Shown: positions 1 through 64,000 of the stretch, piece after piece
How positions within the stretch are numbered: position 1 is the first letter of the stretch
Layout: every line of letters starts with the position of its first letter
Assembly: GCA_965208125.1 (NCBI GenBank)
Contig: OZ242320.1
Span: forward strand, 2,336,001 to 2,400,000
Direction of reading: 5' to 3'
Length of the DNA: 64,000 bases
From: Candidatus Latescibacterota bacterium
Lineage (GTDB): Bacteria > Latescibacterota > UBA2968
Made by a program: the position numbers and the translations under genes
Notes under the pieces: model-generated
Told to the model about the DNA's origin: nothing
The model's input: only the letters and a program-made list of their open reading frames with translations
The model's database searches: none

Positions 1-1136
1 TTGAGGTGTTTTTTTGCGCGGCCCACAACGTCGAAGGATGGGCGGTAGTCGGTGGTGCCTGTGGGCAGGTTTAAGAGGCCGGCGACGAGTGTTGTGATGG
101 GTGTTTCAACGCCGCAGAGGTGGTAGGGTCGGTAGATGAGGGCTGTGGTGCCTTTTTTGTTTGGGATGAGTCCTTTGGTGGTGAGGATGTGGCGGGAGTA
201 GGCATTTTCACAGGCGATGACGATGAAGACGCCGCCGCCGAGGCCGGGTTCGTTTGCCTGGCGCAGGCAGGAGACGCAGTCGATGACGCCGCGATGGGAT
301 AAGATGCCGCCGTCTTCTTCGGGTGCGAGGACTTCGGGTATTTCAACGGTGCGAATTACGGGTGTGTGCAGGGTGTCTATATCGGGGATGAGGCCGGTGG
401 CATTGGCGGCGATGGTGAGTTCGGTGACGTCGTAACCGGCGATGGCGCCGAGTTCGCCCATGATCTGGCGGCGTTGCGCGATATGAGCCGAGGGATTTTG
501 GGTGGAGAATATTTGTTCGTCGGGGATCTGGATTTTGCCTTTGGACCAGACGATGGCGTTGGTCTGCGGGTCGTAAACGCGGTCGGAGTCGAGTGATTTG
601 CCCCCGCAGAGGACTTCGAGGCCCAGGCCGCGCGCCCATTGTACGAGGCCCATGAGCAGGCCGTGCTGGTCGCCGTCAACAGCGGTATAGACGCGTCCGG
701 CTTTGTCTGCGAGGTGTTTGAGGATGGGTCCGACGGTGACATCGGTTTCTTTGGATACCATGGCGACGTGTTTGCCGTGTCGGATGGCTTCTATGCCGTG
801 TTTCGCGCCTGCACTGGGGACGCCTGTGGATTCTACGATGACGTCGAGGGGCAGGTCCATCATTTGCATGGCGTCGGTGAGGATGACGTGTTTGCCCTGT
901 TCTATGGCTTCGGCGGCCTGTTGGGTGGTGTCGCATAAGATGGTTTTGTCAGTGTCCAGGCCCGCTTGATGATATGCATTTTGGGCTGCGTCCGGGTTTG
1001 TGTCGCAGACGACGGGGACGTGGAGTTGATCGACGACGCGCGATTGTGTGACGAGGGCTGTGGCGTAGTGTCCGGTGCCGATGACGCCAACGCGTACGGT
1101 GCGGTCAATTTGGGCGAAGAGCTGGTGATAGATCAT
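1..1136 (-). CDS. NAD(P)-dependent oxidoreductase, homoserine-dehydrogenase-like/SAF family (partial, runs off left edge)
   Basis: Absent from the ORF track because no stop lies in the window. Manual translation from ATG at 1136 gives MIYHQLFAQIDRTVRVGVIGTGHYATALV (Rossmann GxGxxA) and later ADGDQHGLLMGLVQWARGLGLEVLCGGK, typical of COG4091-like proteins. Confidence 0.75.
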   Translation of the reverse strand, partial: MIYHQLFAQIDRTVRVGVIGTGHYATALVTQSRVVDQLHVPVVCDTNPDAAQNAYHQAGLDTDKTILCDTTQQAAEAIEQGKHVILTDAMQMMDLPLDVIVESTGVPSAGAKHGIEAIRHGKHVAMVSKETDVTVGPILKHLADKAGRVYTAVDGDQHGLLMGLVQWARGLGLEVLCGGKSLDSDRVYDPQTNAIVWSKGKIQIPDEQIFSTQNPSAHIAQRRQIMGELGAIAGYDVTELTIAANATGLIPDIDTLHTPVIRTVEIPEVLAPEEDGGILSHRGVIDCVSCLRQANEPGLGGGVFIVIACENAYSRHILTTKGLIPNKKGTTALIYRPYHLCGVETPITTLVAGLLNLPTGTTDYRPSFDVVGRAKKHL

Positions 1137-1152
1137 GGTGATTTTCCAGGGG

Positions 1153-1812
1153 TTATTGTATTGCGATTACGCGAGCTGGTGCGCCGTCGGCTTCGGGGAT
1201 TTTTAAGGGTAGGGCGAAGAAGGATACGCGGTCCGCATTGAGCATGCCTGTGTTGCAGATGTATTCGATGAGTATGATGCCGTCGCGCAAGAGTATGTCG
1301 TGGGTTACAAATTCGTCAAGGGGTGCTCGCTCGCCACTGAGCAATTGGCGGATGGGATAGTCTTGCGGAAAGTCAAATGCGATGGCGCGGATGTTTTGCG
1401 CGTGTAGCCATTTTGCGGCGGCGCGCGACATGTAGGGTGCGCGGGTCCAGAATTCGGGGGTTTGATGCGATTCCACTTCGTCCCACCGCGTTTTCATGAC
1501 GACGATGTCTCCGGGCCGTATGTGCTGTCCGGCAGCGCGGATCTGCGCTTCGGTGATCGGCGTTTCCGGCGCGATGCCCGAGAGATTGACGACTGCGGCT
1601 TGTCCCACGATTTGGTCGAGTTCGGTGTCGCTGGTGGTGGGGCCTTCCGGGAACATGTGGCACGGTGCATCGACGTGCGTGAATCCGTGGACGGCCCATC
1701 CCATGTGGGTCACTTGCGCCATGTCGCCGGTTTCAAAACTGCTTTTGAGGCTGCGCTCAACGGGCCAGCGGAAGTGGTCGGCAATGGGCATGGTGAGGTC
1801 GATGATGGGCAT
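1153..1812 (-). CDS. Cyclase family protein (kynurenine formamidase-like metal hydrolase)
   Basis: IIDLT start, HGFTHVDAPCH metal motif, C-terminal PLKIPEADGAPARVIA. Confidence 0.9.
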   Translation of the reverse strand: MPIIDLTMPIADHFRWPVERSLKSSFETGDMAQVTHMGWAVHGFTHVDAPCHMFPEGPTTSDTELDQIVGQAAVVNLSGIAPETPITEAQIRAAGQHIRPGDIVVMKTRWDEVESHQTPEFWTRAPYMSRAAAKWLHAQNIRAIAFDFPQDYPIRQLLSGERAPLDEFVTHDILLRDGIILIEYICNTGMLNADRVSFFALPLKIPEADGAPARVIAIQ

Positions 1813-1814
1813 GT

Positions 1815-2420
1815 CTATATGTTTCCACGCGTTTCGAGCAGGTCGATGATTTGCATTGCGGCTTCTTGTGGGGTGCTGTCAACGGTGTGTATGACGAGTT
1901 CGGGATTTTCGGGCGGTTCATAGGGGTCGGAGATGCCGGTGAAGTTGGGTATTTCACCTGTGCGCGCTTTTTTGTACATGCCCTTGGGATCGCGTTCTTC
2001 GCATACGTCGAGCGGGGTGTTGATGAATACTTCGATGAAGTCTTTGTTTTCCATGAGTTCGCGCACGCCGTCGCGGTCGGTGCGATAGGGGCTTACAAAG
2101 CTGGATAGGGTGATGATGCCGGCGTCGGCAAAGAGTTTGCCGACTTCGCCGATGCGGCGGATGTTTTCAGCGCGGTCTTCGGCTGAGAATCCGAGGTTTT
2201 TGTTGAGGCCGTGGCGGATGTTGTCGCCGTCGAGTACGTAGGCCAGGTGCCCGCGTTCGATCAGGGCGTGTTCTGCGGTGAATGCGATGGTGCTTTTGCC
2301 CGAGCTGGGCAGTCCGGTGAGCCAGATGAGTGCGCCTTTTTGTTCGAGCAGGTCTTCGCGCTGTTTGCGCGCAACATGGCCTTCGTGCCAGACGATGTTG
2401 GTGGCTTTGACTTCGGTCAA
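1815..2420 (-). CDS. cysC: Adenylyl-sulfate kinase
   Basis: WLTGLPSSGKST P-loop, LDGDNIRHGLNKNLGFS, RDPKGMYKKARTGEIPNFTGISDPYEPP; TTG start with AGGAGG RBS. Confidence 0.97.
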   Translation of the reverse strand: MTEVKATNIVWHEGHVARKQREDLLEQKGALIWLTGLPSSGKSTIAFTAEHALIERGHLAYVLDGDNIRHGLNKNLGFSAEDRAENIRRIGEVGKLFADAGIITLSSFVSPYRTDRDGVRELMENKDFIEVFINTPLDVCEERDPKGMYKKARTGEIPNFTGISDPYEPPENPELVIHTVDSTPQEAAMQIIDLLETRGNI

Positions 2421-2539
2421 GAGATTCCTCCTGGTAAAGATTTAAAGTGCGTTTTGGATGCTTTAAGATACCAAATTTTGGGTGTGAGGATGTAAGAATA
2501 TTTAGATATTGGTTTTTCTCGAATTGTGGTATAATTTAC

Positions 2540-2634
2540 GTAATTATTCAGGTTCTTGTGGTCGTGTAGGAGGGAAATGGATGTTGTAGGAGCGGCATCC
2601 CTGCCGCGATCAAGGTCGGGGAGCGGGGTACTAC
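2540..2634. repeat. GTAG-type REP composite element
   Basis: GTAGGAGGGAAAT at 2566 and GTAGGAGCGGCATCCCTGCCGCGAT at 2586; related copy at 9314-9432. Confidence 0.75.
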
Positions 2635-2671
2635 GATTATAAAACGAGGTACGCAATTGGAGGAAAAATCC

Positions 2672-3838
2672 ATGGTTGATCGAAAAAAAATTGCAGCGGT
2701 GATTACGTCGTATTTTCCGCGGTCACATGCCGATGTGATTGTGACGAAGTTTTTGAAGGGGTTTCCAACAGATGACGGGTTGCTTTCGCCAGAGGTGGAT
2801 GTGGTGTCGATGTATCTGGATCAGGTGCATTTTAGAGACGATATCGGGTGCGCGATTGCAGAGGAATTCGGTGTGCCGATGTACGGGAGTATTAACCAGG
2901 CGTTGACTCTGGGCGGTGATGAGCTGGCGGTGGATGGGGTGTTGCTGATTGGCGAGCACGGCGATTATCCCTATAATGAGAAGGAGCAACATATGTATCC
3001 GCGCAAGTATTTTTTTGAGCAGATTTGCGGGGTGTTCGCTTCGTCGGGGCGGTCTGTGCCGGTGTTTAGCGATAAGCATCTTTCGTATAATTGGCACGAT
3101 GCAAAGTGGATGTGCGATCGCGCGCGGGAACTGGAGGTGCCGTTTATGGCGGGGTCGTCTCTTCCGCTTGCATGGCGCAAGCCGTGGCTTGAGTATGAGT
3201 TGGATACGGAGATTGAGACGGCGATGTCGGTGGCTTTTGGTGGGCTTGATTCTTATGGTTTTCACGCGCTGGAGACGCTGCAGTGTATGGTTGAGCGCCG
3301 CGCGGGGGGAGAGACGGGGATTGTGGCGGTGCAGTGTCTGGAGGGGGATGATGTTTGGGTGTCGGATGCGTGGGATAGAGATTTGTACGCGGCGGCTGTA
3401 GCGCATATTGAGGCGAAGGAGGATGGCGATGTGCGCGCGCATTGCGAGAATCCAGCTGTTTTTTTGATAGAGTATGCAGATGGGCTGAGGGCGGCGACGT
3501 TTATGTTGAATGGGTACACGCGGGGGTGGGGTTTTGCGGCGCGGCGTGGGGGAGAGGTCGATAATATGCGCGTTTTTTTGCCGGATAATCCGCATGCGCA
3601 TTTTAGTTATTTGAGTTTGAATATTCAGCAGATGTTTTTGACGGGGCGACCGCAGTATCCGGTTGAGCGCACGTTGCTGATTTCAGGTGCGCTGGAGGCG
3701 TTGATAGATTCGCGGTATGAGGGGTATAGACGGGTTGAGACGCCGCATCTGGATGTGGCTTATCGTTCTTATGAGGAGATGCCGATTAGGCCCACGAATT
3801 CCGATCCGGTGGGCGCGAGTCTGGTGCCGTTTGAGTAA
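2672..3838 (+). CDS. Conserved hypothetical protein, Gfo/Idh/MocA-like oxidoreductase fold
   Basis: GGAGG RBS; motifs VDGVLLIGEHGDYP, VFSDKHLSY, YGFHALE of a widespread uncharacterised family. Confidence 0.7.
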   Translation: MVDRKKIAAVITSYFPRSHADVIVTKFLKGFPTDDGLLSPEVDVVSMYLDQVHFRDDIGCAIAEEFGVPMYGSINQALTLGGDELAVDGVLLIGEHGDYPYNEKEQHMYPRKYFFEQICGVFASSGRSVPVFSDKHLSYNWHDAKWMCDRARELEVPFMAGSSLPLAWRKPWLEYELDTEIETAMSVAFGGLDSYGFHALETLQCMVERRAGGETGIVAVQCLEGDDVWVSDAWDRDLYAAAVAHIEAKEDGDVRAHCENPAVFLIEYADGLRAATFMLNGYTRGWGFAARRGGEVDNMRVFLPDNPHAHFSYLSLNIQQMFLTGRPQYPVERTLLISGALEALIDSRYEGYRRVETPHLDVAYRSYEEMPIRPTNSDPVGASLVPFE

Positions 3839-3842
3839 TTTT

Positions 3843-4184
3843 ATGTTAGCGTGCGTTAAAAATCCCGAGCGCGGGCGGGTTTATACGATTGATTTTGAGA
3901 CGTCGGAGTTTACGGCGCTGTACGCGGTGACGGGGCAGCCGATTTTTGCGACGGTTTCGATTTCTTATGTGCCGGGAGAGGTGTGTGTGGAGCAGATGTC
4001 GCTGAAGCGGTATTTGGGGTCGTTTCGGGATGAGAAGGTGTTTTACGAGGGTGCGGTTAATAAAATTGTGGATGATTTTGTAGCGGCTTGCGATCCTGTG
4101 ACGTTGGATGTGACGGGTGATTTTGCGGTGCGAGGTGGGATTGAGACGCGGGTGTCTGTGGCGTATGATCGCGAGGATGTGTAG
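3843..4184 (+). CDS. QueF-like T-fold protein lacking catalytic Cys and Asp
   Basis: Colinear with the downstream queF; EFTALYAVTGQPIFA instead of EFTSLCPKTGQPDFA; retains VEQMSLKRYLGSFR and RGGI. Confidence 0.85.
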   Translation: MLACVKNPERGRVYTIDFETSEFTALYAVTGQPIFATVSISYVPGEVCVEQMSLKRYLGSFRDEKVFYEGAVNKIVDDFVAACDPVTLDVTGDFAVRGGIETRVSVAYDREDV

Positions 4185-4266
4185 GGGCGGGTTTAAAACC
4201 CGCCCATCATTGCGTTATGATATTGTAGGGGCAATCCCTCGTGGTTGCCCGATTGTAGGGGCGAGG
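4181..4266 (+). repeat. Cluster of GTAG-type REP hairpins between the queF paralogues
   Basis: GTAGGGGCGGGTTTAAAACCCGCCC (4181), GTAGGGGCAATCCCTCGTGGTTGCCC (4225), partial GTAGGGGCGAGG (4255). Confidence 0.8.
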
Positions 4267-4267
4267 T

Positions 4268-4618
4268 ATGAGTGTGTTAGAGGCGTTTGACAATCCGAAT
4301 CCGGAACGGCGTTATACGATTGAGTTTACGTTTCCGGAGTTTACGTCGCTGTGTCCCAAGACGGGACAGCCGGATTTTGCGACGATTGTGATCTGGTATG
4401 TTCCAGGTCCGCGGTGTGTGGAGTTGCGGTCGCTGAAGCACTATTTCTGGTCGTTCCGAGATCAGGGGATTTATATGGAGCCTGTGACGAATCAGATTTT
4501 GAACGATCTGGTGGCGCTGTGCGATCCGATTGAGATGGAGGTGATCAGCCGTTTCAATATTCGCGGGGGTATAGATCACGAGATTACAGCGTCATATCAT
4601 AGAGAAAATAATCCGTAG
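4268..4618 (+). CDS. queF: NADPH-dependent preQ0 reductase (unimodular QueF)
   Basis: PEFTSLCPKTGQPDFA catalytic Cys/Asp, QueF motif VELRSLKHY, RGGI. Confidence 0.9.
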   Translation: MSVLEAFDNPNPERRYTIEFTFPEFTSLCPKTGQPDFATIVIWYVPGPRCVELRSLKHYFWSFRDQGIYMEPVTNQILNDLVALCDPIEMEVISRFNIRGGIDHEITASYHRENNP

Positions 4619-4661
4619 GAGCGGCATCCCTGCCGCGAATGAGGTGCGCGGACGCTGCTAC
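4615..4661 (+). repeat. GTAG-type REP overlapping the queF stop codon
   Basis: GTAGGAGCGGCATCCCTGCCGCGA, same family as 2586. Confidence 0.8.
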
Positions 4662-4671
4662 GAGATAGGGC

Positions 4672-5040
4672 ATGCGCTTGTCTGTCATAGCGTCTGATAC
4701 GGCTCCTCTGTGGGCGAGTGGTTGGGATCCCAGTAATCTCATGATTGTAGAGGGAGGTGTTCTTCACACGCGGTTCATTCACATCTGTCACGAGAGCGGT
4801 CAAGCAGAGATGCTGACGGATAGGATGGATGATGTTGTGGCGCTGACTGTGGCAGTGGGTCCCCATCCGCTGATGAATGGCGTTCTGAGGTTGACGATAG
4901 CGGGGCTTGATGCATTAGAGGTGGTGTCTGACGATGGGGAGGTTACTATTTCTGGCTCTGGCCTGACCGCCCAATTCACCAACGCAATCGTGGATGAAAA
5001 TGATGGGCAGGTTACTGTTTATCTGGATGAGCAGAACTGA
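4672..5040 (+). CDS. Hypothetical protein (possibly a C-terminal remnant)
   Basis: 122-aa ORF with plausible composition; no motif recognised. Confidence 0.45.
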   Translation: MRLSVIASDTAPLWASGWDPSNLMIVEGGVLHTRFIHICHESGQAEMLTDRMDDVVALTVAVGPHPLMNGVLRLTIAGLDALEVVSDDGEVTISGSGLTAQFTNAIVDENDGQVTVYLDEQN

Positions 5041-5070
5041 ACATTTTTACAAAAAAAAAGCCCATAGGAC

Positions 5071-5099
5071 TTGCTTAATTCTAAAAGGTCTGTTATAAT
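5071..5099 (+). promoter_or_regulatory. Sigma70-type promoter
   Basis: TTGCTT-17 bp-TATAAT with extended -10 TG, upstream of the ORF at 5143. Confidence 0.6.
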
Positions 5100-5142
5100 T
5101 CCAGAGACGGAGTATAGACTACCACACACGAAGAAAGAACCC

Positions 5143-5409
5143 ATGCAGATTCCGACACCACAAGACAAACTGTCCGAAATGGACGCCCGCCTGGCGCGCG
5201 TCGAGGGAATTGCTGAACAAATGAATACGCGCTTGACTGGCCTTGAAACCCGCGTTGACAACGGCTTTTCCAATATAGACACCCGGTTGACCAACATGGA
5301 CACTCGCAATAACAGCAATTTCAGGTGGCTTATTGGCCTGCTGGTCGTTGTGTTGCTTGCAAATGTCGGTACAGCCGTTTCAATCATTATGACTTTTGCT
5401 AAGCCCTGA
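5143..5409 (+). CDS. Small coiled-coil protein with C-terminal TM helix (DUF1640/XhlA-like)
   Basis: Heptad-like RLTGLETRVDNGFSNIDTRLTNMDTR followed by hydrophobic WLIGLLVVVLLANVGTAVSII. Confidence 0.65.
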   Translation: MQIPTPQDKLSEMDARLARVEGIAEQMNTRLTGLETRVDNGFSNIDTRLTNMDTRNNSNFRWLIGLLVVVLLANVGTAVSIIMTFAKP

Positions 5410-5457
5410 ACAGAAAAGGGCTTCTCGAATGCGCCACTACAAATATGAAATTTCTCC

Positions 5458-5491
5458 CCCGGTCTCATTATTAAGACCGGGTTTTTTATTT
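5458..5491 (+). terminator. Intrinsic terminator
   Basis: CCCGGTCT...AGACCGGG hairpin followed by TTTTTTATTT. Confidence 0.75.
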
Positions 5492-5581
5492 CATCACTTC
5501 ACTTTATACTTTATTGCCGATACGTAAGTGCCTATAATTGGATTGAGACAGTATTAACTCGTTTAATATGAGGAGAGAGTC

Positions 5582-6391
5582 ATGCCTGTGCTTACGGAAG
5601 ACGAGATCCGTTTTTTTAAACGCGAGGGCTATCTGGTGAAGAAGGGTGCTCTGGATCCCGAGTTGTGCGCCCGTGCGCGCGAACGCTTGTGGGACGATCC
5701 GCCGCCGAGTCTGAAGAAAGACGATCCGGATTCGTGGGTGGGTCCCATTAAGCCGGAAGAGGAATCAATGGATAGTAGCAATTACAAACGCGGTTATCGC
5801 TGGCAATACCGCAAGGTGGGCAGAGAGCCCTGGATGATCGAGTTGCTGGCAAAGAATCCGGTTGTGTGGGGTGCTGCGGAGCAGATGCTGGGCAAGGGGA
5901 ATTTTCCAGAGCCTACAGGTGTGCGCGGTATTTATTGCACGTTGCCCTATGGCGATGTTCCGCGCCAACCGCGTCATTTGCATGTGGATGCCCATGCGTT
6001 CAATTTTGCAGTGGTGGGCTATATCGATCATGTGCCCGAAGATGGCGGCGGTTTTACAGTGTGGCCCAGGAGCCACCGCACGTTTTTCTTCGATTACCAG
6101 ACGCGCTATCTCAGGGAGCCATTGCCCCGGATGGAGAAGCATAGGGAGCAGTTTCAATCTTGTGACGAGAATTCATATCAGACGCATGGCGAACCCGGTG
6201 ATATTGTTTTTTGGCACCACCGCATCGGGCATATGGCGTCGGCCAATTATTCTCGGCAGATCCGAAAGGCGGTTCTGTACGATTTCAAGCTGAATGATAT
6301 GCCCCAGCTTCAGGAAGAGCCCCCGGGAGATGATATCTGGGTCGATTGGACAGATGATGTACGGGATGTGTCGATTGAGGATGGTGAATAA
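5582..6391 (+). CDS. PhyH-family Fe(II)/2OG dioxygenase (canonical HxD)
   Basis: FFKREGYLV, HVD, GGFTVWPRSH, GDIVFWHHRIGH...R. Confidence 0.85.
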   Translation: MPVLTEDEIRFFKREGYLVKKGALDPELCARARERLWDDPPPSLKKDDPDSWVGPIKPEEESMDSSNYKRGYRWQYRKVGREPWMIELLAKNPVVWGAAEQMLGKGNFPEPTGVRGIYCTLPYGDVPRQPRHLHVDAHAFNFAVVGYIDHVPEDGGGFTVWPRSHRTFFFDYQTRYLREPLPRMEKHREQFQSCDENSYQTHGEPGDIVFWHHRIGHMASANYSRQIRKAVLYDFKLNDMPQLQEEPPGDDIWVDWTDDVRDVSIEDGE

Positions 6392-6409
6392 CAGGCGGAG
6401 GGCTACCGG

Positions 6410-6502
6410 ATGGATGTTCATTTTTGGTCACTGATCTGGGTCGGCGTTGTGGTTATTGTGCTGGGTGTGTTGTTGTATTATGTAATTAAGTCGTATAAAT
6501 AG
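6410..6502 (+). CDS. 30-aa single-pass membrane peptide
   Basis: GGAGG RBS, then MDVHFWSLIWVGVVVIVLGVLLYYVIKSYK-stop; fills the gap between two co-oriented genes. Confidence 0.6.
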   Translation: MDVHFWSLIWVGVVVIVLGVLLYYVIKSYK

Positions 6503-6518
6503 TCAGGGGATTTGACCG

Positions 6519-8078
6519 ATGGTAGAAGTACAGCAATACGCGGTGTGCGATTTTGAATTGTATGCGGATGTGGGTGATAAAAATCCGTTTGCGGTGGAAG
6601 TGACGGCGACTTTTACACACGAACTGGGCAGGGTGGTTGAAGATTTGCCCGGTTTTTTTGATGGGGATAGGTGGGTTGTGCGTTTTAGTCCGGGTGTAGA
6701 AGGTGTTTGGACGGGGCGTTCGCAGTCTGAGCATTCGGACCTGGATGGGGCTGAGTGGCAGGTGCAGTGTGTGGCGAATGAGAACGCTGATGTGCATGGT
6801 CTGGTGGGTATTGATCCGAAGTACCCACAGCGGTTTGCCTGGTCTGATGGTACGCCGTTTTTATATCTGGGTTTTGAGTGCGATTGGTTGTTTAGCTATC
6901 ACCAGGCAGATGCCGAGCGGTGTTATCGTCATGTCGATCTGGTTGCGAGCCGGGGGTTCAATTGTTTTGTCGCGAATTTATACGCCCATACGGGTTTTGG
7001 TTCGCGACCGAATGACGATACGCGCCCTATGTTGCCCGAGTATATTTTTGGGCCGCCGGAGATGTATTTGTTCGAGGGTGCGAATGATGCGCCGGATCAC
7101 GAGCGGATGAATATCGATTTTTTCCGCGATTTTGACCGCTTGATGCGCTATTTGCACGGGAAGGGGATTGTGGTTCATCTGATGTTGCAGGTGCAGAATA
7201 AGCAGGTGAATTGGCCGGCGCGCGAGACAGATGCCGATGATCGGTTCTGGCGCTATGCGGTTGCGCGGTACCAGGCTTTTGGGAATGTGATCTGGGATGT
7301 GGGGAAGGAGAGCAAGAATCTGTATCGCGAGATGGGCGATCACGATTATGTTCTGGAGCGTATGGATATTATTCGCGGGGCGGATGCGTATGGGCATTTG
7401 CTGACGGTGCACGATGTTGAAATCCGAAACGCGGGTACGCTTTCTGAACCGGATCGCAAGTCGGATTTTGTGACGGATCAGGTGCATTTGTCCGATGCGG
7501 CGCGCTATAATCGGGAGGCGATTCGCAGGATGCGGAATTCGGGTACGCCGTATGTGAATGTGGAGTACGGGTATGAGCTTGCCGAGGAACAGCTCAAGAC
7601 GTATCGCGGGCGCACGACTGCCGAGTGGGATGATATTTTGAAGTGGACGTGGGCGATTTACGCGGCGGGCGCGTATCCGTGTTATTATTACGATAATACG
7701 TCGTGGGATTTGATTAAGTTTGAGCCGGTGCCAGAGAGTTGGATGAGGTATCGGGAGTTGAGGGACTTTTTGGAGGGGCTGCCATTTAATCAGATGGTTG
7801 GGGATAATGAATACGTGGAGCGCGGTCTTTGTCTGGCGCTGGCAGGAGATGCGTATCTGGTGTATTTGCCCGAGGGGGGCGATACGCGTATCGATTTGTC
7901 CGATGTGGATGAGGGGACGCCAATAGCGGTGGATTGGATGGCGATTTTGACGGGTGAGCGGAGCAGTGGCGAGATGGAAAAGTCGAGTGATTGGGGTGGG
8001 TTTAATACCGATTTGATCAATCCGTTTGGGGATAAAGAGCAGCCGTGTGTTGTGGGGTTGTGGGTGGGTGGGAAGTGA
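6519..8078 (+). CDS. DUF5060/DUF4038 putative glycoside hydrolase (apiosidase-like) with C-terminal collagen-binding-like domain
   Basis: NPFAVEVTATF/GFFDG...WVVRFSP, DGTPF, YAVARYQAFGNVIWD, LLTVH, NVEYGYE, YLVYLPEGG. Confidence 0.75.
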   Translation: MVEVQQYAVCDFELYADVGDKNPFAVEVTATFTHELGRVVEDLPGFFDGDRWVVRFSPGVEGVWTGRSQSEHSDLDGAEWQVQCVANENADVHGLVGIDPKYPQRFAWSDGTPFLYLGFECDWLFSYHQADAERCYRHVDLVASRGFNCFVANLYAHTGFGSRPNDDTRPMLPEYIFGPPEMYLFEGANDAPDHERMNIDFFRDFDRLMRYLHGKGIVVHLMLQVQNKQVNWPARETDADDRFWRYAVARYQAFGNVIWDVGKESKNLYREMGDHDYVLERMDIIRGADAYGHLLTVHDVEIRNAGTLSEPDRKSDFVTDQVHLSDAARYNREAIRRMRNSGTPYVNVEYGYELAEEQLKTYRGRTTAEWDDILKWTWAIYAAGAYPCYYYDNTSWDLIKFEPVPESWMRYRELRDFLEGLPFNQMVGDNEYVERGLCLALAGDAYLVYLPEGGDTRIDLSDVDEGTPIAVDWMAILTGERSSGEMEKSSDWGGFNTDLINPFGDKEQPCVVGLWVGGK

Positions 8079-8079
8079 T

Positions 8080-8325
8080 TTATACGGTAGAAAGTGCTTG
8101 TTGGTTTTGTATGAGGATATTCGGATTGGGGTTTTTATCAGGTACCGGGAGTCCCTGTGCTTTCAAGAGTTCAACATGTTCTTCCATTCCCCATTTTGCT
8201 TTGAACATGCAATCTTCAATAGAATGACCAATACCTGTAAAACCTTCCAGTTCTGGGGAGTAAAAGCCAAAGAAGTCCGGTTCTTCTGTGGCTTCAATAA
8301 CCAATGAGTAAGGTAGATCAAGCAT
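8080..8325 (-). CDS. HicB-family antitoxin (orphan)
   Basis: YSLVIE...FGFYSPELEGFTGIGHSIEDC...GLPVP HicB pattern. Confidence 0.8.
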   Translation of the reverse strand: MLDLPYSLVIEATEEPDFFGFYSPELEGFTGIGHSIEDCMFKAKWGMEEHVELLKAQGLPVPDKNPNPNILIQNQQALSTV

Positions 8326-8398
8326 TGTTGGGGTCCTGTTATTTTATTCAAAATACAGTTTATTGATACAAGAGTCAATAATCCGATTTGGATCTGCC

Positions 8399-9241
8399 AT
8401 GAGTATTGATCGATATTTTTTGGGCTGTCCGATTTGGGGCAATAAGGAGTGGGTGGGCGAGTTGTTTGCGCCCGATGTTGTACAAAAAGATTTTTTGAAG
8501 CAATACGCCTCTGTGTTTAATACTGTGGAGGGGAATACCACTTTTTACGGTTTGCCTTCGGATAAAGCCGCGATGCGCTGGCTGGCTGATACGCCGCCGT
8601 GTTTTCGCTTTGCGCTCAAGTTTCCGCGTGCGATTAGCCACGATAAGCGGTTGCGAAATACCGAGTTGGAGACGACCGCGTTTATAGATGTTCTCACGGT
8701 GTTACAGGACCGGGTGGGTCCGTCATTTTTGCAGTTGCCTCCGTCTTATGGGCCGCGCGATTTGCCGGTGTTGGACAGGTATTTGGACACGTTGCCCGAT
8801 ACATTTTCTTATGCGGTAGAGATTCGGCACCATCTGTTTTTTGCCGAGGCAGAAAATGAGTTGAATGCGGTGCTCAAAAGCCATGGGGTAGATCGCGTGG
8901 TGTTTGATACGCGGGGGGTGCATAATGCACACGTAGCAAGTAACAAGCCAAAGGTTCCCGTTCGGTTTCTTGCGACTGGGCGTTTTCCTTTTGTGAGGTT
9001 TGTCGGGCATCCGGAGGTTGATAAGAATCTGCCGCTTCTGGCGGAGTGGGTGCCGGTGGTTGCCAATTGGATACGCGAGGGGCGAACGCCTTTTGTGTTT
9101 ATGCACGCGCCCGATGATTTTTACGCACCGCAGTTGGCGCGCCATTTTCACCAGATGTTGTCTGGGGATATAGATGTCGGAGAGATGCCGCCCTGGCCCG
9201 CGGAACAGGTCGAGGAGCCTGTGCAGATGGATTTGTTTTGA
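8399..9241 (+). CDS. DUF72 domain protein (YecE-like)
   Basis: LGCPIW, YASVFNTVEGNTTFY, FALKFPRAISH, FLQLPPSY. Confidence 0.9.
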   Translation: MSIDRYFLGCPIWGNKEWVGELFAPDVVQKDFLKQYASVFNTVEGNTTFYGLPSDKAAMRWLADTPPCFRFALKFPRAISHDKRLRNTELETTAFIDVLTVLQDRVGPSFLQLPPSYGPRDLPVLDRYLDTLPDTFSYAVEIRHHLFFAEAENELNAVLKSHGVDRVVFDTRGVHNAHVASNKPKVPVRFLATGRFPFVRFVGHPEVDKNLPLLAEWVPVVANWIREGRTPFVFMHAPDDFYAPQLARHFHQMLSGDIDVGEMPPWPAEQVEEPVQMDLF

Positions 9242-9313
9242 AATAACAGTTTTCCTTTCTTTGCCCTGTCGAAAAAAATTGACTTTTGAAAATTTCAGGT
9301 TCATTGATACATG

Positions 9314-9432
9314 GTAATTATTCAGGTTTTTATGGTCGTGTAGGAGGGAAATCCTTTGAACTGGCCTGAGAGACGACCAGTTGTACCCCGCTCCCCGACA
9401 TGATCGCGGCAGGGATGCCGCTCCTACAACAT
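9314..9432. repeat. REP composite element related to 2540-2634, second half inverted
   Basis: 9314-9352 matches 2540-2578 directly; 9383-9432 is the reverse complement of 2581-2630. Confidence 0.8.
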
Positions 9433-9470
9433 TTTTTTATTGTCTAAATGTCTCAAGAGGAGATTGCCTT

Positions 9471-10328
9471 ATGGATGCGCGCGAGCGGTATTTCTGGGAT
9501 TTGACGGGATACCTTGTCGTGAAAGGCGTGTTGTCAAAGGAGGAGGTTGCGCGGGCGAATGATATCGTGGATCGCTATTGGGACCGGGTTCAGGTTGGCG
9601 GTTCAACGGCGAGGGATTCGGTTGCTTTTGCCGGTACGGGGCGCCCTATGATGCCCGGTATTCTGGAGTTTCCAAAACCGGATTGCGATCCTTTTCGGGA
9701 GATGCTGGCACATCCGGTGCTGGTGAAGTATCTCAATGTGATGTGCGATAAAGGGTTTCGGCTGGATCACGGTCCGATGTTTATTGTGAGTAATAAGGGT
9801 ACGGCAGGCCATACGATGCATGGAAATGGCGAGCCGCATCGGCCACATGTCGCTTATCACCATCAGAATGGCAAGCCGTGGGTGGGCGGTGTGACTGTGG
9901 CGTGGCAGTTGCACGATTGCAAGGAGGGTATGGGTGGATTTGCCTGTGTACCTTCCAGTCATAAGGCGATGTTTCCCACGCCAAAAGGCGTGCATACGGG
10001 AGACGACGATATGGGTTTGATCAAGCAGCCCGTGGTAGAGGCTGGCGATGTCATCTTTTTTATGGATAGCGCGCAGGCACACGGTGCAACACCGTGGAAG
10101 CTGGATACGACGCGGCGGTCCATTTTGTTCAAATACACAGCGCGCACCTGTGTCCGCAGCGGTCTTGCACGGGAGGTGTCGCCGCCAGAGATTTATTGGG
10201 ATAGAGAAATTGTCGAGGATATGACGCCCGAGCAGTTGTCGGTTATGTATGGTCCTTATTCCAATCACCAGGGCCGCGTGCCGTCTCTGGAGGTCGGTGA
10301 TGATGGGGTCGTGCGGATAGAGGCTTAG
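9471..10328 (+). CDS. PhyH-family Fe(II)/2OG enzyme (HGN variant)
   Basis: WDLTGYLVV, RLDHGP, TMHGNG, GGFACVPSSHK, AGDVIFF...HG. Confidence 0.85.
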   Translation: MDARERYFWDLTGYLVVKGVLSKEEVARANDIVDRYWDRVQVGGSTARDSVAFAGTGRPMMPGILEFPKPDCDPFREMLAHPVLVKYLNVMCDKGFRLDHGPMFIVSNKGTAGHTMHGNGEPHRPHVAYHHQNGKPWVGGVTVAWQLHDCKEGMGGFACVPSSHKAMFPTPKGVHTGDDDMGLIKQPVVEAGDVIFFMDSAQAHGATPWKLDTTRRSILFKYTARTCVRSGLAREVSPPEIYWDREIVEDMTPEQLSVMYGPYSNHQGRVPSLEVGDDGVVRIEA

Positions 10329-10352
10329 TATTAAGAATAGGAGCGTTTTACC

Positions 10353-11231
10353 ATGGGTAATAATCTTTATACAGTGAGCGAAGAGGAGAAGTACTTTTTT
10401 GATTTGCGCGGTTATCTGGTCGTGCGGGGTGCTCTGTCTGCGGATGAGGTCAAGATGTGTAATGATGCGATTGATCACTACGGGGATGAGATCAGGACGC
10501 GGTCTATTGAAGATGGCGGCCTGGCGCGGGGTTCGTCCGTGCTTACGGGTCAAGAGGGGCGGCGCGAGCTTACGGGGATGTTGGGCTGGCCCGAACCCTA
10601 TCGCGAGCCGTTTCGGAAGTTGCTGGTTCATCCGGTTGTGGTGAGTCGTTTGAATGAGTTTAGTGGCAAGGGTTTTCGCCTGGATCACGGGCCGCTGTTG
10701 ATTAGCGCGCACAAGGGTGCAGAGGGTCATACACTGCACGGCGGTGGTGAGCCGTTTAGCCAGTCGGTGTGGTATCACCAGCAGAATGGAAAGATTTTCT
10801 GTCGGGGTATTACCGTGGCGTGGCAATTGACGGATGTGAATGAGGGCGATGGTGGTTTTGCCTGTGTGCCGGGTAGCCATAAGACGGCTGAACCGACACC
10901 TGCTGAGGTGCGTTCTGTAGAGGACGATATGGGTCTGGTTTATCAACCTGTGATGAAGGCGGGTGATGTGCTCTTTTTTGCGGAGACGATGACGCATGGT
11001 ACGCTGCCGTGGTGCAGCGATGGGGAGCGGCGTTCTGTGCTTTACAAATACGCTTCTCGCGCAGCGGCTCGCGCTGTGGGTAAGTATTTTACGCCCGAGG
11101 ATCGCTATGGGGATTGGGTCAGTGAGTTGACACCAGAACAACAGGCTGTTTTGTACGGTCCCGGGGTCCACCACGGGGGCCAGCTGCCTCTGCTGGAGTC
11201 CGATGGCGAGACAACGCGGGTTGTGAAGTGA
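10353..11231 (+). CDS. PhyH-family Fe(II)/2OG enzyme (HGG variant)
   Basis: FDLRGYLVV, RLDHGP, TLHGGG, GGFACVPGSHK, AGDVLFF...THG. Confidence 0.85.
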   Translation: MGNNLYTVSEEEKYFFDLRGYLVVRGALSADEVKMCNDAIDHYGDEIRTRSIEDGGLARGSSVLTGQEGRRELTGMLGWPEPYREPFRKLLVHPVVVSRLNEFSGKGFRLDHGPLLISAHKGAEGHTLHGGGEPFSQSVWYHQQNGKIFCRGITVAWQLTDVNEGDGGFACVPGSHKTAEPTPAEVRSVEDDMGLVYQPVMKAGDVLFFAETMTHGTLPWCSDGERRSVLYKYASRAAARAVGKYFTPEDRYGDWVSELTPEQQAVLYGPGVHHGGQLPLLESDGETTRVVK

Positions 11232-11258
11232 GAAGTGAGAAGTGTGAAGGAGAAGGCT

Positions 11259-12158
11259 ATGAATGCCAAAGAGCGATACTACTGGGATGTGACGGGACAT
11301 CTGGTGGTGCGCGATGTTCTGTCGCAGGAAGAATTGGATGCGGTGAACAATGTGTTGGATTATGTTATTGGCACTGGTATTGTTCACCAAAGCGAGGATA
11401 ATCACGGGGCAGCAGATTCTACGTTTTTGCGGGGGACTGGTTCGCGCTGGGCACACGGTACCAGTTTGCTGGAGTTGCCCCGGCCGTATTGCGATCCCGT
11501 TCGCAATTTGCTGGCTCATCCGGTTGTTGTGAAGTATTTGAATGTGATGTGTGGGAAGGGTTTCAGGCTGGATCACGGTCCCCAGTTTAATAATGCGGTG
11601 AAGGGTACGGCGGGTCTGGTCATGCACGGCGCGGGGGAGCCGCATCGAGAATATGTGGCCTATCACCACCAGAGTGGCGAGATGTATTGCGGTGGGGTTA
11701 CTGTGACGTGGAATTTGACGGATTGTCCAGAGGGCAAAGGGGGATTTGCCGCGGTGCCCGGGTCACATAAGTCGAAGTTTCGGATGCCGATTGGGGTTCG
11801 CAATTGTGATGAGGATATGGGGGCGGTTGCCAATCCGGGGATTCGAGCTGGCGATGTGCTGTTTTTTATGGATGGGGCGCAATCCCACGGGACGCATCCG
11901 TGGCAAAATGATCACGACCGCAGGTCTATTCTTTTTAAGTACGCTTCCCGCACGGCTACGCGACAGGGTCCGTCGAATTCGGTTTGTCATCCCGAGATAT
12001 TTTGGGATGGCGAGATTGTTGATGGGATGACAATGGAGGAACGCGCGGTGATGTACGGCCCGTGTTCTGCACCGCCAAACGATGAAATGTTTCTGGTGGT
12101 TGAAGAGGACGGTGCGATTCGGCTGGAGAATACGCGAGAGCAACAGGCTGCGGATTAG
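11259..12158 (+). CDS. PhyH-family Fe(II)/2OG enzyme (HGA variant)
   Basis: WDVTGHLVV, RLDHGP, VMHGAG, GGFAAVPGSHK, AGDVLFF...SHG. Confidence 0.85.
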   Translation: MNAKERYYWDVTGHLVVRDVLSQEELDAVNNVLDYVIGTGIVHQSEDNHGAADSTFLRGTGSRWAHGTSLLELPRPYCDPVRNLLAHPVVVKYLNVMCGKGFRLDHGPQFNNAVKGTAGLVMHGAGEPHREYVAYHHQSGEMYCGGVTVTWNLTDCPEGKGGFAAVPGSHKSKFRMPIGVRNCDEDMGAVANPGIRAGDVLFFMDGAQSHGTHPWQNDHDRRSILFKYASRTATRQGPSNSVCHPEIFWDGEIVDGMTMEERAVMYGPCSAPPNDEMFLVVEEDGAIRLENTREQQAAD

Positions 12159-12181
12159 GGAAGGATGAAGTGTGAATAATC

Positions 12182-12213
12182 GTAGGGGCAATCCTCGTGG
12201 TTGCCCCTTTTTT
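12182..12213 (+). repeat. GTAG-type REP that may double as terminator
   Basis: GTAGGGGCAATCCTCGTGGTTGCCCC followed by a T run, between convergent genes. Confidence 0.75.
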
Positions 12214-13751
12214 TATGCCGCATATTGATTGGCGAAGATGATAAAGTCGGTAAAGTTGATGTGTCCATCTCCGTTGAGGTCAAAGTGACGCTGATAGCTG
12301 GTGTCGCTTCGGCTCAGGCCAAAGTTCTGGACAAATAGGAGGAAGTCGGCAAAGTCCTTTTGTCCATTGCCGTTGAAGTCTATGCTTATTGCGCCGCCCC
12401 TGCCAACGGTGAGGGCGATGTTTTCGTCGCCTGGTCGGTAGGGTATGTATTCCATGACCGCCAGGAGCATTTCATCGGTGGTTTTATCGCCCCATGTCAA
12501 TTGGCGGGGGGGATAGTTGGGGTTGAGTGGGTTGTTTGTGGTGTTGTCGTAGGTGGTGATGGCGTGGATTTGGGATCCTGCGGCTATTTTTTGATATTGG
12601 GTGAAGGTGTAGTTGCCCTGCCAGTTAAAATCCCAGTCTTCAATACGGATGAGGTTGGTGCGGTTGCCCTGTGGATCCGTGGCATAGATTTCCCAGGATT
12701 TGCCCAGCAGGTGCATGTGAGGATAGATGGACAGGAGGCTGATATCCCGATTGATGAAGAGTGTCGTGTGAAATGTTTTGATCTGGTCTTTCGGGATGAT
12801 AAAGATATCGTCAATTTTGATGTTTTCTACGGGGGTGCCGCCGTGTCGCTCTTCTCCGAGCAGGACCCTGAATATTCTGCTCAGTGTTTTACCGTCCGTG
12901 GTGAGCGGTGCAAAGCTGATAAAACCCACTTCTCTTTCGATGGGTTCTTTTTTGAAGAATATGTTGATGCTGGATTGATCGGATTCTGCAATCGGCCAGG
13001 GTGCGTAGTGTACCTGGATCAGCAAGTCGGAGTTTTTGGGCAGTATGTGTCCAACGCCTTTGGGATATATCGGGGGTTTTGCGCCGGGTGTATATCCGGG
13101 CAGGACGACGGCGGTTGGCGCGCCGAATGCACCAAAGGATTCGTAACCGTATTCCGGGGTTTCGAGGTCTCTTTGGCGGGCAGTGCCCGTGATGTCGGCG
13201 CCGATGAGGGCGTGGTGAACGATTCTGCTGTTGCCAGGGCGAAATTCAACGGCTTCGACTTCCCGGTCTTCTGTGAGATGGGTTGGGATGACGAAGACCT
13301 GGTACTGGTCCTCGTTGTCGCCGCGGATGGTAAAGGGTTCTGCCATGGTGAGTACGAGGTCGGGGGTGCCGAGTACAGAGCCTGTTGGAAATTCCGGCAT
13401 GGGGGCTTCAAGGGCGATGTCGCCCTGGGGGAAGCCGGCGTTGACCCAGTTTGCGATGGTGTTGATTTCTGTTTTGGTGAGTGTTCGTGCGCCGATGTGC
13501 TGGCTGTAGTTGTAATCGGGTTTCCACGGGGGCATGTACTGGGTTTCTGTGACGTGTTTGATCATGTCTGCATAAGCCGCGATTTCGCTGTAATTTGTGA
13601 GGGGCATAGGCCCTATTTCACCGTCTCGATGGCACGATGTGCAGTTGTTGTATATGATGGACGAGACGTGTTTGCTAAAGGTGGGGGCTTCCGCGCGTGG
13701 CGAAGTAACGGCGAGGAGGATCGCGAGTATGGAGAGGGCAAGTGGTCGCAT
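12213..13751 (-). CDS. Secreted cytochrome c-type II copper monooxygenase-like protein with C-terminal dockerin/EF-hand
   Basis: Signal peptide; CTSCH haem motif; PHM/DBH-like IVHH, QVHY, PHMH, DEM ligands; DFNGNGQKDFADF/DLNGDGHINFTDF. Confidence 0.8.
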   Translation of the reverse strand: MRPLALSILAILLAVTSPRAEAPTFSKHVSSIIYNNCTSCHRDGEIGPMPLTNYSEIAAYADMIKHVTETQYMPPWKPDYNYSQHIGARTLTKTEINTIANWVNAGFPQGDIALEAPMPEFPTGSVLGTPDLVLTMAEPFTIRGDNEDQYQVFVIPTHLTEDREVEAVEFRPGNSRIVHHALIGADITGTARQRDLETPEYGYESFGAFGAPTAVVLPGYTPGAKPPIYPKGVGHILPKNSDLLIQVHYAPWPIAESDQSSINIFFKKEPIEREVGFISFAPLTTDGKTLSRIFRVLLGEERHGGTPVENIKIDDIFIIPKDQIKTFHTTLFINRDISLLSIYPHMHLLGKSWEIYATDPQGNRTNLIRIEDWDFNWQGNYTFTQYQKIAAGSQIHAITTYDNTTNNPLNPNYPPRQLTWGDKTTDEMLLAVMEYIPYRPGDENIALTVGRGGAISIDFNGNGQKDFADFLLFVQNFGLSRSDTSYQRHFDLNGDGHINFTDFIIFANQYAA

Positions 13752-13755
13752 GGCT

Positions 13756-14286
13756 TTATTCCTTTGTATTTTGCCATGAGGTTATGATGCAGCCAATGGC
13801 CTGAGTCTGGCGAAATGCCGGGTTTTTTTCGTTCTTCAGGGCTTTCAGTACATCTGCGAGGTCGTGGGCGGTGATGACGCGGCGTCTTTTGCCCAAATCC
13901 GCAAAGGTGTTGTCAATGCGACCCCGATAGATGGCGGTGTGCGATGTGTCGGTGACGACGACTTCTGGCGTGATTGTTGCTCCTAAACGGTTCACCCATG
14001 TGTGGGAGGAATCCCCGATGCAGGTAAATGGCAGGGCATATTTTTCTTTGAACGCGGCAATTTTGGCTGGTGTGGAGAGCCGATTGGGGAATACGCCGAT
14101 GAATTCGAGTTGTTCAGAGGCGTATTCTGCGTGCAATTCTTTGAGCGTTAAGGTGTAATGCCGCGAGACCGGACAGGTTTCTCCCATAAAGATATATATT
14201 TTATACGATGCACACAACCCCGTTCCGGATGAGAGAAGGAGGGCGATGGCGATCCAGAGGGTTTTGGTTGTCATCTTATACATCAA
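13756..14286 (-). CDS. Exported redoxin (AhpC/TSA-like)
   Basis: Signal peptide, TCPVS, LGATITPEVVV, YRGRIDN, AIGC. Confidence 0.8.
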   Translation of the reverse strand: MMYKMTTKTLWIAIALLLSSGTGLCASYKIYIFMGETCPVSRHYTLTLKELHAEYASEQLEFIGVFPNRLSTPAKIAAFKEKYALPFTCIGDSSHTWVNRLGATITPEVVVTDTSHTAIYRGRIDNTFADLGKRRRVITAHDLADVLKALKNEKNPAFRQTQAIGCIITSWQNTKE

Positions 14287-14302
14287 TCAATCCTGTCATG
14301 TT

Positions 14303-14328
14303 GTAGGGGACGGCCCCCGTGCCGTCCC
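14303..14328 (+). repeat. GTAG-type REP
   Basis: GTAGGGGACGGCCCCCGTGCCGTCCC; near-identical copies at 17573 and 44211. Confidence 0.8.
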
Positions 14329-14356
14329 GTCCGCGATCCAGTGGTTTTGGTTGTTA

Positions 14357-15595
14357 TTAGTCCAGTAATTTGCCACCGCCAAACATGGTGGCGATGTCGC
14401 GCTGGATGTCAGCGGGCGTGAGGGGCCAGCCCGCGGCGCAAAGCGATTCGTATTTGTCGATGAAGACGGGGGCGATGACGCCGATGGAGTGGGTCCATTT
14501 GTAGAGGAGCTGATCCAGGATGCGGGCGTCGGAGTGCTGGGGTACAAAGCTGGTGCCGAGGAGTTCGAGGCGTTCGGCTGTGATTTCCCGGATGATGCTG
14601 GGGTTGTTTAAGAACCACCAGCAGCCAAAGGGGTGTACGTTGGGAAATTTTCGGCCCGTGACGCAGAGTTCGTGCTGGTTTTCGCGCGAGAGGAGGGTGA
14701 TGAGGAAGTTGACGTCGGGCCAGTCGCGTGCGATGCGTTCGAGGTTGGCGATGTCCCATTTGCCCAGGCTGTCGCCGCCGTCTTTGAGGATTGGGTTGAC
14801 CTGTCGGGTGACGCCGATCATCATTGCCGAGGGGATCTGTAGTTCATGGGCTGTGGGATATACGACGTTGCCCATGAGTTGTGAGATGCTGTCTTCAGAG
14901 GGGTAGGCGAAGTCCGGGGGGAGCGATATGGCCATGTATCGGGCGTCCATTTTTTGGACCCAGTCGGCGAGGTAGCGCCGCAGTTCCGCAAAGGTTTTGT
15001 CGGATAGGCTTTCTTCTACGTCGTATCCCAGGGCGCGGAGTTTGTCGGCAGGCGCGGGCCAGTTCATGAGCGCGCTGTCCAGGCGCAGGACTGCTCTGAA
15101 GCGCGAGTCGATGTCGATGCCCTGTTGCCACATGGGTCCTTCGGTGTCGTCGAGGGGGTCGTTGGTCATATAGACACAGGCGACGCCGGCGTTTTCAAAG
15201 ACCATGTCGGTGTATTCTTCGGGTGTTTTAGCGTTGTGGAATGCGCGAAATTCGGACAGGTTTTCTGCACGGGGATTGAGTCCCAGGCGATTCATGACGG
15301 TGACGACGCCCAGTTGCGCTTCGGATATTGGCGAGCTGTTGCCGACGAAGAGTTGTTGCCAGATGATGTCGGCCTGTTCGGCGGCGGGCATGTTGTTGAA
15401 TGTGTCAACTGCGATGCCTTCGGGCAACATGCGCGAGCATTCGGCTTTGAGGTAGTGATAGGTGAGGAGTTCGTCGGGTCCCGCCAGGTAGAGTTCGCCC
15501 ATTGAGGCGGGGTAGAGGTGGGTGTGTATATCGACGATGGCGTGGTTTTGAAATGCGTTGTGTACGGCTTCTGCGATTGAAAAATCGGACATCAT
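14357..15595 (-). CDS. uxaC: Glucuronate (uronate) isomerase, BH0493-like amidohydrolase
   Basis: DIHTHL, DELLTYHYL, MTNDP, FGCWWFLNNP, PQHSDARILDQLLYKW. Confidence 0.85.
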   Translation of the reverse strand: MMSDFSIAEAVHNAFQNHAIVDIHTHLYPASMGELYLAGPDELLTYHYLKAECSRMLPEGIAVDTFNNMPAAEQADIIWQQLFVGNSSPISEAQLGVVTVMNRLGLNPRAENLSEFRAFHNAKTPEEYTDMVFENAGVACVYMTNDPLDDTEGPMWQQGIDIDSRFRAVLRLDSALMNWPAPADKLRALGYDVEESLSDKTFAELRRYLADWVQKMDARYMAISLPPDFAYPSEDSISQLMGNVVYPTAHELQIPSAMMIGVTRQVNPILKDGGDSLGKWDIANLERIARDWPDVNFLITLLSRENQHELCVTGRKFPNVHPFGCWWFLNNPSIIREITAERLELLGTSFVPQHSDARILDQLLYKWTHSIGVIAPVFIDKYESLCAAGWPLTPADIQRDIATMFGGGKLLD

Positions 15596-15605
15596 AGTTC
15601 TCCCT

Positions 15606-16448
15606 CTATATTTTTAAATAAAAGCCTTCGACCAGTTCTAAAAATTCGCGCCAGCTTTTGATTTCGACATGGGGGTCGGGTCCATCGAGTGGGGCGTCCA
15701 GACGGTTGTACCATACGGCACCCATGCCGGCGTTGTGCGCGGCTGCGATGTCGTATTGCGGCGAGTTGCCCACATACCAGATGTCGGCGGGTTTGAATCC
15801 GAGTTTGGCGGCGGCGGTTTCCAACAGGAGGGGATGGGGCTTGCGTACCCAGTAGTCGGCGCTGGACATGAGAAAGCGGAAGTAGTCTGCGAGTCCCTGT
15901 TGTTCGACTTCCCACATCAATGTGTGGCCACAAAATGCGGCGTTGCTGACGATGCCCATTGGTATGTTTTTGTTTTGCAATATTTCGAGGACGTATTCTA
16001 TGCCCGGTTCGGGCTGCCAGGATGTTGCCGCACGCCAGAATACGCGTTCGACTTCTTCAGGGGTGCGGTCAAAGGTGATGTGCAGGGCTTCATAGACGTG
16101 GCGCTGGATGATGTGGGGATGAAATTCTACCTGTGCTTTTTCCCTGCGGGGTATGAGGTCGCGGTTGAGTTTTTTTATGTGGTTGTCAATGTCTTCGACT
16201 GTGTAACCCAATGGGTTGTCGGCGATGTTAAGTGTGGCCGCATGCCCGGCTTCTGGATCGAATTTGAGGTATGTCAAGAGGGTGTCGCCCAGGTCAAATA
16301 ATAGGCCGAGCGGTTTCCGCAGGGTGAGCCGTTCTTCGAGCAGAGGCTGTGGTTCTTCTTCCTCGATGAGCGGTTCTTCTTCGGTTTCTTCACCGCGTAC
16401 GGTTTCAGGTGTGCGTTCACGCATGTTTTTTGGGTTTTGTCGTTCCAT
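15606..16448 (-). CDS. HAD-family hydrolase
   Basis: FDLGDTLL, IVSN, RKPHP, YVGNSPQYDIAAA; start codon uncertain. Confidence 0.85.
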   Translation of the reverse strand: MERQNPKNMRERTPETVRGEETEEEPLIEEEEPQPLLEERLTLRKPLGLLFDLGDTLLTYLKFDPEAGHAATLNIADNPLGYTVEDIDNHIKKLNRDLIPRREKAQVEFHPHIIQRHVYEALHITFDRTPEEVERVFWRAATSWQPEPGIEYVLEILQNKNIPMGIVSNAAFCGHTLMWEVEQQGLADYFRFLMSSADYWVRKPHPLLLETAAAKLGFKPADIWYVGNSPQYDIAAAHNAGMGAVWYNRLDAPLDGPDPHVEIKSWREFLELVEGFYLKI

Positions 16449-16532
16449 GTTTGTCTGTCCATTTTCACTGTGTTTCCAAATTATATAGTTTGAAGGGAAA
16501 TGAGGCAAGAGAATTGAGAATGTTGCGTTGTG

Positions 16533-16617
16533 GTAGGGGCGAGGCATGCCTCGCCCGTCATCGCGGCATGTTTGAAGCCGCGACCCAGAATGTAGGGGCG
16601 ACCCCCTGTGGTCGCCC
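16533..16617 (+). repeat. Two GTAG-type REPs
   Basis: GTAGGGGCGAGGCATGCCTCGCCC (16533) and GTAGGGGCGACCCCCTGTGGTCGCCC (16592). Confidence 0.8.
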
Positions 16618-16703
16618 GCCAAAAATGCTATGGCTTTTAAGCGCCTAACAGTTTATCATAATCTTGCGATTTGATATAGCTACTTTTGACAAGGAGCGTG
16701 ACG

Positions 16704-17534
16704 ATGATTCCAGATCTCGATGTTTATTTGTTTGATTTGCGCGGGTACCTGCATTTGGAGGGGGCGTTGACAACGGATGAGGTTCAGGCGTTGAACGATT
16801 GTTTGGATGAGATTCCCGCGCTGAAGCCGGGGGAGTGGTACGGGTATGTTCAAGGACATGCGTATGGCGATGTGACGTCGGGGATCAATTATCAGCAGAT
16901 TTACGAGGCGGGCGAGCCGTTTGAGGATCTGATTGATCATCCGTCGTGGTTTGAGCATGTGAAGCTTTTTATCGGTGCGGAGGGGTCGTTTGATCACCAT
17001 CACGGGCCTATGTTTATCGATGAGTGTTTGGCCAATTTCCGCGAGCCGGGCGAGGCGATTGGGTTGCATTCGGGTGGGTTTCCGCCGATTACGAGGAATC
17101 AGTTCCGGTATCACGGGGGGCGGTTTATGTGCGGGCAGGTGAATGTGCTGATGGCGCTGACGGATATCGGTCCGGGCGATGGGGGGACGATGTTGATTCC
17201 GGGGAGTCACAAGGCGAATTTCAGGCATCCGTTTTACGATAAGCAGAGGATGGGAGAGGACAGGTCTGTGGATGGGACGGTGGGCGCGATTGAGGTGTTT
17301 ATGAAGGCGGGCGATGCGCTGGTTTTTGTGGATGGGATTTCACACGGGTCGGCGAAGCGGATGAATGCGGGGACGCGGCGCATTGTGGTGTATCGCTACG
17401 GGCCTTCGTGGGGGAATTTCCGGCACGGGTACCAGCCGTCACCCGAGTTGCTGGAACGCCTCACACCCCAACGCCGCCGTATTGTTCAACCACAAGTGCT
17501 GCTCCCAAGAGAACCGCAGGTGAAAAGAGAATAA
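16704..17534 (+). CDS. PhyH-family Fe(II)/2OG enzyme (HSG variant)
   Basis: FDLRGYL, GLHSGG, LTDIGPGDGGTMLIPGSHK, AGDALVF...SHG. Confidence 0.85.
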   Translation: MIPDLDVYLFDLRGYLHLEGALTTDEVQALNDCLDEIPALKPGEWYGYVQGHAYGDVTSGINYQQIYEAGEPFEDLIDHPSWFEHVKLFIGAEGSFDHHHGPMFIDECLANFREPGEAIGLHSGGFPPITRNQFRYHGGRFMCGQVNVLMALTDIGPGDGGTMLIPGSHKANFRHPFYDKQRMGEDRSVDGTVGAIEVFMKAGDALVFVDGISHGSAKRMNAGTRRIVVYRYGPSWGNFRHGYQPSPELLERLTPQRRRIVQPQVLLPREPQVKRE

Positions 17535-17572
17535 GGCTAAGCCCTGAGCGTAAAGAACGGTTTTGTACCCCG

Positions 17573-17598
17573 GTAGGGGACGGCCCCTGTGCCGTCCC
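17573..17598 (+). repeat. GTAG-type REP
   Basis: GTAGGGGACGGCCCCTGTGCCGTCCC. Confidence 0.8.
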
Positions 17599-17714
17599 GT
17601 CATTGCGGCATGATGTTAGCCGCAATCCAGTGATTTTTGATCGCCCGCGCAGCTAACCGAAGGTGAAAAGGAATAAAGGATGACGAAAACGAATGCCAAT
17701 TTTGGAGGTGCCCA

Positions 17715-18959
17715 ATGAACTATAGCGATCAGGATATTGCGCGCCAACTGCGGCTGGGTGAGGACAGCCAATGGGAATTTAAGCAGATCGCGTTTTCCGG
17801 GACTCGACCAAGAAGTCCGAGCCGTGATGATCTGGCCGATGAGATCGCGGCTTTTGCCAACACTGATGGCGGAATACTATTATGTGGAGTAACCGATAAG
17901 GGCGACGTCCAGGGGCTGTCGCGCGAGCAGATGGATGAATTGGAGAGGCTTCTGGTAGATATCTGCACCGATGTGATCAAGCCTCTGATCCGTCCCATCA
18001 TCCTTCGACGCATCGTAGATGAACATCCGTTGTTGCTGGTCGAAATACCACAGGGCTATGCCCAGCACGATAGCCCCGGTGGCAGCTACCATCGAGTCGG
18101 CAGTTCGAAGCGCAGAATGACAAGCGATGAGCGACTGCGTCTGGCACAACGGCGTAGTCAGACAAGATTCCCCTGGTTTGATGAGAAAACAGTTCCGGAA
18201 ACAGGTTTCCGCACGCTGGACGAAGCACTGTGGAAGCCGATGTTGAGTGCTGAGGGTGCCGCCGATCCTCCGGTGGCACTGGAAAAGATGGGATTGCTGT
18301 CCAGAGGCGAGAATGGTGTCAGACGTGTCACTGTGGCCGGTGTGATGTTGTGCAATCCCGCCCCGGAGGAGTGGTTGCCAAATGCCTGTATCACCGCTAC
18401 TTGCTATCGAGGTAAAGACCGCACCACAGGTCATATTGACGCGCAGACCATCGGCGGCCCTCTGAAACGGCAAATTGCCGAAGCCGTGGCCTTCGCGGTC
18501 AGGAATATGTCTATCGCGGCACATAAGACGCCAGCGCGTGCGGAACTGCCCCGGTATAGTGAAGAAGCACTGTTCGAGGCTGTGGTCAACGCTGTGGCAC
18601 ATCGCGACTATTCAATACAAGGCAGTAGAATCCGTCTTTCCATGTTCGAGGATAGGATCGAGATCCAATCGCCGGGATCACTGCCGAACAACCTGACCGT
18701 GGATGATATGCCGCACCGGCAGGCGACGCGAAATAAACTGCTGACCTCATTGCTCAGGCGCGTTCCCGCTTCCGGTATCAGGGGTGCTGGTGGGCAGTTG
18801 TATCTCATGGAACGACGAGGAGATGGGATTCGCATCATGCTGCGCGAAACCCAGGAACTCAGCGGCAGGCTCCCCAAATTTCAACTGATCGCCGACTCCG
18901 AACTGCTTGTGACAATACCCGCAGCTTCGGCTGATTGGCGGTACAATTCGAAAATTTAA
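17715..18959 (+). CDS. AlbA_2 (Schlafen-like) domain plus HATPase_c_4 ATP-binding protein
   Basis: GEDSQWEFK, IAAFANTDGGILLCGVTD, EAVVNAVAHRDY, IEIQSPGSL, TRN, MERRGDG. Confidence 0.85.
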   Translation: MNYSDQDIARQLRLGEDSQWEFKQIAFSGTRPRSPSRDDLADEIAAFANTDGGILLCGVTDKGDVQGLSREQMDELERLLVDICTDVIKPLIRPIILRRIVDEHPLLLVEIPQGYAQHDSPGGSYHRVGSSKRRMTSDERLRLAQRRSQTRFPWFDEKTVPETGFRTLDEALWKPMLSAEGAADPPVALEKMGLLSRGENGVRRVTVAGVMLCNPAPEEWLPNACITATCYRGKDRTTGHIDAQTIGGPLKRQIAEAVAFAVRNMSIAAHKTPARAELPRYSEEALFEAVVNAVAHRDYSIQGSRIRLSMFEDRIEIQSPGSLPNNLTVDDMPHRQATRNKLLTSLLRRVPASGIRGAGGQLYLMERRGDGIRIMLRETQELSGRLPKFQLIADSELLVTIPAASADWRYNSKI

Positions 18960-18983
18960 AGTGTTCACGGGACATTTACATCC

Positions 18984-19262
18984 ATGATTCGCAGCTTTAG
19001 AGACCGAAATACCCAGCGTTTCTTCGAAGGATATCACGTCGCAGCGTTTCAAGGATTCGCCGACCAGGCTACGCGCCGTCTCGCTTATCTGGACAGCGCG
19101 GAGTCCCTTCAGGATTTGGCTAACTTGCGGAGTAACCGCCTGGAGGCTTTGCGGGGAAACCGATCCGGCTGGTACAGCATTCGGATCAATCAGCAATGGC
19201 GGATATGCTTCCGCTGGGAGGACAACGAGCCTGTTGATGTGGAGATCGTGGACTATCACTAA
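18984..19262 (+). CDS. higB: HigB (RelE/ParE-family) toxin
   Basis: MIRSFRD, NRLEALRGNRSGWYSIRINQQWRICF, VEIVDYH. Confidence 0.92.
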   Translation: MIRSFRDRNTQRFFEGYHVAAFQGFADQATRRLAYLDSAESLQDLANLRSNRLEALRGNRSGWYSIRINQQWRICFRWEDNEPVDVEIVDYH

Positions 19263-19276
19263 CAAGGAGTAAGAAT

Positions 19277-19582
19277 ATGGACGTAAAAAATGGTATGAGA
19301 CCTGTGCATCCCGGTGAGATATTGAGCGAGGAACTTGACACACTCGGTCTGTCGGCCAACGCGCTGGCTAAAGCACTGGATGTATCGCCAGGCTGCGTCA
19401 CTGAAATCCTCAATGGTCAGCAGAGTGTAACCGCCGACATTGCACTCAGGTTAGCACGCTATTTTGGGACGACACCGCAGGTCTGGTTGAACTTGCAGAA
19501 GACCTACGAGCTTCGTCAAGCTGAGATTGATGTGGGTGAGCGCATTGCTGAGCGCGTGAAACCCCGAGAAATGATGGTGTAA
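19277..19582 (+). CDS. higA: HigA antitoxin
   Basis: PVHPGEILSEE, ALRLARYFGTTPQVWLNLQ. Confidence 0.92.
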   Translation: MDVKNGMRPVHPGEILSEELDTLGLSANALAKALDVSPGCVTEILNGQQSVTADIALRLARYFGTTPQVWLNLQKTYELRQAEIDVGERIAERVKPREMMV

Positions 19583-19585
19583 AGG

Positions 19586-21148
19586 ATGACTAAGACGAGA
19601 GATGATAAGCCTACCAATTACGAAGCGGAATTGTGGCAGATGGCCGATGCACTGCGCGGGAGTATGGATGCAGCGGAGTACAAGCATGTTGTGCTGGGTC
19701 TGATTTTTCTGAAGTATATTTCCGATGCTTTTCAGGAGGCGCACGCGCAATTGGAGTTGGAGCGAGATGAGGGCGCTGATCCCGAGGATCCGGATGAGTA
19801 CCGCGCTCAGAATATTTTCTGGGTGCCGCCCGAGGCGCGCTGGGCGATTCTTCAGGCTGCTGCGAGACAGCCGACGATCGGACAAAAGGTGGATGATGCG
19901 ATGGTGGCTATTGAGCGCGATAACGAGGCGTTGAAGAATGTGCTGCCCAAGGATTACGCCCGAGAGGCATTGGATCAGACCCGTTTGGGCCAGGTTATTG
20001 ATTTGATCAGCAATATTGATATTGGCGATTCAGAGGCGCGTTCTCAGGATGTGTTGGGCCAGGTTTATGAGTATTTTTTGAGTCAGTTTGCTCTGGCAGA
20101 AGGGCGCAAGGGGGGCGAGTTTTATACGCCGCGTTGTGTGGTGAATTTGCTGGTGGAGATGTTGGAGCCGTATAACGGGCGGGTTTATGATCCGTGTTGC
20201 GGTTCTTCTGGTATGTTCGTGCAGTCTATCCAGTTTATTCAGGCGCACCAGAGCGGGAATGGCAATGGCGGCAATGCGCGGGCTGATATTTCTATTTACG
20301 GGCAGGAGTCTAATTATACGACGTGGCGTTTGGCGAGGATGAATCTGGCAATTCGGGGGATTGAAGGGCAGATCGCGCACGGGGATACGTTTCACAATGA
20401 CCGCTATCCCGATATGCGAGCGGATTATATTCTGGCTAATCCTCCGTTTAATGTGTCGGATTGGGGTGGCGACCGGTTGCGCGAGGATCAGCGCTGGCAG
20501 TATGGCGTACCGCCTGTGCGGAATGCCAATTTTGCCTGGGTGCAACATATTGTGCATCATCTTTCGCCGACTGGTACGGCGGGTTTTGTGCTGGCAAATG
20601 GGTCAATGTCGTCCAACCAATCCGGCGAGGGCGAGATACGCAAGAATTTGATAGAGGCGGATCTGGTAGATTGTATGGTGGCACTGCCGGGGCAGCTTTT
20701 CAGATCGACACAGATTCCCGCGTGTCTCTGGTTTCTGGCGCGTGACCGGCATAATGGAAGGTTCCGCGATCGCAGGGGGGAGGTCCTGTTTATTGATGCG
20801 CGCAAGCTGGGATATATGGTAGATCGCACGCAACGGGAACTTGCAGGGGAGGATATTGCCCGTATTTCGGATACTTACCACGCCTGGCGGTCTGGTGCGG
20901 ATTATGACGATGTCCCCGGTTTTTGCAAGGGTGCCGCGCTGGAAGAAGTTCGCCGACACAGCCATATTCTCACGCCCGGTCGCTATGTGGGTGCCGAGCC
21001 GCAAGAGGACGATGGCGAACCTTTTGAGGAGAAGATGAAGCGTCTGGTCGCCCAATGGCAAGAGCAACAGGCTGAGGCGAATAGGCTGGATGCTGCGATT
21101 GATGCGAATCTGAAGACGCTTGGATTTGGGGTGTCCAATGAGCTATAG
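19586..21148 (+). CDS. hsdM: Type I R-M methyltransferase subunit M
   Basis: [34 protein letters not shown] (m6A). Confidence 0.96.
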
Positions 21149-21166
21149 CAATCAGCGAGTAAGAAC

Positions 21167-21460
21167 ATGGACGTAAAGAACGGTATGAGACCTGTGCATC
21201 CTGGTGAGATATTGAGCGAGGAACTCGAAACACTCGGCCTGTCGGCTAATGCGCTGGCTAAAGCACTGGATGTGTCGCCCGACTGCGTCACTGCGATTCT
21301 CAATGGTCAGCAGAACGTAACCGCCGACATCGCACTCAGGTTAGCACGCTATTTCGGAACGACACCGCAGGTCTGGTTGAATCTGCAGAAGACCTACGAG
21401 GTGCGCCAAGCTGAGACCGATGTGGGCAAGCGCGTGAAACCCCGGCAAGTGATGGCGTAG
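21167..21460 (+). CDS. higA: Second HigA antitoxin copy
   Basis: Closely similar to 19277-19582 in DNA and protein; no toxin alongside it. Confidence 0.9.
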   Translation: MDVKNGMRPVHPGEILSEELETLGLSANALAKALDVSPDCVTAILNGQQNVTADIALRLARYFGTTPQVWLNLQKTYEVRQAETDVGKRVKPRQVMA

Positions 21461-21463
21461 AGG

Positions 21464-22801
21464 ATGACAAGGAAAGAGTTGGTTATGGTGAGTGATGGTT
21501 GGGTATCACTGCGTCTCGGTGACGTTTGTACAAAAATTGGAAGTGGGGCGACTCCGCGCGGTGGAAAAGAGGTCTATTTGGAGGAAGGGCCTTATGCGCT
21601 AATCAGAAGCCAAAACGTTTACAACAATGGATTCAGTTATGATGGCCTGGCGTTTATCAACCAGCAGCAGGCGAATGACCTGAAAAATGTTGAGGTCTTT
21701 GTTGATGATGTTTTGCTCAACATCACTGGGGATTCGGTGGCTCGGGTATGTCAGGTTACACCAGATGTACTCCCTGCTCGTGTGAATCAGCACGTCGCGA
21801 TCATCCGTCCGGACCCCAATAAGCTGTCGCCACGCTTTCTGCGCTATTTCCTTGTAACTTCCGAAATACAGGCAACGCTCTTGTCATGGGCAGGTTCTGG
21901 CGGAACAAGAAATGCTCTGACTAAGGGCATGATCGAATCGTTCGATGTACAAGCACCGATGGACATAGCTGAACAACGCGCCATCGCTCACATCCTCGGC
22001 GCGCTGGACGACAAGATCGAGTTAAACCGCCGCATGAACGAAACGCTGGAAGAGATGGCTCGCGCCCTGTTCAAATCGTGGTTCGTCGATTTTGATCCCG
22101 TCCGTGCTAAAATGGAAAGCCGCGATCCCGGTCTGCCAAAACACCTCGCCGACCTATTTCCTAACCGCCTCGTGGATTCAGAATTGGGACTGATACCGGA
22201 GGGGTGGGAGGTGAAGGCACTGAATTATTGTGCGGATCTCAACCCAGAGTCTTGGTCTCGGATCAGCTATCCAGAAAGTGTTGAGTACGTTGACCTTGCA
22301 AATACAAAGTGGGGTATCATCGAAGCTATTCAGTACTATTTTTGGAAGGATGCACCAAGCAGGGCAAAACGTGTTCTGCGGTCTGGGGACACTATTGTGG
22401 GGACAGTTCGCCCAGGGAATGGTTCCTACTCTTTCGTTGGACACGAAGGTCTTACAGGGAGTACTGGATTTGCAGTGCTTCGCCCAATTCACCCGAGGTA
22501 CAGAGAGTTAGTGTATCTATCCGCCACAAGCGCAGAAAATATAGAACACTTGGCTCACCGTGCGGATGGTGCTGCATATCCAGCGGTTCGACCAAACGTT
22601 GTTGGTGAAACCCGAGTTATAACGCCAAGTGTTGATACCGATATCTTGAATTTTTTTTCTATGACTGTTGCTCCGATTATCAACAGAATGGAATCGAACA
22701 AGATAGAATCTCGTACTCTCGCCGCTTTAAGGGATGCGCTGTTGCCGAAGCTCATCTCAGGTAATATGCGGGTGAATCTCCCCAAAAACTTATCGAGGTA
22801 G
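21464..22801 (+). CDS. hsdS: Type I R-M specificity subunit S
   Basis: KIGSGATPRGG, EQRAIAHILGALDDKIELN, IPEGWEV, LAALRDALLPKLISG; two TRDs. Confidence 0.95.
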   Translation: MTRKELVMVSDGWVSLRLGDVCTKIGSGATPRGGKEVYLEEGPYALIRSQNVYNNGFSYDGLAFINQQQANDLKNVEVFVDDVLLNITGDSVARVCQVTPDVLPARVNQHVAIIRPDPNKLSPRFLRYFLVTSEIQATLLSWAGSGGTRNALTKGMIESFDVQAPMDIAEQRAIAHILGALDDKIELNRRMNETLEEMARALFKSWFVDFDPVRAKMESRDPGLPKHLADLFPNRLVDSELGLIPEGWEVKALNYCADLNPESWSRISYPESVEYVDLANTKWGIIEAIQYYFWKDAPSRAKRVLRSGDTIVGTVRPGNGSYSFVGHEGLTGSTGFAVLRPIHPRYRELVYLSATSAENIEHLAHRADGAAYPAVRPNVVGETRVITPSVDTDILNFFSMTVAPIINRMESNKIESRTLAALRDALLPKLISGNMRVNLPKNLSR

Positions 22802-22805
22802 AAAT

Positions 22806-24587
22806 ATGACTCCGTCAGTATTCATTTCATATTCTTGGGACGATGATACTCACAAGGAGTGGGTCAGAAAGCTTGCTAAGCGGCTTCGCCAAGATGGTGT
22901 TGACGTTATTCTTGACAGGTGGGCAACAGCACCTGGAGATCAGCTATCTACCTTCATGGAGAAGGCTATTCGTGAAAACCAGTTCGTCCTCATTATCTGT
23001 ACACCTCGTTACAAGAGCCGATCAGATGAGCGTGAAGGCGGCGTAGGCTACGAGGGCGACATTATGACTGCAGAAGCGATGACTGAGCAGAACGACCGTA
23101 AGTTTATTCCGGTCTTACGAAGGGGCACATGGAATGAGGCTGCACCTTCTTGGCTACGCGGAAAAATTTATATTGATCTTTCCGCTGACCCCTACTCCGA
23201 GCAAAATTATAAAGACCTTGTTAGCACATTGCTGAGAAAACGAGAGACTCCACCACCCATTGGCAGGGAAAGAGTAACGATATCTGAATCAAATAAGTCT
23301 GATTCCAAACAACTTGATAAGATTAAGCAGCCCAAGATAGCTACTTTAGTTGTTTTCCTAATTTTTTGCATTGCTGTAGTAGGCTACATAGGCTTCGAAA
23401 AATTCTGGAAAAATGAATATGCACAAGATGCTGAGCACCTCGTTGAGGAGATTAAAAAGAACCCCGATGAATCCGCTGTGCATCTTGAGTTTACCATAAC
23501 CAGAACCGTGACCGCTAAAATTGTCGTCGATAACCTTAAAGAAGTAGAGCAGACAGTCGCGAACATCCGTGAAAATCCCAGGGCATTGCTGATAGAAAAG
23601 ACAATTACTCAGGCCGTTTCTCTCCAGCAGCAGGGTAAGAAAGACGAGGCAATCGAGAAATGGCGTGACGTTGTCAAAACAGAAGGGATCGATAATGCTC
23701 AAGCCGCGAGAGCGTGGTTCTCCGTCGGTTATTTGATCCAAGATGAAAACCCGGAAAAGGGTATCTCGGCCTATAACCAAGCAATCTCTCTGAACCCAGA
23801 CTACGCCGAAGCCTACAACAACCGGGGCGTTGCGAAGGACGAATTAGGGCAACATGATGAGGCTATCACTGACTATAATGACGCCATTCGGTTGAAATCA
23901 AACTACGCCGAAGCCTACAACAACCGGGGTGCCGCGAAGGCCGAATTGGGACAACATGATGGTGCTATTGCAGACTATGAAGAAGCGATTCGCCTGAAAC
24001 CGGACTACGCTGAAGCATACTACAATAGGGGGAATCAGAAGGCCGAATTGGGGCAACGTGATGATGCTATTGCTGACTATAATGAGGCAATTCGTTTGAA
24101 ACGAGACTACGCCAACGCATACTACAACCGTGGTAATGCGAAGTTTTTATTGGATCGTCACGAAGAGGCTATCGCTGACTATGACGAAGCGATCCGTCTG
24201 AAACGAGACTACGCCGAAGCCTACAACAACCGGGGTGCCGCGAAGTTTTTATTGGATCGTCACGAAGAGGCTATCGCTGACTATAATGACGCCATTCGTG
24301 TGAAGCCCAACTCTGCCGACGCATACTACAACCGGGGGAAAACGAAGGCCGCACTGGGGCAATATGACGAGGCTATCGCTGATTATGACGAAGCGATCCG
24401 TTTGAAACGAGACTACGCCGAAGCCTACAACAACCGGGGTGTTGAGAAGGTCGAGTTGGGTCTAATAGACGAAGCGCGACAGGATTTCGAGAAGGCACGA
24501 GATTTAGCTCGAGATGCCGGTAATGACCGCCTCGCAGACTTGGCTGAGCAACTTTTGCGAGCTTTCGATAGCCAAAAAGATGAATGA
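22806..24587 (+). CDS. TIR/SEFIR domain - TM helix - TPR repeat protein
   Basis: VFISYSWD...GVDVILDRW...GGVGYE TIR_2/SEFIR; hydrophobic IATLVVFLIFCIAVVGYIGF; about eight 34-aa AYxNRG...AIADYDEAIRL TPRs. Confidence 0.9.
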   Translation: MTPSVFISYSWDDDTHKEWVRKLAKRLRQDGVDVILDRWATAPGDQLSTFMEKAIRENQFVLIICTPRYKSRSDEREGGVGYEGDIMTAEAMTEQNDRKFIPVLRRGTWNEAAPSWLRGKIYIDLSADPYSEQNYKDLVSTLLRKRETPPPIGRERVTISESNKSDSKQLDKIKQPKIATLVVFLIFCIAVVGYIGFEKFWKNEYAQDAEHLVEEIKKNPDESAVHLEFTITRTVTAKIVVDNLKEVEQTVANIRENPRALLIEKTITQAVSLQQQGKKDEAIEKWRDVVKTEGIDNAQAARAWFSVGYLIQDENPEKGISAYNQAISLNPDYAEAYNNRGVAKDELGQHDEAITDYNDAIRLKSNYAEAYNNRGAAKAELGQHDGAIADYEEAIRLKPDYAEAYYNRGNQKAELGQRDDAIADYNEAIRLKRDYANAYYNRGNAKFLLDRHEEAIADYDEAIRLKRDYAEAYNNRGAAKFLLDRHEEAIADYNDAIRVKPNSADAYYNRGKTKAALGQYDEAIADYDEAIRLKRDYAEAYNNRGVEKVELGLIDEARQDFEKARDLARDAGNDRLADLAEQLLRAFDSQKDE

Positions 24588-24627
24588 ATCCCTGGATTGA
24601 CTGAAGCCGATAAGGTGGATTGATGTT

Positions 24628-25020
24628 ATGAACGCCGACAATCTCTGCGCTACTATTGGCAAAACGCTACCGTCGTATTTCGAATGTTCACTGGCTCCAC
24701 AAGAAGGAGTGCGGGTGCGAACACCGCTAATGTATCCCGATGGCAGCATAGTGGATGTGTTCGTTTTGGAGCGCGGCAACGGCTATATTGTCACAGATTT
24801 CGGCGATGCTATGGGTTGGCTTCGTATGCAATCGGTAAATACTCAGCCGTCGCCACAACAAAATTTGGTGATCAAAGAGATATGCCAAACTCTCGGTATA
24901 GACTTGCATAGTGGCCAGTTAGTGCTCAGGCCTGATGTAAATGATACGCTGGAGGAAACAGTGCTTCGCGTAGCGCAGGCGGTCGTGCGCGTATCTGATG
25001 TTGTTCACAGCAAGGTCTGA
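24628..25020 (+). CDS. DUF1828 domain protein (short form)
   Basis: VRTPLMYPDGSIVDVFV...IVTDFG pattern. Confidence 0.75.
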   Translation: MNADNLCATIGKTLPSYFECSLAPQEGVRVRTPLMYPDGSIVDVFVLERGNGYIVTDFGDAMGWLRMQSVNTQPSPQQNLVIKEICQTLGIDLHSGQLVLRPDVNDTLEETVLRVAQAVVRVSDVVHSKV

Positions 25021-25151
25021 CAAGCCGCGAACCCGCACAGAAAATCCTAATGACCACTCTCACTGAATTTGACAAGTTTGCGCTTAACATTTCCTGTACC
25101 TGCACCTAATTATTAGGAACGAACCTGCGAATTAGAGAGGTTAAGATAAAC

Positions 25152-27035
25152 ATGGCAGATAATAGCGAGAAGATTTGTTTTGTAATTGCGCCCATCGGCG
25201 AACCGGGGTCTGATACCCGCACACGATCCGACCAGGTTTTAAAACATATTATTCGTCCGGCAGTAGGGTCTTGTGGCTACAAAGCTGTTCGTGCCGACGA
25301 AATCGCCGAGCCAGGTATAATTACTAATCAGATAATTCGACATGTTGTAGATGATCCTTTAGTCATAGCCGATTTAACAGGACAGAACCCCAACGTTTTT
25401 TATGAATTAGCCATTCGGCATGCCGTCCGTAAGCCGCTCGTCCAGATCATTGACAAAGTCGAGGCTATTCCTTTTGATGTCAGGTCAATGAGAACAATAG
25501 GGGTTGATCACCGAGACCTCGATAGCGTTGAAGAAGCCAAAGCCGAAATTAAAAAACAAATTCAATTCTTTGAAAAAAGTTCATCAAATTTGGAGACTCC
25601 TATTTCGGTAGCACTCGAGGGTAAATCTATTGATAAGATTAATCGGCGTATGAACGCCGAAACAGTTGCCGATAAACCTGAAGAAGTGGGGAAGATCGTT
25701 ACCAACGAGGGTGAAAAATACACAGTATCGCCGATAGATAAAGCAATTTCCCAGGCCGTTTTTCTCGATCAGCAAGGGAAGAGAGACCAAGCAATCGAGA
25801 AATGGCGTGCTGTTGCCCTGGTCGCGGAAGAAAGCGACGGTGACCTCGCTGCCAAAGCCTGGTATTCTGTTAGCTATCTGTCTTGGGATGAAAATACGGA
25901 AGATAGCTTATTGGCCAGCGACGAAGTGATCCGTTTGGAGCCAGACTTCGCCGAGGCATATAACATCCGGGGAAATGCGAAGGCCGTACTAAACCGGAAC
26001 GAAGATGCCATTGCTGACTATGATGAAGCGATCCGTTTGAAATCAGACTACGCCAATGCATACTATAACCGGGGGACTGCGAAGGACGACTTAGGCCATC
26101 ATGAGGATGCCATTGCCGATTTTGACGAAGCGATCCGTTTGAAACCAGACTTCTTCCTGGCATACAACAACAGAGGGAATGCGAAGGCCGTACTGAATCG
26201 GAACAAAGATGCCATCTTTGACTATGATGAAACGATCCGCCTGAAACCAAACTTCGCCGAGGCATACGCCAATCGGGGGAATATTAAAGCCGACCAGGAT
26301 CGTTACGAAGATGCCATCGCTGACTATGACAAGGCAATTGGTCTGAAGCCAAACTTGTCTGGATTTTACAATAGCCGAGGTATTGCGAAGGCTGAATGGG
26401 GTCATTATGATGATGCCATCGCTGATTGTGATGAGGCGATCCAGTTGCAACCAGACGATGCCGAAGCATATTACAACCGGGGGAATGTGAAGGCCGACCA
26501 GGGACGTTACGCCGAGGCCACTGCTGACTATGATAAAGCGATTAGCTTGAAACCAGACTACGCTGACGCTTACTGTAATCGAGGGGATGCGAAGGCGGAA
26601 CAGAATCGCTACGAAGATGCCATCGCTGACTATGATGAGGCGATTCGATTGCAACCGGATGATGCGGACGCTTACTGCAATCGGGGGGATACAAAGGCCG
26701 ATCTGGGTTGTTACGAAGACGCCATCACTGACTATGATGAGGCGATCCGTTTGGAACCAGACGATGCGGACGCTTACTGCAATCGGGGTACTGCGAAGGA
26801 CAGATTAAGCCAGCATGAGGACGCTATAGCTGATTATGATGAGGCGATTCGGTTGAAACCAGATTTTGCTGAAGCATATTACAACCGGGGGAATGCGAAG
26901 GCGAAATTGGGACGAAATGACGGGACACGGAAGGACTTAGAGACTGCGCTTGAACTGGCGCAGAATGCCAACGATACGGACTTAATGGACGAGGTGAAGC
27001 AATTACTTCGTGATCTCGACGCCGATGACACATGA
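25152..27035 (+). CDS. Nucleoside 2-deoxyribosyltransferase-like domain plus TPR repeat protein
   Basis: CFVIAPIG...RADE...VIADLTGQNPNVFYELAIRHA...IPFDV; about ten TPRs. Confidence 0.88.
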   Translation: MADNSEKICFVIAPIGEPGSDTRTRSDQVLKHIIRPAVGSCGYKAVRADEIAEPGIITNQIIRHVVDDPLVIADLTGQNPNVFYELAIRHAVRKPLVQIIDKVEAIPFDVRSMRTIGVDHRDLDSVEEAKAEIKKQIQFFEKSSSNLETPISVALEGKSIDKINRRMNAETVADKPEEVGKIVTNEGEKYTVSPIDKAISQAVFLDQQGKRDQAIEKWRAVALVAEESDGDLAAKAWYSVSYLSWDENTEDSLLASDEVIRLEPDFAEAYNIRGNAKAVLNRNEDAIADYDEAIRLKSDYANAYYNRGTAKDDLGHHEDAIADFDEAIRLKPDFFLAYNNRGNAKAVLNRNKDAIFDYDETIRLKPNFAEAYANRGNIKADQDRYEDAIADYDKAIGLKPNLSGFYNSRGIAKAEWGHYDDAIADCDEAIQLQPDDAEAYYNRGNVKADQGRYAEATADYDKAISLKPDYADAYCNRGDAKAEQNRYEDAIADYDEAIRLQPDDADAYCNRGDTKADLGCYEDAITDYDEAIRLEPDDADAYCNRGTAKDRLSQHEDAIADYDEAIRLKPDFAEAYYNRGNAKAKLGRNDGTRKDLETALELAQNANDTDLMDEVKQLLRDLDADDT

Positions 27036-27052
27036 TTCCCTGGGAAATCACG

Positions 27053-27949
27053 TCATGCATCTAACACGCGCTGGAATGCTTCGAGATTGGGCACCTGTAT
27101 CGCCGCGCGGTGCAACTGCTTGAGGTGTTGCAAATCTTCGATGGCGGCAATGCGAGCAGTTAGGGGGTGTGTTTCGGGCATATCAAATCGGATCTCCAAT
27201 ACATCGAGAAGATCTTCAATGGCGCGTTGCCTGCCTCCTTGCTCAAAACTTTCCTCTCTGCTTTGTTGGGTAAGGGATTGAAAAAGAGATGATTCGCGGA
27301 TGAGATCCATGATGCCCTCCTTGAAAATGATAGCAGAAATCGTTTCAGAATCATATACCAACTCGCTCAAGGCCACCATCCCAGCCAGATAATCGGCTTT
27401 GGGCGACCGAGCTATGGGGTGCGTCCGAGCCGTGTGAATACACTGATGCAACCACGCATCCGAGGCCATCCCTTCAGGTGGCTTCATCAATGGCGTGAAA
27501 GGTATCAGACCCGAATGCCCCGTATCCAAGATGCGTTGGCCTTCTATTTCGATCAGTCTGATCACGCGATACTGAATCGCGATTTGGTAGCCGGGAAGTT
27601 CCTGGACGTAATATCCCAGATCGTTCTGTCCCGCATTGGGACGCAGGTAAATGACATTGGAATAGATCGGCAGACCATGATGCTCAATGGCGTGTCCGAT
27701 ATAGCCAGCCATGCGACGCTCCATAGGCGGATTGGTGCTGTCGGTGGTTTGAAACTCGTTGTGGACTAATGCTTCCTCACCATCAATACGCACGCGAATG
27801 AAGCTGTCGCTACGGCGTGCTCTGACCGTGGGTTGCTCTGTTTCGATGACTTCAATGACCTCGACGTCGTCGCGCGCGAGGGCGAAGCGGGTGAAGTGGT
27901 CGGGATAGTGTTGAATGAGGTATTTGGATATGGTGTCAATGTCTGCCAT
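27053..27949 (-). CDS. Rpn-family recombination-promoting nuclease / putative transposase (PD-(D/E)XK)
   Basis: RRSDSF...HNEFQT...RMAGY...VIYL; C-terminal LEIRF...IEDLQHLKQLHRAA. Confidence 0.75.
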   Translation of the reverse strand: MADIDTISKYLIQHYPDHFTRFALARDDVEVIEVIETEQPTVRARRSDSFIRVRIDGEEALVHNEFQTTDSTNPPMERRMAGYIGHAIEHHGLPIYSNVIYLRPNAGQNDLGYYVQELPGYQIAIQYRVIRLIEIEGQRILDTGHSGLIPFTPLMKPPEGMASDAWLHQCIHTARTHPIARSPKADYLAGMVALSELVYDSETISAIIFKEGIMDLIRESSLFQSLTQQSREESFEQGGRQRAIEDLLDVLEIRFDMPETHPLTARIAAIEDLQHLKQLHRAAIQVPNLEAFQRVLDA

Positions 27950-28449
27950 GTGAGATGCCTCGCGTCTGATGGGGTGAGTGCGTGGGACACACGCAACAGT
28001 CAGACACAAAGCAAATGGCAGGCCAAAAAATGGTAATCCTCCAGAAATTGAGCGATAATTTGTATTGGCGGACGCCTGAACACCATATTGTGCTTTAAAT
28101 ATGCTGTATTGCACACTTGTTCACAACCTGAATTTCAGGTTCGCCTGTTGAAGTGGGAGCGGCACAGAATAATTTTGGATGCGAAAGAGTAAAATTTGAG
28201 CGACGAATGGGCAGTTATGTGAAAGATATGTACCGCTTTTCCTGTGGCTACCGCGATGGTTCTTGTGTAATGTCAGTGATTTATCCACGGTTTAGACTGG
28301 TCGTGCCACAGTGAATGTCTATAGCCATTCCGACCTTGCACGAAAGGCCAATATAGTCTATTATTGTACCAATTTTTTATTAGGATAGAAGTGGTCTGAG
28401 GCTGGGCGAATAGTCTCGCTGGGAATGGACTATCACAATAGAGAGAAAT

Positions 28450-28641
28450 ATGCAAGTTGAGCGTAAAACGCCAGATTTGGAAGCGATATTGGAAGTATTC
28501 CGAGAACTGGGATTAGAGGATGCCAGGGTAAGAGACGAGTTTAAGCAATTGGCCGAGTTAGGCGATTGGCATACGTGGAGAAAAGGGCGTCTCGAACCAC
28601 AGGATACTCAAAATAATACTGAATCGGGGCTTTTCACATGA
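28450..28641 (+). CDS. Hypothetical 63-aa protein
   Basis: GAGAG RBS-like site; stop overlaps the next start (ATGA). Confidence 0.5.
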
Positions 28642-29036
28642 TTAAAGACATCCAGAATCTGATCAATGACTATCATATTTGGCTTAAGGACAAGACGGTA
28701 CTGAACCAGATTGATCAGTGGATCGTAATTACAACGCCCTATCTTGATCGCCACAACGACTATTTGCAGATTTATGTCAAGAAGACCAACGGGGGATTCT
28801 TGTTGACGGATGATGGATACATTATAGATGACCTGAAGCAAAGCGGCTACAAACTCGACAGCCAGAAGAACCAGGAACTTCTCCAGATGACGCTCAGTGG
28901 TTTTGGTGTAAAGAAGGATGGCAATGAGTTGCAGGTCCATGCTTCGGCGGAGAGTTTTGCTTCATGTAAACACAATCTCGTACAGGCGATGCTTGCCGTT
29001 AATGATATGTTCTATCTGGCAATAGAAACCTCCTGA
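28638..29036 (+). CDS. DUF1828 domain protein (ends before the usual DUF1829 half)
   Basis: [17 protein letters not shown]...LTDDGYII...[14 protein letters not shown]. Confidence 0.85.
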
Positions 29037-29150
29037 TCCCTTTCACTTAATCCACCATTTAAGACACCACGCCTAACAGAAATTCCACCACCAGTGCCTT
29101 CCAGATGCCGATTGGTCAGGCCACAGTGAGTTTTTATGATAGTGGTGGTC

Positions 29151-29185
29151 TTGCAATATAGACTAATATGGTCTATATTAGTCTA
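29151..29185 (+). promoter_or_regulatory. Promoter and palindromic operator of the TA operon
   Basis: TTGCAA-17 bp-TATATT overlapped by a perfect inverted repeat TAGACTAATAT-N5-ATATTAGTCTA. Confidence 0.75.
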
Positions 29186-29207
29186 ACTTTTTTATGGAGG
29201 CTTGATC

Positions 29208-29486
29208 ATGGGGCGTTCCAAATCCCGACAGACCTGGACCGTTGCAGAAGCTAAGGCTCGCCTTTCCGAGATCTTGCGCCTTGCTGAACAAGAAGGGCCG
29301 CAGCATATCGGCACAAGGAAGTCATTTGTCGTCGTACCCGCCGACGCTTGGTACGCGAAAACGCCACCTCGCAAACCTATGGGGCAGTGGTTGGTTGACA
29401 ACATGCCGCGCGGGATTAATCTTGAAATCCCAAGTCGTCATGAACCTGAACGCGAGATTCCATTTATTTCTGAAGAAGACAAATGA
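29208..29486 (+). CDS. Phd/YefM-family antitoxin
   Basis: WTVAEAKARLSEILRLAEQEGPQHI; GGAGG RBS. Confidence 0.88.
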   Translation: MGRSKSRQTWTVAEAKARLSEILRLAEQEGPQHIGTRKSFVVVPADAWYAKTPPRKPMGQWLVDNMPRGINLEIPSRHEPEREIPFISEEDK

Positions 29487-29902
29487 ACGGTTTTCTCCTC
29501 GACACAAACGTAGTCTCAGAGTTAACAAAGAATGTGCCGAATTCGCAGGTCATTACGTTCCTGGCCGCTCAAAATGATCTGTGGTTGTCGATTATCGTGC
29601 TGCATGAACTGGATTTTGGCTTGAATTTGCTTCCTTTGGGGCGTCGTCGAGACCGTATAAGTGCTGCTTTAGCGGCATTCGTCACGGAGTACGAGGACCG
29701 AATTCTGCCAGTAGATCGTCCAGAAGCTGAACAGGCAGCCTCCCTGAGGGCGCAAGCTCGTCGTTCTGGTCGTGTCCTGCATTTGGGCGATGCGCTAATC
29801 GCTGGTACAGCCAAAACACATAACCTCGCAGTTGCGACGAGAAACGTGGCGGATTTCGATGGCTTAGACGTGGATGTTACCAATCCCTGGGAGGCGACGT
29901 GA
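29483..29902 (+). CDS. vapC: VapC PIN-domain toxin
   Basis: [30 protein letters not shown]. Confidence 0.92.
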
Positions 29903-32900
29903 CAGGCGTCACTGAAGCTACTGTAGAAGATGCCGCGCTTGCTTATTTGGGGGACCTCGGCTGGGGCGTTGTCCATGGTCCCGATATTGCTCCTGATACG
30001 CCGGGGGCAGAGCGAGCGGATTATGGAGATGTGGTTCTGGGGCAGCGGTTGCAGGATGCGCTTGTGCGACTCAATTCTGATCTTCCCGCGGGCGCGTTGG
30101 ATGATGCTTTTCGCAAGTTGACCCGGCTTGAGGGTACATCGCTGGCGTTTCGCAATCGCGCTTTTCATCGTTTGATGGTGGATGGTGTTACGGTGGAGTA
30201 CCGGGATGCGGGTGGGGGTGTGCGTGGGGCGCAGGTGAAGGTTATTGATTTTGACGTTCCCTCCAATAACGACTGGCTCGCGGTCAATCAATTTACGGTT
30301 ACTGAGAATAAGAATACCCGACGTCCGGATGTTGTGCTGTTCGTGAATGGTCTGCCTCTGGGGATCATTGAACTCAAGAATCCGGTGGATGAGGATGCGA
30401 CGATATGGACGGCGTGGCAGCAGCTTCAGACGTATAAGGCGGAGTTGCCGTCTCTGTTTGCGATGAATGCGGCTTTGATGGTTTCGGATGGGATGGAGGC
30501 GCGGGTTGGTACGTTGACTGCCGGGCGCGAGTGGTTTAAGCCCTGGCGTACGATTTCAGGTGAAGGTCTGGCTGATTCCAATATGCCCGAATTGCAGGTG
30601 ATGCTCGAAGGCGTCTGCGATGTCGGGCGTTTTCTTTCGCTGGTGCGCGATTTTGTTGTTTTTGAGGATGATGGCAGTGGTGTGCTGGCGAAGAAGATGG
30701 CTGGTTATCACCAGTTCCACGCGGTGCGGGTGGCTGTGGGTGAGACGCGGCGTGCTGTGGAGTTGCAGCACGTTGGGGGCGCTGAAGGTGGTGGCCGCTA
30801 CGAGTCGGGCCAGCCGGGAGGTGCGCCGGGTGATCAGCGCATTGGGGTGGTGTGGCATACGCAGGGGTCGGGTAAGAGTTTGACGATGGCTTTTTATGCG
30901 GGGGCTATTGTTCGGGATCCGGTGATGGAAAATCCGACGATTGTGGTTTTGACGGATCGCAACGATCTGGATGATCAGCTTTTTGGCACGTTTTCTCGTT
31001 GTCGGGATTTGTTGCGTCAAGCGCCAACACAGGCGAGCAACCGCGCTGATTTGCGTCGCAAACTGTCTGTGGCGTCCGGGGGCGTGGTGTTTACGACTAT
31101 TCAGAAGTTTTTCCCGGAGGAGAAGGGCGATACCCATCCGATGCTTTCGGCACGGCGCAATATTGTGGTTATCGCCGATGAGGCGCATCGGAGTCAGTAC
31201 GATTTTATCGATGGGTTTGCGAGGCATATGCGCGATGCTCTGCCCAATGCTTCTTTTGTCGGTTTTACCGGGACACCTATTGAGTTGCAGGATGCGAATA
31301 CCCGCGCTGTGTTTGGCAATTATATCAGTATTTATGACATCCAGCGTTCTGTAGAGGATGGCGCAACGGTGCCGATTTATTACGAGAGTCGTCTTGCCAG
31401 GCTGTCATTGGACGAGCAAGAGAAACCGACGGTTGATCCGGAATTTGAGGAGGCCACAGAGGGTGAGGAGGTCGAGCGGAAGGAGAAGCTCAAGACCAGG
31501 TGGGCGCAATTAGAGGCGATTGTCGGGACGGAAAAACGGTTGAGGCTTCTTGCCGAGGATATGGTTGCCCATTTTGAGGAACGTCTTGAGGTGATGGATG
31601 GCAAGGCGATGGTTGTTTGTATGAGCCGCCGGATATGTATTGATCTTTATCGGGAACTTGTGCGCTTGCGTCCGCATTGGCATGATGAAGATGATGATGG
31701 GGGAAAGATCAAAGTTGTGATGACGGGTTCTGCATCTGATCCGGGTGACTGGCAGCCGCATATTCGCAATAAGCCGCGGCGCGAGGCTCTGGCGCAGCGG
31801 TTCCGCGATGCGTCCGATCCGCTGAATATTGTGCTGGTGCGCGATATGTGGTTGACGGGGTTTGATGCGCCCAGTTTGCATACGATGTACGTCGATAAGC
31901 CGATGCGCGGGCACGGGTTGATGCAGGCTATTGCGCGTGTCAACCGGGTGTTTAAGGATAAGCCGGGTGGTCTGGTGGTTGATTATCTGGGGCTTGCCCA
32001 CGAACTCAGGTACGCATTGGCGACCTATACTGAGAGTGGGGGTACGGGGAAGACTGCGCTCGATCAGAAAGAAGCGGTGGTGGTGTTGCGGGAGAAATAC
32101 GAGATTTGTTGTGGTTTGTTTTACGGGTTTGATTGGTCCAGATGGGCTACTGGTACGCCTCCGGAGAAGTTGGGGTTGTTGCCAGCGGCACAGGAGCATA
32201 TTCTGGCGCAGAAGGATGGTAAGGATCGCTGTTTGCAGGCGGTTCGGGAATTGTCGCAGGCTTTTGCGTTGGCTGTGCCACACGAGGAGACACGGCGTAT
32301 TCGGGATGATGTGGCGTTTTTTCAAGCTGTGCGGTCGGTGCTGGGTAAGCGCGCGCCAGTTGATGCGCGGCCTCAGGAGGAATTGGATCTGGCCGTGCGT
32401 CAGATTGTTTCGCGTGCGGTGGCGTCCGACGAAGTGACGGATATTTTTGCGGCGGCGGGGTTGGATAAGCCCGATATCTCGGTGTTGTCTGACGAGTTTT
32501 TGGCTGAGGTGCGGGGGATGCCGCAGCGCAATCTTGCGGTGGAGTTGCTTCAGAAGTTGCTCAAGGGCGAGATTTCGAGTCGCATGCGGAAGAATGTGGT
32601 GCAGGCGCGGTCGTTCGCCGATATGCTGGAGCAGACTATCACGCGCTACCAGAATCGCACGATTGAGGCGGCGTATATTATTGATGAGTTGATTAAGCTG
32701 GGGAAGGAGATGCGCGAGGCTCAGGCGCGGGGTAAAGACCTCGGTATGAGTGAGGAGGAGTTGGCTTTTTACGACGCGCTTGAGACCAATGATAGTGCGG
32801 TTCAAGTTTTGGGCGATGAGACGCTTCGCACTATTGCCCGCGAGTTGGTGCGGACTGTGCGGGAAAATGTGACGATTGATTGGACGCTGCGAGAGAATGT

Positions 32901-33033
32901 GCGCGCGAATTTGCGCCGGTTGGTCAAGCGCATTTTGCGCAAGCATGGGTATCCGCCGGATAAAGCGGACAGCGCGACGCTTACGGTTTTGAGACAGGCG
33001 GAGGTGCTTTCAGAGGGGTGGGCTGTGGGATAG
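29899..33033 (+). CDS. hsdR: Type I R-M restriction subunit R
   Basis: [58 protein letters not shown]. Confidence 0.97.
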
Positions 33034-33038
33034 GTGGT

Positions 33039-33881
33039 TTAGCACGTCACGCCGAGTTCGTCGCCGCCGTAGATGGCGAGGCGTTCTTTTGTGGTTAATT
33101 CCACGGTGCTTTCGGGGCGGTAGTGGTATTGCAGTGCCCTGCGGCGGTGAGCGGATTGGTTGGTTGGGCTGCCGTGATGGGTCATGCCGTGCCAGAAGAG
33201 GCAGCCGCCGGGGTCGAGGGGGACGGTGACGTTTCTGGGTACGGCGACGTCTGTGTCGCATATTTGCCAGTCGCGCCGCCTGAAATGCGGGATGGGTCCT
33301 TCGCGGTGTGAGCCGGGGATGATGTGCAAGCATCCGTTTTCTTCTGTTGCGGCGTCGATTGCGATCCATACGCCGACGACAGTGGTGCCGACGGGGTAGT
33401 TGAAGTACGCGCAGTCTTGGTGCCAGGGTTTTTCGCGGCCTATGTGCGGGGGTTTGATCAGTCCCATGTCCTGGAAGAGTACGGGTGTGTCGTTCATCAT
33501 GCGGGAGAGGACGGAGAGGATGTTGGGATCGTGGGCGAGGTCGTTGAGTCGGGTGTCGTGATCGACGAATTTCCAGATTTTACGCACGCTGTCGCGGCGC
33601 GCTTCGCCTGTGAGTTCGGAAAATTGTCCGCGTTTGGCGGCTTCGGCCAGTATGCCTTTGAAGTCCTGGCTTTTGCCGTCGATGAGATCCCACATGGCCT
33701 GGCCCGCAGATTCGATTTGTTGCGGTGTGAATGCCCGTTGAATGGCGAGGTATCCCTGTTCGTGAAATCGAGCGATTTGACGGTCGTCGATGTCGGCGAG
33801 GGTGTCGAGATAGTCTGCCCGTCTGGTTGTTTCGTAGAGGGATGGGTCGTGCATCGCGATGGGTGTTTCGGCGGTTGCCAT
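33039..33881 (-). CDS. PhyH-family Fe(II)/2OG dioxygenase (canonical HQD)
   Basis: FHEQGYL, KPWHQD, WIAIDAATEENGCLHIIPGSH, HHGSPTN..RRA. Confidence 0.9.
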   Translation of the reverse strand: MATAETPIAMHDPSLYETTRRADYLDTLADIDDRQIARFHEQGYLAIQRAFTPQQIESAGQAMWDLIDGKSQDFKGILAEAAKRGQFSELTGEARRDSVRKIWKFVDHDTRLNDLAHDPNILSVLSRMMNDTPVLFQDMGLIKPPHIGREKPWHQDCAYFNYPVGTTVVGVWIAIDAATEENGCLHIIPGSHREGPIPHFRRRDWQICDTDVAVPRNVTVPLDPGGCLFWHGMTHHGSPTNQSAHRRRALQYHYRPESTVELTTKERLAIYGGDELGVTC

Positions 33882-33900
33882 GGGAGGCTCCTGGAAAAGC

Positions 33901-34000
33901 AAGTGTGAAGTAGGAAGTGTGAAGTGTGAAATGGGATGAGGCACCAGCTTTAGGGCGGTGTTGGGTGGCCTTCTCACTTCTTCCTTCTCACTTCTAACTT
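33901..34000. repeat. Inverted arrays of 7-nt repeats
   Basis: AAGTGTG AAGTAGG AAGTGTG AAGTGTG ... CTCACTT CTTCCTT CTCACTT CTAACTT. Confidence 0.6.
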
Positions 34001-34057
34001 TTTCTGCCTGCATTTTACATAACTTTTAATGAGGTGTCAATACTATCGGAGTTCATT

Positions 34058-36118
34058 ATGTCTGAAACACAACCCCTACCACTTCCTCCGAATTTTAATC
34101 CCGAGACTTTTATGCTGTCTCGCTGGGAAGAGGGTAAGGTCTATCACGCGCCGCGTCTGGCGGCTGAGTTTGCCAACGGTCTTCTGGCGAATGGTACGCG
34201 TGAGGATGTCGATTTGGCTGAAAAGGTGCTCGATGCGATGCTGGCGTGTCAGGAGACGCGTGAGGGCGATCCCCATTTGGGGAATTTTCTCTGGGAGCGC
34301 GAGGACGAGGTGGTGGAGGATTTAAATGCGGTGCAGTTTTGTCTTTTTCAGCTTATTCCACTGATGATTAATTATGGGAATGCGCTTTCTGCGGATTTGC
34401 AAGAGCGCGTTCGCCAGAGTATTCGCCTGGGGCTGGAGGAGGTTCGGCGGATTGATGTTCATTTTCGCTATACGAATATTGTGGTTAAGGATATTACCAA
34501 TACGTGTCTGGGTGGGGAGTTGCTCGGGGATGAGGCGTTTGTGAATCGGGGGTATGAGAAGTTTCAGGCGTGGATGGATTTTACGACCCGAAATGGCTGT
34601 GCGTACGAGTTTAATAGTCCGAATTACGCGAATGTGGCGATGCGCGTTTTGCACAGGCTGGGCGAACTGGTGCAGCACAAGCCCACGCGCATTGGCGCCA
34701 GGGCGATGTGCGCGCGTATTGGTCTTTCAGCAGCACTGCATATTCATCCGCCTACGGGTCGCTGGGCAGGGCCTTTTAGTCGGGCGTACCGGCACGCGCT
34801 TTTTTGCCAGTCGCCGCCGGAGATTGATGATTTTCGCGCGTATATTGAGGCGGGTATTCTTCCCGATTGGCTGTCCGATGCGGTTGATTACCGGCCAGAG
34901 ACGTTTTTTCTCGCGGAGACTGCCGATTCGGAAAATGGTGTGGGGATTTCTACGTATCACAGTTCTTCGTTTGCGCTGGGGGTTTCTTCTCAGGAGCTTC
35001 GCAGTCAGACGAATCGCTTTATTACCGGGCAGTCGAGTGTTTTTATCGCGCATCACAAGACGGATACGGATCAGACGGGTGTTATTTATTCCCGGTATGT
35101 GCTGGATGATCACTGGCTCGGGTCGTTTCGGTCAACGCCTGCGCGGTCCAATGATCAGATTCTTTTTGAGGAGGGCCAGTGTCATAATGTGCAGGATGGT
35201 TCTCGGGCGATTGTGCTCTATTCGCCGAAGGATCTGGGGGCGATGGCGCCGCGGAGTAGTGCCAAAGCCGTTGTGTGCTGGCACGATCGGGGGCTGGTGG
35301 ATGAGATTTGGGTCAATGATGAGAAGGTGGAGAATTTGCCGTTCGATGTTCCGGAAGGTGCTACGGTTGGTGTTGCGATCGGTCCTGTTTTTTCTGCGAT
35401 TCGTCCGCTTGCGCGTACAGATCTGGGGCGGAATGCGCCTCTTCGTCTGGTGGCATACGATACGCATCTTTTTTTCGAGATCTATAATTATCTCGGTCCG
35501 TTCAAGACCTTCTGGGAGCAGGGGCATCCGGGTTCTTTTTTTCAGGGTAAGCCCCGGTGCGGTTTTTATGCGGAGATGGTCGAGCGGTCGGATTATGCGG
35601 ATGTGCAATCTTTTGTGCGGGCGGTTGCTGGCGGTGCTCTGAGAGATGCTGCTGCGCCTCCTGTGACTTATGATGCGGAGAAGACGCGGCCGTGGTCTGT
35701 GGAATATACCCGGGATGGGGAGACGCTGGGTATTGAGATCGATTTGCTGGATTGGGTTCTTCAGAAGCGCTGGACGCACGCGGGTGCGCTCGGCTGGCCT
35801 CCGCTCGAGTCACCTTTTGCCCGTCAGAGCAGTGCGGGCGAGATTTCGGTTGGTGACGCCAGGTTGATCTGCGGAAGACAGCCCGCATGGCTTTTTGCAT
35901 GTCCGGAGACTGAGCGCTATGTGGCGGCTTTTTACGGGGTGGAGCCAGAACCGCTGACGCTTACGGTGCCCGAGGGTGAGGTGCATATTGAGGCGATGGG
36001 GACGGGTACTGTGATTTGGGATAAGGGTGAGGTTGCGGTTGAAGCTGTTCAATGCGCGGGCGTTAAAGTCGCGGGTGGGCGTGTGGTTTCTCGTATTATA
36101 GCAGAGGAGGGCGCGTGA
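34058..36118 (+). CDS. Conserved hypothetical protein (EFNSPNY motif; possibly lyase/hydrolase-like)
   Basis: Long ORF with host codon style and GGAG RBS; stop overlaps the pcp start. Confidence 0.7.
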   Translation: MSETQPLPLPPNFNPETFMLSRWEEGKVYHAPRLAAEFANGLLANGTREDVDLAEKVLDAMLACQETREGDPHLGNFLWEREDEVVEDLNAVQFCLFQLIPLMINYGNALSADLQERVRQSIRLGLEEVRRIDVHFRYTNIVVKDITNTCLGGELLGDEAFVNRGYEKFQAWMDFTTRNGCAYEFNSPNYANVAMRVLHRLGELVQHKPTRIGARAMCARIGLSAALHIHPPTGRWAGPFSRAYRHALFCQSPPEIDDFRAYIEAGILPDWLSDAVDYRPETFFLAETADSENGVGISTYHSSSFALGVSSQELRSQTNRFITGQSSVFIAHHKTDTDQTGVIYSRYVLDDHWLGSFRSTPARSNDQILFEEGQCHNVQDGSRAIVLYSPKDLGAMAPRSSAKAVVCWHDRGLVDEIWVNDEKVENLPFDVPEGATVGVAIGPVFSAIRPLARTDLGRNAPLRLVAYDTHLFFEIYNYLGPFKTFWEQGHPGSFFQGKPRCGFYAEMVERSDYADVQSFVRAVAGGALRDAAAPPVTYDAEKTRPWSVEYTRDGETLGIEIDLLDWVLQKRWTHAGALGWPPLESPFARQSSAGEISVGDARLICGRQPAWLFACPETERYVAAFYGVEPEPLTLTVPEGEVHIEAMGTGTVIWDKGEVAVEAVQCAGVKVAGGRVVSRIIAEEGA

Positions 36119-36714
36119 AAATTTTACTGACGGGTTTTGAACCCTGGGCTGAGTGGTCGTCCAATCCATCGGGTGCTGTGGCTGAGTCTCTGGACGGGTC
36201 TTCGATTGGTGGATGCGAGGTTGTTTCGGCTGTGTTGCCGGTTGTTCACGGGGCGGATATTGATCGGGTTGCCCAGTTGATATCAGAACACGAGCCAGCG
36301 GCGGTGGTGTGTTTGGGGTTGCACGGTTCTGCGTCTGCGCTCCATGTCGAGCGCGTTGGGATTAATTTGAAGGTGATAGATGGGGTCGATTATCCCATTG
36401 TTGAAGGGGGTCCGGATGCCTATTTTGCAACTGTGCCGACCCGGGCTATGGTTCAGCGGATGGAGGATGCCAAAGTGCCGGCGAGGCTGACGTATTCGGC
36501 GGGTACGTTTCTGTGCAATCATATTATGTATTCTGTGCTGCATCTGGTCGCTGAGGATGATCTGCCTGCGGGGTTTATTCACGTGCCGCCTACGCCAGAG
36601 CTTATTGCGGAACTGGGCAGGTCGCAGCCGAGTATGGCACTGGATACGATTCGGACAGGTGTGGTTGCCGGGGTTACAGTTGTGGTGGAAAATATAAAGG
36701 TCAGGAGGGTGTGA
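36115..36714 (+). CDS. pcp: Pyroglutamyl-peptidase I
   Basis: ILLTGFEPW...NPS, VERVGIN, SAGTFLCN, GFIHVP. Confidence 0.93.
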   Translation: MKILLTGFEPWAEWSSNPSGAVAESLDGSSIGGCEVVSAVLPVVHGADIDRVAQLISEHEPAAVVCLGLHGSASALHVERVGINLKVIDGVDYPIVEGGPDAYFATVPTRAMVQRMEDAKVPARLTYSAGTFLCNHIMYSVLHLVAEDDLPAGFIHVPPTPELIAELGRSQPSMALDTIRTGVVAGVTVVVENIKVRRV

Positions 36715-37799
36715 TGTCGAAGATCAAAATGGGGATTGTTGGTTGCGGGGCGATTGCACAGGTGCAGCACATGCCGAATTTGGGGATTTTGCACGCGCTT
36801 TATGAGGTGACGTGGGTGTGCGATATTTCGCCGGGGTTGGCGCGGTGGCTGGCAGAGGTTTTTGGCGTGCCGAATTATACGACGGATCCGCATGAGTTGT
36901 TACAGGCGCGGGATGTGGATGCGGTGATTTTGTGCCATGCGGATCCAAAGACCGAGCTGGCGGTGGCGGCTTTTGAGGCGGGCAAGCATGTGTTTATTGA
37001 GAAGCCGATGTGTTATTCGCTCGGGGAAGTGGATGCGATATGTGCCGCGAAGGAGAAAGCGGGGACGGTGGGGCAGGTGGGCTATATGAAGGTTTATGAT
37101 CCGGCGTATGAGTTGGCACGGGAGGAGGTTGGGGATGCGGGGGATGTGCGTTTTGTGCAGGTGAATCATTTGCATCCGAATAATAATTTGCATTTGAAGC
37201 AGTTTGAGTTGACTTATTTTGACGATTTACCGCCCGAAGCGGCAGTTGAGAGAAACAAAGCGCGGCAGGTCGCTTTGAGGCAGGCGGTGGGCGATGTGTC
37301 AGATGATGTTGCGCGGGCGTTTTTTACGCTGTCGGGGAGTATGATTCACGATTTGTACGGTTTGCGTCTGATGCTGGGCAATCCGACGCGCGTGGTGAGT
37401 ACCGAGGTGTGGCAAGGCGGGCGGGCGATGACGACGATTTTGGAATATGCATCGGGGGCGCGGTGCGTGGCTACGTGGATCGATTTACCAGACCTCTGGC
37501 ATTTTAAGGAGACGCTTGAGGTTCACAAGGACGATAAGCGCGTTATTCTGTCGTATCCCACGGGTTTTGCACGGGGGATTTTGTCAACGCTGGATGTGCT
37601 GGAGATTCACGCCAATGGGTCTCACGGTACGCGCAGTCCCGAGATTGATTGGGAGAGTCCGTTTGTGCGAGAACTCCGGCATTTTTACGCGTGTATTACA
37701 GATGGCGAGCCGTGCCGCACACCCGTGGAAGATGCGCGGTATGATATTGGGTTGATTATTGATATTACAAAGGGGTATGTGAATGGGGGAGGTGGGTAG
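36711..37799 (+). CDS. Gfo/Idh/MocA oxidoreductase
   Basis: GIVGCGAIA, AGKHVFIEKP, QVGYMK, MIHD. Confidence 0.9.
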   Translation: MMSKIKMGIVGCGAIAQVQHMPNLGILHALYEVTWVCDISPGLARWLAEVFGVPNYTTDPHELLQARDVDAVILCHADPKTELAVAAFEAGKHVFIEKPMCYSLGEVDAICAAKEKAGTVGQVGYMKVYDPAYELAREEVGDAGDVRFVQVNHLHPNNNLHLKQFELTYFDDLPPEAAVERNKARQVALRQAVGDVSDDVARAFFTLSGSMIHDLYGLRLMLGNPTRVVSTEVWQGGRAMTTILEYASGARCVATWIDLPDLWHFKETLEVHKDDKRVILSYPTGFARGILSTLDVLEIHANGSHGTRSPEIDWESPFVRELRHFYACITDGEPCRTPVEDARYDIGLIIDITKGYVNGGGG

Positions 37800-37822
37800 A
37801 TCAAAAATCACATCTTTAAGTA

Positions 37823-37862
37823 TAAAAATAGCCCGTCAATGCCATTTGATTGACGGGCTTTG
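37823..37862. terminator. Bidirectional intrinsic terminator
   Basis: AGCCCGTCAAT...ATTGACGGGCT between convergent genes. Confidence 0.75.
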
Positions 37863-37879
37863 TGATGTTGACCTCGTGC

Positions 37880-40459
37880 TTATCCAATGACCATTTTGCC
37901 AAAAGAATCCACGAAGATGAGGAAGTCGGGAATGCCAATAATTCCATCGCTGTTGAGGTCGTATTTTGGATCGAAATTTTCCTGTCCGCTCTGGGTTCCA
38001 AACGCTTCAACAAAGAGCAGAAAGTCTGAGACCCCGACCTGTCCATCGCCATCAAAGTCGGCAGAGGCAAGGGGCGTCTCTTCTACCTCAAAGCGGATGA
38101 TTTCAGTGAAGTTTGCCCGAAGGATGTTATATGCTTTGTCCCATACTTTCATTTCCGCAAGTCCCCACGTTCCGGGAATACTGCCAACGGGCAAGGTGAT
38201 CGCTTTATGGTAGGTTTCATAGACAGTGGGATCCCGTGTAAAATAGATTTTGCGATAATCCGGTTCGTAATGTCTAAAGCGGTGCCTCACGCCGTTGGGG
38301 TCGCGTAAATACATGTCTGTCACAAGATATCCACTAATGTTGTCCTTAACTTTAAAAGCAATATCGACCCGTGTTTCGCCGTTTGGTGCTTCTATATCGG
38401 TCGGTTCTACCTGAATGGTGATCTGATTCAAATCGAGCACGGGTGGGGTGTCATCCGGATTTGTCGTTTGGACATCAATGGTGGCAGGTGCTTCATCTAT
38501 TATGATATCTTCGTCTCTTATTTCTCTTCCTGGATCGGTAAAGTACACGCCCCGCGGATTTAACGCGATATCATACATCAGGATATGATTAAGCGTGTAT
38601 GTGCCACTCCGAAAGTAATCCGGAATCGCAAGTTCAACACTCGCTTCACCGGTCTGAGGGTCATAATTACCCCACCTCGTGTAGAAGGAATAGGTCTCGG
38701 CATTCATATCATTCAGTTCAGCTTTGACGCCCTGTTCCGGTATCCCGATTTCTTCAAAAATTTTCCAACGTGCGGTGAGAATTTGAATTGGCTTGCCTTC
38801 TGTTGTCCTTTGTGACAACGAGAGTCGCATTGAATTTTTGATGTACTCCGGCGGTTTATTATCTGCGAGTGGATTGTTGACATAGAGCTTCCATCCGAAA
38901 TCGACCTGAGATTCGTGGCGTTCATTGCCCTGGGCATCCCTCAGGGTAATTCGATCTGGACCCCAATAGCCATGCGCCGCGTGCCTGGATAGTGTGCGTT
39001 GTCCTCTCAAAATGTGGCCTGCATTGATGCGTTGGCCATCGGAGCTTACGGGATAAAGCCAGATAGAAAAAAAGGTTCCTTTTGTGCTGTGAATCCTCAG
39101 GAGCGATGCCCGAGCATTATCAAAGTCATTTTCCTGGTGAAGCTCAAGCTCTATTGTTATATCCTTATCTTCTTCTGGTTCGCCTTCAACCTGTATATCA
39201 ACCCGTATGATCCGGCCCGGATACACCACATCGGGATACAGATTATAGACCTGAAATGTCAGGTCTTCGCGTATCCGGGATATGTAGCGCGTGCCGTGCA
39301 TGATCCGGTCTCGAACAAATTCGTATTTGGCAGGGGAACGCGAACGCAACTTGTCGGGATTGACGATGTAGTAACTGATACTTTCTGCCATATCCTCATT
39401 CGGATTCACACCGTGTGCATAAGCAGATACGAACTCGGACTGTTTGGTCGTTGACCAGCCATTTCCATCGTCCGGGTTTACATACCAGCCGCCGAGTTCA
39501 ATCCAGTCCTGTTTTAGCTGGTCGTCAAAGAGGTGTTGCCATAAGAAGTGTGCTTTTTCATGGAGAATCAGGCGGTGGATGTAGCCGAGGTTTATTCCCT
39601 TAAAAGCTATTTCCATAAATTCGATATAGCCTTCGGTCACCCAGGCTAAAGCAGCAGCACCCGATATAATTGGAGAGGGTGTTCCATCTAATCGCCGCAC
39701 CAGATATTGCAGCCCCGGTGTACTGAGCATGCCTTGTGGGAATTCTTCAAACATACTCACAAGGGCCATCAATTCTTCGTTTTTGAATTCTGAAAACCGG
39801 CCTGCATGTTCCCTGGTTGTTCTTTGGGTAAGTACGGTATAGTCCGGTATATCTATACTTACGCCATAGCGGTTCTCTAATATCTGCTCCAGCGCATCTC
39901 TATCCCTGCCATCGTCGGTTACATAGCGAACGACGGCCTGATGGAGTCTTTTAGAGAAGAAGCGGCCTCTCACGCCCTCTATTTCAGCCAGCAATGGGTC
40001 GGCATGCGTAAAAGCCTCCCGGGATAGGGTGACGATTTTCTGTCCGTCCTGGATACGGATCTCTATGTCGTTTTCAATATGCTGGTCTGTCAATTGCCAT
40101 AATGAAGATGGCACTTCGAGTGTCTCTTTGTACGGGTCGTTACTCAATTGTGGGACGGATTCAAAGGTCTGGAGCAGGCGGTAAGCCTGATCTGCGGTCC
40201 ATTCTGTTCCGAGTAATACGGAATATTTTTGCATGAGGCGCAATGATGAACTGTGCGGCACGACCTGTATCGGCTCATCTAAGAACATGACCTGCACGGG
40301 TTGAACGCGGGTGGTCGATTCTGTCCCTTCGTAGGTTGTATCGGTCTTCCAGGTATAGGTGAATTGTGCAAGAGCGTGTCCGCTGGAGATGAGTGTCAGC
40401 AGGAGCATGCTGCTCAGGCAGGCAAATCTCGGGGTGCGGTGATGTGTTTTTGCTGCCAT
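37880..40459 (-). CDS. Secreted HExxH metalloprotease-like protein with C-terminal dockerin/EF-hand
   Basis: Signal peptide; ILHEKAHF and SAYA...NEDMAES zincin-like motifs; DFDGDGQVGVSDF/DLNSDGIIGIPDF. Confidence 0.75.
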   Translation of the reverse strand: MAAKTHHRTPRFACLSSMLLLTLISSGHALAQFTYTWKTDTTYEGTESTTRVQPVQVMFLDEPIQVVPHSSSLRLMQKYSVLLGTEWTADQAYRLLQTFESVPQLSNDPYKETLEVPSSLWQLTDQHIENDIEIRIQDGQKIVTLSREAFTHADPLLAEIEGVRGRFFSKRLHQAVVRYVTDDGRDRDALEQILENRYGVSIDIPDYTVLTQRTTREHAGRFSEFKNEELMALVSMFEEFPQGMLSTPGLQYLVRRLDGTPSPIISGAAALAWVTEGYIEFMEIAFKGINLGYIHRLILHEKAHFLWQHLFDDQLKQDWIELGGWYVNPDDGNGWSTTKQSEFVSAYAHGVNPNEDMAESISYYIVNPDKLRSRSPAKYEFVRDRIMHGTRYISRIREDLTFQVYNLYPDVVYPGRIIRVDIQVEGEPEEDKDITIELELHQENDFDNARASLLRIHSTKGTFFSIWLYPVSSDGQRINAGHILRGQRTLSRHAAHGYWGPDRITLRDAQGNERHESQVDFGWKLYVNNPLADNKPPEYIKNSMRLSLSQRTTEGKPIQILTARWKIFEEIGIPEQGVKAELNDMNAETYSFYTRWGNYDPQTGEASVELAIPDYFRSGTYTLNHILMYDIALNPRGVYFTDPGREIRDEDIIIDEAPATIDVQTTNPDDTPPVLDLNQITIQVEPTDIEAPNGETRVDIAFKVKDNISGYLVTDMYLRDPNGVRHRFRHYEPDYRKIYFTRDPTVYETYHKAITLPVGSIPGTWGLAEMKVWDKAYNILRANFTEIIRFEVEETPLASADFDGDGQVGVSDFLLFVEAFGTQSGQENFDPKYDLNSDGIIGIPDFLIFVDSFGKMVIG

Positions 40460-40477
40460 TGTGTTATTTCCATCCGA

Positions 40478-40522
40478 TAAAAAAAGCACCTGATCTGATG
40501 AGATTGATCAGGTGCCTCTTTG
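40478..40522 (-). terminator. Intrinsic terminator after secDF
   Basis: GCACCTGATC...GATCAGGTGC stem with an A run on + (T run on -). Confidence 0.7.
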
Positions 40523-40539
40523 ATTTTATTTGGCTCAAC

Positions 40540-43068
40540 CTACGCCGCACTGCGTCCCTGTCTCGCTTTTGCCTCCCGGCGGTTGTGCCATTCGACCACG
40601 ATGGGCGATGCGACAAATGCCGAGGAGTAGGTTCCCACGATGACGCCGATGAGCAGGGCGAATGCAAAGTCGCGGATTACTTCTCCGCCCAGAAGGATGA
40701 GGGAGAGGACGACCAGCATGGTGGTGCCCGAGGTGAGTACTGTGCGGTTGAGACATTCGTTGATGGCGCGGTTGATTACGTTGCTAAAGGTGTCGCGGCG
40801 ATACAATTTGATGTCTTCGCGTATGCGGTCATAGACCACAATTGTATCGTTGAGGGAGTACCCCACAATGGTGAGCAAGGCCGCCACAATGGCCAGGGAG
40901 ATCTCCCAGTTTAGAACTGAAAAGATCCCCAGAGTGATCATGACGTCGTGGAATAGGGCGATGACGGCTGCGATCCCAAATTCGATCTGCCTGAAGCGCC
41001 ACCACACGTAGATGATAATGAGTATCATTGCGACGAGGATGGCATATACGGCATTGGTTTTGAGTTCTTCGCCAATTTTGGGTCCGACGGCTTCCTGCCG
41101 CCGCAACCACTCGGTCTCGTCTTGAATATTGCCGGCAAAATCGGATTTGAGTCTGGTTTTTATGGCATCTGCAATGGCCGTGCCTTCGGCTTCTTCTTCC
41201 ACGCGAATGAGGATGTCGTTGACCGTGCCGAATTCTTTGATTTCGCTGTTGCGCAGGTCCATGCTCTGGTCCTCAACGCGGACGTCACCCAGAGACTGGC
41301 GGATGTCGCCGACAGAGGCCGGGGGATCAAAGTGCAGTTCGAGCAATGTGCCGCCGGCAAAGTCGATGCCCAGGTTATAACCGCCTTTGGTGATGGTGGA
41401 TCCCAGGCCGAGCAGGATGAGAACAGCCGATAAGATGAATGCGCCCCGTCGAACACCGAGAAAGTTGATGCTGGTGTCGCCAAATACGCGCAGCCTGCCG
41501 ATACTGAGGCGGGGATTGACCTGGCGCGAGACAATGGTGTCGTAAATGGTGCGCGTGACAAAGATGGCGGTAAACATCGAGGAGATGATACCGATCATCA
41601 GGGTGAGTGCAAATCCCTTGATGGGACCGGTGCCGTACTGGTAGAGCACGATGGCGGTGATGATGGTGGTTACGTTGGCATCTACGATGGTCTGGACGGC
41701 GCGCGCATAACCGTTTTCGATGGCTACCCGCAGGGTTTTTTCCGCGCGCAATTCCTCGCGGATGCGTTCGAGGATCAGCACATTGGCATCTACTGCCATA
41801 CCTATGGTCAGGATAATACCCGCTATGCCGGGCAGGGTGAGCGTGCCTTGAAATGCCGCGAGTATGGCCAGGACAAAGACGAGGTTGAGTACGAGCGCGA
41901 GGTCTGCGACGAGGCCCGAAAAACCGTAGTAGATGACCATGAAGATGATGACGATGACCAGACCAATGAGGGCTGCATTTTTGCCCTGTTCTATGGAGTC
42001 TCGCCCAAGCGATGGTCCCACGGTGCGGTCTTCGACGATGTTGACGTCGGCGGGTAGCGCACCCGCGCGCAAGACTATGGCGAGGTCTTTGGCTTCGTCA
42101 ACGGTGCCAGTACCTTCGATAATGCCCGATCCCTGGCTGATTTTGGAGCGGATTGTGGGTGCGGAATAGACCTGATCATCGAGGATGATGGCCATGCGTT
42201 CGCCCACGTTGGCGCCTGTGACCCGTCCAAAGAGACGCACGCCCTGGCTGGTGGTGGTGAAGTTGACAATGGGCTGACCGGCGTTTTCAAAGGATTGCCC
42301 GGTTGTGACAGAGGCATCGGAGAGGATTTCTCCCGTCATTTCTACGCGTCTTTTGAGATAGTAGAGCGCGCGATAGCGTTGTCCGTCGCCCATTTCTTCG
42401 TCTTTGGAGTTCCACAGGAATTGCGCGTCGGGTGGCAGGAGCTTTTGTACGTCTGGACGATTCAGGAGTTCTCGCACGGTTAGTATATTGTCTTCCGGCA
42501 CCACGAAGTCTCCCCGAGAAGAGAGCATATAGCGAGAGAGGGATGGGGTGTCTTCAGCCGGTTGCCCGAGGAGCGGGTCTTCGGCTTTCGCACTGTCAAC
42601 AGGTGCTTGTGTGGCGAGGTGGCGGTCAATTTTTTCGATTATGCCAACGCGGTCGGCGTCGGATTTGAGGATTTTAAATTCGAGGCGCGCGGTTTTGCCG
42701 ATCAGGCCCTTGGCGCGTTCGATGTCTTGCACACCCGGCAATTCGACCACGATGCGCCAATCGCCTTCTCGGTGAATGATGGGTTCGGAGACGCCAAATT
42801 GGTCGATGCGATTGCGGATAATTTCGAGGGCGCGCGCAACCACGTCTGTTTTTTCATCTTCTGAGAGATTGGTTTGATCCACTTCAAGAACGAGGTGGAT
42901 ACCCCCTTGCAAGTCCAGTCCCAGGTTGATGGCCTGCTGTTTTACGCGCTCGCGCTCGTCTAAATTTTCCTGAGTTGTGTAGTAATATTGGTAGGTGGGA
43001 TAGAGATAAAAAAGTGCGAGCGCTATGGTCGCACAGATGATTAACAAACGCCAGTATTCTCGGGTCAT
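40540..43068 (-). CDS. secDF: Protein translocase subunit SecDF (fused)
   Basis: LGLDLQGG, RIDQFGVSEP, LRAGALPA, GMAVDANV, LGIDFAGG, GYSLNDTIVVYDRIRE. Confidence 0.96.
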   Translation of the reverse strand: MTREYWRLLIICATIALALFYLYPTYQYYYTTQENLDERERVKQQAINLGLDLQGGIHLVLEVDQTNLSEDEKTDVVARALEIIRNRIDQFGVSEPIIHREGDWRIVVELPGVQDIERAKGLIGKTARLEFKILKSDADRVGIIEKIDRHLATQAPVDSAKAEDPLLGQPAEDTPSLSRYMLSSRGDFVVPEDNILTVRELLNRPDVQKLLPPDAQFLWNSKDEEMGDGQRYRALYYLKRRVEMTGEILSDASVTTGQSFENAGQPIVNFTTTSQGVRLFGRVTGANVGERMAIILDDQVYSAPTIRSKISQGSGIIEGTGTVDEAKDLAIVLRAGALPADVNIVEDRTVGPSLGRDSIEQGKNAALIGLVIVIIFMVIYYGFSGLVADLALVLNLVFVLAILAAFQGTLTLPGIAGIILTIGMAVDANVLILERIREELRAEKTLRVAIENGYARAVQTIVDANVTTIITAIVLYQYGTGPIKGFALTLMIGIISSMFTAIFVTRTIYDTIVSRQVNPRLSIGRLRVFGDTSINFLGVRRGAFILSAVLILLGLGSTITKGGYNLGIDFAGGTLLELHFDPPASVGDIRQSLGDVRVEDQSMDLRNSEIKEFGTVNDILIRVEEEAEGTAIADAIKTRLKSDFAGNIQDETEWLRRQEAVGPKIGEELKTNAVYAILVAMILIIIYVWWRFRQIEFGIAAVIALFHDVMITLGIFSVLNWEISLAIVAALLTIVGYSLNDTIVVYDRIREDIKLYRRDTFSNVINRAINECLNRTVLTSGTTMLVVLSLILLGGEVIRDFAFALLIGVIVGTYSSAFVASPIVVEWHNRREAKARQGRSAA

Positions 43069-43097
43069 CGCAGGGAGTTACTCCGTTTAGGTGTGAT

Positions 43098-44066
43098 TCA
43101 CTGGTTGCGTTCAACCACGTGTTGAACCGCCAGTGCAAGCGCGTCGCGCGCGCTGGAGGTGTGTAGAGCATTCAGGTTTTTGAGAGCGGATTGGGCATAA
43201 GAATGCGCTTCTTCTCGCGCGGCTTCTACGCCCCGATAGCGCTGGACAAAGCGCAGAACTTCTCGCCAGTCGCTGTCGGTTTCCACGCCGTTGAGTACTT
43301 TGTTGCGAATATGGGCAGCTTCGCCGTTTTTGCAGTTTGCCAGTGCCCGAATTAAGGGCAAGGTCAATTTTTTTTCTCGAAGGTCGTTTCCCGTGGGCTT
43401 GCCCATGTGGTTTGCACTGCCCATCAGGTCGAGGACGTCGTCGGTAATCTGGAAGGCGACGCCTATTTCGCTGCCGAAAGACGCCATGCGAGCGATCTGG
43501 GTGGGCGATCCTTTTCCCAAAATAGCACCCAATTCGCAAGCCAGCGCGAGCAGAGATGCGGTTTTTTGGTTGATCATGCGGAAATAGAGCGAGGCTTCAC
43601 CCGAAGAAGATATTTCGCCTTCGAGAATTTCTCCTTCAACGACGCGCTGAATTGCATGGGTCGTGGCGTTCATGACCGGTAGAGAGTTGAGGCCAACGAG
43701 CACTTGCATTGATTTGGCAAAGAGAAAATCGCCCATCAAAATGGCTGCGCGGTTGCCCCATTGCAGATGCAGTACGTCGGCTCCCCGGCGCGTTTCCGCG
43801 TTGTCGAGGACGTCGTCGTGAATGAGTGATGCCGTTTGTATAATTTCAACGCCTACAGCAGCATCGATTACCGCGTCTGAACACTCGCCCACGGCCTGTG
43901 CTGTTAAGAATGCAAGGGCAGGCCGAAAACGCCTGCCCCTGTTTTTAACAACGTGATAGGCCATTTCTTGTATGCCCCCGACATCAGAGGCCGTCATAAT
44001 TTCTTCGAGACGGGTTTCAAAGCGTGCGATCTGATATTGGATGGGCGCGAAAATTTGGTCTAACAT
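43098..44066 (-). CDS. Polyprenyl diphosphate synthase (IspB/HepT-like)
   Basis: LIHDDVLD, RRG, KTASL, FQITDDVLD, GKPTGNDL. Confidence 0.93.
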   Translation of the reverse strand: MLDQIFAPIQYQIARFETRLEEIMTASDVGGIQEMAYHVVKNRGRRFRPALAFLTAQAVGECSDAVIDAAVGVEIIQTASLIHDDVLDNAETRRGADVLHLQWGNRAAILMGDFLFAKSMQVLVGLNSLPVMNATTHAIQRVVEGEILEGEISSSGEASLYFRMINQKTASLLALACELGAILGKGSPTQIARMASFGSEIGVAFQITDDVLDLMGSANHMGKPTGNDLREKKLTLPLIRALANCKNGEAAHIRNKVLNGVETDSDWREVLRFVQRYRGVEAAREEAHSYAQSALKNLNALHTSSARDALALAVQHVVERNQ

Positions 44067-44162
44067 GGCGCGTTTATAAAGGGGTGAGACAAACGAATAT
44101 TAAGGCGTGAGAAATTAACAAAAAAGGTCGTAAAAGTCAATGATTAGCAATTGGCGGTTAGC

Positions 44163-44236
44163 GGGCGACCACAGGGGGTCGCCCCTACAAGCCGGATTAA
44201 CAATATTATCGTAGGGGACGGCCCCCGTGCCGTCCC
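44163..44236. repeat. Pair of oppositely oriented GTAG-type REPs
   Basis: GGGCGACCACAGGGGGTCGCCCCTAC (reverse) and GTAGGGGACGGCCCCCGTGCCGTCCC. Confidence 0.8.
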
Positions 44237-44237
44237 A

Positions 44238-45086
44238 TCACCGCCTTTGTGCGAGTACCGCGCGAGGGTACCCACTCAGGTCGGTATGGGTAGTGATTGA
44301 GGTCAGGCCACTTTGTCGCTCGAGGAGTTGGGTGACGGCATCGGCCTGGTCGTGGCCGATTTCCAGACCCAATAGCCCGCCCGGTGCGAGCAAGGGAACG
44401 CTTGCGGGAATGATTTTGCGATAAAAGTCGAGGCCGTTTCTGCCTCCGTCCAGGGCGAGGCGAGGATCACAGTCGCGGACTTCGGGTTGCAGGGCGTCGA
44501 TTGCTCCGCTGGGGATGTAGGGGGGGTTGGAGAGGATGGCGCGGAAGCTTTCTGGTTTTGCAAAGGGTGTGAGGAGGTCGGTTTGTAGAAAGAAAATGCG
44601 GTCAGACACGCGGTTGAGATGGGCGTTTTGGCTGGCGAGGTGGAGTGCTTTGCGAGATATGTCTGTGGCGATTACATGCGATTCTCCGAGTGCTTTGCTC
44701 AGGGTGATGGCGATGATGCCAGATCCGGTGCCAATGTCGAGGATGCGGGGTTTTGAGCAGTTTTTTAGTTGGTTGAGGACAACTTCGATGAGGGTTTCTG
44801 TTTCCGGTCGGGGGATGAGGGCATCGGGCGAGGTGTGAAATGGGAGGCCGTAAAATTCGGTGTTGCCCAAAAGGTGTTGCAGGGGGATGCGATCAGCGCG
44901 GTGGTGTATCAAATTGCGAAAGGTTGCGTTTTGTGCAGGCGTGAGCGGCTGATGAAGCAGTTCTGAACGCGAGCATTCGAGCACATGGGCGAGTGTCCAT
45001 TCGGCATCTGCCTGTGGGCTGGGTACTCCGGCCTGGATGAGGGTATCTCTGGCCCAGATGAGGAGATGGGGAATGGAGGAGGACAT
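44238..45086 (-). CDS. prmC: Release factor glutamine methyltransferase
   Basis: LIPRPETE, LDIGTGSG, SNPPYI; downstream of prfA. Confidence 0.95.
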   Translation of the reverse strand: MSSSIPHLLIWARDTLIQAGVPSPQADAEWTLAHVLECSRSELLHQPLTPAQNATFRNLIHHRADRIPLQHLLGNTEFYGLPFHTSPDALIPRPETETLIEVVLNQLKNCSKPRILDIGTGSGIIAITLSKALGESHVIATDISRKALHLASQNAHLNRVSDRIFFLQTDLLTPFAKPESFRAILSNPPYIPSGAIDALQPEVRDCDPRLALDGGRNGLDFYRKIIPASVPLLAPGGLLGLEIGHDQADAVTQLLERQSGLTSITTHTDLSGYPRAVLAQRR

Positions 45087-45091
45087 AGGGG

Positions 45092-46168
45092 TTAGAAGAT
45101 TTGTTCCTGTTGTTTGAGTTTTTCCGTTTGGTCAGAGAGGCGAAGGGCTTCGATGAGTTCTGCGATGTTGCCGTCCAGTATATCTTCAAGTCTGTGCAGG
45201 GTGAGTTTGATGCGGTGGTCGGTTACGCGCCCCTGTGGGAAATTGTAGGTGCGAATTTTCGCGCTTCGGTCGCCGCTGCCAATTTGTGAGCGACGGTCGG
45301 CAGCGGTTTTGGCCTGTTGTTCGCGGATGGCCTGATCCAGCAGGCGCGAGCGCAAGACTTTGAGTGCTTTGGCTCTGTTTTTGTGCTGGGATTTTTCGTC
45401 CTGACACGTAACGACGAGTCCCGATGGCATGTGGGTGATGCGCACTGCCGAGTCGGTGGTGTTGACGCTTTGACCTCCGGGACCTGATGAGCGAAAGACA
45501 TCTATTTTGAGGTCGTTGAGATCGATGTCTATATCGACGTCTTCTGCATCGGGGAGGACGGCTACGGTAGCTGTCGAGGTGTGGATGCGGCCGCTGGATT
45601 CGGTTTCGGGTATGCGCTGGACCCGGTGTACACCGCTTTCGTATTTTAGCCTGCCATAGATACTGTTGCCGACGACTAAGAAGATGATTTCTTTGTATCC
45701 ACCAATTCCCGTGGGATTTGAACTGAGGATTTCACAGCGTCCACCGGTGTTTTCTGCATAGCGCGAATACATGCGGTGGAGGTCGGCGGCAAAGAGGGCG
45801 GCTTCTTCCCCTCCCGCGCCTGCGCGTATTTCGACGACGGTGTCTTTGTCGTCGTTGGGATCTTTGGGGATTAAGAGCATTTTGAGGGTGTTGGACAGGT
45901 CCGATTCCCGTTGCGCGAGGTCTTCTTTTTCCATTTGGGCCATATCGACGAGTTCGGCATCGTCGGAAGAGCTGATGATGTCATTTATATCGTCCATTTC
46001 TTCGCACACTTTGTTGTAGTCGCGATACGTTGTGACGATTTCTTCGAGGTCGCGGTATTCTTTGCCGAGTTTGCGAATGCGGTTGGGATCTGCGGCGACT
46101 TCGGGTCTGGCCATTTCTTCGCCGAGTTTGAGATAGCGGGTTTCAATGGTTTTGAGTTGTTCAAACAT
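45092..46168 (-). CDS. prfA: Peptide chain release factor 1
   Basis: [22 protein letters not shown] (PxT), [17 protein letters not shown]. Confidence 0.97.
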
Positions 46169-46186
46169 GGTGGTTCCTACCTATAC

Positions 46187-46230
46187 AAAAAGGGCGAAAC
46201 AGTCGCGGCATGCGGCCGTTTCACCCTTTT
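46187..46230. terminator. Hairpin/terminator between rpmE and prfA
   Basis: AAAAGGGCGAAAC...GTTTCACCCTTTT. Confidence 0.6.
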
Positions 46231-46247
46231 GAATGTGGATCGCGTTG

Positions 46248-46538
46248 CTAATTGTCCGTTTTTTCTTCTGTGTTTTCTTCTTCCCCGTCTTCAATACCAT
46301 AACGGCGGCGATAGCGCTCGACCATACCGGCAGTGTCAACGAGCATCATCTTGCCCGTGAAGAAGGGATGGGTAGCGGAACTGATTTCAACTTTGATCAG
46401 TGGATAGGTGTTGCCGTCTTCCCATTCGATGGTTTCTTCAGAAGTGCGTGTCGATCGCGTTTTGACCCGAAAAGATGGGTTGGCACTGACGTCTTCAAAG
46501 ATTACGTCGCGGTATTCTGGATGAATATTGGGTTTCAT
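46248..46538 (-). CDS. rpmE2: 50S ribosomal protein L31 type B
   Basis: [16 protein letters not shown]...[12 protein letters not shown]...DTAG; no Cys Zn ligands. Confidence 0.93.
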
Positions 46539-46630
46539 GCGATTATCCTCAAGTTGTTCAAATGTTTATGAAAAACAGGTGCAAGACACAAAATATACCA
46601 AAATGCCCTGAAATAATCAAGTCGCGGGTT

Positions 46631-47914
46631 TTAGAAGGTGTGGACCGGTTCGCTCATGGCATTGAGGAAGTCTTCGTTGGTTTTGTTTTCTTTGGTGCGT
46701 TCTGTGAAAAATTCCATGGCTTCCAGAGGTTGCATCTGGTTGAGTAGTTTTCGCAAGATCCAAACGCGGTTGAGTTCTTTTTCCTGGAGTAAGAGTTCTT
46801 CTTTGCGCGTGCTCGACATGGATACGTCAATGGCGGGAAAGACGCGGCGATTGGAGAGCCTGCGGTCCAGCTTGAGTTCCATGTTGCCCGTGCCTTTAAA
46901 TTCTTCGAATATGACTTCATCCATACGGCTTCCGGTTTCGACGAGGGCGGTTGCCAGGATGGTCAAGCTGCCGCCTTCTTCGATGTTGCGCGCTGCGCCA
47001 AAAAATCGCTTGGGCCACTGCATGGCGGTGGAGTCGAGACCTCCGGTGAGAATGCGCCCACTGTGGGGGGCAACGGTGTTATAGGCGCGAGCTAAGCGGG
47101 TAATGCTGTCGAGTAAGATGACGACATCCTGCTGGTGCTCGACCAGTCGCTTGGCTTTTTCTATGACCATGTCGGCTACCTGGACGTGTCGGGTCGGGGG
47201 TTCGTCAAAGGTAGAGCTGACAACTTCGCCTTCGACCGAGCGGGTCATGTCTGTGACTTCTTCGGGTCGCTCGTCGATGAGGAGGACGATGAGCGTGATT
47301 TCGGGATGGTTTTGGGTAATGGCGTTGGCGATTTTTTGCAAGAGCATGGTTTTGCCCGTAAAGGGGGGCGCGACGATCATGCCGCGTTGGCCTTTGCCAA
47401 TTGGGGTGAGGAGATTCATGATGCGAGTGGAGAGGTCCTGTGAATCGTATTCGAGGTTGATGCGTTGGTCCGGATGCAGTGGCGTGAGGTTGTCGAACAG
47501 GATTTTTTGTTTTGCAACTTCCGGATTTTCAAAATTGACGGCTTCAACGCGAATGAGTGCGAAGTATTTTTCGTCTCCTCTCGGTGGGCGAATATGCCCC
47601 GATATGGTGTCTCCTGTTCGCAGGTTGAAGCGCTTGATTTGCGAGTGGCCCACATAGATGTCGTCGGGACCGGGCAAATAATTGTACTTTGGCGATCTGA
47701 GGAAGCCAAATCCGTCTTCGAGGATGTCGAGAACACCCTGTGCGAAGATACGCCCACTTTTTGCGGTTTGGCTCTGGAGAATGGCGAAGATGAGTTCTTG
47801 TCTTCGCAGGCTGCTATAGCCTTGAATATTGAGTGCTTGTGCGTGTTTGTTGAGTTCGGGTATGCTGCATTCCTGCAACTCAAACATGTTTAATTTTTCT
47901 TCGACAATTGCCAT
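46631..47914 (-). CDS. rho: Transcription termination factor Rho
   Basis: [41 protein letters not shown]. Confidence 0.97.
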
Positions 47915-48139
47915 TTTTTTGAGATTCCTGATGGGTTGGAAGGGGAGAAGCGATGCATGCCCGGACGACACCATGCCATGGGGGGCGCAAAACAGACGCT
48001 GTGCGAAATCATTGGATTACTGCGAAGCCTACGGAGAACAATGTTTTGTCTTGGAAGATTGTGGGGCAGGATGCGGAGCATTAGTGCGAGGGAATGCTTT
48101 TTGAAGTTGACCTAAACGTAAAACAAACAATGTGGCTTG

Positions 48140-50809
48140 TCAAGGATTTTCAATCGCGCGTGTCAGTTCACAGGTGATGTGTTCGAGCAGTGCGGTATCT
48201 GTGATTTTATCGCCATTTTTACGCACGTAAAAGGCATCCACAGCGCGGTCTGCCTGTGTGCCAATGCGAGCGGTGTAGATGTCGAGGCCAAGGTCTGATA
48301 ATGTGCGCGTGATGCGATACAGGAGGCCCGTTGCGTCTTGTGCAGTGATATCGATGACGGTGGAGCGCATGGAAACATTGTTGTCGTATGTGATTTTAGG
48401 AGAAATGGGAACTGTGGGCTGCCGCCTCAGGGACCACCTCTGGCTGTAGCTGGCAAACAGGTCTGATACGCGCTCTTTTTGTTGAAAGACATCGGTCAGG
48501 GTTTGTTGAATTTCTTCTCGTAGTGCAGCGTCATTTTCCGCGTCGGAAGTGACTTGAAAGATGTCGATGACTGTGCCGTCGTTGCGCGTATAAGCATGTG
48601 CGCTGAAGATGTTGATGTCGTGGGTTGCCAGTACACCACAGATTTCAGATAGGCGAAAGGGCTGGTCGTGCGTACAGATGGTGATTTCCAGAAAGAGTTC
48701 GCCGGGTTGTACGTTAACGGCGACCAGCGAGGCTCCCATTGCGTCGATGAGTTGCAGGTGTTGTGCGATTTCTTCCGGGCTGTTTTGTTCGGGATAGCGC
48801 GGGGGCATGTTGTTGAGGTGTTCGACAAGGGTCTGATATGGAATGCGCGACTCCAGAGCAGCGAGGATTTTTTGAATGTCTTGTAGTTCGGGTTGCTCGC
48901 GGTCGGGAAGGGCTTTTTGTGTGAGGAGATAAAAAGTGTTTTCGTAGAGTTCGCGCAAGAGGTGACCTTTCCAGGAAGTCCACGCAGTTTGTGTGACGGC
49001 AGACAGGTCGGCATAAGTGAGTACATAGATCATGCGCAAAGTGTCGGGGTGCGAAAATGTGCTGGCAAATTCGGCGATCATGCGCTGATCTGACAGGTCG
49101 CGGCGCTGGGCAATGGCGGACATTGAGAGATGGTGTCGCACGAGAAAAACAACGGTTTCTATCTGGTCATCGGGCAGTTGAAGGCGTTTGAGAAAGTCCC
49201 GTGTCATTTCTGCACCGACAATGCTGTGGTCTTTGTCGCGAACAGATTTTCCCACGTCGTGCATCATCAGTGCGAGATAGAGAAGTTCTTTTCTGGGGAT
49301 TTCATTGTACACGCGTCTGAGGTGCTGCAGGTCATGGGGGAGAGCAGGAGATCGCGCGAGGTAATCGAGACGCTCTACTGCCACCAGGGTGTGTTCGTCT
49401 GCTGTGTAGATGTGATAGCGATTGTATTGTACCAAACAGGTCAGGCTGCCGAATTCGGGTACATAAGTACCCAGGAGGTCGAGTTCGTGCATGGTGCGAA
49501 GGGTCGTGCCAATGCCGACGGGGGTGCGGAAGAGGTCGAGGAAAATACGACTGGCTCGCTCAGAAGACCTGAAGCTATCGTCGATGAGGTGGAGGTGATC
49601 TTTTATTCCCTGTTTGGTCGCTTCGTTGAGGGGCACGCCAAATCGCTGTGAATTGAGGAAAAGGGAGAGGAGGCGATGGGGCGTGTTGTCAAAAAAATGT
49701 CGTCGCTTTTGGGGCAGGGCAATGTGTGTGTGGTGTAGCACGGAGCCGTCATCGAGTTGTCGTCGCGTGAGCAATCCAACAGCCCGACCGGTGGAAGATT
49801 GGCCTTTGAGGCGTTCACATATCAGGTCGCTGAGGTGTTTAATTGCACGCGCCTGGGTGTAGTAGTCTCGCATAAAGTGTTCGACGCCCAGTTCATTGCC
49901 CCGGTCTTTGTAGCCCAGATTTTTGGCGATAATGGGCTGAAGATCGTGTTCGAGTACATCGAAGGGTTTGCCCGTGTGAAAGTGCAGTTCGCTGCGCGTG
50001 CGCAGCATGAAATCAAAGGCTTCGACATAGATCTGATAATTTCTGCGGGTGAGCAGATGGCTTTCTTGCAAGCCTTCGGGTGCGCGAAGGCCGCGGCGCG
50101 CCATCAAAAACCAGCCGGCTGTGTGAATATCTCGCAATCCCCCCGGGCTTTCTTTGATATTGGGTTCGAGGAGTTGCACCGAAAATTTGGATTTGCTGTG
50201 TCGCTGGATGCGTTCTTGATATTTTTTTTCTACAAAACCGCGCGCGCGCCTGCCAAAAAATCGCCGCGCAAGGGCGTCTTGCAGTTGGGCCTTCAGGGTG
50301 GGATCACCCGCGAGATGGCGCGTTTCGAGCATTGCAGTCATAGAATCGGTGTCATCTTGCGCTGCGGTGATACAATCGGAAAGGGTGCGCGTGCTGTATC
50401 CCACTTCAAATCGCAGATCCCACAGGGTGTGGAGTATTGCGCGCGTTGTGGGGTCGCCTTCACGAACTTTTTTGTGAAAGAGAAATAACAGGTCGATATC
50501 CGAGTGGGGATTGAGCGCTCCCCTGCCATATCCCCCTTGCGCGATTACGGCAAATCCGGTTGGCTCTCCGTGTTCTTCCACTGCTTCGGCATACAGTGCC
50601 TGGATGAGTGTATCGACGCGCTGTGTGAGTGCGGCAACCACAGCCCTGCCCGATGCCCCGCTCTGGTGGTGTGCATAAATCGTTTCCCAGGTGGTGTCGA
50701 GATAGGTTCGCAGGTACGACAGGCGTTCGGTGGGCCAGGCGTCTGATGTTTTTTTTGCGTTGAGAAGATCGCGTGGGAGGGTATCACATATGGAGATTTG
50801 TTTATTCAA
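48140..50809 (-). CDS. glnD: [Protein-PII] uridylyltransferase
   Basis: GGYGRG...SDIDLL, EPNIKESPGGLRD, HIYTADEHT, HDVGK, two C-terminal ACT domains. Confidence 0.95.
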   Translation of the reverse strand: MNKQISICDTLPRDLLNAKKTSDAWPTERLSYLRTYLDTTWETIYAHHQSGASGRAVVAALTQRVDTLIQALYAEAVEEHGEPTGFAVIAQGGYGRGALNPHSDIDLLFLFHKKVREGDPTTRAILHTLWDLRFEVGYSTRTLSDCITAAQDDTDSMTAMLETRHLAGDPTLKAQLQDALARRFFGRRARGFVEKKYQERIQRHSKSKFSVQLLEPNIKESPGGLRDIHTAGWFLMARRGLRAPEGLQESHLLTRRNYQIYVEAFDFMLRTRSELHFHTGKPFDVLEHDLQPIIAKNLGYKDRGNELGVEHFMRDYYTQARAIKHLSDLICERLKGQSSTGRAVGLLTRRQLDDGSVLHHTHIALPQKRRHFFDNTPHRLLSLFLNSQRFGVPLNEATKQGIKDHLHLIDDSFRSSERASRIFLDLFRTPVGIGTTLRTMHELDLLGTYVPEFGSLTCLVQYNRYHIYTADEHTLVAVERLDYLARSPALPHDLQHLRRVYNEIPRKELLYLALMMHDVGKSVRDKDHSIVGAEMTRDFLKRLQLPDDQIETVVFLVRHHLSMSAIAQRRDLSDQRMIAEFASTFSHPDTLRMIYVLTYADLSAVTQTAWTSWKGHLLRELYENTFYLLTQKALPDREQPELQDIQKILAALESRIPYQTLVEHLNNMPPRYPEQNSPEEIAQHLQLIDAMGASLVAVNVQPGELFLEITICTHDQPFRLSEICGVLATHDINIFSAHAYTRNDGTVIDIFQVTSDAENDAALREEIQQTLTDVFQQKERVSDLFASYSQRWSLRRQPTVPISPKITYDNNVSMRSTVIDITAQDATGLLYRITRTLSDLGLDIYTARIGTQADRAVDAFYVRKNGDKITDTALLEHITCELTRAIENP

Positions 50810-50961
50810 TGGGTAGTCCTTTGGAAATGGCTACGACGCCGTCAGAGGCTAATAATATCACGTTTGATGGATAAGTGTCAAGATATTTGGGCTTGCGCTT
50901 TGGGTAGAAATCCCCAAATTTAAGATTAAATGGTTTTTATCGTTGTATCGGGAGAACGCGC

Positions 50962-52011
50962 ATGGCTATGGATTATAGTGCCTCAATTTTGGAGGGGTTG
51001 GGAGAGGGCATCGTGGCTTTTGACAAGACACATCGGGCCGTGATGGCCAATGCATACCTGATTGCATTGATGGGGTGGGACAAACAGGCCGTTTGTGGCG
51101 CATCGCCAGAGATGCTATTTGCCCAACGCCCCGAGTTGTTGCGGATTTTGAACGAGGGTATGAAGAAAAAAGTGCTGGTGTCAGATACGGATCTGGTACA
51201 CCACAATGCCGATGGTGGATTGCAACATCTGCGCGTGAGTACGTCGTTTTTGAATACGCGGTCCGGGCTGGTGCTGGCGGTGCGCGATGTGTCTGAGATA
51301 AAGCGGATGGAATGGGAGATTTTTCAAGTTGAAAAAATGACGGCGTTGGGGCGTTTGGCCGCTTCTGTTGCCCATGAAGTGCGCAATCCTCTGGGGGCGA
51401 TTGATATTCAGTTGCAGTTGTTGGAAGAAGACCTGGGCGAGTTGGCAAGTGCCTTAAGAGAGCGTCTTGTAGGGCGGCTCAATATTGCGCAGACAGAGAT
51501 GAAACGACTCGACCGCCTTGTGTATAATTTTTTGCGTTTTTCGCGTACGCCCAAACTTCATTTGCGGCAAGTGTCTCTCAACGATGTGGTTCGCCGCGTT
51601 TTTGAGCTGGTCTCGCCCGAAGCACGCGAGCGCGAGGTTGTGTTGTGTCTGGAACTTTCCGACGGTCTGCCCGCGATTAATGGAGATGAAGATCAACTCG
51701 GTCAAGCCGTGCTCAATATTGTGGTGAATGCCTTTCAGTCTATGGCCGATGGTGGCGTTTTGACTGCCCGAACACAAACCGAGTCGGGGCAGGTGTGTTT
51801 GATGCTTACAGATACGGGATGCGGGATTCCAGAAGAAGAGGTGGATCGCATTTTCGAGTTTTATTATACGACGAAAGATGAAGGTACAGGGTTGGGGCTA
51901 TCTATTGCCCAGCGCATTATTTATCAGCACGGAGGGCATATTGATGTCGAGAGCCTTCCCGAACGCGGAACGACCTTCCGGGTGTATTTGCCCGTGCCTG
52001 AGATACGATAA
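50962..52011 (+). CDS. Cytoplasmic PAS-histidine kinase (NtrB-like architecture)
   Basis: No TM segment; N-terminal PAS-like region; AHEVRNPL, NIVVNA, DTGCGI, TTKDEGTGLGL. Confidence 0.92.
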   Translation: MAMDYSASILEGLGEGIVAFDKTHRAVMANAYLIALMGWDKQAVCGASPEMLFAQRPELLRILNEGMKKKVLVSDTDLVHHNADGGLQHLRVSTSFLNTRSGLVLAVRDVSEIKRMEWEIFQVEKMTALGRLAASVAHEVRNPLGAIDIQLQLLEEDLGELASALRERLVGRLNIAQTEMKRLDRLVYNFLRFSRTPKLHLRQVSLNDVVRRVFELVSPEAREREVVLCLELSDGLPAINGDEDQLGQAVLNIVVNAFQSMADGGVLTARTQTESGQVCLMLTDTGCGIPEEEVDRIFEFYYTTKDEGTGLGLSIAQRIIYQHGGHIDVESLPERGTTFRVYLPVPEIR

Positions 52012-52020
52012 TTTGAGGCA

Positions 52021-52090
52021 ATCGCGGCAGGGATGCCGCTCCAACAGCAGACGGATCGTAGGAGGGAAATCCTTTTCCCGACATTGCTAC
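52021..52090. repeat. REP pair between kinase and regulator
   Basis: ATCGCGGCAGGGATGCCGCTCC (reverse of the 2586 family) and GTAGGAGGGAAATCCTTTTCCCGA. Confidence 0.7.
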
Positions 52091-52105
52091 AGACAGAGGT
52101 AACTT

Positions 52106-53463
52106 ATGGACGCGAGTGAGATTCGGCTTTTAATTGCAGATGATGAGTACTATATCTGCGAGGGTCTGCGAGAGGCGATGACCAAAGACGGTTATCGGGT
52201 TGATGTGGCTTATGATGGGAATCGGGCAAAGGCGCTTATGGAAGCCCATGAGTATGATGCCGCAATTTTTGATCTCAAGATGCCGGGGCAGGATGGTCTG
52301 GCACTTTTGAAGTGGGTGAGCGGTGCAAATCGCGAGATTGGCGTTATTGTGATTACGGCTTATGGAGAGGTGGAGACGGCTGTTGAAGCCATGCGGCGGG
52401 GGGCTTATGATTATTTGACCAAGCCCGTAGATCTGAAGCGGTTGCGCCTGTCTTTGGAGCGTTTGCTGGATCACCAGGCACTGGTAGTGGAGAATCGCGT
52501 ATTGCGGGCGCGTCTGGATTCCAATGGGGAAAATGGGGATATCGTGCATCGAAGTGCCGCGATGGAACAGGTCTGTGATACCATAGCGCAGGCGGCAATG
52601 ACCGATGTGCCGGTTTTGATTACCGGGGAAACGGGGACGGGGAAAGAACTCGTGGCGCGTGCGATTCATCAGGCGAGTGCGCGGCGGAATGCGCCCCTGG
52701 TGGCGATGAATTGCGGGGCGTTTGCCGAGACATTATTTGGCAGCGAGTTGTTCGGTTATGCAAAAGGGGCGTTTACGGGCGCGACAGCGAATAAGGCGGG
52801 TTTTTTTGCCGCGGCTGAAGGCGGGACGCTTTTTTTTGATGAAGTGGGTGAGATCCCATTGCCCAATCAGGTCGATTTGCTTCGCGTATTAGAAGAAAAA
52901 GCCTATCGCCCGGTGGGCAGTACCAAAGCGGTGGCCGCAGATGTGCGAACCATTTTTGTCACCAATCGCGATCTCGAGCGAGAAGTGGCAGAAGGACGGT
53001 TTAGAGAAGATCTGTATTATCGCATCAATGTGGTGCCTATTCGCCTGCCACCGCTTCGCGAGCGCGTCGAAGATATTCCGCTTTTGATCGATGTGTTTTT
53101 TGACAATCTGTGTGCGTTGCACCACAAAGCGCGCAAGGAGTTGACGCCCGATGCGATGGATAGGGTTCTGGCTTATTTATGGCCGGTAATGTGCGCGAGT
53201 TGAAAAATACCATTGAGCGCATTGTGGTAACCTGCGCAGATCAAAAGGTGGATGTCGATCATTTGCCTTCTCGAATACGCGATGCCCAGAATGAGACAGA
53301 TGCTATAACGGTTGAACTCGGTTCATCACTTGTAGATGTGGAGCGCGCGCTGATCGAAAAAACACTGGCACATGTGACGGCAAATCGGAAGGAGGCCGCG
53401 GCTTTGCTGGGGATCAGTGTTCGCGCGTTGCAATACAAGATCAAGGCATATAATTTGCGCTAA
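52106..53463 (+). pseudogene. Sigma54-dependent response regulator (NtrC family), frameshifted near 53184
   Basis: Receiver DLKMP, GETGTGKE, GAFTGA, DEVGE; the WPGNVREL motif is split across frames (TGG CCG GTA ATG, one G missing); Fis-type HTH in 53179-53463. May be a sequencing error. Confidence 0.8.
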
Positions 53464-53473
53464 TTTTCAAAAA

Positions 53474-53518
53474 CGCAATTTTTGCATTTTGGTTATAAAA
53501 TAGGGTGCAATTTTTGCA
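53474..53518. promoter_or_regulatory. Twin enhancer (UAS)-like sites
   Basis: CGCAATTTTTGCA (53474) and TGCAATTTTTGCA (53506), 32 bp apart, about 90-130 bp upstream of the sigma54 promoter. Confidence 0.7.
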
Positions 53519-53603
53519 TCTAAATAGAAAAAAAAAGAATATGAAGATTGAGTTTTATGATTTTTGTTCAATATAAACAACGATTTATGTATATAGGCAC
53601 GTT

Positions 53604-53620
53604 TTGGCACGGATATTGCT
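53604..53620 (+). promoter_or_regulatory. Sigma54 (-24/-12) promoter
   Basis: TTGGCACGGATATTGCT matches YTGGCACGRNNNTTGCW. Confidence 0.85.
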
Positions 53621-53713
53621 GTAATATTAGGTCGCGTTTATCGCGGATTTTTGATATTGGGGATTAATCTTTGTTTTTATTGATGTTAATGTGTTGTTCT
53701 TCATTTTTAATAA

Positions 53714-54280
53714 ATGTCTTATAGTTTGAAGATGCAAATTCTGCATTTTGTTGCGTGTGGGGGCCTGGTGACTCAAACGACAATTTTACCTGAAGACGAT
53801 GTTTTTCATTTTGATGTTTCGCTTCTTGTACCCGAGTTGCAATCACAAGATCGCCTGGGGGCGATCAAGGAACTGGTCGATCGGCTCTATGGGCGCAGGA
53901 AGGTGGTTGATAGTCTGAAGTTTTTGCAAACTATTCTGGATCGAGAAGATCAGATGAGTACTGTTTTGGGCCGGGGTGTTGCACTGCCCCATGCGCGATG
54001 CCGCTCGGTTGCTCAGCCCGGTGTGGCATTGGGTCTTTCTCAGACGGGTATTGCCTTTCCCCCAGATGCAGAACCCGTTCACGTGATATGCATGGTTGCA
54101 GTACCCGATGTGGCTCCTGTGCCTTATCTCTCGGTTTTGAGCAATTTGGCTCTGTTGTTTAAAAATTCAGATGTTCGAGCGGGTTTGATGGCCTGCGACA
54201 CATCGTTGAGTATGTATCAATTTATGACGAAACATCTGGCGCAAATTCGCAAAATGTCGGCTCCCCATTCTGTTTTATAG
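53714..54280 (+). CDS. PTS IIA domain protein (PtsN/fructose-mannitol IIA family)
   Basis: ILDRE..MST.LGRGVALPHAR phospho-His motif; true start probably later (e.g. GTG 53768). Confidence 0.85.
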   Translation: MSYSLKMQILHFVACGGLVTQTTILPEDDVFHFDVSLLVPELQSQDRLGAIKELVDRLYGRRKVVDSLKFLQTILDREDQMSTVLGRGVALPHARCRSVAQPGVALGLSQTGIAFPPDAEPVHVICMVAVPDVAPVPYLSVLSNLALLFKNSDVRAGLMACDTSLSMYQFMTKHLAQIRKMSAPHSVL

Positions 54281-54314
54281 CCGTTCTCCCCATCCTTTTT
54301 ACAGGAGGTTCCCC

Positions 54315-55166
54315 TTGCCTGGAATTATGATACAAGATAGTGAGTCTCTGGATTTGTATCTGCGAGACATTGCCTCGTCTGAACCCCTTTCGAGTGCAGA
54401 AGAAATTGAACTGGCAAAGAAAATCCACAAAGGTTGTCAGAGATCCAGAGATAAACTGGTTGCGGCCAATCTCCGTTTTGTGGTGAGTGTGGCGCGCGAA
54501 TATCAAAATCACGGGGTGCCTCTGGCGGATTTGATCAGCGCGGGGAATATGGGTCTGATGACGGCTGCCGAGCGCTTTGATGGCACGCGAGGATTTAAGT
54601 TTATTTCTTATGCGGTATGGTGGATACGCCAGGCGATTCACCAGAGTTTGGCACAGGATTCACGGGTTGTGCGTTTGCCTATTAACCGCATTGATTTGTT
54701 GCACAATATTTCAAAGGTGTCGCGCGAGCTGAGGCAGTCAAGCGAGACCGAACCCGAACCCGAAACTGTGGCAAAAGAACTCGGTGTGTCGGTGGAGATG
54801 GTTCAAGATACGCTGATGCGCGCGCGCGATGTCTGGTCTCTGGATGCATCTTTCCGCGAAGAGGATGACCACAGTTTGCTGCATGTGTTGCCCGATAATA
54901 CGCAAAAGGCACCGGATGAGGAGGTTGTAGAGGATTCGGTGCGCGAACAGGTAAAAGATGTGCTCACATCTCTGGATGACCGCGAGACCGAGGTTTTGCG
55001 CCTGTATTTTGGGCTGGGCGGTGAAGAGCCGCTTACGCTTGAAGAGATTGGCGTTCGGTTCAATTTGACCCGGGAGCGCGTGCGGCAAATTAAGGAGAAA
55101 GCACTGCGCAGGTTGCGCCATCCGCGTCGTCGCTCGCGGCTTGAGCCGTTGCTGGAAGTGACTTAA
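54315..55166 (+). CDS. RpoD/SigA-family sigma70 factor lacking region 1.1
   Basis: LDLYLRDI, ANLRFVVSVA, GFKFISYAVWWIRQAI, TLEEIG..LTRERVRQIKEKAL; AGGAGG RBS before a TTG start. Confidence 0.93.
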   Translation: MPGIMIQDSESLDLYLRDIASSEPLSSAEEIELAKKIHKGCQRSRDKLVAANLRFVVSVAREYQNHGVPLADLISAGNMGLMTAAERFDGTRGFKFISYAVWWIRQAIHQSLAQDSRVVRLPINRIDLLHNISKVSRELRQSSETEPEPETVAKELGVSVEMVQDTLMRARDVWSLDASFREEDDHSLLHVLPDNTQKAPDEEVVEDSVREQVKDVLTSLDDRETEVLRLYFGLGGEEPLTLEEIGVRFNLTRERVRQIKEKALRRLRHPRRRSRLEPLLEVT

Positions 55167-55208
55167 ATGCAGTGAGAAGTGAGACGAAAGACGCGAGATG
55201 TAAGACTT

Positions 55209-55238
55209 AAATGCCCCTGAGTTTTCAGGGGCATTTTT
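55209..55238. terminator. Intrinsic terminator
   Basis: AAATGCCCCTGA-GTTT-TCAGGGGCATTT. Confidence 0.75.
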
Positions 55239-55277
55239 CTTAGCTATGAGAAAATTGACAAACCCAACCGTTCGGCG

Positions 55278-57116
55278 CTACTTGAGGTAGAGCAGCCGTT
55301 GCGTCTGCACCCCGCCGGGATAGCTCAGGCGTGCGATGTAGATCCCAGTCGATAGCGAGATGCCCCGCTGATCGAGGACATCCCACCGAATCTGATAGGA
55401 GCCTGCGGCCTGGGACTGATCCACCAATGTGCGTACTGGCTGCCCCAGCACATTGTAGATTACCAGTTGCACCGGACCGGGGCTGGACAGGTGGTAGGTG
55501 ATCAGGGTGGCGCTGTTGAATGGGTTGGGAAAGTTGGGCGCCAGTCCACTAACTTCCGGCACTGTTTCGGCTGATAACGCGGGCTCGGCTGCGACCACTG
55601 GCTTGGATGCGGTTAGTGGTTCGACTCGTACGACCCTCATCTTGCCGCCCAGGGTCAGTTCCAGGACCTGGCGTTGATTGTGATTGAGGGGAATGCTGTG
55701 CCACTGGCCAACGGTTTCGCCATCGGCGTTGCTGGCGCGGGCTATATAGTACCCACTGACCCCATTTGGGTTGGAGATGGTGAGGGACAAAGAGCCATTG
55801 GCATCTGTGACGGCGTTATAGGCGTAGTCGGGCTGTTGGCCGGCGATGGATGGAGAGAACTCGACGGTCAATCCCTCGACGGCGTTGCCCAGGACCGTGG
55901 CTTCCACTTCTGTATAGGGATCAGTCGGGACAACCTCGGGTGCGCGCCCATAAAAGCCCGATCCAATGATGAAGTTGTACGGGACTACCCTTCCACCTAA
56001 CTCGGTTTGCGTTTTGAACTCGCGTGCGTATCCGACCTTGGGGATATCGGCGCTGTCGGTGTCGTCGTTGGGATCGTCGAAGTAATACTCCACGAAGCCG
56101 CCTTCCGGGTCACTTTTCGCCGCTTCGATGACCTGCGGTAGTATGAGTTTTCCGGTAACCGCGTCTCGGACAGTCGCTATCAGAGGTCGAAGCTCGTATC
56201 TGTTCGGAAACGCAGCGTGTATTTGGATTACGTTGCTGGTAGTATCCAGGACATAGAGGTACACGGAACCGTGTCTCCAGGGCCCGTTCGGATCCCGAAG
56301 TGCGATCCTGGCTATCCCACCGGGGAAATTGCCGGTTTTCCGAAGTTCGAGACAGTACTCCCCTGCTTCCGTGACGAAGGCCTTCAGGGTTTCTCGATCT
56401 ACCACGTCCCTGGCGGTAACGGCCGGGGTAATGTGATCGATCTCTTCTTCAATTAGGTGAGTTTCATTGAGGTCGAAACCGGCCATCATCACAAGCGGGC
56501 CTTTAAAAAAGTCCGACCAATATGTGGCGGCGTAGCCGGAGGCACCCGGTATGCCAGGTCGCAGGCCTGGTATAGGGGTGGTCGCATCGAATGCGGCATC
56601 CGGTTCTTGCGACAACATATTAAAGACATCGGAATTAGCCTGAGCGGCAATAGCAGGATCGGGAGAAGATAGGTCGGCCAGAACGGTTGAGGGTACTCCC
56701 AGCGCAGAAAGGATCTCTGCATAAATAAGGGGGTTGAGTCGCCTGCTCGACAATGCCATGTTCTTCGCATGAATCAAAATACTGCCATCGGCCTTCAGAA
56801 TCACGAGGTAGGTGGAACCGGAATACCAATAGCTCCCCTCTTGCCGGAAGAGACATCCATAGTATACCACTTGTCCCAGATTCTCAGCCGTCTGAAGCTG
56901 AATAACGAATTGTTCTCTCGAGGCCAGCGCGAAGTCCTGCAGGGTAGCGCTGCCGTCTTCCACCTGTTGCGCCGTTACACTCGGTGGCACAGGGGATGTC
57001 ACGCCAGGCGGGGGTGGACAATCTGCCAGGGCGGGAGGCGCATTGGAAAAGACGCCAGCCAGCACGAGCAGTCCGACAATGGGAATCAGGTATGTGGGTA
57101 ATGTTCGAGTTTTCAT
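55278..57116 (-). CDS. Secreted tandem Cache-domain protein with FlgD-Ig/T9SS-type C-terminal domain
   Basis: Signal peptide; GPWRHGSVYLYVLD...GGFVEYYFDDP...KVGYA Cache-like motifs; NFPNPFN...IYNVLGQPVRTL...GIYIARL tail. Confidence 0.75.
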   Translation of the reverse strand: MKTRTLPTYLIPIVGLLVLAGVFSNAPPALADCPPPPGVTSPVPPSVTAQQVEDGSATLQDFALASREQFVIQLQTAENLGQVVYYGCLFRQEGSYWYSGSTYLVILKADGSILIHAKNMALSSRRLNPLIYAEILSALGVPSTVLADLSSPDPAIAAQANSDVFNMLSQEPDAAFDATTPIPGLRPGIPGASGYAATYWSDFFKGPLVMMAGFDLNETHLIEEEIDHITPAVTARDVVDRETLKAFVTEAGEYCLELRKTGNFPGGIARIALRDPNGPWRHGSVYLYVLDTTSNVIQIHAAFPNRYELRPLIATVRDAVTGKLILPQVIEAAKSDPEGGFVEYYFDDPNDDTDSADIPKVGYAREFKTQTELGGRVVPYNFIIGSGFYGRAPEVVPTDPYTEVEATVLGNAVEGLTVEFSPSIAGQQPDYAYNAVTDANGSLSLTISNPNGVSGYYIARASNADGETVGQWHSIPLNHNQRQVLELTLGGKMRVVRVEPLTASKPVVAAEPALSAETVPEVSGLAPNFPNPFNSATLITYHLSSPGPVQLVIYNVLGQPVRTLVDQSQAAGSYQIRWDVLDQRGISLSTGIYIARLSYPGGVQTQRLLYLK

Positions 57117-57302
57117 CACGATGGTCCTCCCTCTTGGAATGGGTGGTAAGGAATAAGCGCAGGAAGAATAATATGAAGATGCCCTGGTAAGCAAATAGAT
57201 TTTCTATGCATAAACTGAGGGGCACAGGCATGCCATGTTTATGATGATGGCAATATGGTATTGCGCGGGGTTCAGCAGGGTGTTGTGAAAAAGACGAGGC
57301 GT

Positions 57303-57333
57303 AAAAAAAGCCCCTGAATTTTCAGGGGCTTTT
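57303..57333 (-). terminator. Intrinsic terminator between the paralogues
   Basis: AAAAGCCCCTGAA-TT-TTCAGGGGCTTTT, similar to the 55209 hairpin. Confidence 0.75.
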
Positions 57334-57352
57334 GCTTTGTGCGTTCGGCGCA

Positions 57353-59197
57353 CTACTTGAGGTAGAGCAGCCGTTGGGTCTGCACTCCGCCGGGATAGCT
57401 CAGGCGTGCGATATAGACCCCCGTCGATAGCGAGACGCCCCGCTGATCGAGGACATCCCACCGAATCTGGTAGGAGCCTGCGGCCTGGGACTGATCCACC
57501 AATGTGCGTACCGGCTGACCCAGCACATTGTAGATTACCAGTTGCACCGGACCGGGACTGGACAGGTGGTAGGTTATCAGGGTGGCGCTGTTGAAAGGGT
57601 TGGGAAAGTTGGGCGCCAGTCCACTAACTTCTGGCACTGTCTCGGCTGATAACACAGGCTCGGATACGGCCAGTGGCTTGGATGCGGTTAGTGGTTCGAC
57701 TCGTACGACCCTCATCTTGCCACCCAGGGTCAGTTCCAGGACCTGGCGTTGATTGCGATTGAGGGGAATGCTGTGCCACTGGCCAACGGTCTCGCCATCG
57801 GCGTTGCTGGCGCGTGCCTGATAGTAACCACTGACCCCGTCCGCGCTGGAGATGGTGAGGGACAAAGAGCCATTGGCATCGGTGACGGCGTTATAGGCGT
57901 AGTCGGGCTGTTGGCCGGCGATGGATCGAGCAAACGCGACGGTCAACCCCTCGACGGCATCGCCTGTGACCGTGGCCTCCACTACCGTATAGGGACCATC
58001 CGGGACAACGGGTGCGCGCCCATAAAAGCCCGACCCGACGATGAAGTCAGCCGAGACTGTGCTTCCGTCTGCCCTCCGGATTTCAGCGGCGAACTCGCGT
58101 GCGTATCCCACCTTGGGGATGTCGGCGCTGTCGGTGTCGTCGGTGGGATCGTCGAAGTAATACTCCACGAAGCCGCCTTCCGGGTTACCGGTCGCCGCAG
58201 CGATGACTTGAGGCAGAATGAACTCTCCGGTCACAGCGTCAAGGACGGTCGGTATCAGAGGCCGATACTCGTACTTGTCCGGGAACGCTGCGTGATACGT
58301 GATGACGCTGCTGACAATATCCAGAACGTAGAGGTACACGGAACCGTGTCTCCAGGGGCCGTTCGGATCCCGCAAGGCGACCCTGGCTCTCGAGGCAGCG
58401 GCTGCATCGCCGGTCTTCAGGATTTCAAGAAAGTAGTTTCCTGCTTCTGTGACGAAGGTCTTCAGGGTCTCGCGATCTACCACGTCCCTGGCGGTAATGG
58501 TCGGGTCGCCGTAATCGATCTCTTCTTCAACTACGTGAGATTCGTTGAGATCGAATCCCGCGAGCAGCAGAATCGGAGTTCCTAAATTGGGCGAGACATA
58601 GACGGCGGCATGGCCCGAAGCGCCTGGTATTCCTGGTGATAGACCTGGAATAGGAGTGGTCGCATCGAATGCGCCGTCCGGCTCCTGCGACAATGTGCCC
58701 AAGACGGCGCCGAAAGCCTGGGCGGCGACAGCAGGATCGGGAGAAGCCAGATTCGCCAGATCGGTTGGGGATACGCCCAACGCAAAAAGGATCGCGCCGT
58801 AAATCACAGGGTTGAGCAGCCTGCCCGACAATGCCATGTTCTTCGCGTGAATGTACACTCTGCCGTCGAGCGTCAGGCTCACGATGTACGTGGAACCGGA
58901 ACGCCAAATCCCATCATCCTGCCTTATGATACATGCGATATACAGCCCTTGTTCCACGGTCGCGGCCCCCTGGGCATATTCTCTGGACCGCTCTCTCACG
59001 GCCAGCGCGAAGTCCATCAGGGTAGCGCTGCCATCTTCCACCTGTTGCGCCGTCACACTCGGGTCCGGAGGAGGCGTCTCGCCGGCAGGAAGTGAACAAT
59101 CTGCCAGGGCGGGAGGCGCATTGGAAAAGACGCCGGTCAGCACGAGGAGTCCGACAATGGGAATCAGGTATGTGGGTAATGTTCGAGTTTTTGTCAC
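57353..59197 (-). CDS. Paralogue of 55278-57116 (Cache domains plus FlgD-Ig/T9SS-type tail)
   Basis: Near-identical signal peptide and C-terminal third; more divergent Cache regions. Confidence 0.8.
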   Translation of the reverse strand: MTKTRTLPTYLIPIVGLLVLTGVFSNAPPALADCSLPAGETPPPDPSVTAQQVEDGSATLMDFALAVRERSREYAQGAATVEQGLYIACIIRQDDGIWRSGSTYIVSLTLDGRVYIHAKNMALSGRLLNPVIYGAILFALGVSPTDLANLASPDPAVAAQAFGAVLGTLSQEPDGAFDATTPIPGLSPGIPGASGHAAVYVSPNLGTPILLLAGFDLNESHVVEEEIDYGDPTITARDVVDRETLKTFVTEAGNYFLEILKTGDAAAASRARVALRDPNGPWRHGSVYLYVLDIVSSVITYHAAFPDKYEYRPLIPTVLDAVTGEFILPQVIAAATGNPEGGFVEYYFDDPTDDTDSADIPKVGYAREFAAEIRRADGSTVSADFIVGSGFYGRAPVVPDGPYTVVEATVTGDAVEGLTVAFARSIAGQQPDYAYNAVTDANGSLSLTISSADGVSGYYQARASNADGETVGQWHSIPLNRNQRQVLELTLGGKMRVVRVEPLTASKPLAVSEPVLSAETVPEVSGLAPNFPNPFNSATLITYHLSSPGPVQLVIYNVLGQPVRTLVDQSQAAGSYQIRWDVLDQRGVSLSTGVYIARLSYPGGVQTQRLLYLK

Positions 59198-59396
59198 GAT
59201 GGTTCTCCTTTCTTACTTAAGCGACTCGCTTAATTGAGAGGGTTTTAAGACAGTTTCTTAGAGAGAGTAATAAAAAATACTCTGGTGAGCAAATAAGTTT
59301 TCTATAGCATAAATCCCATTAGCTTTTAATTATCGAAACACATCTGAAACCTGCTGGAAAAGCACTCCCTCGTACCTCTCACCGCATTTTTTTGGC

Positions 59397-59425
59397 TTGA
59401 CAGCGCGCGAATCGAAAAATATACT
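59397..59425 (+). promoter_or_regulatory. Near-consensus sigma70 promoter
   Basis: TTGACA-17 bp-TATACT. Confidence 0.75.
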
Positions 59426-59468
59426 GTAGTTGTTCGTTTTTGTGGTGATAACTTGCAGGGAGATCGAA

Positions 59469-59975
59469 ATGAAACGCCTGATGATATGCCTCTTATCTGT
59501 GTTCGCAATGCAGGGCTGTAGTGATCGTCTGTCAGATATGCAAACACAACTGGCAGGTACATGGGTCTTGCAAACTCGCCAATTGCAAGATGGTACTGTG
59601 TTGAGTGGCCCGCATATAAAAGGGTCGCTTTTTTGGGTGCCAATCAGTTCTCGCAAAGCACATATTACGCTCAATATGCTCGAGGATTTAAAAGACGGTA
59701 CGCCCCGGCGATTTAATTATGCTGCCAGTACGTATGAAATTTCTACATCTGCGATTACGCGAGCCAGGCATGTGCTGGTTCGCCAGGGATATCGGTCTTC
59801 TGCCGAAGCACCGATGTCGATTTATCCCAAGGGCAAGAGTGTGAAGGGCAAGATTACTGTTGAGGGCGATAAAATTGAGATTGCACACGATGAGCAGCAG
59901 TGGGTTTTTGAAGGCAATACGATGACGGCATCTTATGAGGGGGCATGGGTCGATACATGGGCGCGGGTTCAGTAG
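59469..59975 (+). CDS. Lipoprotein, lipocalin-like beta barrel
   Basis: MKRLMICLLSVFAMQGC lipobox; LAGTWVL motif; C-terminal DTWARV. Confidence 0.7.
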   Translation: MKRLMICLLSVFAMQGCSDRLSDMQTQLAGTWVLQTRQLQDGTVLSGPHIKGSLFWVPISSRKAHITLNMLEDLKDGTPRRFNYAASTYEISTSAITRARHVLVRQGYRSSAEAPMSIYPKGKSVKGKITVEGDKIEIAHDEQQWVFEGNTMTASYEGAWVDTWARVQ

Positions 59976-60021
59976 GATGGGTTAATGCGAACGGCTCCGG
60001 TTTCCCGATAAGCAAAAAAGC

Positions 60022-60058
60022 AAAGCCCGTTGATCACGCAGATCAACGGGCTTTTTTT
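60022..60058. terminator. Bidirectional intrinsic terminator
   Basis: AAAGCCCGTTGATC-ACGCA-GATCAACGGGCTTTTTTT. Confidence 0.8.
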
Positions 60059-60150
60059 GTGCGTTCGGCGCACTACTTGAGGTAGAGTAGCCGTTGGGTC
60101 TGCACTCCGCCGGGATAGCTCAGGCGTGCGATATAGTACCCACTGACCCC
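60056..60150 (-). pseudogene. Remnant of a third Cache/FlgD-Ig paralogue
   Basis: 60056-60136 matches 57336-57416 (3' end and trailer) and is fused to TACCCACTGACCCC matching 55750-55763. Confidence 0.75.
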
Positions 60151-60300
60151 GATAAAGACGAAAATGAGAAATCTTTTGCTGATGCATAAGGTATGGCATG
60201 TCTCCTCGTGCTTATCGAAAAAAAGAGGATATACGCGTAAAAAATTAGACGTACGCGTAATTTTTTGCTTTTGAAATTGTAGTAGCAATTGTATTATTAT

Positions 60301-60410
60301 TTGGAAACGTTTGGATACAAACTCAGGAAAAGCTCAACGGCTGCGGGATGTTTTTCTGGATTCTTCCAGAAAAATTAAGGACCGGTCCTCCCTTCCCGCA
60401 GCCTTTTTTT
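60301..60410 (+). ncRNA. Candidate structured small RNA
   Basis: Upstream TTGAAA-18-TATTAT; closing stem GGCTGCGGGA/TCCCGCAGCC encloses two hairpins and is followed by T7; six GGA motifs. Confidence 0.4.
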
Positions 60411-62964
60411 AGTTAAAATATGGATTAAAGACCTCAAATTTGCCGTTCTTGACGATCAGGATAATCGGGTTGTAAATCGCGTCTCCGTTGGCGTCAAAAG
60501 AGAATTTGCCCAGGATTGTGTCCAGATTACTGATATGCGCCATTGCGTCTCGAATCGCCTCTGAATCAGTTGATGGGGCAGCGGCGATGGCGTTTGATAG
60601 GATATAGACGGTGGCATACGCTTGTGCGACGAATTCGTCTGGTTCGGAATTGTATTTCATCGTGTAATTTTCGACGAATGCGCGATTTCCCGGTGTGTCA
60701 GCCATGCTGCTCCATATGGTAAAACTAATCGCGCCTTCGGCGGCGGGACCCGCGCGTTGTACATTGCCCGCGGTCAGGGCTATCGTGATGAAGTGAACTT
60801 CGGTGGGGATGCCGATTTGCCGAGTCTGGATCAGAACGGCTTCCTTTTCTATGGGTAAAGCGGAGAGGAAGATGGCGTCTGGATTCAGTTCTTTTATTCG
60901 GGTTAATTGGTCCGAGAAGTCGGTGTCGCCGGTTTGGAAAGTTTCTGTGGTTATCACTTCGACGTTGTTCTGCTGGAGTGCTTCTGTGATCGCCTCGTTG
61001 CTGCTCTGGGAGAAGACATCATCGCTTTGATATATGGTAGCGACTCTCTGATAGCCGAGTTTTTCATGGGTGGTTTTGACGCCACCGGGTACGACGCGAT
61101 CTACGTTGAGTATCGTGCGAAAGACAAAATCACCTATTTCGCTGAGGCCCTGGGCGGCGGCAGTCGGGCTGATCGCTACGATTTGATTTTGTTGGGCAAT
61201 GGGAAAAGCCTCTCGAGTCGTAGTTGAGGCGAACGGGCCGATGATGACGGATACGCCATCTCGATGAATCAGTTTATTATAGGCTGCAATTGTTCCCGCT
61301 GAGGTGGTCTCATTGTCTTCTATAATAAACTCGATTCTTGCTCCGCCGAGTAGCGGTGATTGGTTGATTTCTTCGCGCGCGAGTTCGAGACCATTTTTTA
61401 TCGCAGGGCTAAGTGTCGCAAGATGGCCTGTCAGGGGCATGACGACGCCAATGGGTATTTCTTTTTTTTGTGGTGACAAACCGAAGACTTCGAGTTTGCC
61501 ATTTCTGACGATCAGTACAACCGGGTTGTAAACCCCATCTCCATTGGCGTCAAAAGAGAATTTGCCCAGAATTGTGTCCAGATCTCTGGTTTTTGCCAGA
61601 GCGTCCCGAATTGCCCTTGAATCAATTGATTGGGCATTGGCGATGGCGTTTGATAGGATAAGGACGGTGGCATAGGATTGTGCGGTGAATGCGCTGGGTT
61701 CAACGCCGGCTCTCATCGTGTAATTTTCGACGAATGCGCGATTTCCGGGCGTGTCAGCCGTGCTGGTCCAGGCTGTAAAACTAATCGCTCCCTCGGCGGC
61801 AGCACCTGCGCGTTCTATTTCGCCTGGGGTCAGGGTTTGTGTGATGAAGTGAACTTCGGGGGGAATACCGATTTCCCGAGTCTGGATCAGAATATCATTC
61901 GCCTCTGTTATAGGTAAAGCAGAGAGGAAGATGGCGTCTGGATTCGATTCTTTTATTCGGGTTAATTGATCCGAAAAGTCGGTCTGACCGACCTGGAAGG
62001 ACTCTGTGATCAGAACCTCGACGCCGTTTTGAAGAAGTGTTTCTTTGATTACTGCGTCGCTATTTTGGGCAAAGATGTCGCCAGCCTGGAATATTGTGGC
62101 TACTTTCTGATAGCCGAGCTGCTCATGCGTGGCCGTGACGCCACGGGGTATAAGCCAGTTAACGGTGAGACTGGTGCGGAAGAGGAAATCGCCTATTGCG
62201 CTGAGGCCTGGGGAGGCTGAGGTTGGACTAATCGCCACGACTTCGTTTTGTTGGGCGATGGGAAACGCCTCTCGGGTTGAACTTGAGGTGTACGGGCCGA
62301 TGATGACGGATACGCCATCTTGATGAATCAGTTTATTATAAGCTTCAACAGAGCCTTCTGGCGTGCTGCGATTGTCTTCCATAATGAAATTGATTTTTGC
62401 CCCGCCGAGTAGCGATGAACGGTTGATTTCTTCGCGTGCGAGTTCAAAGCCAGCTATAAGCGACTGACCGCCTGCACTGAGTTGGCCCGTCAGAGGCAGG
62501 ACGACGCCAATGGTAATTTCTGCGGGGAGACCTTCTAATGTCAACTCTGCCTTTCCGCCAATGGGCAAGTTGAGCCGTACTTTTTGGCCTTCGTTAATTG
62601 GAATGCTGGTCCAGGATCCGATCTCGATTCCGTCTTGTGAGGCGCGCGCTTGATAATAGCCATTGCCCGTTGTGATCTCTATCCGTGCTTGACCATTTTC
62701 ATCAGTTATGTCTGACCACTGATAATCTGCTTTTTGTCCCGCAATAGAACGCGCAAATTCTACTTTTGCCCCGCTTACTGGTGCGTCATCCTGCTGCACA
62801 GTGGCTAAGACCACAGCATTTTGTTGTGCGGCCAATTTGCTCAGGGGACGGCCAATCTGTTCTTCTGTCCCGATTTCTGACTGCGTTACGCGCTCACCGC
62901 CACAATTCCATATCATTCCTGCGACAAGGGCTATTGCGATTATACTGCGGATATTTTGCAACAT
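60409..62964 (-). CDS. Lipoprotein with N-terminal beta domain and two tandem LivJ-type ABC substrate-binding domains
   Basis: WNC lipobox-like; two copies of IGVV.PLTG...NKLIH.DGVSVIIGP...LGKFSFDANGD. Confidence 0.9.
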   Translation of the reverse strand: MLQNIRSIIAIALVAGMIWNCGGERVTQSEIGTEEQIGRPLSKLAAQQNAVVLATVQQDDAPVSGAKVEFARSIAGQKADYQWSDITDENGQARIEITTGNGYYQARASQDGIEIGSWTSIPINEGQKVRLNLPIGGKAELTLEGLPAEITIGVVLPLTGQLSAGGQSLIAGFELAREEINRSSLLGGAKINFIMEDNRSTPEGSVEAYNKLIHQDGVSVIIGPYTSSSTREAFPIAQQNEVVAISPTSASPGLSAIGDFLFRTSLTVNWLIPRGVTATHEQLGYQKVATIFQAGDIFAQNSDAVIKETLLQNGVEVLITESFQVGQTDFSDQLTRIKESNPDAIFLSALPITEANDILIQTREIGIPPEVHFITQTLTPGEIERAGAAAEGAISFTAWTSTADTPGNRAFVENYTMRAGVEPSAFTAQSYATVLILSNAIANAQSIDSRAIRDALAKTRDLDTILGKFSFDANGDGVYNPVVLIVRNGKLEVFGLSPQKKEIPIGVVMPLTGHLATLSPAIKNGLELAREEINQSPLLGGARIEFIIEDNETTSAGTIAAYNKLIHRDGVSVIIGPFASTTTREAFPIAQQNQIVAISPTAAAQGLSEIGDFVFRTILNVDRVVPGGVKTTHEKLGYQRVATIYQSDDVFSQSSNEAITEALQQNNVEVITTETFQTGDTDFSDQLTRIKELNPDAIFLSALPIEKEAVLIQTRQIGIPTEVHFITIALTAGNVQRAGPAAEGAISFTIWSSMADTPGNRAFVENYTMKYNSEPDEFVAQAYATVYILSNAIAAAPSTDSEAIRDAMAHISNLDTILGKFSFDANGDAIYNPIILIVKNGKFEVFNPYFN

Positions 62965-62990
62965 GGTGATCTCCTGAAAGCGGTATAGAG

Positions 62991-63028
62991 AAAATCCCAG
63001 GACGGTTTTTCCCATCCTGGGATTTTTT
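62991..63028. terminator. Hairpin/terminator after the DUF5069 gene
   Basis: AAAATCCCAGGA...TCCTGGGATTTT. Confidence 0.65.
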
Positions 63029-63047
63029 GTGCGAGATGGACGGGTGT

Positions 63048-63488
63048 CTATCCCGTCAGTTGTGCGTGAAATTCTGTCCAGTCATCGAGGTTGTTCAGGT
63101 TGACGGCGTCGAGAATTGTGCCGTCGTCGTCAATGCCTGCGCCACCGAGGATGGCCCCGCGGACATCGTCTGCGTGGTTATAACCCTCGATTGCGGCGTT
63201 GAGTTCTGCAACGGCGTTGCTGTCGAGGCTGCCGCCGCTCTGTGCGATTACCCATGCTTCGAATTCCGGATAGGAGGGTAGATTTTCGGTGAGATAGGCG
63301 ACGGTGGCATCGCGGTCGAGGCCCAGACCATCGAGAACCATCTGGTCGTAGCCCATGCCACATTGGTCATATCCTTCTTCGAGGTTGCCCGTGGCGCCCA
63401 ACAGGACTTTGCTCCACAGGCGAGGAAGATGGAGTACGCCCGCCGGTCCTGCAACACCTGAACTGATGAGGGGGATTGTTCCTGCCAT
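63048..63488 (-). CDS. DUF5069 domain protein
   Basis: PLISSGVAGPAGVLHLPRLWSK...GYDQMVLDGLGLD...PSYPEFEAWV...LDDWTEFH; AGGAG RBS. Confidence 0.8.
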   Translation of the reverse strand: MAGTIPLISSGVAGPAGVLHLPRLWSKVLLGATGNLEEGYDQCGMGYDQMVLDGLGLDRDATVAYLTENLPSYPEFEAWVIAQSGGSLDSNAVAELNAAIEGYNHADDVRGAILGGAGIDDDGTILDAVNLNNLDDWTEFHAQLTG

Positions 63489-63580
63489 TTTTTACTCCTT
63501 TTGAATATGGTTCATCGACCAGCACGCGAATGATTGGGGAGGTGCTGGTGCGATTTGAACCGTCTTTTGAGAATGACTTT

Positions 63581-64000
63581 TTATTTTGCCAAAACACCTT
63601 TTTGATCTTTGTTGAGTGTCCAGGTATCGACCACACCGTTTGAATATGTTACGGTAAGTTGTGAGCCGATAAACTCATATTGCGTTCCGTTATCGTGGGT
63701 AAGTGTTACGCGCGCATCGTCAGAGGAGATTTGTCCCGTGCCATTTTGGGTGGTTGTGTCATAAACTGCATCTGAGCTATCTGTTTCTACCGAGCCGATT
63801 CTGAGTTTGGATTGATATGTAAATGTCGTGCCTTGTAGATCGTATAAACGGTCGATGATTCTAATGCTCTGTCTGTCGTCGGTTACGGAGAGATGCACCT
63901 TAGCCTGGGTGGGTGTGGTTGGAAACCATTCGATGAGGCCGCTGATTTGCGGACTCTGGATGATTTCACCCTGTGCGGGTTTGCGAGAGTCCAACAGCCA
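63581..64000 (-). CDS. Lipocalin-like protein (partial), probable paralogue of 59469-59975
   Basis: WLLDSRKPAQGEIIQSPQISGLIEWFP aligns with WVLQTRQLQDGTVLSGPHIKGSLFWVP; shared VDTW near the end. Confidence 0.6.
   Translation of the reverse strand, partial: WLLDSRKPAQGEIIQSPQISGLIEWFPTTPTQAKVHLSVTDDRQSIRIIDRLYDLQGTTFTYQSKLRIGSVETDSSDAVYDTTTQNGTGQISSDDARVTLTHDNGTQYEFIGSQLTVTYSNGVVDTWTLNKDQKGVLAK

Follow-up and report, generated by a model that had tools for sequence, protein, structure and literature searches.

Two TPR genes in a type I R-M operon

What do two genes with different N-termini and a common C-terminal TPR body do inside a type I R-M operon? The question is raised by a stretch of 64,000 nt from Candidatus Latescibacterota bacterium (GCA_965208125.1, contig OZ242320.1, positions 2,336,001-2,400,000, forward strand), hereafter called the window. 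The initial annotation had read the two genes and the DUF1828 gene between them as one candidate new defence module. Both open reading frames, genes A and B, were recovered after hsdS (Table 1), gene A starting 4 nt past the hsdS end and DUF1828 gene a lying between A and B. BLASTP confirmed their common C-terminal module: about 360 residues, running from the start of the pre-TPR region through the C-terminal cap, aligned at 44% identity (E 4e-103).

Table 1. Features of the type I R-M locus and of genes A and B (positions within the window).
Feature	Position	Strand	Evidence
hsdM, type I R-M methylase	19586..21148	+	Pfam N6_Mtase 4e-106, HsdM_N 1e-26
hsdS, type I specificity subunit	21464..22801	+	Pfam Methylase_S 4.9e-14
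Gene A, 593 aa	22806..24587	+	PADLOC bSEFIR; Pfam TIR_2/SEFIR/TPR; PDB 5y8e; hydropathy
Gene A, TM segment (aa 178-197)	23337..23396	+	Kyte-Doolittle 19-aa maximum 2.7 at residue 178
Gene A, pre-TPR module	23577..23801	+	Alignment A3
Gene A, TPR array, 102-bp tandem DNA repeat, 6.6 copies, 74% matches	23791..24460	+	Tandem Repeats Finder
DUF1828 gene a, 130 aa	24628..25020	+	Pfam DUF1828 4.7e-10; PADLOC PDC-M24B 8.9e-37
Gene B, 627 aa	25152..27035	+	AF2 model; Foldseek/VIA; PADLOC CBASS 'Effector TIR' model 5.5e-8
Gene B, N-glycosidase-like head	25152..25631	+	Alignment A1, 48 sequences
Gene B, pre-TPR module	25713..25937	+	Alignment A3
Gene B, TPR array, 102-bp tandem DNA repeat, 9.6 copies, 69% matches	25923..26902	+	Tandem Repeats Finder
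orf353, Rpn-like multi-copy gene	27053..28114	-	Atlas nearest clusters; synteny
DUF1828 gene b, 132 aa	28638..29036	+	Pfam DUF1828 2.1e-28; PADLOC PDC-M24B 3.1e-50
Phd-like antitoxin	29202-29486	+	Pfam PhdYeFM_antitox 2e-4, below family cut-off
PIN toxin	29483-29902	+	Pfam PIN 7e-16; overlaps hsdR start
hsdR, type I restriction subunit	29899..33033	+	NCBIfam TIGR00348 hsdR 2.2e-168

Gene B is followed by the convergent orf353, which by synteny also comes after TPR genes in relatives. Without a match in Pfam, PADLOC or NCBIfam, orf353 has as its nearest Atlas clusters 'putative Rpn family recombination-promoting nuclease/transposase' (0.96), and 11 matches, several with stops, were found in its own genome. 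DUF1828 gene a, of the PDC-M24B type, matches positions 3-122 of the 256-position profile, its N-terminal half, and shares just 18% identity with copy b. Its orthologue is joined in frame to HsdR in genomes G004, G017 and G002: the fusion ORF of G004 (1186 aa) combines DUF1828, HSDR_N, SWI2_SNF2 and T1RH-like_C, and those of G017 and G002 are long in-frame ORFs. Because of these fusions, DUF1828a appears to be linked to HsdR at least as strongly as to the TPR genes.

Gene A combines a SEFIR head with a membrane helix and a TPR array

Gene A is composed of a SEFIR domain (aa 1-140), a linker, a transmembrane (TM) helix, the pre-TPR module, the TPR array and a cap. The head had been annotated as TIR/SEFIR with the Glu of GVGYE retained, and this assignment held. 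Pfam returned TIR_2 (6.9e-24) and SEFIR (1.2e-18), and all 35 aligned homologues kept Glu83 of this motif as well as Asp37. The protein matched the PADLOC bSEFIR model (E 1.9e-70) and, with E 6.4e-23, the solved structure of a Bacillus SEFIR (PDB 5y8e), in which the Glu of GGVGTE lines up with Glu83; a weak PADLOC match of the TIR part to PDC-S66 was also seen. Since both the bSEFIR model and 5y8e were matched, gene A is, as judged from its sequence, an architectural variant of bSEFIR, a named NAD+-depleting system. [quoted passage not shown]

Like gene A, bSEFIR from Bacillus sp. NIO-1130 (Millman et al. 2022) is a single polypeptide with an N-terminal SEFIR domain, the conserved GGVG-x-E and a C-terminal non-enzymatic body. 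Gene A differs in having a TM helix and a TPR array as its body and in lying within a type I R-M locus. Most SEFIR homologues carry another conserved C-terminal domain (alignment A4 consensus), unlike the body of gene A.

The TM helix is flanked by net charges of +3 on its N side and -2 on its C side. With a single TM helix and the positive charges on the SEFIR side, the TPR array is predicted to lie outside the cytoplasm, which would misfit cytoplasmic sensing of phage proteins. A TM segment between head and TPR is rare, being present in one of six SEFIR proteins with the pre-TPR signature and in one of 44 NDT-side proteins scanned.

Gene B carries a conserved N-glycosidase-like head

In gene B, a MilB/NDT/TIR-fold domain (aa 1-160) is followed by a linker, the pre-TPR module, the TPR array and a cap; neither a TM segment (Kyte-Doolittle maximum 0.86) nor a signal peptide was detected. 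The head had no Pfam match even at E<=10, including NDT, TIR and DUF4062, and its sequence did not significantly match that of any solved chain. Its AF2 model (pLDDT 86.9) gave as top Foldseek matches NDT (8qc0, 1.8e-5), MilB, SPARTA TIR, SARM1 and DNPH1. By VIA, the head aligned with MilB (Z 13.6, rmsd 3.0, 138 aligned), TIR-STING (Z 12.3) and NDT (Z 12.2). On the strength of this model, the head can confidently be predicted to have a MilB/NDT/TIR-type N-glycosidase fold, in agreement with the NDT-like head that had been proposed.

Glu85 of NPNVFYEL, also part of that proposal, was invariant in 48 of 48 aligned homologues; the full set of invariant residues in alignment A1 was R23, R25, R47, N79, N81, Y84, E85, R89, H90, D109 and R114. 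A single alignment, made with a paralogous domain and not significant (E 0.19), matched Glu85 to the catalytic Glu of MilB/BcmB. The motif 'hydrophobic strand - D - x5-6 - E - hydrophobic - G/A' occupies the same place in the gene B head and in MilB/BcmB, in a weak alignment. The best structural matches are the MilB/BcmB CMP N-glycosidases, the nucleoside 2'-deoxyribosyltransferases and DNPH1, from which the head differs by an extra invariant Arg cluster and by its fusion to a sensor array.

By sequence similarity, the head is assigned to a very large family without a name (19,758 cluster representatives at E<=1e-3). A viral member (TM-score 0.84, 35% identity) is named 'CMP/hydroxymethyl CMP hydrolase'. 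All 11 members tested, i.e., gene B and nine of ten other proteins scanned, the tenth (P0390) being a non-member, matched the PADLOC CBASS effector model PDLC00733 ('TIR') at 5e-7 to 4e-25. In P0005, a B-type head sits on the C-terminal body of candidate PDC-S65 (3e-49), and other members bear pentapeptide or HEAT repeats. Head identity of 58-73% across phyla, archaea included, is unusually high for a defence effector. Full-length orthologues of gene B, 86-87% identical, were present in three genomes, and in G020 a copy was found in pieces, with a TAG.

A family signature with exchangeable heads

The pre-TPR module (alignment A3, 23 sequences) showed a mean column identity of 58%. In its own genome, full-length gene B retrieved 33 TPR matches, while the 73-aa module retrieved only two, A and B. 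Thus, the module is a specific family signature and not generic TPR. The family it defines comprises at least 758 proteins, and within the phylum 27 copies were found in 21 of 168 genomes. Their heads are of four types: 18 membrane form, five NDT-like, three SEFIR and one PDC-M02B-like. The commonest family head is a signal-peptide/transmembrane module, and the 18 membrane-form copies sit in 15 genomes. The database proteins P0003 and P0004 are hybrids that combine an NDT-like head with an A-type cap or an A-type transmembrane linker; P0004 carries a near-identical copy of the gene A TM segment. The initial annotation had anticipated such interchange of N-terminal heads on one TPR scaffold.

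Genomic context of the family

Between hsdS/hsdM and hsdR, 16 of the 27 copies were found, although the compared R-M loci are syntenic kin and do not represent 16 independent events. They adjoin SIR2_2, Abi_C, UvrD-like+DUF2290, DUF4357 and DUF6602 genes, which bears out the earlier view of the locus as a defence-cargo slot, and the position is kept across families of the class. Around 10 of the 27 copies, the window's own Hsd queries detected no hsd gene up to a distance of about 10 kb. The 59 neighbours at these loci matched PDC-S14 (3), Dsr2 (2), AbiEi (2), AbiEii (2), RmrA (2), PDC-M24B (2) and PDC-S09 (2).

The surroundings of more distant B-head homologues were heterogeneous. Among 136 immediate neighbours of 74 such homologues, many were housekeeping genes (IMPDH, AcrB, GAPDH) and only a handful matched defence models, a count made without a control set. 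A homologue adjoined TIR genes in two of three plasmid loci viewed and lay in the lysogeny region of phage SM1, the one phage locus viewed.

Comparison with known defence systems

Vulcan (NIR/DUF4062-HEAT) and Swarozyc (DUF4062 plus auxiliary domain) resemble gene B in uniting a TIR-like glycosidase head and a repeat or auxiliary sensor in one protein. Their heads are reported to have a catalytic Glu, and activation by a phage protein is described as leading to NAD+ depletion; as described, they are precedents for a glycosidase head with helical repeats as one-protein defence. Gene B, a sequence-based prediction, differs in that its head is not DUF4062 (Pfam, E<=10) and its repeats are TPR, not HEAT. 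The retron Ec86 effector, which acts as an NDT-like dimer, is likewise a glycosidase-fold abortive-infection effector. Unlike in Ec86 or CBASS, no retron RT/ncRNA or CD-NTase was found near gene B; the TPR array fused to the head would have to provide the activating signal. Avs/STAND and other NTPase-TPR conflict systems share the effector head, the TPR sensor and head swapping, but no NTPase domain was found between head and repeats of A or B in Pfam, NCBIfam and PADLOC scans.

The genomic logic is that of the 'guilt-by-embedding' type I R-M candidates (PADLOC PDC systems); the preprint by Payne et al. had already put forward genes lying within type I R-M loci as candidates for defence. PDC models were matched here by DUF1828 (PDC-M24B), by heads of relatives (PDC-M02B) and by the P0005 body (PDC-S65), and neither gene B nor the membrane-TPR form was covered over its full extent by a PDC model in PADLOC. 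Of the two genes, A matches an already named system.

Independent sensor-effectors or one system

The evidence leans towards A and B being independent single-protein abortive-infection sensor-effectors, carried as cargo in the hsdS-hsdR slot. The C-terminal TPR solenoid, made of the pre-TPR module, consensus-like 34-aa repeats and the cap, would act as the sensor by binding a phage protein, and the N-terminal heads would be the effectors. That of A would be a SEFIR domain of the bSEFIR kind. That of B, upon induced dimerisation or oligomerisation, would break the N-glycosidic bond in either NAD+ or a (deoxy)nucleoside monophosphate. Activity of either protein would arrest the infected cell before phage release and so back up restriction. 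The signal-peptide/transmembrane head may be a membrane-disrupting effector that was replaced by SEFIR, NDT-like and PDC-M02B-like heads through recombination.

A single cooperative multi-gene system to which A, DUF1828a, B and perhaps the membrane form all contribute is unlikely by comparison; in one such arrangement, DUF1828 could link a TPR protein anchored in the membrane to a soluble TPR protein carrying the effector. In three genomes, with different heads, a TM-bearing TPR gene is followed by DUF1828a and then by a soluble effector-TPR gene (SEFIR-TM and NDT in G000, membrane and NDT in G013, membrane and SEFIR in G004). DUF1828a also precedes the SEFIR-TPR gene in G011, and on a Vibrio plasmid a TIR gene lies directly upstream of a B-head protein with a TPR-like part. 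However, gene B is the only scaffold-family member in G014 and in G017, as are SEFIR-TPR in G011 and the membrane form in 10 of its 15 genomes. Free DUF1828a flanks B in neither G014 nor G017, and one of the three DUF1828a-HsdR fusions occurs in G002, which had no match to the pre-TPR module. The two TPR genes and DUF1828 were therefore not upheld as a single new module. The fusions, the start of A so close to hsdS and the tight co-inheritance of the TPR family with the R-M locus would also suit proteins that assist or regulate the type I enzyme, for instance by docking through DUF1828 and making HsdR activity or restriction alleviation respond to a membrane or NAD signal. This is the least probable reading: the copies near which the Hsd queries detected no hsd gene argue against it, unrelated self-contained defence genes occupy the same slot, and swapping to NADase-type heads is typical of suicide effectors, not regulators.

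It appears improbable that gene A, and perhaps B, now lacks a function, either as a chimera formed by recent recombination or as cargo in decay. The rarity of the TM position, the broken copies (G020; orf353 fragments), the multi-copy Rpn-like gene flanking the cassette and 102-bp repeats that invite recombination point that way; yet both ORFs are intact with every invariant head residue, and B has its full-length orthologues. Selection on the TM-linker junction can be argued from the same linker joined to a different head in P0004. A role as eukaryote-like TPR proteins in animal-host interaction or in the envelope, placed in the R-M operon by accident, is disfavoured as very improbable. The relatives are Latescibacterota MAGs with about 30 TPR matches per genome, TPR is reported as the predominant 'eukaryotic-like protein' class of sponge Latescibacterota, and both the commonest family form and the predicted TPR topology of A would fit. 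Against this, the heads are a named defence domain and a fold common to CBASS, retron and Thoeris effectors, the hsdS-hsdR position persists, defence neighbours occur outside R-M too, and B has neither signal peptide nor TM.

Acting as independent sensor-effectors, A and B would most likely be suicide switches against phage, each complete in itself. The swapped-head TPR scaffold is then most likely a variant of a known design, in which the head of A is already known and that of B is unnamed.

Gene Order and Composition of the Restriction-Modification Locus

The type I restriction-modification (R-M) set was complete, with hsdM, hsdS and hsdR all on the plus strand, and the cargo between hsdS and hsdR amounted to 7 kb (table below). 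The G+C content was 0.44–0.52 between 22 and 29 kb, as compared to about 0.54–0.58 in the flanks, and the GC skew was weaker there; together, this fits acquired cargo. The plus-strand GC skew was strongly positive over nearly the whole window (0.2–0.37 per kb), and both skew and G+C fell in the island at 17–30 kb. Due to the strong positive skew, many long spurious ORFs were present on both strands. A scan for promoter-like and terminator-like sites revealed no excess over shuffled sequences (13 vs. 11.1 and 4 vs. 7.8, respectively).

Features of the R-M island and of DUF1828-HsdR fusions in related genomes
Feature	Location	Strand	Evidence or remarks
AlbA_2/Schlafen-type gene	17715-18959	+	AlbA_2/Schlafen and HATPase_c_4; just upstream of the R-M genes
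HigB/HigA	18984-19582	+	
hsdM	19586-21148	+	N6_Mtase, 4e-106
Second HigA-like gene	21167-21460	+	between hsdM and hsdS
hsdS	21464-22801	+	Methylase_S, 4.9e-14
Gene A	22806-24587	+	
DUF1828 gene a	24628-25020	+	
Gene B	25152-27035	+	
orf353	27053-28114	-	opposite strand
DUF1828 gene b	28638-29036	+	
Phd-like antitoxin and PIN toxin	29202-29902	+	
hsdR	29899-33033	+	NCBIfam TIGR00348, 2.2e-168
DUF1828-HsdR fusion, genome G004	L018:14792-18352		1186-aa ORF; DUF1828, HSDR_N, SWI2_SNF2, T1R_D3, T1RH-like_C
DUF1828-HsdR fusion, genome G017	L015:6059-9619		long in-frame ORF
DUF1828-HsdR fusion, genome G002	G002:C1 near 5596896		long in-frame ORF

The HigA-like HTH gene following higB (19277-19582) and the one in the hsdM-hsdS gap have near-identical N-termini; the pair is a duplicated antitoxin or regulator within the R-M operon. 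The AlbA_2/Schlafen protein showed weak PADLOC matches to pAgo and Argonaute-associated models (2e-15), and the same gene lies between hsdM and hsdS in relatives from another family (genomes G016, G122, G140 and G143). For orf353, no family was found in Pfam, PADLOC or NCBIfam, and its closest atlas clusters are named 'Rpn family recombination-promoting nuclease/putative transposase' (0.96). The genome has it in 11 copies or fragments, several with internal stops, and most relatives carry it after the TPR genes. Thus, orf353 looks like a multi-copy Rpn-type element, which may move or shuffle the cargo.

Genes A and B Share a C-Terminal Body

Gene A encodes a SEFIR head, a transmembrane (TM) segment and a TPR array, and gene B an NDT-like head and a TPR array. 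The initial annotation had described them as co-oriented genes with a homologous C-terminal module. This was confirmed, since A and B aligned from the pre-TPR module to their last residues with 44% identity (E 4e-103). The pre-TPR module (73 residues) retrieved only A and B from their own genome, and whole B retrieved 33 TPR matches. Since the module matched A and B only, genome-wide, their likeness exceeds a mere TPR consensus. In the DNA, both arrays consist of 102-bp tandem repeats, with 6.6 copies in A and 9.6 copies in B.

Scans of A and B with Pfam, NCBIfam and PADLOC gave no NTPase family, and identity as STAND/Avs proteins was ruled out by this absence of the central NTPase domain. A retron or CBASS operon was likewise ruled out, as neither a reverse transcriptase nor a CD-NTase is encoded nearby.

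The Head of Gene B Belongs to a Large Family with an NDT-Like Fold

Residues 1–160 of B matched no Pfam family even at E<=10, including TIR, TIR_2 and DUF4062 (PF13271), and NCBIfam matches were limited to TPR; the head of A reached DUF4062 only at 0.12. Against solved chains, the B head gave only chance matches, both with the protein sequence and with a profile from an alignment of 48 homologues. The Pfam NDT family PF05014 was touched solely by P0006, a database protein with a tandem paralogue of the B head (5e-4, below its cut-off). An exhaustive profile-free search retrieved 19,758 cluster representatives at E<=1e-3 and, at the stricter E<=1e-30, 1,489. Most members have 230–350 residues and carry the domain N-terminally; they are annotated at source as 'hypothetical protein'.

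Folding of the head from its single sequence was unusable (pLDDT 37.7); refolding with the 48-sequence alignment yielded a five-stranded alpha/beta domain with a pLDDT of 86.9. In a Foldseek search of solved structures, a cyanobacterial nucleoside 2'-deoxyribosyltransferase (8qc0) ranked top (1.8e-5), followed by MilB, SPARTA TIR, SARM1 and DNPH1. A search independent of Foldseek placed MilB top (Z 13.6, rmsd 3.0, 138 aligned), with the TIR domain of TIR-STING at Z 12.3 and NDTs at 12.2, 11.7 and 11.4; TIR folds (Z 10–12.3) were thus tied with NDTs. One member from a viral library, named 'CMP/hydroxymethyl CMP hydrolase', had 35% identity and TM 0.84, and the third cluster in a protein-language-model atlas was 'Nucleoside 2-deoxyribosyltransferase domain-containing protein' (0.93).

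Invariant in the 48-sequence alignment were R23, R25, G42, R47, P54, G55, N79, N81, V82, Y84, E85, L86, A87, R89, H90, P107, F108, D109 and R114. The Arg cluster may bind phosphate. Glu85, invariant in 48/48 sequences, sits in the helix 80–92 that follows strand 70–74 of the model. The sole residue-level alignment to a solved enzyme was that of BcmB (4jen) with a domain paralogous to the B head (E 0.19), and the equivalence of Glu85 to the catalytic Glu of MilB/BcmB, as judged from sequence, is plausible but weakly shown. The PADLOC CBASS effector model PDLC00733 ('Effector TIR') matched all 11 B-head family members tested at 5e-7 to 4e-25, B among them at 5.5e-8 (P0390, a non-member, was left out). 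Since the likeness is structural and sequence membership in PF05014, TIR or DUF4062 is lacking, the label 'NDT-like' given initially holds for the fold and the probable chemistry only.

Gene A Encodes a SEFIR Protein with a Transmembrane Segment

The head of A matched Pfam TIR_2 at 6.9e-24 and SEFIR at 1.2e-18 (residues 4–118), and the protein matched the PADLOC bSEFIR model at 1.9e-70. Against solved chains, it matched the Bacillus SEFIR domain 5y8e at 6.4e-23, with the Glu of GVGYE aligned to that of GGVGTE, and the best TIR at 4.8e-6. Glu83 and Asp37 were invariant in 35/35 homologues. According to the available text of the preprint by Millman et al., selection as SEFIR required that the SEFIR match outscored the TIR match in an HHsearch-based comparison, and the SEFIR protein of Bacillus sp. 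NIO-1130 protects against phi29, with D40A abolishing protection. By Pfam bits, A scored higher for TIR_2 (85) than for SEFIR (68), whereas the solved chains favored SEFIR. With regard to gene A, the proposal of a new system was not upheld, since by its head A is of the already named SEFIR kind.

The body of A differs from that of bSEFIR proteins: it consists of a TM helix and TPR, whereas the consensus of the 35 homologues, used here in place of the validated Bacillus sequence itself, shows another conserved C-terminal domain. Pfam TPR domains occurred in only 8 of the 120 listed homologues of the first 270 residues of A, its own record included. A strong hydrophobic segment spans residues 178–197 and is preceded by five Lys/Arg within 15 residues and followed by two. 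Such a linker is rare, being found in 1/44 NDT-side and 1/11 SEFIR-side proteins scanned, the latter being among the 6 with the pre-TPR signature. With a single TM that separates the SEFIR and TPR parts and has its positive charges towards SEFIR, A is predicted to carry the TPR array outside the cytoplasm. Gene B is wholly cytoplasmic.

Different Heads Are Joined to a Common TPR Scaffold

An alignment of the pre-TPR module detected 27 copies in 21 of the 168 genomes of the phylum, with one or two copies per genome. In a collection of 5.8 billion proteins, at least 758 proteins matched at E<=1e-8 (8,000 candidates scored). By head, as read from the N-termini in 24 rows and in A and B (the copy in locus L137 lacked a row), the 27 copies comprised 18 of a membrane form, 5 NDT-like (one broken), 3 SEFIR and 1 of PDC-M02B type. 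The membrane form has a signal-peptide-like start, a Thr/Pro/Ala-rich stub, a conserved amphipathic helix, one long TM, a coiled coil and TPR; its charges weakly predict a cytoplasmic array, contrary to A. Among the three SEFIR-headed copies, A alone retained the TM. The PDC-M02B-type copy (genome G015, L130:8750-10486) has a head of ~90 aa matching that PADLOC model at 1.4e-22, and the database protein P0451 has a similar head.

Among the best 120 database matches of the scaffold family, a crude script assigned 23 as NDT-like and 2 as SEFIR, and the rest were mostly the membrane form by eye. The rest included 49 entries that the script had classed as 'other', 'TM only' or 'short'; exceptions among these were P0392, whose own N-terminal domain of ~195 aa belongs to no family, P0451 and six truncated entries. 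From these head counts, the enzyme-headed proteins are a minority derived from a membrane TPR protein.

The B-type head is itself joined to various C-terminal partners: TPR (P0003, P0004, P0016), pentapeptide repeats (P0027), HEAT repeats (P0044), a second copy of itself (P0006), coiled-coil-like tails, and the body of the PADLOC candidate PDC-S65 (P0005; 3e-49). Two proteins are hybrids: P0003 combines a B-type head with a cap nearly identical to that of A, and P0004 combines it with an A-type transmembrane linker. With four head types among the 27 copies, the suggestion of interchangeable heads on a shared TPR scaffold was borne out.

The Scaffold Family Recurs in the hsdS-hsdR Slot

To survey the genomic position, proteins of the window were compared by tblastn with the 20 kb surrounding each scaffold-family copy. 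Sixteen of the 27 copies (12/21 genomes) sit between hsdS or hsdM and hsdR, in agreement with the setting as type I R-M cargo noted initially. The copy in G011 lies just after hsdM-hsdS, where the contig ends, and 10 copies had no hsd gene within reach of these queries. Embedded copies extend to another family of the order (G026) and to another of the class (G122, G140, G143). Since the R-M locus is syntenic (HsdM 76–96% identical), they are kin rather than independent events.

Other cargo in the same gap of relatives comprised SIR2_2, Abi_C, a UvrD-like helicase with DUF2290, DUF4357, DUF6602, DUF6978 and an IS element. The SIR2_2 protein (585–592 aa) was located at L016:12591-14348 and L017:7214-8992 (G013 and G014); in the same gap of these sister genomes, an Abi_C/T1RH-like_C protein (L016:14481-15629) and, just before hsdR, the helicase-DUF2290 pair were present. 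The slot turns over fast within one genus. The whole island is decaying in G020 (L019; G020:C1:4126000-4145900): its B orthologue is broken into an 84-residue head piece, a TAG and a 296-aa remainder, and all that is left of hsdR is an ORF of 446 aa in which the two ends of the gene are joined.

Around the 10 copies outside R-M loci, an uncontrolled tally of the 59 ORFs within three genes gave matches to PDC-S14 (3), Dsr2 (2, E 0), AbiEi (2), AbiEii (2), RmrA (2), PDC-M24B (2) and PDC-S09 (2), with five of the ten loci stemming from one genus. This tally and that for the distant B-head homologues below cover the 25 commonest families, so that numbers of distinct defence neighbours are bounds rather than counts. 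Genes nested in type I R-M loci have been treated as defence candidates before, in the 'guilt-by-embedding' work from which the PDC models derive, as far as its available text goes. The text of the Payne preprint does not mention DUF1828, M24, S65 or S66, the definitions being in supplementary tables, and a literature search under the names bSEFIR and PDC-M24 returned no papers.

For the B head beyond the phylum, part of the evidence speaks against a defence role. Around 74 distant homologues from many phyla, the 136 immediate neighbours were mixed in a likewise uncontrolled tally, with many housekeeping genes and few matches to defence models (type I S subunit, AriA, LmuB, MkoC, mad5/8, PDC-S37 and a pPIWI-associated nuclease), and no conserved partner gene was found at these 74 loci. 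The head is 58–73% identical across phyla and in archaea, which is high for a defence effector and counts against this reading. It is uncommon on mobile elements (60/50,697 phage records and 89/72,556 plasmid records). Four of these loci were inspected: the homologue lay in the lysogeny region of phage SM1, directly after a TIR gene on a Vibrio coralliilyticus plasmid (L145), among IS elements on a Rhizobium plasmid and, on a plasmid of Agrobacterium sp. MA01 (L146), in a cluster that also holds DUF4231, a DNA lyase, a QueC-like gene and two TIR genes. Recurrent pairing of TIR and NDT-like proteins outside the phylum is possible. In the L145 and L146 homologues, the B-type head is fused to a 'TRAFs-binding' TPR-like domain.

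DUF1828 and the Question of a Single System

Both DUF1828 genes covered only positions 3–130 of the PDC-M24B profiles (255/256), and none of the six proteins scanned matched PDC-M24A. Identity with PDC-M24 was not supported, as the B component was partial in length and no A component turned up among these six. The two genes were also rejected as recent duplicates of each other (only 18% identity, E 0.004).

The order of TM-bearing TPR gene, DUF1828 gene a and soluble effector-TPR gene recurs with differing heads in the window's own genome (G000), G013 and G004, which is suggestive of A, DUF1828 and B forming one system. Against this, B is the sole scaffold-family member in G014 and G017, as is a SEFIR-TPR protein in G011, and HsdR of G004, G017 and G002 carries DUF1828a-type sequence as an in-frame N-terminal fusion. 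The open frames of the fusions span 1208 aa as compared to the 1186-aa ORF call, and the window's DUF1828 of the same type is a free 130-aa gene. The fusions may represent a Rosetta-stone link of DUF1828 to the restriction subunits of type I enzymes. Because of the fusions and the solitary B and SEFIR-TPR genes, DUF1828 is taken to be linked to HsdR or the insertion site at least as much as to the TPR genes, and the idea of one new multi-gene module was not supported.

Discussion

Each protein may act as a self-contained sensor-effector, in which every step beyond domain identity is inferred. The TPR solenoid would bind a phage protein, and this binding would draw the heads together. SEFIR heads would then form an NADase, an activity stated for SEFIR in the available text of the NARP1 preprint. 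NDT-like heads would form the needed dimer, a requirement described for classical NDTs and the retron Ec86 effector, and then cleave NAD+ or a nucleoside monophosphate, while membrane heads would damage the membrane. [quoted passage not shown] The B head differs from both in that the NIR/DUF4062 domain is absent.

A more elaborate reading, which we regard as improbable, takes A as a transmembrane immune receptor and the recurring trio of membrane-TPR protein, DUF1828 and soluble effector-TPR protein as one circuit. Judged by the single TM and the charge distribution, A would have a cytoplasmic SEFIR NADase and extracytoplasmic TPR, and would detect attack at the envelope, by phage or otherwise, much as IL-17 and Toll receptors respond to extracellular ligands. 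Docking of DUF1828 on HsdR would wire restriction failure or hijacking to nucleotide or NAD destruction.

The design principle of head plus sensor and the embedding in R-M loci are already known. Of most interest is the MilB/NDT-like head family, which is very large and unnamed, spans bacteria and archaea and also occurs on plasmids and in temperate phages. Should B protect against phages, this family would gain a function, and a new N-glycosidase immune effector would stand beside TIR, SIR2, SEFIR and NIR. The TPR scaffold represents a natural experiment, with the same sensor carrying membrane, SEFIR, NDT-like or other heads in one chromosomal slot, and lends itself to studying how sensors and effectors recombine and to the search for the phage trigger. 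Moreover, among the TPR proteins that are counted as 'eukaryote-like' in the genomes of symbionts, some may serve in immunity.
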